Shown here: in pieces, positions 1 to 5,907 of the stretch
Numbering within the stretch: position 1 is the stretch's first letter
How the letters are laid out: the number at the start of each line of letters is the position of its first letter
Virus record (IMG/VR): IMGVR_UViG_3300045988_012538
Location: 1 to 5,907 of that record
Reading direction: 5' to 3' (one strand)
DNA from: a virus
DNA length: 5,907 nucleotides
Program-made: the position numbers and the translations under genes
The notes under the pieces: model-generated
Told to the model about the DNA's origin: nothing
What the model saw: only the letters and a program-made list of their open reading frames with translations
Database searches by the model: none

Positions 1-119
1 ATTTTTTTTGTAACGTATCCTGCAACATATCTATATGTTTCTGGCACTGCTTGTGCTATTTGTATTTGACCCATGCCCCATAGTTTTTCCAGCCATTTAC
101 TTGTGTAGTATCCGTTGTG
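1..119. repeat. Terminal direct repeat, copy 1. Overlap from linearising a circular genome; identical to 5789-5907.
   Basis: Base-by-base comparison: attttttttgtaacgtatcctgcaacat...gtgtagtatccgttgtg occurs at 1-119 and again at 5789-5907 with an offset of 5788. The Rep reading frame runs in phase through the junction. Confidence 0.97.
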
Positions 120-662
120 TTGTATCTTGTATAGGTGTTCCAGGTCTGTTGGTTGCCATCCGTACAATATCATGTGATAGTGTGGTCTTGCTGTTTGTTC
201 TCCGTATTCCCCTGCTACAAAATAGCGTAATTTGCCCCTATAAGCCTTCCTGAGACGTTTTAAGAACTTTTGAATGTCGGGATACAGTAATGTTTGGACG
301 CTTTCAGGGCGCTTCTCTCCCGGTTTCCAGACGTATTGTACTTTTCGCATGATTTCGCCTGTGTTTACTATCATGCCTGGTACATGGTCATCATCATAGG
401 TTAGTGTGATAAACCAAACTTCTTCTTTTGGATAGTCTCGTGCTTCTAATTCTATTCGTGTTGTCCAATCCTCCCTTTGTCTGATTCTGCATCCGATGCA
501 CTGTCCGCATGGTATTAGCATGATATCTTTTCTAAACATTAAATCTTCATATTTTAGCTGTTTTCCCGCTAACTGAGAATAGCGGGAGAGTGTATACACC
601 CTCCCGCTAATTTCTTTGTCGTTCGGGTTGTACAGCCTAATTAATGGCTTGTAACAACTCAC
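1..662 (-). CDS. VP4: Replication initiator VP4 (HUH rolling-circle endonuclease), N-terminal part. It continues through the circular junction into 5788..5431, for 339 aa in total if it starts at GTG 662.
   Basis: My translation of the minus strand: (GTG)SCYKPLIRLYNPNDKEISGRVYTLSRYSQLAGKQLKYEDLMFRKDIMLIPCGQCIGCRIRQREDW...VWFITLTYDD...RPHYHMILYG...WGMGQIQIAQAVPETYRYVAGYVTKK. HUH motif HYH is at 182..174. The paired catalytic tyrosines YVAGY are at 29..15. The frame is open from 671 downward, with no ATG upstream of 539. GGAGGT lies 11 nt upstream of the GTG. The ORF is absent from the track because it has no stop inside this end of the window. Confidence 0.9.
   Translation of the reverse strand, partial: MSCYKPLIRLYNPNDKEISGRVYTLSRYSQLAGKQLKYEDLMFRKDIMLIPCGQCIGCRIRQREDWTTRIELEARDYPKEEVWFITLTYDDDHVPGMIVNTGEIMRKVQYVWKPGEKRPESVQTLLYPDIQKFLKRLRKAYRGKLRYFVAGEYGEQTARPHYHMILYGWQPTDLEHLYKIQHNGYYTSKWLEKLWGMGQIQIAQAVPETYRYVAGYVTKK
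564..610. repeat. Nucleotide-level repeat and inverted-repeat cluster inside the Rep 5' coding region.
   Basis: TCCCGCTAA occurs at 564-572 and 602-610. Its complement TAGCGGGA lies between them at 580-587. The 10-nt palindrome GTGTATACAC is at 590-599. The two direct copies fall in different codon phases of Rep. Confidence 0.8.
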
Positions 663-1495
663 TTTTTGATTTCACCTCCGCCGCCGCCATGCTCTGTTCC
701 GCTTTTGCTCTTGTGCGTTTTGCTTTGCGATTTTGTTGCTTTTTCTATTGCTTTTCCGGTATCGCTTCCGATGTTTGTTAAAGCCTTTGCTAATCCATAA
801 GGCGTCATTTGCGTACTACTGAGCATCTGTTGCCAGCTTTGTGATGCGTTGTACCAGTCGCTTTTACTCCAGCTATTGCTTTCGTATGCGTTCGGTACAA
901 ATCCACCGCTTCTGCTTACTCCTAGTGCGCTACTGCTTGCAAGTCCCATGCTTGCTCCACTAATTGTTCCTGCTGAACCGCCTGGTGTGCTTGCTCCACC
1001 GTTTGCAAAGGCTAGAATTGGATTCAGTCCAGCTTTTTTCATATCTTCAACGGCTCTTTGATATGCTGTATTGCTCATGTGCTCTTGCCATTCGCGGTTT
1101 GCTAGTGCTTCTGCACTGTTGTAGTTCATTGCTACGCTGTTTTCAATGTGGTTGTATACGCCTTGCATGATTGCTTGTAAGGTGTTGTAACCCATCTGTT
1201 TTAACATGCTTTGACTGTTGTATTTGCCTTGCATGGCCGCTTCTTGCCCTTGGTATGCATATGCCTGTTTAAGCCAGTCGTTTACCTGTTGAACGTTTGT
1301 TCCTGAATGACTTCCGCTTTCTGAATGACCGCCGCCTTCGCTTGTACTGCCTCCGCTACTTTGGCTGTTACCGGTTTGACCCCATCCGCCGAATATTCCA
1401 GCAACGTCTTTTGCCGCTCCGGCGACTGTTCCGATTGTATTTGCTACGTTTCCCGCTACGTTTAAGCCGGTTAAAATTCCTGATAATACACTCAT
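659..1495 (-). CDS. VP2: DNA pilot / minor capsid protein VP2.
   Basis: 278 aa with an ATG start. It has a Gly/Ser-rich N-terminal third and the conserved microvirus VP2 core REWQEHMSNTAYQRAVEDMKKAGLNPILAF. It sits immediately after VP1, as in gokushoviruses. Confidence 0.9.
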   Translation of the reverse strand: MSVLSGILTGLNVAGNVANTIGTVAGAAKDVAGIFGGWGQTGNSQSSGGSTSEGGGHSESGSHSGTNVQQVNDWLKQAYAYQGQEAAMQGKYNSQSMLKQMGYNTLQAIMQGVYNHIENSVAMNYNSAEALANREWQEHMSNTAYQRAVEDMKKAGLNPILAFANGGASTPGGSAGTISGASMGLASSSALGVSRSGGFVPNAYESNSWSKSDWYNASQSWQQMLSSTQMTPYGLAKALTNIGSDTGKAIEKATKSQSKTHKSKSGTEHGGGGGEIKK

Positions 1496-1497
1496 TT

Positions 1498-1523
1498 AAA
1501 AATAGCCCGGATTTCTCCGGGCT
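1498..1523 (-). terminator. Hairpin plus T-run between VP1 and VP2; candidate intrinsic terminator or attenuator.
   Basis: Minus strand reads TAA GAAAGGAGGA AGCCCGGA-GAAA-TCCGGGCT ATTTTTAA ATG. This is a perfect 8-bp GC-rich stem (1504-1511 / 1516-1523) with a GAAA loop, followed by ATTTTT, in the sense orientation of the operon. Confidence 0.6.
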
Positions 1524-1533
1524 TCCTCCTTTC

Positions 1534-3207
1534 TTACAGTTTGTACAAGCCTGGCACACTGTACAATGGCATCCGTCTCGTGGTTTTGTTCGTTACTCGG
1601 ATTGCGCCGAAAAACTGCGGCTCATTCTGTACGATGAGTGTACGCGCAATTTCTTCTTTTCCTTCTGCCATCCAGCTTTGCGACAGTGTTGGTACGGCTG
1701 AATAGTAGTCGGCATAATGCCAAAAGTCCAGTGTTCCTGTTGCGTTGCTTCTCATCAGACCGCTTACTCGGTTTGGTTTCATTCTGTAGTCTGCCCAGGC
1801 TTCTTGGTATCCGAATGTATCTTCATCTGATGCTGCGCCGGTGAGCATGATTTCTTTCTTTTTTACAGGCTGCTCTCCTACGTTTGCGAACTGTGGTACA
1901 TAATAGTCCAGTCTGTCCGTTCTGCTCCAGAATCGTTCCAAGCCTTGCTGGTAACTGTGATTGTGTCGTACGCAACATACTCCGATTATAAAGCCGTGTT
2001 CTTCAAAGCTCTTTGTGAAGGAACTTTCATTGATTGGCGTTACTGACATTGCGCCAGTTTCACCGATAGGTGTGTCTGTATTGCTCTGCTGTCCGCTTGT
2101 CTGCACGATTTGGTTCATATTGACATGGTATCTGCCACCGCCAAGGTATTCCGGGATTTGTACAGTTTTATCCGAGATTACAACGTCCCACAGTGCTTGT
2201 ACCTGTTCGCGGTATCTGCTGCCGCCTCGTGCAAGTGCTTCGTAGTACTGCTGTACTGCTACCGCTTTTCTTAGGTCGTTGATGGTTGCTGCTGTTACAC
2301 TGCTGAGGTCTGCGCCTAGGTATACTACGCTATGGTCTGTGTTTGTTCCGTCTCCGATGTTTAAGTATGCTGACCCTGTGCTTCCATCTTCTGCGATTGC
2401 ATACAGTCTGTTTTTGACGTTGTCCGGGTTTGTGCTTCCGTCAAAAAAGCTGTTTGCATATAGAAGTGTCTTTTCTTCAAATTTATCATTTGTGAATCCG
2501 CTTATTTTTGCATTGCCCTGCATCGGCAGTGTCACTTCCGGGCCGCGCTGAGGGTACGGCAAACAGCTGGTAAAGTAGTCGTGGAATTTGTTTACAGGTA
2601 AGCATCTTCCTCCCTTTATTGCTTCCAGCAGTGTTCTTTCTATTTCATCATTGCTTGTGTCGAGGTATGTCACGTCCTCATCACCTGTTTTAATTACTGC
2701 CGCATTATCAACGTTTTCATCTCTGAAAAATTCGTTCCAAATTTTCACATATCCTCTGATGGGTAATGCGTTGACCTCGAATTTCCCTTTAATTTTTGTC
2801 GGTACTCCCATGTAGTCCAGGATTGAATTTTCGTATGGTAGTGCAGCTTGATTCGTACCCATTATTTTAATTTTGGGTACTTTGTATTCCTTTGTTGGCA
2901 TCCATGGCGTGTCTTCTACTTCTCCCATGAACTGTTTGAAATTATCCCATAAGATGCGATTCGGACAATAGAAGTAGTAGAAGTCGATAAATGCGTCGTC
3001 CATCACCGGATACTTTGGCGTGGTCATTCTGATGATTGCTGCCGTGTCCACGCTGAAGGTATCGCCCGGTAATACCTCATCAACATAGAATGGAATCAGT
3101 TTGCCGGAATCGAACGTTGTGAGAATATTCTGGTCGCGGTTGAACCGTGTCCTACTTGCTTTCATTTCCGGAATCTGGTTAAAGTGTCTTTCATTGTTTC
3201 GATTCAC
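1534..3207 (-). CDS. VP1: Major capsid protein VP1 (phiX174 F-like capsid family).
   Basis: 557 aa. The N-terminus HFNQIPEMKASRTRFNRDQNILTTFDSGKLIPFYVDEVLPGDTF is the hallmark microvirus capsid N-terminal block. The start codon is GTG at 3207..3205, with AAGGAGG 7 nt upstream. The first ATG (M15) would remove conserved residues. Confidence 0.95.
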   Translation of the reverse strand: MNRNNERHFNQIPEMKASRTRFNRDQNILTTFDSGKLIPFYVDEVLPGDTFSVDTAAIIRMTTPKYPVMDDAFIDFYYFYCPNRILWDNFKQFMGEVEDTPWMPTKEYKVPKIKIMGTNQAALPYENSILDYMGVPTKIKGKFEVNALPIRGYVKIWNEFFRDENVDNAAVIKTGDEDVTYLDTSNDEIERTLLEAIKGGRCLPVNKFHDYFTSCLPYPQRGPEVTLPMQGNAKISGFTNDKFEEKTLLYANSFFDGSTNPDNVKNRLYAIAEDGSTGSAYLNIGDGTNTDHSVVYLGADLSSVTAATINDLRKAVAVQQYYEALARGGSRYREQVQALWDVVISDKTVQIPEYLGGGRYHVNMNQIVQTSGQQSNTDTPIGETGAMSVTPINESSFTKSFEEHGFIIGVCCVRHNHSYQQGLERFWSRTDRLDYYVPQFANVGEQPVKKKEIMLTGAASDEDTFGYQEAWADYRMKPNRVSGLMRSNATGTLDFWHYADYYSAVPTLSQSWMAEGKEEIARTLIVQNEPQFFGAIRVTNKTTRRMPLYSVPGLYKL

Positions 3208-3602
3208 TTTTCTTCCTCCTTCACTTCAGATTCTTTTGTCGGTTCTTCCTTTGCCATTTTTTGAAGTTCTTTAAGCTTCATGGCGTTTGCCTGTGCGGTC
3301 GCTACCATGCGGTGATACTCGTGAATATTCTGCGGAAATTCGGTGATATCTACTTCTGTTCCGTTTAGTGCTCCTTCGGACAGACTTTTCAGAAACTGCG
3401 GGTCAAAACTTGCTTTCCGGACAATGTTTTTGATGTCGCATTCTTCCGCATAGCTTTCGATTTCCTGCTGTATGTCGATTGGTTCAGTTTCTTGTAACTT
3501 TTCTTTGCCTTTCTCGTCTTTTGTCCAGACGTATTGTTTTCGCATTTTTTCGCCCGGTTCAGAAAAGAAGGGCTTTCGCCCTTCTTCGTATCGTTTATTC
3601 AT
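3204..3602 (-). CDS. VP3: Internal scaffolding protein VP3.
   Basis: 132 aa, acidic and helical, located directly upstream of VP1. The segment GTEVDITEFPQNIHEYHRMVATAQANAMKLKE resembles the D-I/T-x-x-P ... A-x-N block I recall from gokushovirus VP3. GGGAGGG lies 8 nt upstream of the ATG. Confidence 0.72.
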   Translation of the reverse strand: MNKRYEEGRKPFFSEPGEKMRKQYVWTKDEKGKEKLQETEPIDIQQEIESYAEECDIKNIVRKASFDPQFLKSLSEGALNGTEVDITEFPQNIHEYHRMVATAQANAMKLKELQKMAKEEPTKESEVKEEEK

Positions 3603-3834
3603 GCGGCTTGCCCTCCCAGACCTTTTCGGTGTCGTTCGTGAATGTGCCGATTTCGTCTTCGAATACTGCCAATTTGAAGCCGGTATAGTCGCCCGGCTCC
3701 TGTCCGATAAAGGTTTTTTCGTCCTTTGCCATTACATTGCACATACGTGCAAAGGTTGCGTTGTTTTTGTTTTCGCCTACCCATGCATAGCACTTTGCTA
3801 CGTTGTCCCAGACGCCATAGTAGTTGTGTTTCAT
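3595..3834 (-). CDS. Conserved small microvirus non-structural protein (VP5-like), 79 aa.
   Basis: MKHNYYGVWDNVAKCYAWVGENKNNATFARMCNVMAKDEKTFIGQEPGDYTGFKLAVFEDEIGTF... fits the pattern Y-x-V-x-D ... N-x-x-x-A-x-R-x-F ... P-x-DY-x-L ... G-x-FD-x-x-x-G, which I recall from small gokushovirus proteins. ATG 3834 is preceded by AAAAGGAGAAAAAACA. The track's longer form starts at a GTG (3870) and would overlap the basic ORF 3851..3973. Confidence 0.65.
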   Translation of the reverse strand: MKHNYYGVWDNVAKCYAWVGENKNNATFARMCNVMAKDEKTFIGQEPGDYTGFKLAVFEDEIGTFTNDTEKVWEGKPHE

Positions 3835-3850
3835 TGTTTTTTCTCCTTTT

Positions 3851-3973
3851 TTACAGCCGGATGCCACCACGCATAGGTTTCTGGCTGAGGTTGATGTTTT
3901 TGGTTTTGCGTGCGGTTACGTTAAACATACGGCGGTCTTTTGCGCCGTTCATGGTTTTACGATGCCGTGCCAT
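3851..3973 (-). CDS. Small highly basic DNA-binding / packaging protein (phiX174 J-like, gokushovirus ORF8-like), 40 aa.
   Basis: My translation: MARHRKTMNGAKDRRMFNVTARKTKNINLSQKPMRGGIRL*. It has an Arg/Lys-rich N-terminus and the C-terminal MRGGIRL typical of these proteins. AGGGAG lies 8 nt upstream of ATG 3973. The stop TAA is followed 16 nt later by the next gene's ATG. It is below the 60-aa track cutoff. Confidence 0.72.
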   Translation of the reverse strand: MARHRKTMNGAKDRRMFNVTARKTKNINLSQKPMRGGIRL

Positions 3974-4184
3974 TGTTATACTCCCTTCTCATCAGTTCCA
4001 GTTCTATAGCGTTTGCAAATCTCTTCATTTGCCAAATTTCTTCTATCAGTCTTTTTGCATCTTCGATCTTTGACATTTTTCTAAGCATTTTGTAATTGCT
4101 ATCGATTTCTTTGTATTTTCGTGTGAGCAGTTCTTTTAGTGCTTCTTCGGTCTGGTCTCTTACGTTCCATGTTTTGTTCATCAT
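3957..4184 (-). CDS. Hypothetical helical protein, 75 aa.
   Basis: MMNKTWNVRDQTEEALKELLTRKYKEIDSNYKMLRKMSKIEDAKRLIEEIWQMKRFANAIELELMRREYNNGTAS. AAGGAG lies 7 nt upstream of ATG 4184. The track's 95-aa version starts at a TTG (4244) with no SD. I recognise no family. Confidence 0.55.
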   Translation of the reverse strand: MMNKTWNVRDQTEEALKELLTRKYKEIDSNYKMLRKMSKIEDAKRLIEEIWQMKRFANAIELELMRREYNNGTAS

Positions 4185-4188
4185 GGTT

Positions 4189-4311
4189 TTACTCCTTTTC
4201 CTTTTCGTTGATGCTATCATGCAGTGCGTGATAGATTTCGTCAAGCTTTTCCAGAATATCCATCATCAGCCGGATTGCCTGCTTGACGTCTTTAATGGAA
4301 ATCAGTGCCAT
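4189..4311 (-). CDS. Hypothetical small acidic protein, 40 aa.
   Basis: MALISIKDVKQAIRLMMDILEKLDEIYHALHDSINEKEKE*. AAAGGGGGT lies 5 nt upstream of ATG 4311. It fills the gap between the peptidase stop (4313) and the next ATG (4184) exactly. It is below the track cutoff and I recognise no family. Confidence 0.45.
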   Translation of the reverse strand: MALISIKDVKQAIRLMMDILEKLDEIYHALHDSINEKEKE

Positions 4312-4312
4312 T

Positions 4313-4702
4313 TTATACCCCCTTTCTGTATTTGCTGGTTCTCACGTCTAAGTGTACCCAACTTTTGTATACGATAATGCCGCATTCATTCGGTGTGATT
4401 TTATTCAGTTCGTTGGCAATTTCTTTTGCGCTCATTCCATTTACTCGAATGTCTGCAGCCATACCGCACATATGGTAACTGTATCTTGCTCCCCCGCATT
4501 TCTTGTTCCACTCTGGTGTTCTGTATCCGCTGGTGATGATGACAGGTTTTTCTGTTTTGTTTCTGAGAATGTCTAAGATTGATACGAGGTGTTCGTCTAT
4601 AAATACTACTTGAGAGCCGTCTTTACATGCAAATTCTTTTACTTTAAAGTGCTGTCCTACTTTTTCGTTTGCGTCTCTTGCCATGAAATAGCTTTTAATC
4701 AT
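4313..4702 (-). CDS. Peptidase M15 family zinc D,D-/L,D-peptidase (cell-wall hydrolase, putative endolysin), 129 aa.
   Basis: The sequence SGYRTPEWNKKCGGARYSYHMCGMAADIRVNG ... WVHLDVR matches the M15A/VanY-like signature: SGYR..N..GG..S.H-x6-D, plus a second HxD. The track start at 4711 is a TTG. ATG 4702 has GAAGG about 9 nt upstream and overlaps the upstream stop as ATGATTAA. Confidence 0.85.
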   Translation of the reverse strand: MIKSYFMARDANEKVGQHFKVKEFACKDGSQVVFIDEHLVSILDILRNKTEKPVIITSGYRTPEWNKKCGGARYSYHMCGMAADIRVNGMSAKEIANELNKITPNECGIIVYKSWVHLDVRTSKYRKGV

Positions 4703-4877
4703 TTTCGTCAACCTTCTTTACTTCCGTTATTTCGTATCTGTCAAGCCCGTGCCCCGTTTCGTCGATTAACCGTTGTACAGTAACGTTTCTTGCGTCTACA
4801 GGGTCAATCGCGACAACCATATAGCAATCGTGGATTTTTTCAGTGTTATTGTATACGTACACGTTGTATCTCTTCAT
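4695..4877 (-). CDS. Hypothetical protein, 60 aa; first gene downstream of the large intergenic region.
   Basis: MKRYNVYVYNNTEKIHDCYMVVAIDPVDARNVTVQRLIDETGHGLDRYEITEVKKVDEND. It has an ATG start with GAAAGGA 12 nt upstream. Its stop overlaps the peptidase start. I recognise no family. Confidence 0.55.
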   Translation of the reverse strand: MKRYNVYVYNNTEKIHDCYMVVAIDPVDARNVTVQRLIDETGHGLDRYEITEVKKVDEND

Positions 4878-4908
4878 GGCATTGCACCATCCTTTCCCCT
4901 TCTATTTT

Positions 4909-4920
4909 ATTATATGTCAA
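4909..4920 (-). promoter_or_regulatory. Candidate sigma70/sigmaA-type promoter element for the gene string.
   Basis: Minus strand reads TTGACATATAAT. A consensus -10 TATAAT (4914..4909) directly abuts a consensus TTGACA (4920..4915), about 32 nt upstream of ATG 4877. The two hexamers are not at canonical 17-bp spacing, so only one can act in a given promoter. Confidence 0.35.
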
Positions 4921-5061
4921 TAGCTTTTAAAAGGGTTTTTGCGTTTTGTAATAATTTTGTAACCAGCCTGTACTCCTTTGTTTTGAATGGCGCTTTAGCG
5001 CCTTGCCGTATGGAGCGCAGCGGAATTCGGCTGAATCCGTTCCTTTTTAGCGCTGTGCGCG

Positions 5062-5228
5062 TTTTCAACACTTTTAACACTTTCAACAGGTTTTCCACAA
5101 AATGTTGCACAAATGTTTTCGTCATTTTGACGGACTTTCAACATTTCAACAAATTTTCAACAAAACTTTCAACAGTATTTTTCGCTTTTTTCCTACGTTT
5201 TAGCGTTAAATTTTAGTACTTTTCAACT
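5062..5228. repeat. Array of same-orientation TTTCAACA 9-mers; iteron-like, resembling DnaA boxes.
   Basis: Copies: TTTTCAACA 5062, CTTTTAACA 5071, CTTTCAACA 5080, TTTTCCACA 5091, CTTTCAACA 5135, ATTTCAACA 5143, TTTTCAACA 5154, CTTTCAACA 5166, TTTTCAACT 5220. Spacings within each cluster are 8-12 nt. Confidence 0.85.
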
Positions 5229-5271
5229 TTTTCACTATCTCTACTACTACTCCTACAACAAGTTAATATTA

Positions 5272-5318
5272 TATCGCGCGTGCGCGCGTGCGCGCTATCG
5301 CGCGTGTGCGCACGTGCG
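5272..5318. repeat. GC-rich, strictly alternating pyrimidine-purine (CG/TG) tract forming an imperfect 20-bp inverted repeat.
   Basis: Sequence: TAT-CGCGCGTGCGCGCGTGCGCGC-TAT-CGCGCGTGTGCGCACGTGCG. The alternating runs are 5275-5295 (21 nt) and 5299-5318 (20 nt). The 11-nt direct repeat TATCGCGCGTG occurs at 5272 and 5296. Arms 5275-5294 and 5299-5318 pair as 16 Watson-Crick plus 4 G-T on the + strand. Confidence 0.9.
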
Positions 5319-5324
5319 AATTAG

Positions 5325-5358
5325 CTTACTTGATAGACTGGATAGACTGAATAGGCTG
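5325..5358. repeat. CTTACTTGATAG 12-mer (copy 1) leading into three tandem 9-mers.
   Basis: GATAGACTG is at 5332-5340, GATAGACTG at 5341-5349 and AATAGGCTG at 5350-5358. The 12-mer CTTACTTGATAG at 5325-5336 recurs exactly at 5398-5409. Confidence 0.9.
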
Positions 5359-5382
5359 ATACATGGAGCCTTTAGACGACAA

Positions 5383-5425
5383 TCACCTAGCCCAGTTCTT
5401 ACTTGATAGGTACTGGGCTAGGTGA
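5383..5425. repeat. Perfect 14-bp inverted repeat with a 15-nt loop; candidate origin stem-loop and/or Rep 3' structure.
   Basis: TCACCTAGCCCAGT (5383-5396) and ACTGGGCTAGGTGA (5412-5425) are exact reverse complements. The loop TCTTACTTGATAGGT carries copy 2 of the 12-mer. The structure lies 5 nt from the Rep stop codon (5431-5433). Confidence 0.85.
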
Positions 5426-5430
5426 CACCG

Positions 5431-5907
5431 TTAAAGTGTCCCCCTCTTCTTCATCTGCTTCTTTATCACTCTTTCTTTTGTCTTGCATTGTTCTGCAAAG
5501 TCTGTGTTTTCATACTTTAGCCTGTTTTCTGCGATTGCTGCTGCTTGTCTGTTCTGTTTAATTCTCCACAATCTTTGTGGGTTTTCTGCTTCCATCATTT
5601 TTTCATAATAACGTGGAATTTGTGCGTGTTTGCCGTTTGTGCATTGGATGTATCCTTGTCTCCAGATTTCTGCTTTGTGTTCTTGATAGTAGTGGTCTCC
5701 TAAGCCTGGCTTAAGGCTCATACATGCGAAAGGCTTTGTTTGCCCTAGTTCGTAGTATATGTTTGCTTTTTGGCCGTCAATTTCGTACATTTTTTTTGTA
5801 ACGTATCCTGCAACATATCTATATGTTTCTGGCACTGCTTGTGCTATTTGTATTTGACCCATGCCCCATAGTTTTTCCAGCCATTTACTTGTGTAGTATC
5901 CGTTGTG
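5431..5907 (-). CDS. VP4: Replication initiator VP4, C-terminal part. It is 5'-truncated by the window end, and 5789-5907 duplicates 1-119.
   Basis: The track ORF 5431..5862 (MGQIQIAQAVPETYRYVAGYVTKKMYEIDG...) is in frame with the 1..662 segment: 662 + 358 nt = 1020 nt = 340 codons. YVAGYVTKK is the superfamily I Rep two-tyrosine motif, comparable to phiX174 protein A. Confidence 0.93.
   Translation of the reverse strand, partial: HNGYYTSKWLEKLWGMGQIQIAQAVPETYRYVAGYVTKKMYEIDGQKANIYYELGQTKPFACMSLKPGLGDHYYQEHKAEIWRQGYIQCTNGKHAQIPRYYEKMMEAENPQRLWRIKQNRQAAAIAENRLKYENTDFAEQCKTKERVIKKQMKKRGTL
5789..5907. repeat. Terminal direct repeat, copy 2; identical to 1-119.
   Basis: Same comparison as copy 1. 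It implies a circular unit of 5,788 nt. Confidence 0.97.

Follow-up and report, generated by a model that had tools for sequence, protein, structure and literature searches.

A predicted M15 zinc peptidase fixed in a gut gokushovirus lineage that encodes no membrane protein in its sense frames

A lineage of gut gokushoviruses has fixed, under purifying selection, a gene for a predicted zinc peptidase with the catalytic motifs and predicted fold of the M15 family, and neither an export signal on this protein nor a membrane protein in the sense frames of these genomes accompanies it. The peptidase is probably a lysis enzyme of tailed-phage origin that gains access to the cell wall by a holin-independent route; its homology to endolysins encoded beside holin-like genes points to lysis as its most likely role. 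The presence of the gene in these viruses is already known since 2012, when Roux et al. (PMC3394797) described an M15 peptidase gene in human-gut Gokushovirinae, with an affinity to Faecalibacterium and a proposed endolysin role. The same lysis role was proposed for the microviral peptidase by Kirchberger 2022, and papers after Roux 2012 report that the gene recombines between microviruses. What goes beyond these papers is the systematic lack of a membrane protein, which they did not analyze. Gokushoviruses rank with the most abundant phages in the gut of mammals and are without an established lysis mechanism; the finding sharpens what had been a remark on acquired peptidases into the question of how a cytoplasmic wall hydrolase acts without a holin, which could lead to a release route that needs no holin or to a lysis enzyme that degrades precursors.

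A complete gokushovirus genome with a stand-alone peptidase gene

The window (the whole 5,907-nt stretch of DNA analyzed here) is a complete gut gokushovirus genome. Bases 1-119 are identical to 5789-5907 (a terminal redundancy, with no strand), and the genome is thus a 5,788-nt circle with a 119-nt assembly overlap. Genomes of the Gokushovirinae type are recognized here by five genes that share a strand in a circle of ~4.5-6 kb, and this circle carries all of them on the same strand, viz., VP1 (Phage_F), the VP2 pilot protein, VP3 (Chlamy_scaf), the VP4 Rep (339 aa, from 662 through position 1 on to 5431), and VP5. In GenBank its nearest relatives are assigned to the Gokushovirinae, with 76-85% nucleotide identity to KT264791, KX513868, and MG945447, and the same genome has been assembled three times independently. 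The sense strand is composed of 38% A and 18.5% T, and an Rfam scan of the window returned no match.

The peptidase gene (4313..4702, minus strand) sits between Rep and VP5, within the accessory region, and encodes a stand-alone protein of 129 aa, followed by a TAA stop, with a single predicted Peptidase_M15_3 (MEROPS M15A) domain and neither signal peptide nor TM segment. The ORF as such spans 4313-4711 and offers two candidate starts, a TTG (132 aa) and the ATG at 4702 (129 aa); the latter is the start kept in relatives, M1 being invariant in the alignment of microviral homologs, and no in-frame upstream extension goes beyond 3 codons. A Shine-Dalgarno-like GAAGG (4712..4716, minus strand), read directly from the sequence, stands 9 nt upstream of this ATG, which overlaps the 3' end of the preceding ORF60 (ATGATTAA).

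A non-coding control region (4878..5430, minus strand) separates the Rep stop from the accessory slot, and contains a hairpin with 19-nt arms (5383-5425), 9-nt repeats, a (GCGCGCAC)n tract (5264-5319), seven copies of GTTGAAA (5063-5227), and a GGCGCTAAAGCGCC hairpin. An apparent 'ORF71' (4910-5125) in this region was considered as a cationic amphipathic membrane-active peptide and ruled out: it is conserved non-coding repeat/hairpin DNA, and the corresponding DNA of relatives shows three different reading frames, a truncated ORF, or none.

Family, catalytic motifs, and predicted fold

The protein matches the Pfam family Peptidase_M15_3 (PF08291) at 83 bits (cut-off 23.2 bits; E=2e-23) and across the full profile (positions 2-108 of 108), with a second Pfam match to PF05951 (E=1.6e-7) and a match to PHROG 894, annotated as 'endolysin' (E=1e-39). 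It was also considered as a MepK equivalog, which was ruled out because the NCBIfam match is sub-threshold (42 bits versus 185). Both motifs in which the preliminary description had read the Zn ligands are present: SYHMCGMAAD supplies H77-x6-D84 and WVHLDVR supplies H117 and D119. Together with R61, these residues are invariant in 29 microviral sequences and again in an alignment of 41 sequences, Faecalibacterium-phage-type homologs with ~45% identity among them, which makes R61, H77, D84, H117, and D119 the candidate catalytic residues. HMMER aligns R61, H77, and D84 with R138, H154, and D161 of 1LBU, a Zn DD-peptidase from Streptomyces albus in which H154 and D161 are presumably Zn ligands.

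An initial AF2 model, for which only close relatives were aligned (pLDDT 72.5), gave weak Foldseek matches, and was improved by a more diverse alignment (pLDDT 79.5). All 20 best Foldseek matches in the PDB are M15/LAS or Hedgehog-type folds (e.g., VanY, 1LBU, VanXYc, ShhN, and ChiX), at TM-scores of only 0.4-0.56; this supports a predicted fold of the kind found in VanY, in the DD-peptidase 1LBU, and in Hedgehog-type structures. The profile search and the structure prediction, both proposed in the preliminary description as checks, agree with its placing of an M15 peptidase at 4313-4702. The family assignment and the motifs are far beyond chance, and by these sequence features the protein is a single-domain zinc peptidase of the M15A/Peptidase_M15_3 type.

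Spread, fixation, and selection

Homologs of the peptidase form more than 1,200 (1,289) protein clusters at 90% identity, and the best 120 of these 1,289 clusters come from contigs of ~6 kb or less, except for one cluster on a 29-kb contig. The preliminary description was right that M15 peptidases are not unprecedented in metagenomic microviruses, but its 'sporadically' is too low an estimate for a gene with this many clusters and described as early as 2012 (PMC3394797). Of the 80 nearest relatives by VP1, 77 carry the gene, including 42 of 42 verified-circular genomes, and it is fixed in this gokushovirus lineage; the earlier remark that classical Microviridae are too small to afford an endolysin is an understatement in view of those 42 genomes. 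Selection on the gene is clearly purifying, with synonymous sites free to vary (normalized entropy 0.3-0.7) and blocks of residues conserved at 98-99%. It also shifts between microvirus backbones whose capsid proteins are only ~40% identical.

The closest cellular homologs are almost all from Clostridia. A search for microvirus prophages at the bacterial-genome loci of homologs, made with a view to host assignment, recovered no VP1, VP2, or Rep similarity at 46 loci. MG945200 was dropped as a natural close relative without the peptidase, the record being only partial.

Absence of an export signal and of a membrane protein

The canonical holin-endolysin cassette combines an enzyme without a secretion signal and a small membrane protein beside it, of which the genome has the former and lacks the latter. 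The peptidase has neither a signal peptide nor a SAR segment; its N-terminus (MIKSYFMARDANEKVGQHFK) is polar, and the highest 19-residue Kyte-Doolittle mean (KD19) anywhere in the protein is 0.93, in agreement with the earlier reading that it lacks an N-terminal hydrophobic segment. The companion claim, that no sense-strand ORF resembles a membrane protein or holin, can be extended from one genome to 49: in a scan of all three sense frames of 49 related circular genomes, 0 of 1,378 ORFs of at least 25 aa reach the TM threshold. Stop-free hydrophobic windows in any sense frame number only six across the 49 genomes, with none in this genome. The scan likewise found no embedded TM ORF of the phiX174 E type on the sense strand, and the sense frames of this genome offer no embedded TM ORF of the kind that the preliminary description had envisaged as an independent explanation of lysis. 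The missing TM protein alone does not exclude an amurin, because the amurin A2 of Q-beta is soluble. The same TM scan is positive in both cultured tailed phages and in 25 of 29 bacterial-genome loci of homologs, where a small TM ORF lies within 1.5 kb.

A TM protein is also missing from the gokushoviruses that have ORF40 (see below) and lack the peptidase, so that the group must have another means of lysis, to which the peptidase may be auxiliary. Gokushoviruses have been reported to lack a peptidoglycan-synthesis inhibitor of the phiX174 type (PMC7062461). The most hydrophobic sense-strand stretch of the genome (1433..1489, minus strand) encodes the Gly/Ala-rich residues 3-21 of the pilot protein VP2, with a KD19 of 1.19, which is below the TM threshold. 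Throughout the clade, the VP2 N-terminus is steadily the most hydrophobic sense-strand segment (KD19 1.0-1.56), without reaching the TM threshold in any genome; it is the sole conserved membrane-active candidate in the genome, and might take part in lysis.

On the antisense strand, 1,207 of 2,774 ORFs pass the TM threshold, a hydrophobicity that is expected from the A-rich, T-poor base composition of the sense strand. Over the length of the peptidase gene no antisense frame is consistently open, the longest runs without a stop varying between 28 and 131 codons and breaking at different places. Synonymous variation in the gene shows no broad suppression, with local dips at codons 91-110 and at codons 121-129, the latter coinciding with the ORF40 ribosome-binding site. 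Given the lack of a conserved open frame and of broad synonymous suppression, an antisense-strand holin finds no support.

Neighboring ORFs

The three small ORFs to which the preliminary description had looked for export partners do exist, but none of them fits that part. ORF60 (4695..4877, minus strand) encodes a 60-aa acidic soluble protein in an accessory slot that directly precedes the peptidase and is hypervariable. It is found in one of the 49 clade genomes (none of the 48 others compared) and in two further assemblies of the same genome, and weakly matches PHROG 23663, a family with no assigned function; in relatives the slot is either empty or taken by small soluble ORFs, which belong to at least five unrelated families. 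Its absence from all 48 other clade genomes and the variability of the slot rule it out as a partner of the peptidase.

ORF40 (4189..4311, minus strand), which starts 1 nt past the peptidase stop, encodes a 40-aa acidic amphipathic-helix protein and is a real gene, since each of the 49 genomes has its ATG and a strong Shine-Dalgarno site. It does not adjoin the peptidase in a second clade, and it is found in six complete gokushovirus genomes without the peptidase. Being soluble, acidic, amphipathic, and present where the peptidase is missing, its product is ruled out as a peptidase-specific partner, and the gene belongs to the backbone. The third ORF (3957..4184, minus strand) encodes a charged helical protein of 75 aa (95 aa from an upstream TTG) with no TM segment; it occurs in 33 of the 49 peptidase-carrying genomes and is missing from the other 16, and its placement relative to ORF40 varies. 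Further along, a very basic ORF of 40 aa (3851..3973, minus strand; pI 12, MARHRK...MRGGIRL) is like a small DNA-binding protein of the J/ORF8 type and is kept in relatives without the peptidase.

Proposed mode of action and alternatives

We propose that an ancestor of the gut gokushovirus lineage took the gene from a lysis cassette in a tailed phage that infected Clostridia-type bacteria, and that the gene would then have become fixed in the lineage and been swapped between microvirus backbones within the accessory module. Its product, predicted to be an active, stand-alone zinc peptidoglycan peptidase, would be made in the cytoplasm late in infection and would cut stem-peptide bonds of the sacculus, allowing the progeny to escape. 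The cytoplasmic membrane would be crossed independently of a holin, possibly by means of a putative primary gokushovirus lysis factor, a lesion made by VP2, or a host pathway. The affinity to endolysins of Clostridia phages and the strong Shine-Dalgarno sites also bear on the host range of gut gokushoviruses; no microvirus is known to have a monoderm host.

That the gene might be a horizontally acquired passenger with no current role, or an annotation artifact, would accord with its position in a recombining accessory region, but is effectively refuted by its fixation in the lineage, its invariant catalytic residues and clear purifying selection, its recovery in three independent assemblies, and the tight genome-size limit of a T=1 virus. 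A more specific alternative, which we regard as quite unlikely, is that the peptidase stays in the cytoplasm as an enzymatic amurin and degrades wall precursors (UDP-MurNAc-pentapeptide, lipid I/II): a cut at the D-Ala-D-Ala end or at another stem-peptide bond would starve the cell of cross-linkable units, and the growing cell would burst by the action of a single gene with no holin. This would agree with the lack of an export signal and of a membrane protein in 49 genomes, with the deposition of 1LBU, the sole sequence-detectable relative in the PDB, as a 'muramoyl-pentapeptide carboxypeptidase', and with the best structural neighbors, VanY and VanXYc, being vancomycin-resistance D,D-pentapeptidases/dipeptidases that act on precursors. 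Blocking wall synthesis with one gene is also an established strategy of small phages (PMC3394797). However, the VanY likeness is at the superfamily level only (TM 0.4-0.5, 20% identity), and tailed-phage homologs of the same length and architecture adjoin holin-like genes and are annotated as endolysins, from which no sequence feature sets the peptidase apart; one of them, LysPM1, attacks walls from outside after outer-membrane permeabilization (PMC13461873). If true, precursor cleavage would explain the occurrence of an endolysin-type enzyme without a sense-frame membrane protein across an abundant gut microvirus lineage. A variant with novel single-gene lysis in either form, by precursor hydrolysis in the cytoplasm or by reaching the wall without any holin, appears similarly doubtful.

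It is also unlikely, in our estimate, that a permeabilizing factor was missed and that the system is a disguised holin-endolysin pair, with the Gly/Ala-rich VP2 N-terminus acting from inside, an antisense ORF on the T-rich strand, or a peptide of less than 25 aa as the partner. The hydrophobicity of the VP2 N-terminus relative to all other sense segments of the clade speaks for such a partner, as does the large number of antisense ORFs above the TM threshold; pilot proteins are built to span envelopes (phiX174 H). Further points in its favor are the one complementary-strand ORF that Roux 2012 noted beside a microviral peptidase (PMC3394797), and the predicted 45-aa membrane protein of Ebor, a microvirus with a verified peptidoglycan hydrolase (PMC11980548). 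Against these stand the sub-threshold values of VP2 in every genome, an antisense hydrophobicity that matches the base-composition expectation, and the peptidase gene itself, with no consistently open antisense frame and no broad suppression of synonymous variation. To our knowledge, all microvirus genes lie on one strand, a layout that further argues against an antisense partner. Roux 2012 describe the exception as 'highly unusual' (PMC3394797). Finally, the peptidase might act at entry, in or on the virion, by opening a local hole in the wall at DNA delivery, which would matter most with a thick-walled host of the Clostridia type. The Clostridia origin of the closest homologs, the speculation on Gram-positive hosts in Roux 2012 (PMC3394797), and the detection of Ebor Gp7 in purified virions (PMC11980548) are compatible with this, but the latter was present in trace amounts only. 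Moreover, the gene lies in the accessory region outside the structural genes, encodes no domain beyond the catalytic core, and is dispensed with by gokushoviruses sharing ORF40, and its transfer across backbones with capsid proteins only ~40% identical makes it difficult to envisage a specific interaction with the capsid. We consider a role at entry very improbable, and retain lysis from within, by an enzyme of tailed-phage origin, as the preferred reading.

Comparison with known systems

The nearest counterparts are the M15_3 peptidases of human-gut Gokushovirinae/Alpavirinae (PMC3394797), which belong to the same gene family, virus group, and habitat, and share with the present one the Faecalibacterium/Clostridia affinity and the proposed endolysin role. 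GenBank examples are 'Human gut gokushovirus' KX513868, KX513876, and KX513877 ('peptidase M15') and the pig-feces Microviridae MG945xxx; identity of the peptidase to these microviral enzymes is 62-78%. There is no essential difference from the peptidases of Roux 2012, this genome adding ORF60, which is not in the other clade genomes compared.

The tailed-phage M15_3 endolysins (FP_Toutatis, Vibrio phage K435, Proteus LysPM1, and Burkholderia ST79) have the same domain, 115-137 aa, no signal peptide, and the same invariant R, H..D, and H.D residues, and the peptidase is 45-46% identical to endolysins annotated in Faecalibacterium phage FP_Toutatis and in Vibrio phages. LysPM1 (116 aa), with M15_3 as its single domain, has been verified by experiment as a Zn-dependent endolysin (PMC13461873). 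The tailed-phage enzymes act inside a lysis cassette, which in ST79 has a holin, LysB, and LysC (PMC5025407). A TM ORF directly follows the endolysin in FP_Toutatis and K435, whereas the microvirus is without one.

The S. albus G zinc D-Ala-D-Ala carboxypeptidase 1LBU, in our understanding the enzyme that typifies MEROPS M15A, is the one solved structure that the sequence searches recovered (profile E=5e-8). Its SGYR and H-x6-D motifs align with those of the viral enzyme, and Foldseek gives a probability of 1.00 with an rmsd of 3.3 Å over 90 columns; in contrast to the viral enzyme, it is a secreted protein of 213 aa with an extra N-terminal domain, and the identity between them is only ~23%. 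With phiX174 E and other amurins the gokushoviruses share the problem of lysing a host from a very small genome, but E is a small non-enzymatic membrane protein overprinted in another gene, and the present genome has no such sense-frame ORF. Ebor (Tainavirinae) belongs to another microvirus subfamily, infects Rhodobacter, and encodes a predicted 45-aa membrane protein, unlike the clade studied here; its Gp7, compared here by function and gene position, is also a microvirus peptidoglycan hydrolase encoded at an accessory site, and a zymogram has verified that it is muralytic (PMC11980548).

Genome organization and the non-coding region

The window ends in an exact 119-nt direct repeat (positions 1-119 recur at 5789-5907) and therefore represents a complete 5,788-nt circle with an assembly overlap. 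The genome, present in three independent assemblies, is that of a gokushovirus; GenBank entries of human and pig faecal origin match it at 76-85% nucleotide identity, and some of them carry the annotation 'peptidase M15' already. All genes lie on the minus strand (the sense strand), in the order Rep (VP4; 339 aa, spanning the junction, 662 to 5431), a non-coding region of ~550 nt (4878-5430), ORF60 (4695-4877), the M15 peptidase (4313-4702), ORF40 (4189-4311), a 75-aa ORF (3957-4184), a basic J-like ORF of 40 aa (3851-3973), and finally VP5, VP3, VP1 (capsid), and VP2 (pilot protein). The 40-aa product (pI 12, MARHRK...MRGGIRL), which resembles the small DNA-binding proteins of the J/ORF8 type, is kept in relatives, is often left unannotated in their GenBank records, and was missing from the preliminary description. 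A purine-rich Shine-Dalgarno motif, namely GGAGG, AAGGAG, or GGGGG, stands 6-10 nt ahead of most genes, and VP2 lacks one; this usage is compatible with a Shine-Dalgarno-using host such as Firmicutes and counts against Bacteroidota.

In the non-coding region, a hairpin with 19-nt arms (5383-5425) immediately follows the Rep stop. The region further displays a period-8 (GCGCGCAC)n tract of alternating purines and pyrimidines (5264-5319), leading into TATAAT, and seven exact copies of GTTGAAA, all on one strand (5063-5227; ~1.2 expected, and seven reached in none of 200 shuffles), along with 9-nt repeats of the CAGTCTATC type and a GGCGCTAAAGCGCC hairpin. Parts of it are 74-96% identical at the nucleotide level in a clade with Rep only ~37% identical, and the region may act as an origin, iteron, or promoter. 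Within this repeat-rich stretch also lies 'ORF71' (4910-5125, minus strand), whose mechanical 71-aa translation resembles a cationic amphipathic peptide; since relatives read the same DNA in three frames, in truncated form, or without an ORF, we rejected it as a gene and consider it conserved DNA.

Family and predicted fold of the peptidase

The peptidase ORF spans 4313-4711 (minus strand) from a TTG start (132 aa), and the ATG at 4702 yields a product of 129 aa; this ATG shares bases with the stop codon that ends the preceding ORF (ATGATTAA), is preceded at 9 nt by a GAAGG motif, and is the start kept by relatives in the microviral alignment. A profile search bears out the family assignment of the preliminary description: the full Pfam Peptidase_M15_3 profile is spanned (E=2e-23, 83 bits; cut-off 23.2 bits), with a second, weaker match to Peptidase_M15_2 and one to PHROG 894 'endolysin' (E=1e-39). 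The metal-ligand motifs it had quoted are present, viz., H77-x6-D84 within SYHMCGMAAD and H117 and D119 within WVHLD, and these four residues, together with R61, are invariant across 29 microviral sequences and in a 41-sequence alignment that adds Faecalibacterium-phage-type homologs (~45% identical). HMMER pairs R61, H77, and D84 with R138, H154, and D161 of 1LBU, the zinc DD-peptidase from Streptomyces albus (E=0.0025 from the single sequence; 5e-8 from the profile). An AlphaFold2 model built from a diverse alignment (mean pLDDT 79.5; >85 over most of residues 21-120) supports a predicted M15/LAS or Hedgehog-type fold: its best 20 Foldseek PDB matches are all of these types, including VanY, 1LBU (rmsd 3.3 Å, 90 columns), VanXYc, the Sonic hedgehog N-domain, and ChiX, with modest Foldseek TM-scores (0.4-0.56).

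Prevalence, origin, and mobility

Relatives of the peptidase occur on 242 IMG/VR contigs, the best 80 of which (peptidase identity 72-92%) are nearly all microvirus genomes of 5.5-6 kb, and in 1,289 clusters of a large protein collection (E<=1e-5), the best 120 of which are at least 77% identical and, except for one on a 29-kb contig, come from contigs of ~6 kb or less. A few close relatives are found on contigs of 8-29 kb (P0028; L031/L172, L043, L175), beyond microvirus genome size; possible explanations are concatemers, chimeric assemblies, and integrated copies. When relatives were picked by capsid protein rather than by peptidase, 77 of the 80 nearest carried the gene, among them every one of the 42 whose circular end could be verified; the three lacking it are incomplete contigs. 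Synonymous variation in the gene is free and its amino acids are conserved; for instance, codons 21-30 and 71-80 combine 98-99% residue conservation with a normalised synonymous entropy of ~0.6. This distribution and this pattern of variation indicate that the peptidase is fixed and under purifying selection in the lineage. It is no sporadic passenger here, and it is far commoner than was assumed when such genes were described as sporadically noted in microviruses.

Among representative bacterial genomes, the closest homologs do not exceed 50% identity and come nearly all from Clostridia (Lachnospiraceae, Faecalibacterium, Oscillospiraceae, Lacrimispora), and no microvirus genes occur at those loci. 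In a second gokushovirus clade, Rep and VP1 are 36-47% identical to those of this genome, as against 72-80% for the peptidase and 71-90% for ORF40. At the nucleotide level, the two clades resemble each other only in the non-coding element, the peptidase, ORF40, and, in some cases, the 75-aa ORF, except for a few short patches in VP1 (33-81 nt). This pattern matches a published ~700-nt peptidase-containing region that recombines between distant microviruses (PMC9239249), and, in agreement with Kirchberger et al., 2022, the element, peptidase, and ORF40 constitute an accessory module that recombines. The module shows 71-96% nucleotide identity with the second clade (L011, L017, L025, L071, and others).

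Neighboring ORFs

ORF40, directly downstream of the peptidase, is intact in all 49 verified-circular peptidase-carrying genomes (this genome included), where it codes for 34-41 aa with an ATG start and a strong AGAAAGGGGGT or AAAGGAGGTG ribosome-binding site; it is a real gene and part of the backbone. Its product is acidic and amphipathic and is no membrane protein, and in the second clade it lies 150-420 nt from the peptidase. Six complete gokushovirus genomes without the peptidase have ORF40 as well, and none of them codes for a transmembrane (TM) protein; therefore, gokushoviruses must have another lysis mechanism, which the peptidase may supplement. The ORF40 family comprises highly conserved acidic helical proteins of 34-47 aa with the core MALISIKDVKQAIxxMMxILEKLDEIYHAL (window 4189-4311; L130-L135) and a very strong ribosome-binding site; it is common to three gokushovirus clades that share no more than 40-50% identity in their capsid proteins, peptidase-less genomes included. 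It is among the few conserved candidates for a gokushovirus lysis or regulatory factor.

ORF60 is found in this genome and is absent from the other 48. The slot that it fills, flanked by the non-coding element and the peptidase (equivalent slots in L001-L083), is hypervariable, being empty or occupied by one of at least five unrelated families of soluble ORFs (50-77 aa), one of which is a zinc-ribbon protein. Several of these ORFs have a common MK.Y...(strand)...AK..A...(strand) pattern and may represent one fast-evolving fold.

Search for a holin, signal peptide, or amurin

The lack of a visible holin, as given in the preliminary description, holds clade-wide: none of the 1,378 sense-strand ORFs (>=25 aa) of the 49 genomes contains a TM segment (19-residue window, Kyte-Doolittle mean >=1.6). 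The lack of a signal peptide stands too, the peptidase having no hydrophobic N-terminus (top 19-residue mean 0.93) and no in-frame upstream extension of more than three codons, as does that of an overprinted membrane amurin of the phiX174 E type, there being no stop-free hydrophobic window in any sense frame of this genome. With start codons ignored, the 49 genomes together contain six such windows; one position is common to three clade-B genomes, another to three clade-A genomes, and no others recur. Hydrophobic codons are disfavored on the sense strand because of its composition (38% A, 18.5% T). The Gly/Ala-rich N-terminus of VP2 is consistently the top sense-strand hydrophobic segment of the clade, at 1.0-1.56, under the threshold. 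On the antisense strand 1,207 of 2,774 ORFs are hydrophobic, a wealth predicted by its T-richness; across the peptidase gene there is no consistently open antisense frame and no broad suppression of synonymous variation. At 25 of 29 bacterial-genome loci, the same scan recovered a small TM ORF no more than 1.5 kb from the homologous gene.

Two T-rich microviruses with a peptidase ~50% identical to that of the window (L188 and L189, Dulem viruses 178 and 195) show a hydrophobic ORF of 30-35 aa (MQFVxPRLxLWLPLW...) overprinted in the gene directly 3' of the peptidase (L188 4520-4627; L189 4584-4676), and L189 a further one of 42 aa within the peptidase gene (4306-4434). They might represent embedded genes of a holin- or amurin-like kind, or just by-products of T-richness.

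Possible modes of action

The M15A-type zinc peptidase of the window is intact, under selection, and fixed in its lineage, and it comes with neither an export signal nor an encoded membrane protein; this confirms the observation of the preliminary description, whose interpretation was essentially right. Homology to endolysins adjoining holin-like genes suggests that it is probably a muralytic lysis enzyme, a reading we favor with some reserve. Its access to the wall would have to be holin-independent: a primary gokushovirus lysis factor, active in peptidase-less relatives too, might act before the peptidase completes lysis, or membrane damage from newly made VP2 or a host pathway could open the route.

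A hidden membrane partner appears unlikely. We also regard as improbable an enzymatic amurin that would destroy peptidoglycan precursors in the cytoplasm. In its favor, the only solved relative detectable by sequence is a muramoyl-pentapeptide carboxypeptidase (1LBU), and the best neighbors of the predicted structure are VanY and VanXYc, which are precursor-trimming enzymes; however, the likeness to all three is at the superfamily level only. Action at entry as a virion-associated enzyme is very unlikely; the microvirus peptidoglycan hydrolase Ebor Gp7, verified by zymogram, does occur in virions, in trace amounts only (PMC11980548). Fixation in the lineage and purifying selection effectively exclude a functionless passenger.

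Comparison with known systems

M15_3 peptidase genes were reported by Roux et al., 2012 (PMC3394797) in five human-gut Gokushovirinae and six Alpavirinae, with the closest homologs from Faecalibacterium prausnitzii, adjoining holin genes; these authors put forward an origin by horizontal transfer, suggested that the product acts as an endolysin, and speculated on Gram-positive hosts. The gene family was therefore already known in this virus group, of whose gut gokushoviruses it is a well-documented feature. Peptidases have since been listed as lysis-associated accessory genes (Kirchberger et al., 2022; PMC9239249), M15 peptidases also occur in marine Occultatumvirinae isolates, and LysPM1, a 116-aa single-domain M15_3 endolysin, is Zn-dependent and muralytic (PMC13461873). 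The missing export step is not addressed in the literature cited here, and what remains of value is a sharpened, testable question, namely lysis without a holin. With no TM ORF on the sense strand, the window's clade differs from Ebor, which encodes a predicted 45-aa membrane protein (PMC11980548), and its 49 genomes differ likewise from Faecalibacterium phage FP_Toutatis and Vibrio phage K435, in which the homologous endolysin gene is directly followed by a TM ORF (131 aa with two TM segments and 74 aa with one, respectively).

Follow-up and report, generated by a model that had tools for sequence, protein, structure and literature searches.

Putative host DnaA boxes in a cassette resembling a basal unwinding system in the non-coding region of gut gokushoviruses

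A short motif is repeated many times, always in the same direction, in a non-coding part of the viral DNA analysed here (5,907 nt, in the following called the window). The question raised by this locus is which protein would recognize the repeats, and to what use. The first 119 bases of the window recur at its end, and the genome is circular with a length of 5788 nt. All recognisable genes are located on the minus strand, and the window is a gokushovirus of the human/animal gut type. The nearest GenBank records, named 'Gokushovirus WZ-2015a' and 'Human gut gokushovirus', showed about 84% identity. The genome has a single large non-coding region, at 4878-5430, bounded by the stop codon of Rep and the gene that follows. 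The repeats are found there, and on the coding (minus) strand the motif is spelled TGTTGAAA. The genes and structured elements of the genome are as follows.

5431 across the junction to 539, minus strand: Rep (VP4), 298 aa
659-1495, minus strand: VP2
1534-3207, minus strand: major capsid protein VP1 (Pfam Phage_F, E 2.5e-135)
3204-3602, minus strand: VP3
3595-3870, minus strand: VP5
minus strand: two small ORFs
4313-4711, minus strand: M15 peptidase
4973-5062: structured element of about 90 nt, adjoining the repeat array
5383-5425: long-stem hairpin with the conserved loop ATCAAGTA, ATCAAGAAG or AGACAAGTA, candidate Rep origin/nick site

An Rfam scan of the whole window gave no match in the repeat region. 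The lone Rfam match in the window was Termite-leu at 538-612, below threshold. Promoter and terminator scans resulted in weak matches only, none of which accounted for the array.

Nine copies of the TTTCAACA type were found from 5063 to 5228, all on the plus strand. Six of the copies are exact and seven contain TTTCAAC, and both the count and the positions were as described in a sequence-only reading of the same DNA. The 8-mers start at 5063, 5072 (TTTTAACA), 5081, 5092 (TTTCCACA), 5136, 5144, 5155, 5167 and 5221 (TTTCAACT). Spacings of 9, 9 and 11 nt in the first cluster and of 8, 11 and 12 nt in the second fit the range of 8-12 nt given earlier. TTTCAACA is the commonest 8-mer of the genome, and no exact copy was present on the opposite strand. 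For comparison, the 5788-nt genome was simulated 2000 times with a first-order Markov model. The simulated number of exact copies per strand had a mean of 0.36 and a maximum of 3, compared with the 6 observed. For clusters of copies with at most one mismatch inside 170 nt, the simulated mean was 1.5 and the maximum 4, and 9 were observed.

The repeats belong to a cassette of about 215 bases (5062-5274), in which they are the distal portion; its parts are as follows.

5062-5099, plus strand: distal box cluster 1, four head-to-tail boxes (TTTTCAACA 5062-5070; cTTTTAACA 5071-5079; cTTTCAACA 5080-5088; TTTTCCACA 5091-5099)
5100-5134, plus strand: inter-cluster spacer with a small inverted repeat, cgtca-ttt-tgacg, at 5120-5132
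5135-5174, plus strand: distal box cluster 2, four exact copies of TTTCAACA, 8-mer starts 5136, 5144, 5155 and 5167
5220-5237, plus strand: proximal tandem box pair, TTTTCAACT (5220-5228) and TTTTCACTA (5229-5237)
5241-5255, plus strand: DnaA-trio run CTACTACTACTCCTA, CTA CTA CTA CTC CTA, five trios
5256-5274, plus strand: candidate unwinding element, a conserved CAACAAG followed by the AT-rich TTAATATTATAT (5263-5274)

The two clusters of the sequence-only reading were thus found again, but the copy at 5220, described there as an outlier, is not isolated. It forms the proximal pair together with 5229-5237 and is followed by the trios and the AT-rich stretch. The start distance from cluster to cluster in the window is 73 nt, or about seven helical turns. 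In other lineages it is either 63-64 or 73-75 nt, values that are about one helical turn apart.

The non-coding region matched 52 GenBank gokushovirus records. Positions 5061-5274 were matched by megablast even where the rest of the genome was too divergent, and the matched stretch is mostly unannotated in GenBank. The cassette is the best-conserved non-coding stretch in the GenBank phages. A scan of IMG/VR for three closely spaced copies of TTTCAACA resulted in at least 119 loci. Among the matches listed, most were gokushoviruses of 5.3-6.1 kb, with Rep 37-96% and capsid 40-91% identical to the proteins of the window. Giant-virus contigs and other large ones also contained tandem arrays of TTTCAACA; many of these are coding repeats (period 9 or 12), and they were set aside. 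This first viral set, as well as the bacterial set described below, was selected by the motif itself, a bias that is partly offset by a set of 80 relatives picked by capsid similarity alone. The array was present in 69 of the 80 and the full box-plus-trio ending in 68; most of the remaining relatives were incomplete contigs.

The architecture of the cassette is conserved in detail. In 125 distinct gokushovirus cassettes, holding 7-14 boxes each, the box starts were fixed relative to the first trio, at the following positions.

-12, -20; -74, -86, -97, -105; -149, -160, -169, -178

The positions of cluster 2 (-105, -97, -86 and -74) were kept in about 90 of the 125 cassettes. At the proximal pair (-20 and -12) the relatives carry TTTCAACAcTTTCAACA or TTTTCAACtTTTCCACA, the second position being TTTCAACA or TTTCCACA. 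At the fourth box of cluster 1, TTTTCAACA and TTTTCCACA exchange among relatives, and the same exchange was seen in the bacterial origins described below. The shared order begins with cluster 1 (3-4 boxes), a spacer of about 36 nt with a small inverted repeat, and cluster 2 (4 boxes). After a second spacer of about 46 nt follow two adjacent boxes, 0-4 mostly G/C bases and 3-6 CTA triplets, and nearly all relatives have CAACAAGTTA(A/T)ATA after the trios. A strict pattern, defined as an exact box, at most 16 nt and CTA-type triplets, was found in 61 of 79 relatives, with runs of 4-6 trios, and in 0 of 1580 shuffled genomes. The gap after the last exact box was 0-4 nt in 44 of these 61 relatives. 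The window itself falls outside the strict pattern and inside the published, looser definition that is applied below.

The position and the strand of the cassette differ between lineages. Where Rep is at least 45% identical to that of the window, the cassette is located downstream of Rep and the coding strand reads TGTTGAAA. At a Rep identity of 37-44%, it is located between VP2 and Rep and the coding strand reads TTTCAACA. In both of these main architectures the AT-rich end faces the hairpin, at a distance of about 18 nt in the Rep-upstream arrangement versus about 110 nt in the window. In two genomes with Rep 93-94% identical to that of the window, L115 and L074, the cassette has kept its place, with the GC tract on one side and the 4973-5062 element on the other, but it is inverted and points away from the Rep hairpin. 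The hairpin (5383-5425) and the element (4973-5062), unlike the cassette, always keep their coding-strand orientation among lineages. The presence of the cassette in both orientations and on either side of Rep argues for a module that acts on double-stranded DNA, independent of strand, and not for a signal in the packaged strand or in RNA. Viral contigs were also searched for the cassette with a canonical box (TTATCCACA plus trios). This search gave 76 matches, nearly all in large contigs, and the lone microvirus among them looks like a chance match. As the canonical-box version is essentially absent from viral contigs, the cassette is specific to this phage group and this box type.

The same box was found in bacterial chromosomes. 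One genome per species was scanned for a box triplet with unequal spacings, excluding plain tandem coding repeats, and at least 120 loci were obtained. Among the matches listed, about 85 of 120 were Oscillospirales and unresolved Clostridia, as counted from record titles. The taxa among these matches included Oscillospiraceae, Ruminococcus, Ruminococcaceae, Acutalibacteraceae, Faecalibacterium, Gemmiger, Subdoligranulum, Butyricicoccaceae, Caproiciproducens and unresolved Clostridia, with cultured isolates among them. In 29 of the 120 loci listed, an ORF of roughly 450-500 aa that contains DnaA motifs is found directly 5' of the triplet. Of these loci, five were tested with Pfam for DnaA and four for DnaN just past the spacer, and all were positive. 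In the loci L139, L192 and L209, the ORF after dnaN starts with FSADGFRN or FEADGFRN, which we take to be RecF-like. The site of the triplet is the classical Firmicute origin position.

The density of TTTCAACA was 13.2 per kb in the dnaA-dnaN spacers, compared with 0.29 per kb in the remainder of these loci. Each locus contributes three boxes by ascertainment, and the spacer excess is still about 30-fold when they are left out. Among the 9-mers of the form TTWTNNACA in the spacers, TTTTCAACA was dominant with 162 copies and TTTTCCACA was found 16 times, whereas canonical TTATCCACA was found 0 times. A typical spacer ends just before dnaN with TTTCAACA-g-TTTCAACA-cccc-CTACTACTACTACTA, followed by long AT-rich DNA. 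In layout the phage cassette is identical to these origins. Directly upstream of the trios the origins have TTTCAACAgTTTCAACA, equivalent to the proximal pair of the phage, and the phage trios match the Oscillospirales trios in type and orientation. The 8-, 11- and 12-nt spacings of cluster 2 are also found in the dnaA-dnaN spacers, and, as in the phages, closely related origins (L166 and L139) differ in having TTTCCACA or TTTCAACA at one and the same position.

Judged from the position of the motif in the origins, TTTTCAACA is likely to be the DnaA box of Oscillospirales. The link to DnaA proposed earlier fits very well with this, as the motif appears to fill the DnaA-box positions of Oscillospirales chromosome origins. 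The resemblance to a DnaA box was correctly noted, but its description as one base away from the consensus was too modest, because TTTTCAACA seems to be the consensus itself in the likely host clade. TT(T/A)TCAACA has earlier been proposed as the DnaA-box consensus of mollicutes (PMC3322544). The 120 bacterial loci listed were inspected for microvirus genes, as expected of a prophage or a mis-binned contig, and none were found. The loci therefore give no prophage tie to Oscillospirales, and the host link is made by box type alone. This box type points to Gram-positive Oscillospirales as the host of the phage.

The DnaA proteins of these bacteria were compared with those of E. coli and B. subtilis. 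In 27 of 27 host proteins, the recognition helix was RDHSTIVY or (K/R)(N/D)HSTMT..., compared to RDHTTV(I/L)HA in E. coli and B. subtilis. The host proteins also have another residue in place of the proline in SLP(E/K)IG. Fujikawa et al. reportedly described, in 2003, the roles of His439 and Pro423 of DnaA. Of the two reference C-termini, that of B. subtilis was confirmed by alignment to PDB 8BTG. Thr435, which contacts bases (PMC13451751), is among the residues changed in the host helix. An altered recognition helix makes a changed box preference plausible.

The cassette was compared with the basal unwinding system (BUS), in which two tandem DnaA boxes are followed by a short G/C spacer, DnaA-trios and an unwinding region (PMC8287927, PMC6669920). 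As published, a BUS has at least one box within 2 mismatches of the species consensus and, optionally, a second tandem box with at most 4 mismatches. At least three trios (3'-NAN-5', consensus 3'-GAT-5') are located at most 16 bp from the box, and the spacer distribution peaks at 10-13 bp (PMC8287927). The better proximal box of the window, TTTTCAACT, has 1 mismatch to TTTTCAACA, the consensus derived from the Oscillospirales spacers. The second box, TTTTCACTA, has 2 mismatches, or a 1-nt deletion when compared to TTTTCCACT of the relatives. Five trios begin 12 nt past the better box, with 5229-5240 in between, and 3 nt past the weaker one. On the minus (coding) strand they read 3'-GAT GAT GAT GAG GAT-5', and their orientation relative to the box is the correct one, as in the host origins. 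Of the 13-mers at the 5788 positions of the genome, only one is less stable than TTAATATTATATC (5263-5275), and for low duplex stability the 35-nt segment 5240-5274 ranks 14th. The AT-rich stretch is short, about 13 bp, abuts a GC-rich tract and is far shorter than in the host origins. The cassette is not in a chromosome but in a gokushovirus, where it is flanked by the stop codon of Rep and the following gene. The sequence features are those of a BUS but the location is not chromosomal, and for this reason the element is named a BUS-like cassette and not a chromosomal origin.

The repeats are probably host DnaA boxes within a cassette that mimics the unwinding half of an Oscillospirales origin and serves to open the replicative form. 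This assignment is made with reasonable confidence from sequence comparisons. The incoming strand would be converted to the double-stranded replicative form before DnaA acts, and host DnaA-ATP would then fill the boxes on the double-stranded form. The proximal pair would nucleate a DnaA oligomer, extending onto the 3'-GAT-5' trios of one strand, here the coding strand. The distal clusters may supply further DnaA, probably by a DNA loop, and the adjacent AT-rich DNA would melt (5241-5274). In B. subtilis incC, proximal boxes 6 and 7 are orientation-bound and a distal box works at variable distance (PMC6669920). The distal boxes of incC feed extra DnaA to the proximal site via a loop, and varied distances and orientations are tolerated (PMC6669920).

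The likeliest use of such an opening would be in replication of the replicative form, either to initiate or to support it, and phage replication would then be coupled to the DnaA-ATP state of the growing host. The host helicase-loading pathway could be recruited, leading to replisome assembly on the replicative form. Alternatively, the nearby hairpin (5383-5425) could be opened or extruded, so that the HUH Rep nicks it. A third use would involve no role in replication, only DnaA titration or promoter control. The first two uses are favoured over the third by how strictly the trios and their spacing are conserved. The cassettes of L115 and L074 face away from the hairpin, which weakens the version in which the cassette helps Rep to nick and makes a strict requirement for it unlikely. 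Replication of the phiX174 type uses a Rep encoded by the phage, together with the Rep helicase of the host and the PriA primosome, and DnaA is not needed. This counts against the DnaA reading, as the gain for the phage is less evident.

A stronger version is that the cassette is a working DnaA-dependent origin, with the double-stranded form replicated like an oriC plasmid, in a Rep-independent, plasmid-like carrier state. This is possible but doubtful. If true, it would mean helicase loading and theta replication by the host replisome, alongside the rolling-circle lytic mode, in Gram-positive gut Oscillospirales.

Several other explanations for the repeats were considered. The boxes could bind DnaA without opening the DNA, the cassette being a DnaA sink or a regulator. 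As a sink, the replicative form, present in many copies, would draw DnaA away and prevent initiation at the host chromosome, much as plasmids with B. subtilis incC inhibit chromosomal initiation, hence the name of that region (PMC6669920). As a regulator, DnaA on the array would activate or repress a neighbouring phage promoter situated in the AT-rich stretch. TATAAT is present in this stretch on the coding strand, but a consensus promoter scan identified no good sigma-70-type promoter built on it. The same box triplet was also observed at host sites away from the origin, for example directly upstream of mraZ in L144 and L217, which suggests that DnaA is probably also a transcription factor in this clade. 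For a sink or a regulator, however, the trios and their fixed spacer of 0-4 nt and orientation would be superfluous, yet they are the most rigidly conserved parts of the cassette, and this explanation is considered unlikely. A different protein of Oscillospirales could also be involved, Spo0A or a direct-repeat response regulator, whose sites merely co-occur with the origins. The 0A box of Spo0A is TGTCGAA (TGNCGAA), one base from TGTTGAA, so that the 7-mer core of the repeats is a single mismatch away. In the B. subtilis oriC, 0A boxes overlap DnaA boxes, phage phi29 uses 0A boxes, and the triplets occur at many non-origin sites. The complement of the copies reads TGTTGAA, TGTTAAA or TGTGGAA, though, and none has the CGA core of a 0A box. 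Furthermore, the motif fills both trio-adjacent box positions in the host origins, where it exchanges with TTTCCACA, which is not a 0A box. As the spacers contain no canonical DnaA box, these origins would have almost none unless TTTTCAACA is the DnaA box. A site for such another protein is thus quite improbable.

The sequence-only reading had also proposed iterons of the phage Rep, and a role of the repeats on single-stranded DNA. As iterons, the repeats would place Rep (VP4) near the nick site, like the 'bind' locus of pMV158 or geminivirus iterons, and they are indeed direct repeats in the same non-coding region as the conserved-loop hairpin that is the candidate nick site. An iteron would be expected to follow its Rep, but the motif stays constant while Rep diverges to 37%, and is identical where the Rep proteins share only 37-40% identity. 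It is also abundant in bacterial chromosomes that lack microvirus genes, trios accompany the repeats, and the distance and orientation to the hairpin vary. The iteron proposal was dropped as very improbable. In the single-strand version, DnaA boxes presented in hairpins, as in the A site of the ABC primosome, would prime the complementary strand on the incoming viral strand. The resemblance of the motif to DnaA boxes speaks for this, and the phage needs a complementary-strand origin somewhere. All repeats are direct, however, with no inverted partner to make a duplex box, and in single-strand folding of the region neither strand was better than shuffled sequence (z -0.67 and -1.63). Which strand carries the cassette, viral or complementary, depends on the lineage, and a single-strand signal tied to one strand is thereby ruled out. 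The adjoining element at 4973-5062 is a better candidate than the array for a strand-specific element. Hairpin-presented boxes were therefore rejected, as highly improbable. The last explanation considered was the repetitive peptide LKVLKVLK of a genuine 71-aa gene (4910-5125), an ATG-initiated ORF on the coding strand that overlaps cluster 1. Cluster 2, the proximal boxes and the trios are all outside this ORF, and it has no Pfam or PHROG match. Equivalent ORFs are variable, with 30-75 aa and three different C-terminal frames, or absent (L116, L009, L004, L057 and the inverted-cassette genomes). The earlier view that coding does not explain the array was thereby confirmed, and the chance that a peptide accounts for the repeats is close to nil.

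The probable reading, a cassette of host DnaA boxes that opens the replicative form, was compared with known systems. The closest one is the BUS/incC half of the Firmicute oriC (B. subtilis boxes 6 and 7; Richardson et al. 2016/2019, Pelliciari et al. 2021). Both have tandem proximal boxes in a fixed orientation, a short spacer, at least three 3'-GAT-5' trios and then AT-rich DNA, and like incC the phage cassette has further upstream boxes at roughly helical distances. Unlike BUS/incC, the cassette is located in a 5.8-kb single-stranded-DNA phage, away from dnaA/dnaN, and uses the clade-variant box TTTTCAACA. Its AT-rich stretch is about 13 bp against a GC-rich tract, and its function is predicted from sequence. 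The phage is also without the second box cluster, upstream of dnaA, of the B. subtilis oriC. Autonomous oriC plasmids of B. subtilis need this upstream cluster.

P1 oriR, F, pSC101, RK2 and R6K use their own initiator together with host DnaA boxes, DnaA aiding opening or helicase delivery. Like these plasmids, the phage is a mobile replicon with its own Rep that carries host DnaA boxes. The plasmids are of the theta type, with Rep iterons and one to few boxes, whereas the phage, a virus with an HUH Rep and rolling-circle replication, has about ten boxes and the trios in addition, and no evident Rep iterons. To our knowledge, no single-stranded-DNA phage of the rolling-circle type has been described with DnaA boxes, nor has any case with trios. 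Dense off-origin boxes could lower free DnaA at high copy number, as in E. coli datA, the B. subtilis DnaA-box clusters and incC; titration loci, unlike the phage cassette, are without trios or an unwinding element. The pMV158 bind locus and the iterons of geminiviruses and circoviruses similarly have direct repeats near a conserved-loop hairpin. Rolling-circle iterons are private to their replicon and co-vary with Rep, whereas the phage motif is invariant across Reps and common to host chromosomes. The A site of the ABC primosome is, as reportedly described by Masai and Arai, a DnaA box in a single-strand hairpin. The likeness of the phage to it would be that of a single-stranded replicon using DnaA. 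The A site needs a hairpin duplex box on one specific strand, and neither holds for the phage cassette.

A full-text literature search, covering papers other than subscription-only ones, gave no link of Microviridae, gokushoviruses or microviruses to DnaA boxes, and none between DnaA-trios and a phage element. Searches with the motif sequence alone gave primers and barcodes only. The earlier statement that no description of such an array was known from gokushovirus control regions agrees with this, and with no report found, a BUS-like host-origin cassette in gokushoviruses appears to be new for Microviridae. A host unwinding module kept so strictly by gut gokushoviruses, in hundreds of genomes, suggests a DnaA-dependent step, contrary to the textbook scheme of phiX174, and could mean a second replication mode or interference with host initiation. 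In the main family survey, microviruses of Gram-positive bacteria are barely documented (PMC9239249). The clade-specific box TTTTCAACA, absent from canonical origins, would offer a sequence-based host assignment for common uncultured phages of the human and animal gut. As a by-product, the likely DnaA box and the origin layout of Oscillospirales were defined, together with a non-canonical recognition helix in their DnaA.

A terminal redundancy shows that the genome in the window is circular, with a length of 5788 nt. Its opening point falls within the gene for the phage replication protein Rep (VP4), which explains why Rep is seemingly split in ORF lists. The features considered here, besides the DnaA-box cassette at 5062-5274, are the following:

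1-119 and 5789-5907: terminal redundancy of 119 nt
538-612, minus strand: inverted repeat located between VP2 and the start of Rep (cccgctaa...agcggg / ctcccgct)
4313-4711, minus strand: M15 peptidase of 132 aa (Pfam Peptidase_M15_3, E 2e-23; PHROG endolysin)
4973-5062, coding (minus) strand: conserved element of about 90 nt
5275-5320: alternating purine-pyrimidine GC tract, cgcgcgtgcgcgcgtgcgcgc...gcgcgtgtgcgcacgtgcg, directly after the AT-rich stretch of the cassette
5383-5425: hairpin with a stem of 14-15 bp, just after the Rep stop codon

The cassette behaves like a movable block. The whole cassette was inverted in place in at least two IMG/VR genomes, L115 and L074, with Rep 93-94% identical to that of the window. 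In more distant lineages (e.g. L003, L010 and L098) it was located between VP2 and Rep, just upstream of the Rep start and about 18 nt from the hairpin. The GC tract, which is of a type prone to Z-DNA or cruciform formation, was found in lineages whose cassette lies downstream of Rep, and in L115 and L074 it was located on the opposite side of the inverted cassette.

The 4973-5062 element was found on the coding strand in all cases, even when the cassette was flipped or moved, and it retained 90-100% identity across gokushovirus lineages with Rep only about 40% identical. RNAalifold analysis of 24 sequences predicted three hairpins with compensatory changes, the covarying pairs being 44-61 (GC in 15, AU in 9), 45-60 (UA in 14, CG in 10) and 69-82 (GC in 17, AU in 4, GU in 3). 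No match for the element was found in Rfam. It is a candidate strand-specific element, for example a complementary-strand origin, or an RNA.

The 5383-5425 hairpin carries the loop CTATCAAGTAA on the coding strand. Of 34 lineages examined, nearly all have a hairpin in coding-strand orientation with the loop ATCAAGTA, ATCAAGAAG or AGACAAGTA. Rep probably nicks the DNA at this hairpin. A second copy of the loop 12-mer CTTACTTGATAG (plus strand) lies outside the hairpin, at 5326-5337, adjoined by a repeat of GATAGACTG. The inverted repeat at 538-612 gave a weak, sub-threshold Rfam match to Termite-leu (21.6 bits, where the gathering score is 51; E 0.34) and is probably merely a hairpin. The M15 peptidase is annotated likewise in GenBank relatives of this gokushovirus, and such a cell-wall hydrolase fits a thick-walled host.

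The recognition helix of Oscillospirales DnaA was found to be non-canonical (bacterial loci L121-L234, e.g. L139 3567-4955 and L192 3167-4582), reading RDHSTIVY or (K/R)(N/D)HSTMTIHY compared to the canonical RDHTTV(I/L)HA. In SLP(E/K)IG, the proline is likewise replaced. Among the matches listed, TTATCCACA was absent from the dnaA-dnaN spacers of Oscillospirales loci. These spacers contain a unit of stereotyped form, TTTCAACA-n-TTTCAACA-nnnt-TTTCAACA, in which nnnt is mostly -gagt- or -tagt-. It frequently begins at a distance of up to about 10-40 nt from the stop codon of dnaA.

Box triplets of the same kind were also found away from dnaA. In the bacterial loci L144 (1857-1885) and L217 one directly precedes mraZ (Pfam MraZ, E 1.2e-33), beside GTGG-type repeats, and triplets occur in other conserved non-coding bacterial contexts, e.g. 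L133, L149, L210 and L224. Together these locations suggest that DnaA is also a transcription factor at many loci of the Oscillospirales clade.

Irregular TTTCAACA triplets or larger arrays were observed in apparently non-coding DNA of at least seven non-microvirus viral contigs from IMG/VR (L018, L033, L043, L070, L078, L084 and L108; 15-44 kb, the majority belonging to the same gut dataset). DnaA boxes may be used by other phages of the same hosts too. In L043, three TTTCAACA copies are followed by TTTTCCACA, as in the window.

Follow-up and report, generated by a model that had tools for sequence, protein, structure and literature searches.

A strand-specific CG/TG hairpin in the origin cassette of gut gokushoviruses, with a possible bearing on the polarity of the packaged strand

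Beside the origin-type stem-loop of a gut gokushovirus lies a hairpin of alternating CG and TG steps, and equivalents of this element were found in more than 100 independently assembled gokushovirus genomes, where it is conserved with strand-specific pairing, with covariation between its arms, and in a fixed place and orientation relative to the origin loop. When the origin lies on the other strand with respect to the genes, the hairpin is flipped with it. The DNA analyzed here (the window) is a stretch of 5,907 nt that corresponds to positions 1 to 5,907 of IMG/VR record IMGVR_UViG_3300045988_012538. Gokushoviruses are the dominant ssDNA phages in animal guts, and to our knowledge nothing is known experimentally about the initiation of either of their DNA strands. 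We regard it as a form, so far undescribed, of a known type of signal, and we tentatively favor the view that it acts in the ssDNA of a rolling-circle origin cassette, as a complementary-strand initiation signal on the strand that is displaced and packaged.

The hairpin and its genomic setting

The window is a complete circular genome. Its termini carry a 119-nt direct repeat (1-119 identical to 5789-5907), and because this repeat is an assembly overlap of 119 nt, the true circle has a length of 5788 nt and was cut inside VP4. All recognizable genes are on the − strand, namely VP2 (659-1495), VP1 (1534-3207), VP3 (3204-3602), an M15 peptidase (4313-4711), and VP4, the HUH replication initiator with the motif YVAGYVTKK. 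The last of these runs across the circular junction (539-1, then 5788-5431), with its N-terminal part at 1-539 and its C-terminal part at 5431-5907 of the window. The nearest relatives in GenBank are human and pig gut gokushoviruses with 76-85% DNA identity. The first-pass annotation, which was made from the letters of the window alone, had called the genome AT-leaning; this holds mildly (43% G+C), but CpG is not depleted (observed/expected 1.05). A strong GC-rich hairpin (GCGGGAGGGTGTATACACTCTCCCGC; 538-612, − strand) occurs between VP2 and the VP4 start codon and may be a terminator or another ssDNA structure. In a covariance-model search against Rfam, no family was returned at the CG/TG element, and the sole match in the window was a sub-threshold one at 538-612, to Termite-leu (E 0.34), which is probably meaningless.

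The CG/TG element sits in a non-coding region of ~300 nt downstream of VP4. Its sequence from 5272 to 5318 is TATCGCGCGTGCGCGCGTGCGCGC TATCGCGCGTGTGCGCACGTGCG, with 14 CG steps and 6 TG/CA steps, and its strict pyrimidine/purine runs at 5275-5295 (21 nt) and 5299-5318 (20 nt) are the two longest of the genome, the next being 15 nt. Both runs, the 11-nt repeat TATCGCGCGTG with copies at 5272 and 5296, the embedded palindromes GTGCGCAC and CGCACGTGCG, and the AT-rich flank aagttaatattatat beside the runs were all present as first annotated. The tract has periodicities of 8 nt and 4 nt. Its 47 nt hold 14 of the 292 CpG dinucleotides of the window, compared with 7 in the best other 47-nt segment, as well as 7 of the 22 GCGC sites and both GCGCGC sites of the genome. 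An alternating run of at least 20 nt was seen in 1.35% of 2000 first-order Markov simulations of the window, and two adjacent runs were far rarer than one.

On the + strand, the element folds into a hairpin (5274-5319) with arms at 5274-5294 and 5299-5319 and the loop CTAT at 5295-5298. The 4-nt loop, four G·T wobbles, and A·C at the same four positions on the − strand agree with the original description, which had counted 20 bp; we found 21 pairs, consisting of 17 Watson-Crick and 4 G·T. Folding of both strands as ssDNA, a check that had been proposed, gave −26.2 kcal/mol (z −3.7) for the + strand and −20.2 kcal/mol (z −0.8) for the − strand; in the supercoiling model described below, the two strands came to −25.5 and −19.8 kcal/mol. 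The + strand hairpin is clearly the more stable of the two, and the − strand hairpin is weaker because its four wobble positions turn into A·C. The long, CpG-rich alternating runs do place the tract in the Z-prone class of sequences. In a simple statistical-mechanical estimate for a 5.8-kb circle, the B-Z transition was calculated to occur at σ −0.036 to −0.038, a level that replicative form could reach once purified, but that is borderline in vivo, where only unconstrained supercoiling counts. In the same model, cruciform extrusion would cost ~37 kcal/mol, with a critical σ of ~−0.07.

An origin-type stem-loop is located ~80 nt 3′ of the hairpin on the same strand (5383-5425, + strand). It consists of a perfect 14-bp stem (5383-5396/5412-5425) and a loop (5397-5411) that contains CTTACTTGATAG at 5398-5409, folds with a z of ~−6.9, lies on the strand opposite all genes, and is 6 nt from the VP4 stop codon. 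The loop sequence resembles the experimentally known nick site of phiX174, CAACTTG^ATA, and an equivalent stem-loop with a ..YCTTGAT loop was found across Gokushovirinae, including Chp2 (position 2903; loop tctacttgat). In 39 distinct versions of the origin stem, there were 453 Watson-Crick pairs, 7 G·T, and 1 A·C, with compensatory changes. Between the two hairpins (5325-5362, + strand) CTTACTTGATAG occurs once more, this time outside any hairpin, and next to it come the iteron-like sequences GATAGACTG, GATAGACTG, and AATAGGCTG and then ATAC; these repeats are kept in relatives and are presumed to be Rep-binding repeats. The binding part of the phiX174 origin (CACTATAGACCAC) likewise contains ATAGAC. 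With its nick motif in the loop, adjacent iterons, and neighboring HUH Rep gene, the stem-loop at 5383-5425 is like the HUH-Rep origins of CRESS-DNA viruses and phiX174, whereas the CG/TG hairpin itself has no nick motif. In every genome that carries it, the CG/TG hairpin shares a strand with the origin loop and precedes it, on the 5′ side, by 13-190 nt.

The other side of the hairpin is occupied by a conserved non-coding module (4973-5273) with at least nine TTTCAACA repeats (TGTTGAAA on the − strand), which is bordered by the CG hairpin at one side and by CGCGCACAGCGC at the other. Its end is the AT-rich flank (AAGTTAATATTATA, 5260-5273), which contains TATAAT on the − strand (5273-5268) and which, in relatives with an extra hairpin, goes with the module rather than the CG hairpin. 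DNA identity within the module is 74-91%, even where the proteins are too diverged for DNA matching. Two DnaA-box-like sequences, TTTTCCACA and TTGCACA, lie inside it at 5091-5099 and 5104-5112 and have invariant positions among relatives. Folding of 4965-5070 was not significant as a further structured element, and a 71-aa ORF that overlaps the module (4910-5125) showed no conservation as an ORF among relatives. In some relatives (L072, L081, L099, and L109-L111) the TGTTGAAA module of ~270 nt is inverted in place, and in these the orientation of the CG hairpin to the origin is unchanged. Relatives also possess extra hairpins between the module and the origin. One of these, GGCGCT-TGTGAGCTTGCGAACAAT-AGCGCC (L008, L012, L017, and more; ~20-50 nt past the CTACAACAAGT anchor), has compensatory stem changes; another, CCC-TTGAAGCGTAGCGAATA-GGG (L003, L018, L030), has a loop with TAGCGA, which resembles the CS-6 motif of ssoA; and a terminator-like one, GGGGCTGAC...GTCAGCCCCTTTTT, lies on the origin strand (L022, L026, L099).

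Distribution and strand-specific pairing

When five GenBank genomes were aligned over the region, all five had the alternating CG/TG hairpin, including two whose VP4 is only 49% and 56% identical to that of the window. With the conserved sequence next to the hairpin as anchor, IMG/VR yielded 64 further loci, and the two-arm element was present in 66 of 69 sequences (these 64 loci, the window, and four GenBank genomes). A second scan, with the neighboring origin loop as anchor, identified the element in ~117 of ~126 distinct microvirus-sized genomes. VP4 profile searches located it in lineages down to ~40% VP4 identity, with hairpin-bearing genomes spanning 40-97%, and it was also detected in human-gut assemblies from ENA. 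An equivalent GC island, for which a search of related genomes had been suggested, is therefore found beside the origin in relatives, and the statement in the first-pass annotation that Microviridae have no equivalent was wrong as far as sequences are concerned. The worry expressed there about an assembly artefact is dispelled too, since variants of the element turn up again in GenBank genomes from France and China as well as in numerous independent IMG/VR and ENA assemblies. In the literature that could be searched, no paper describes the hairpin, the gokushovirus origin stem-loop, or antisense packaging, and nothing relevant on Z-DNA was found; one report merely speculates that hairpins of small microviruses might be primosome sites (PMC9865509). 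Outside microviruses, our search for the element gave only loop-less CG/TG microsatellites and GC-rich chance matches in metagenome contigs.

Stem length ranges from 18 to 26 bp across versions, and neither the loop sequence (CTAT, TTT, CTT, TCTA, ATTA) nor the flanks are conserved. The element is absent from the close relatives L062, L067, L072, and L104, only remnants were seen in L080 and L066, and partial deletions of the tract occurred in L066, L080, and L054. Most of the gokushoviruses surveyed are without such a hairpin. Its absence from close relatives and from most gokushoviruses indicates that the element is dispensable or replaceable. In genomes that lack it, the 100 nt 5′ of the origin fell within the top 5% of structure of the genome in question in 26% of cases, compared with 11% for the 3′ side, which is only a modest enrichment of other structure at that place. 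Lysogenic gokushoviruses use a 28-bp dif-like motif that flanks their prophages (PMC7062461). A dif/XerCD site was rejected for the element, as the best dif match in the genome was at chance level and elsewhere, and so was a prophage junction, as a search of 185,579 reference genomes returned no prophage from this VP4 clade.

Analysis of 79 distinct versions of the stem, all read in the + strand orientation, revealed 1154 G·C, 172 A·T, and 306 G·T pairs, as opposed to 9 A·C. The partner base was T opposite A in 95% of cases and opposite G in 21% (odds ratio 72). The arms were complementary in inverted orientation at 81% of positions and identical in direct orientation at 59%, from which we conclude that the hairpin is their organizing principle; a direct-repeat (iteron) model was discarded, as it fits worse by this measure and as A nearly always faces T. 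An alignment of 52 distinct stems, with G·U allowed, had 99.5% of its cells paired, compared with 96.8±0.3 after shuffling, and none of 500 shuffles reached the observed value. Both sides had changed at 8 of 18 pairs, in 39 cells where 14.8 were expected (0/500 shuffles), and every pairing score dropped when the register was slid. The origin-strand hairpin was the more stable one in 77 of the 79 versions (medians −24.2 versus −18.2 kcal/mol), with a median advantage of 5.7 kcal/mol. Among the hairpin variants (52-79 distinct), there were transitions only and the alternation was never broken; the neighboring origin stem, by contrast, has compensated transversions. Mutation bias as the source of the G·T excess is unsupported by polarized rare variants in five genes, where C>T on the + strand (G>A on the coding strand) was no commoner than C>T on the coding strand.

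Such a rule is not what a function of the duplex predicts. In a cruciform, each transition in either arm yields one G·T and one A·C, so that no asymmetry is expected, and Z-DNA has no need for arm complementarity, so that no pairing rule of this kind is expected either. The ratio of 306 G·T to 9 A·C on one strand thus excludes Z-DNA, the cruciform, and palindrome binding as the selected property, and supercoil sensing, which had also been suggested, is not what has been conserved. A cruciform would also require equal hairpins on both strands, and the energies of the + and − strands differ. As judged from these alignments, the object of selection is a hairpin within one single strand. The first-pass annotation had noted C·A mismatches on the coding-sense strand; the strand that folds is the other, which also bears the origin loop.

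Candidate functions of the hairpin

In the mechanism that we propose, the hairpin would fold on the strand that bears the Rep nick-site loop, i.e., the T-rich, non-coding + strand. Since it lies ~80 nt 5′ of the nick loop, its displacement would come close to the end of every replication round. The G·T wobbles would hold the + strand hairpin stable (~−25 kcal/mol), and the A·C mismatches would weaken both the hairpin of the template strand and the cruciform in the duplex replicative form. The hairpin would then stand out in ssDNA as an SSB-resistant duplex landmark, at which host RNA polymerase, primase, or a PriA-type primosome could prime the complementary strand after infection. A complementary-strand priming site had been among the original suggestions and is the reading we favor, albeit with some reserve, on the strand opposite from the coding-sense strand.

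Several known systems bear on this proposal. In the intergenic region of the Ff phages (M13/f1/fd), the minus-strand origin hairpins [B] and [C] directly adjoin the plus-strand nick hairpin on its 5′ side. The likeness lies in stable hairpins just 5′ of a Rep nick site on the packaged strand, which in Ff function only as ssDNA; however, the Ff hairpins mimic a −35/−10 promoter for RNA polymerase, whereas the gokushovirus stem is pure CG/TG without such boxes, and the virus family and host are different. Among Bullavirinae, the complementary-strand origin of phiX174 is a PriA (n′) primosome assembly site and that of G4 is a primase origin. These are intergenic viral-strand hairpins of the same family with the same presumed purpose, but their place between genes F and G is a long way from the viral-strand origin, whereas the gokushovirus hairpin abuts the origin, and its stem shares no sequence with either of them. 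Single-strand origins of plasmids work on the displaced strand only and in one orientation, and they are modular, limit host range, and are flexible in position (PMC5703833). Like the plasmid elements ssoA, ssoU, ssoT, and ssoW, which are exchangeable among related replicons and not strictly essential (PMC5703833), the hairpin is modular and dependent on strand and orientation, and it has extensive secondary structure. The plasmid origins differ in being ~160 nt long, compared with ~46 nt here, and in possessing RS_B and CS-6 motifs; the gokushovirus stem contains no ssoA RS_B, no CS-6, and no promoter-like −35/−10 boxes, and priming by it is a prediction.

Two properties of single-strand origins are seen in the element. 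The stem forms a stable secondary structure in ssDNA, and its wobble polarity always matches the strand marked by the origin loop and T-skew, flipped genomes included, as would be expected of a signal on the displaced, packaged strand. The modularity and host-range limits of plasmid single-strand origins also fit the patchy, cassette-like spread of the hairpin, which was present in 31 of 77 genomes with A > T and in 3 of 51 with T > A at third codon positions (see the survey below). It is the layout of the Ff minus-strand origin, together with the behavior of the plasmid origins, that leads us to favor complementary-strand initiation. Strict purine/pyrimidine alternation is no requirement of a priming hairpin and so is not accounted for by this reading; it may have arisen through evolution via wobble intermediates or slippage of 4- or 8-nt units, or it may reflect a real, secondary role of Z-DNA.

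An ssDNA hairpin on the displaced strand could also serve a purpose other than priming. It might aid the refolding of the regenerated origin stem-loop for Rep termination and circularization, shield the origin region from SSB or packaging proteins, or mark the packaging end. All of the strand-specific evidence is shared between such a role and initiation, and the tight linkage of the hairpin to the origin loop and iterons, always on their 5′ side, would suit it. We nevertheless consider it unlikely, as no known microvirus requires an accessory of this sort, the spacing between hairpin and origin is variable (13-190 nt) and tolerates other hairpins in between, and many genomes have the same origin loop without the element. 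A role in the duplex, in which the tract would flip to Z-DNA or extrude a cruciform and thereby tune superhelical stress at the origin or a promoter, draws on the unbroken alternation, on variation by transitions alone (as against the compensated transversions of the origin stem), on the modeled B-Z transition, and on the adjoining origin and nearby TATAAT box. (CG)n/(TG)n inserts form Z-DNA in supercoiled plasmids, and the tract belongs to the same sequence class, with a calculated transition near σ −0.037; the difference is that its conservation is strand-specific and dependent on arm pairing. A duplex role provides no ground for a preference for G·T on one strand, and Z-DNA needs neither complementary arms nor a central loop, yet the arms covary. 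Moreover, the calculated B-Z threshold is one that unconstrained supercoiling usually fails to reach in vivo, the cruciform is disfavored by its critical σ, and the polarity of the hairpin tracks the origin strand when the origin is flipped. Taken together, we find a duplex role quite improbable.

It is similarly doubtful that the tract is functionless, i.e., a slippage-prone, microsatellite-like CG/TG sequence or a small selfish palindrome spread by recombination among gokushoviruses. The 8-nt and 4-nt periodicities, the patchy and modular distribution, the partial deletions, and the frequency of alternating CG/TG microsatellites in unrelated metagenome contigs are all in keeping with such an origin. 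Those microsatellites, however, lack the two-arm, loop-centered form, and the stem here is confined to 18-26 bp; in addition, the pairing rule, covariation, and fixed position and orientation across VP4 identities of 40-97% point to purifying selection. Finally, a GC-rich intergenic hairpin directly downstream of VP4 might act in RNA, where G·U is normal, as a transcription terminator or a stabilizing structure. This we regard as very improbable. The strand that tolerates wobbles is antisense to all genes, and it is the mRNA-sense version that has the A·C mismatches; polarity tracks the origin and not gene direction; there is no Rfam match; and no T-run follows the hairpin on either strand, nor did a terminator scan return the site. 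An intrinsic terminator was rejected for lack of a U-tract after the GC-rich hairpin.

Polarity classes and the packaged strand

At four-fold degenerate sites of the coding strand, the window has A at 0.55 and T at 0.11, the mirror image of phiX174 (A 0.09, T 0.58). The corresponding values were A 0.25 and T 0.49 for Chp2, A 0.28 and T 0.65 for SpV4, and A 0.45 and T 0.23 for phiMH2K. In ssDNA phages, T-richness at synonymous sites is a recognized mark of the viral strand, which is the exposed one (PMC3278643). We use this skew as one of three strand markers in a survey of 128 distinct gokushovirus genomes, which were classified by third codon positions on the coding strand and scored for an origin-type stem-loop with a CTTGAT loop. 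In the class with A > T, this loop was on the non-coding strand in 59 genomes, on the coding strand in 4, on both in 2, and on none in 12. In the class with T > A, it was on the non-coding strand in 2, on the coding strand in 38, on both in 0, and on none in 11. Thus, in 97 of the 103 genomes with a loop called on one strand, the loop was on the strand that is T-rich at synonymous sites, and the exceptions mostly had near-zero skew. Chp2, a member of the T > A class, and SpV4 have a T-rich coding strand and the origin loop on that strand, and phiX174 is likewise by skew and nick motif. phiMH2K belongs to the A-rich class by skew, and no origin loop was found in it.

The wobbles of the CG/TG hairpin follow the same division. 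L396, L392, and L402 carry their origin on the coding strand; there, too, the hairpin precedes the origin loop on the 5′ side, and its coding strand shows 5, 4, and 3 G·T wobbles, respectively, and 0 A·C. L436 and L440 carry theirs on the non-coding strand, and their mismatches read as A·C along the coding strand, equivalent to G·T along the non-coding one. Three independent markers, i.e., wobble polarity, the strand of the nick motif, and synonymous T-skew, therefore agree on the strand in both classes.

Rolling-circle replication displaces the strand that has been nicked, and in Microviridae this strand is then packaged, as established for phiX174, whose motif is nicked on the viral strand. 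Since the strand of the origin loop and synonymous T-richness go together, gokushoviruses of the type found in the window probably package the gene-antisense strand; that is, the loop-bearing strand, antisense to the genes, is probably the one found in the virion. The composition is partly in conflict with the spectrum of rare variants at third codon positions of the coding strand (VP4, VP1, VP2, VP3, and M15 of close relatives), in which C>T accounted for 0.39 and G>A for 0.20, although T is by far the rarest base at these positions; this spectrum leans against antisense packaging. The two polarity classes, as seen in the window and in loci L194-L246, L367-L440, L069-L071, and L193, interleave in VP4 similarity, which makes several flips possible.

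On balance, we lean slightly toward the view that a large class of Gokushovirinae, to which this genome and its relatives from the gut belong and probably phiMH2K as well, are negative-sense ssDNA phages that package the antisense strand, with the CG/TG hairpin as the virion-strand signal that starts synthesis of the coding strand. If these phages are negative-sense, the hairpin might also act as a single-strand promoter and allow transcription straight from the incoming DNA.

The analysis defines a compact gokushovirus origin cassette, in which the CG/TG hairpin is joined by iterons and by a stem-loop whose nick motif is like that of phiX174. It also provides a sequence-only read-out of the single-stranded strand, obtained by combining the wobble polarity of the hairpin with the origin-loop strand and synonymous T-skew, and by this read-out the 128 genomes split the subfamily into two polarity classes. 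The Z-DNA reading is a side issue here, and the element is of value chiefly because its wobble polarity, taken with the origin loop and skew, points to antisense packaging in a large class of gokushoviruses. Microviridae are uniformly positive-sense according to textbooks. If antisense packaging is confirmed, this statement would not hold for a large class, viromes would call for a different strand-aware analysis, and the deposited genomes of the antisense class would have the reverse orientation to that of the virion strand.

Follow-up and report, generated by a model that had tools for sequence, protein, structure and literature searches.

A conserved hairpin element with a phiX174-like core lies opposite to the genes in gut gokushoviruses and may be their viral-strand origin

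Background

Few phages of the human gut are as abundant as gokushoviruses, and almost none of these has been cultivated. The window analysed here (the whole stretch of 5,907 nt) derives from such a virus and raises a question of polarity. Next to the end of its Rep gene lies a hairpin whose loop carries a motif resembling the nick site of the phiX174 origin, and this motif is read on the strand opposite to every gene. To our knowledge, all characterised microviruses package the coding strand. Is this hairpin an origin of viral-strand synthesis and, if so, which strand would be displaced and packaged? The initial annotation, made from the window alone, had proposed an origin composed of iterons beside a stem-loop. 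For its strand it had left three options, i.e. a coincidental resemblance, a relevant motif on the complement, or an unusual polarity. These proposals were examined here by comparison with other gokushovirus genomes, with phiX174 and with other known replication systems.

Genome organization and intergenic region

The window covers a circular gokushovirus genome (5,788 nt) plus a terminal redundancy of 119 nt (5789-5907 repeats 1-119). All recognisable genes are on the minus strand (Table 1). Its nearest GenBank records are gokushoviruses from human, pig and monkey faeces, with at most 85% nucleotide identity. Rep/VP4 displayed the HUH motif HYH at residues 161-163 and the tyrosine pair Y212-VAG-Y216-VTKK. 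The sole long non-coding stretch extends from 4878 to 5430. The hairpin element occupies its Rep-proximal end, on the strand opposite to Rep and 1 nt past the Rep stop codon, so that the initial annotation was right to place the module against this codon. Other conserved blocks of the intergenic region comprise TTTCAACA repeats, a CTACTAC...CAACAAGTTA block and a CG tract; they are clade-specific, while the hairpin element spans the subfamily. Rfam 15 gave no match at gathering score anywhere in the window. A XerCD dif site was also considered and rejected, the best match to the E. coli or B. subtilis dif, a 28-nt site with two 11-nt arms, having 11 mismatches, which is the level of shuffled sequence.

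Table 1. Genes and intergenic features of the window. Origin-related names and the nick position denote candidate assignments.
Feature	Positions	Strand	Evidence or remark
Rep/VP4, 339 aa	complement of 5431-5788 joined to 1-662	-	Pfam PF23343, E = 2.9e-17
Rep/VP4, 5' part	1-662	-	GTG start 660-662 overlaps VP2 stop
Rep/VP4, 3' part	5431-5907	-	stop codon 5431-5433
VP2	659-1495	-	
VP1 major capsid	1534-3207	-	Pfam Phage_F, E = 2.5e-135
VP3 scaffold	3204-3602	-	
VP5	3595-3870	-	
M15 peptidase	4313-4711	-	
Upstream partial copy of the putative origin, CTTACTTGATAG--ACTGG	5325-5341	+	equals 5398-5416 minus the 2-nt GT
Three tandem 9-mers (G/A)ATAG(A/G)CTG	5332-5358	+	unit equals GATAG(GT)ACTG starting at the predicted nick
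Remaining subclade-specific insert ATACATGGAGCCTTTAGACGACAA, between 9-mers and hairpin	5359-5382	+	
Candidate origin hairpin	5383-5425	+	perfect 14-bp inverted repeat, fold, covariance-model match, stem covariation
Core ACTTGATA	5401-5408	+	identical to phiX174 4301-4308 around nick G4305/A4306
Box GGTGACACC, 3' of the predicted nick	5421-5429	+	TGACA(C) conservation; register with phiX174

Structure of the hairpin element

The two arms of the hairpin, TCACCTAGCCCAGT (5383-5396) and ACTGGGCTAGGTGA (5412-5425), are fully complementary and enclose the 15-nt loop TCTTACTTGATAGGT at 5397-5411. The loop motif TACTTGATAG (5400-5409) fits a (T/C)ACTTGAT consensus, and a split version of the 9-mer, GATAG-GT-ACTG, extends from 5405 to 5415. 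Perfect repeat, loop and split 9-mer had all been described correctly in the initial annotation. In the window, the first part of the box GGTGACACC, on the 3' side, coincides with the final 5 nt of the right arm; its TGACACC portion is located at 5423-5429. Folded as single-stranded DNA, the hairpin reached -16.4 kcal/mol versus -5.8 +/- 2.0 for shuffled sequences (z = -5.4), and the opposite strand displayed a z of -5.9.

Conservation and covariation

A search with the intergenic DNA matched 52 phage records. In all 14 GenBank relatives inspected among them, the block GCCCAGTACC-TTACTTGATA-GGTACTGGGC-TAGGTGACACC was almost unaltered, even where the flanks were unrelated on both sides and the Rep C-terminus differed. 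Likewise, a pattern scan of IMG/VR recovered the motif in 51 microvirus contigs with Rep identities to the window of 55-95%. In each of these 51 relatives the element was nearly invariant, was read antisense to Rep and VP1 and occurred 0-8 nt past the Rep stop. The stem, for its part, varied in a compensatory manner (GCCCAGTAC/GTACTGGGC, GCCAAGTA/TACTTGGC, GCCTAGT/ACTAGGC and CTCCGCCAAGTA/TACTTGGCGGAG). In an alignment of 26 examples, 91.8% of stem cells were paired, versus 24-43% when the partner was slid. Compensatory changes affected seven of the eight stem pairs, and the observed covariation score was reached by none of 500 shuffles.

A covariance model (R1) was built from this same alignment. 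The window scored 64.3 bits with it (E = 1e-13), and the only other match in the window was a weak one of 19.9 bits on the minus strand (5383-5419), that is on the same hairpin. R1 matched 109 of 158 environmental gokushovirus genomes (66 of the 80 collected for a VP1 similar to that of Chp2, the window and phiMH2K, and 43 of the 78 collected with another VP1). It also matched Chp2 and three gut relatives with the element on the coding strand, which are about as distant from the window as the clade of KX513864. Neither phiX174 nor SpV4 scored with R1, and phiMH2K reached only 10 bits. Among 74 aligned matches, CTTG and TGACA(C) were at least 90% conserved and little stem sequence was held in common; across the R1 matches CTTGAT and TGACAC were near-invariant. 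The hairpin, its loop and the GGTGACACC box (to 5429) thus form a conserved cis element of gokushoviruses. An invariant loop and a one-sided invariant box combined with a stem that drifts but stays paired would be expected if a hairpin exposed a recognition site to a protein, but not in a terminator. The initial annotation had associated a stem persisting alone among relatives with a simple terminator; the reverse was encountered, since the loop is invariant and the stem drifts through compensatory changes.

These comparisons carry more weight than the statistics of the single genome. The chance of 1-2% initially assigned to the phiX174-like 8-mer is valid for one 8-mer specified beforehand. 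Applied after the fact it is too generous, because any 8-mer of the 30-nt phiX174 origin could have been picked, which makes a match in one genome weak evidence. When two mismatches were allowed in the 12-mer CTTACTTGATAG, at least two matches were found in 10 of 200 shuffles. Such 8-mer and 12-mer statistics were unconvincing as proof on their own, and significance was sought in the comparison of genomes instead.

Upstream 12-mer and tandem 9-mers

The 12-mer CTTACTTGATAG occurs exactly twice in the window (5325-5336 and 5398-5409), both times on the plus strand, and the tandem units GATAGACTG, GATAGACTG and AATAGGCTG are its only three exact RATAGRCTG matches. Both sets of repeats were therefore present as initially annotated. 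Their proposed role as general iterons did not survive the comparison. The 9-mers were encountered in 17 of 52 relatives of the clade, with one to three units, three being found in the window alone. The segment of about 58 nt that contains them (5325-5382) is confined to one subclade, and most relatives, even some with a Rep more than 85% identical, are devoid of it. Other relatives have a CG-rich tract joined straight to the hairpin. The insert at 5359-5382 is conserved only in relatives with Rep identities of about 84-96%; elsewhere it is missing or an unrelated sequence takes its place. ATTATTTGATTATTTG is an example of the duplications that occur nearby.

Of the initially proposed layout, the conserved and covarying stem-loop was thus retained. 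The one-subclade distribution of the 9-mers ruled them out as general iterons, and the architecture that is conserved does not comprise iterons beside a stem-loop; instead, the hairpin is accompanied by the 3' box TGACACC, which the initial annotation had not singled out. The upstream copy (5325-5341) comprises neither a left arm nor a TGACACC box, and in relatives it often reads ATTTGATAG (ATTTG for ACTTG), while the loop copy never varies. The 12-mer and the 9-mers are a lineage-specific, slippage-prone partial tandem duplication of the putative origin segment that begins at the predicted nick. They are at most accessory and may either provide extra Rep binding or be tolerated.

Relationship to the phiX174 origin and to other systems

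The phiX174 origin quoted in the initial annotation was correct: positions 4299-4328 of J02482 read CAACTTGATATTAATAACACTATAGACCAC, with the origin of viral-strand synthesis annotated at 4306. Nicking occurs between G4305 and A4306 (bioRxiv 10.64898/2026.07.25.740675). An ungapped comparison of the window with this origin (CAACTTG/ATATTAATAACACTATAGACCAC) displayed 17 identities out of 30, including ACTTGATA, CTA and CACCG at the same distances. Outside the 8-mer core, 9 of 22 positions were identical versus 5.5 expected, which is only mildly above chance; the positions matching phiX174 nevertheless coincide with those that are invariant among gokushoviruses. Transferred to the window, the phiX174 nick would fall between G5405 and A5406 of the plus strand, and CACC of the box stands at the same distance from this point as its phiX174 counterpart does from the phiX174 nick. 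The TGACACC box would then be a candidate Rep-binding 'key', equivalent to the distal binding part of the phiX174 origin.

The resemblance takes in the overall plan, in which a spacer separates a recognition sequence from a distal binding box. It extends to the nucleases, since phiX174 A (HFH, Y343-VAK-Y347-VNKK) and the Rep of the window (HYH, Y212-VAG-Y216-VTKK) share Y-x3-Y-x2-K. There are also clear differences. The phiX174 origin forms no hairpin and is located inside gene A, on the coding strand, whereas the element of the window is intergenic, forms a hairpin and is antisense to the genes; its spacer, unlike that of phiX174, is the right arm of a covarying stem.

Closer counterparts occurred in other gokushoviruses. 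Chp2 (AJ270057, 2898-2955) displayed CTAGCGTATAACAG-TCTACTTGAT-CTGTTATACGCTAG-GTGATAGC on the coding strand between VP3 and ORF8, with 42 bits for R1. This same succession of stem, (T/C)ACTTGAT loop, stem, about 3 nt and (G)TGA(C/T)A was shared by more than 100 uncultivated gokushoviruses. A shorter version was found on the coding strand of SpV4 (CTAAAC-TTGATAAGCAAG-GTTTAG-GTGA).

The origins of CRESS-DNA viruses and geminiviruses present another parallel, with an HUH Rep and a nick motif in a hairpin loop, cut towards the 3' side of the loop. The orientation of the origin relative to rep varies between CRESS-DNA families and serves for typing. Short tandem repeats beside the hairpin are a further likeness for the subclade of the window. 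Yet the CRESS-DNA nonanucleotide NANTATTAC is not contained in the loop, and the Rep of the window has two tyrosines and no SF3 helicase domain, unlike CRESS-DNA Rep. Moreover, CRESS iterons are separate binding sites, whereas the repeats of the window are unconserved copies of the nick-distal part of the putative origin. Reekeekee- and roodoodoo-microviruses also have intergenic hairpins beside Rep, in which the loop is identical and the stem varies in a compensatory manner; the authors who described them leaned towards complementary-strand priming and connected them neither with the phiX origin nor with orientation (PMC9865509). Those hairpins have other sequences and belong to another clade than the window.

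Orientation of the element among gokushoviruses

The element is asymmetric, owing to its loop motif and 3' box, and its orientation is therefore unambiguous. Genomes were termed 'same' when it was on the coding strand and 'opp' when it was on the strand opposite to the genes. Outside the gut 'opp' clades, it was on the coding strand in 112 of the 113 genomes with a match (Chp2 and 111 others), typically about 200 nt upstream of Rep, in contrast to its opposite strand and downstream position in the window. Within the clade of the window it was inverted in 66 of 66 genomes. Of 69 genomes from a second gut clade, that of KX513864, 64 displayed it inverted and none had it on the coding strand. The variant of this clade, read on the non-coding strand, is GGCACAAG-CTTCCTTGTCTAT-CTTGTGCC-GGT-TGACACC. 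Compared with the window, KX513864 has the remainder of its intergenic module in the reverse orientation, but here too the element opposes the genes. A third case, the single contig L190, has a Chp2-like gene order with the element turned round in place. In rough neighbour-joining trees the two gut clades came together on Rep, as sister to 'same' genomes, and L190 was nested among 'same' genomes. At least two inversions are needed, and two were apparently independent. Among 60 sampled of the 3,570 records that matched a VP1 protein search of a phage collection, the cultivable E. coli gokushovirus EC6098 did not appear.

So strongly constrained an orientation argues for a strand-specific function. 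Among the three options initially left for the strand, the evidence favours an unusual polarity over coincidence and over a motif on the complement; the whole asymmetric element is inverted relative to the genes when compared with nearly all other gokushoviruses. For an element so rarely inverted, two explanations can be given in the 'opp' clades, namely displacement and packaging of the other strand, or a Rep that has had to learn anew both parts of its site. The second is disfavoured by the fact that the element sequence and the catalytic motifs of Rep are unchanged.

Base composition skew

In the literature, the packaged strand of ssDNA phages is described as T-rich. Skew was expressed as A minus T at 4-fold sites of the coding strand. 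Frequencies of A and T were.07 and.61 for phiX174,.25 and.51 for Chp2, and.28 and.65 for SpV4, against.50 and.12 for the five pooled genes of the window. The median VP1 skew was -0.09 in 'same' genomes (n = 109, 3.7% of which were above +0.3), +0.32 in the clade of the window (+0.45 in the window itself) and +0.26 in the KX513864 clade. L190 ranked first of 159 with +0.75 (A.80, T.05).

Two sister contrasts are informative. The gut 'opp' clades were A-rich versus T-rich L296, L299 and L300, and L190 (A.80, T.05) stood against its neighbour L162 (A.22, T.49). Both flip in the way that displacement and packaging of the antisense strand would produce, with the T-rich strand spending time single-stranded, and hint at such a polarity. 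There were exceptions: L187 (+0.46), L214, L180/L183 and phiMH2K are A-rich although it is the coding strand that carries their element or a weak form of it. With some 'same' genomes A-rich, skew was rejected as a decisive test of polarity and kept as support through the sister contrasts.

Discussion

Our results point to the hairpin at 5383-5425, with its loop motif and GGTGACACC box, as the viral-strand rolling-circle origin and nick site of Rep, a reading to which we assign a probability of about 0.6. By analogy with phiX174 protein A, the following mechanism is proposed. In the supercoiled replicative form, the inverted repeat would extrude or breathe and expose TACTTG/ATAG, and Rep/VP4 would dock on the TGACACC box. 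Y212 or Y216 would cut the plus strand between G5405 and A5406 and stay bound to the 5' end, while the 3' end would be extended by host polymerase and the plus strand displaced. After one round, the second tyrosine would cut the regenerated site, the ends would be joined and the circle packaged. Since the element is read antisense to all genes, the strand that is displaced and packaged would be complementary to the mRNAs.

Several observations weigh against this reading. Antisense packaging would set rolling-circle forks head-on with transcription, and there are only about two independent inversions, L190 being one contig. The coding strand also carries another conserved motif, AACTTGTTGTAG (the complement of 5254-5265), which resembles loop variants of other genomes and may be an alternative nick site, although it has neither a hairpin nor a TGACAC box.

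Other functions have to be weighed against the same data. The hairpin could be a complementary-strand origin read on the packaged ssDNA by host primase, RNA polymerase or PriA, for which the phiX174 PriA site, the G4 primase hairpins and the single-strand origins of plasmids provide models. A stable ssDNA hairpin with conserved loop and covarying stem would fit, as would the orientation dependence, and hairpins of other small microviruses have tentatively been read in this way (PMC9865509). Yet the loop core is identical to the core cleaved by phiX174 Rep, in register with the rest of that origin, and a site for host factors is not expected to be invariant across hosts ranging from Chlamydia to gut and freshwater bacteria, which makes such a function unlikely. 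Its implication for the packaged strand would be the same. We also find it improbable that the hairpin is an origin of conventional polarity, with CTATCAAGTAAG, the complement of the loop, as the site that Rep would cut on the coding strand. The hairpin does form on both strands, characterised microviruses do package the coding strand, and some 'same' genomes are A-rich too. However, the complement of TGACACC would then lie 5' of the nick and both recognition parts would need relearning, while the catalytic region of Rep and the element sequence are unchanged and the skew flips in both sister contrasts.

It seems still less probable that the element is another strand-specific or protein-binding signal (for packaging, for a VP5/protein-C-type switch or for a host factor) and that the origin is elsewhere, e.g. 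at 564-610 or at AACTTGTTGTAG. The further conserved blocks of the intergenic region could be taken in its favour, but they are restricted to clades, and R1 matched no other element of the window apart from the weak match on the same hairpin. Work by Fluit, Baas and Jansz in 1985 reportedly established that the 30-nt phiX174 origin alone suffices for rolling-circle replication and packaging, which also speaks against a separate signal. The least credible reading, to which we give very little weight, is that of an intrinsic terminator of the Rep-terminal transcript with a coincidental resemblance to phiX174. The element does lie 1 nt past the Rep stop, its stem is G+C-rich, and among 53 'opp' genomes that carry the element, 32 have a 3' flank (mRNA sense) with six or more U per 10 nt. 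But terminators do not conserve an invariant 10-nt loop motif or a one-sided box, and loops of 10-15 nt (15 nt in the window) are atypical of them. A terminator scan made no call in the window, where the tail is TTGTCGTC, and in over 100 'same' genomes the element is upstream of Rep with no T-run behind it. Termination as sole function was rejected on account of the invariant loop and box and of the position in 'same' genomes. A secondary role as terminator is plausible beside that of an origin, given an mRNA-sense hairpin right after the Rep stop with a U-rich tail in most relatives.

Regarded as an origin, the element is of a known kind, namely an HUH origin in a hairpin with a core homologous to that of phiX174; the surprising part is its inverted orientation. 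A full-text literature search, outside which the older Chp2, SpV4 and phiMH2K papers lay, yielded no account of the element, of a gokushovirus origin or of negative-sense or antisense-packaging microviruses. An earlier mention of the Chp2 hairpin in the original papers is possible.

Conclusions

The comparison suggests that a common group of gut phages packages the antisense strand, unlike the microviruses described so far. In its full extent, the proposal is that the element is the missing gokushovirus origin and that two large clades from human, pig and monkey guts and, independently, L190 have turned it round, giving negative-sense Microviridae; we would grant this even odds. An origin signature valid for the whole subfamily would help to annotate thousands of metagenomic genomes by fixing a natural zero point and an orientation, and would supply Rep biochemistry with a defined substrate and vector building with a handle. 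If the reading is true, the hairpin/TACTTGAT/TGACACC element orients microvirus genomes and predicts the packaged strand of thousands of them. Should antisense packaging itself prove true, microviruses could no longer be called positive-sense without exception, as textbooks do; in these phages replication would meet transcription head-on, and a strand-specific mutation pressure would explain their unusual A-rich codon usage.

Base bias and orientation of the probable origin element

The coding strand of the window (positions 1-5788) displayed an extreme excess of A over T at 4-fold degenerate sites, both when five genes were pooled (A.50 / T.12) and in VP1 (A.53 / T.08). This bias is the mirror image of the one found in phiX174, Chp2 and SpV4. 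In gokushoviruses L187, L214, L180/L183 and phiMH2K, the origin element (the hairpin with its putative Rep nick site) lies on the coding strand, yet this strand is A-rich; these genomes break the rule of a T-rich packaged strand. The phiMH2K element is a weak version (TTCGGCTAC-GGACCCTACTTGTTGTAA-GTAGCCGAA-C-TCACAG), scoring 10 bits with the covariance model of the hairpin.

An origin element inverted in place was encountered in L190 (IMGVR_UViG_3300026518_000187), an environmental gokushovirus with a Chp2-like gene order, whose VP1 (A.80 / T.05) is the most A-rich among 159 genomes. It is a single contig without close relative, VP1 identity reaching 67-68% at best. L180 carries two differing origin-like elements (49.5 and 45.7 bits) that are 4,520 nt apart on the same 5,545-nt contig, which could represent either a two-origin genome or a chimeric or concatemeric assembly.

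Positions of features in the window and in compared genomes
Feature	Genome	Position	Strand or orientation	Remarks
Repeat cluster TCCCGCTAA...TAGCGGGA...TCCCGCTAA	window	564-610		within Rep N-terminal coding region
Peptidase M15 gene	window	4313-4711	-	Pfam PF08291, E = 2e-23
TTTCAACA-like 8-mer cluster	window	5063-5228	+	nine copies, six exact
TTTTCCACA	window	5090-5098		within the 8-mer cluster
Conserved block CTACTACTACTCCTACAACAAGTTAATATTATA	window	5241-5273		
Alternating purine-pyrimidine CG/TG tract	window	5274-5319		partly palindromic; genome 43% G+C
Arms of the tract	window	5274-5294 / 5299-5319		81% complementary
Inverted repeat GACAC / GTGTC	window	5424-5440		across Rep stop codon
TTTCAACA / CTACTAC / CG-tract module	KX513864.1 (L298)	5004-5508	reversed relative to genes, compared with window	
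Origin-like elements	L180	660-716; 5180-5236		
Weak origin element	phiMH2K (L136)	3290-3347	coding strand	
Origin element	L190	4110-4168	inverted	

Other features of the window

The initial annotation had named the repeat cluster near the start of Rep as an alternative nick site; neither a CTTGAT-like motif nor a match to the origin model was found in it. The peptidase M15, already annotated in related GenBank records, is presumably a lysis enzyme of this microvirus. The small GACAC / GTGTC repeat overlaps the TGACACC box, and its arms could pair with each other in place of the main hairpin's extended lower stem.

Surroundings of the probable origin

The TTTCAACA-like cluster was kept in relatives, and includes a match (TTTTCCACA) to the DnaA-box consensus, TTWTNCACA. 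It could be a host-initiator region, a region of complementary-strand priming or a promoter array. In KX513864, by contrast, the cluster occurs on the coding strand; despite this flip of the whole module, the origin hairpin keeps its antisense orientation to the genes, being located immediately upstream of Rep rather than downstream as in the window.

Conservation of the CTACTACTACTCCTACAACAAGTTAATATTATA block extended to relatives with Rep identity as low as 55%, and also to KX513864. Its complement includes AACTTGTTGTAG, which is similar to origin loop variants of other genomes; neither a hairpin nor a TGACAC box accompanies this site. Throughout both gut clades (those of the window and of KX513864, each with an inverted element), a tract of the CG/TG kind, but not this exact sequence, adjoins the origin. 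Such tracts may form Z-DNA or a cruciform, and thereby influence the supercoil-dependent opening of the origin.
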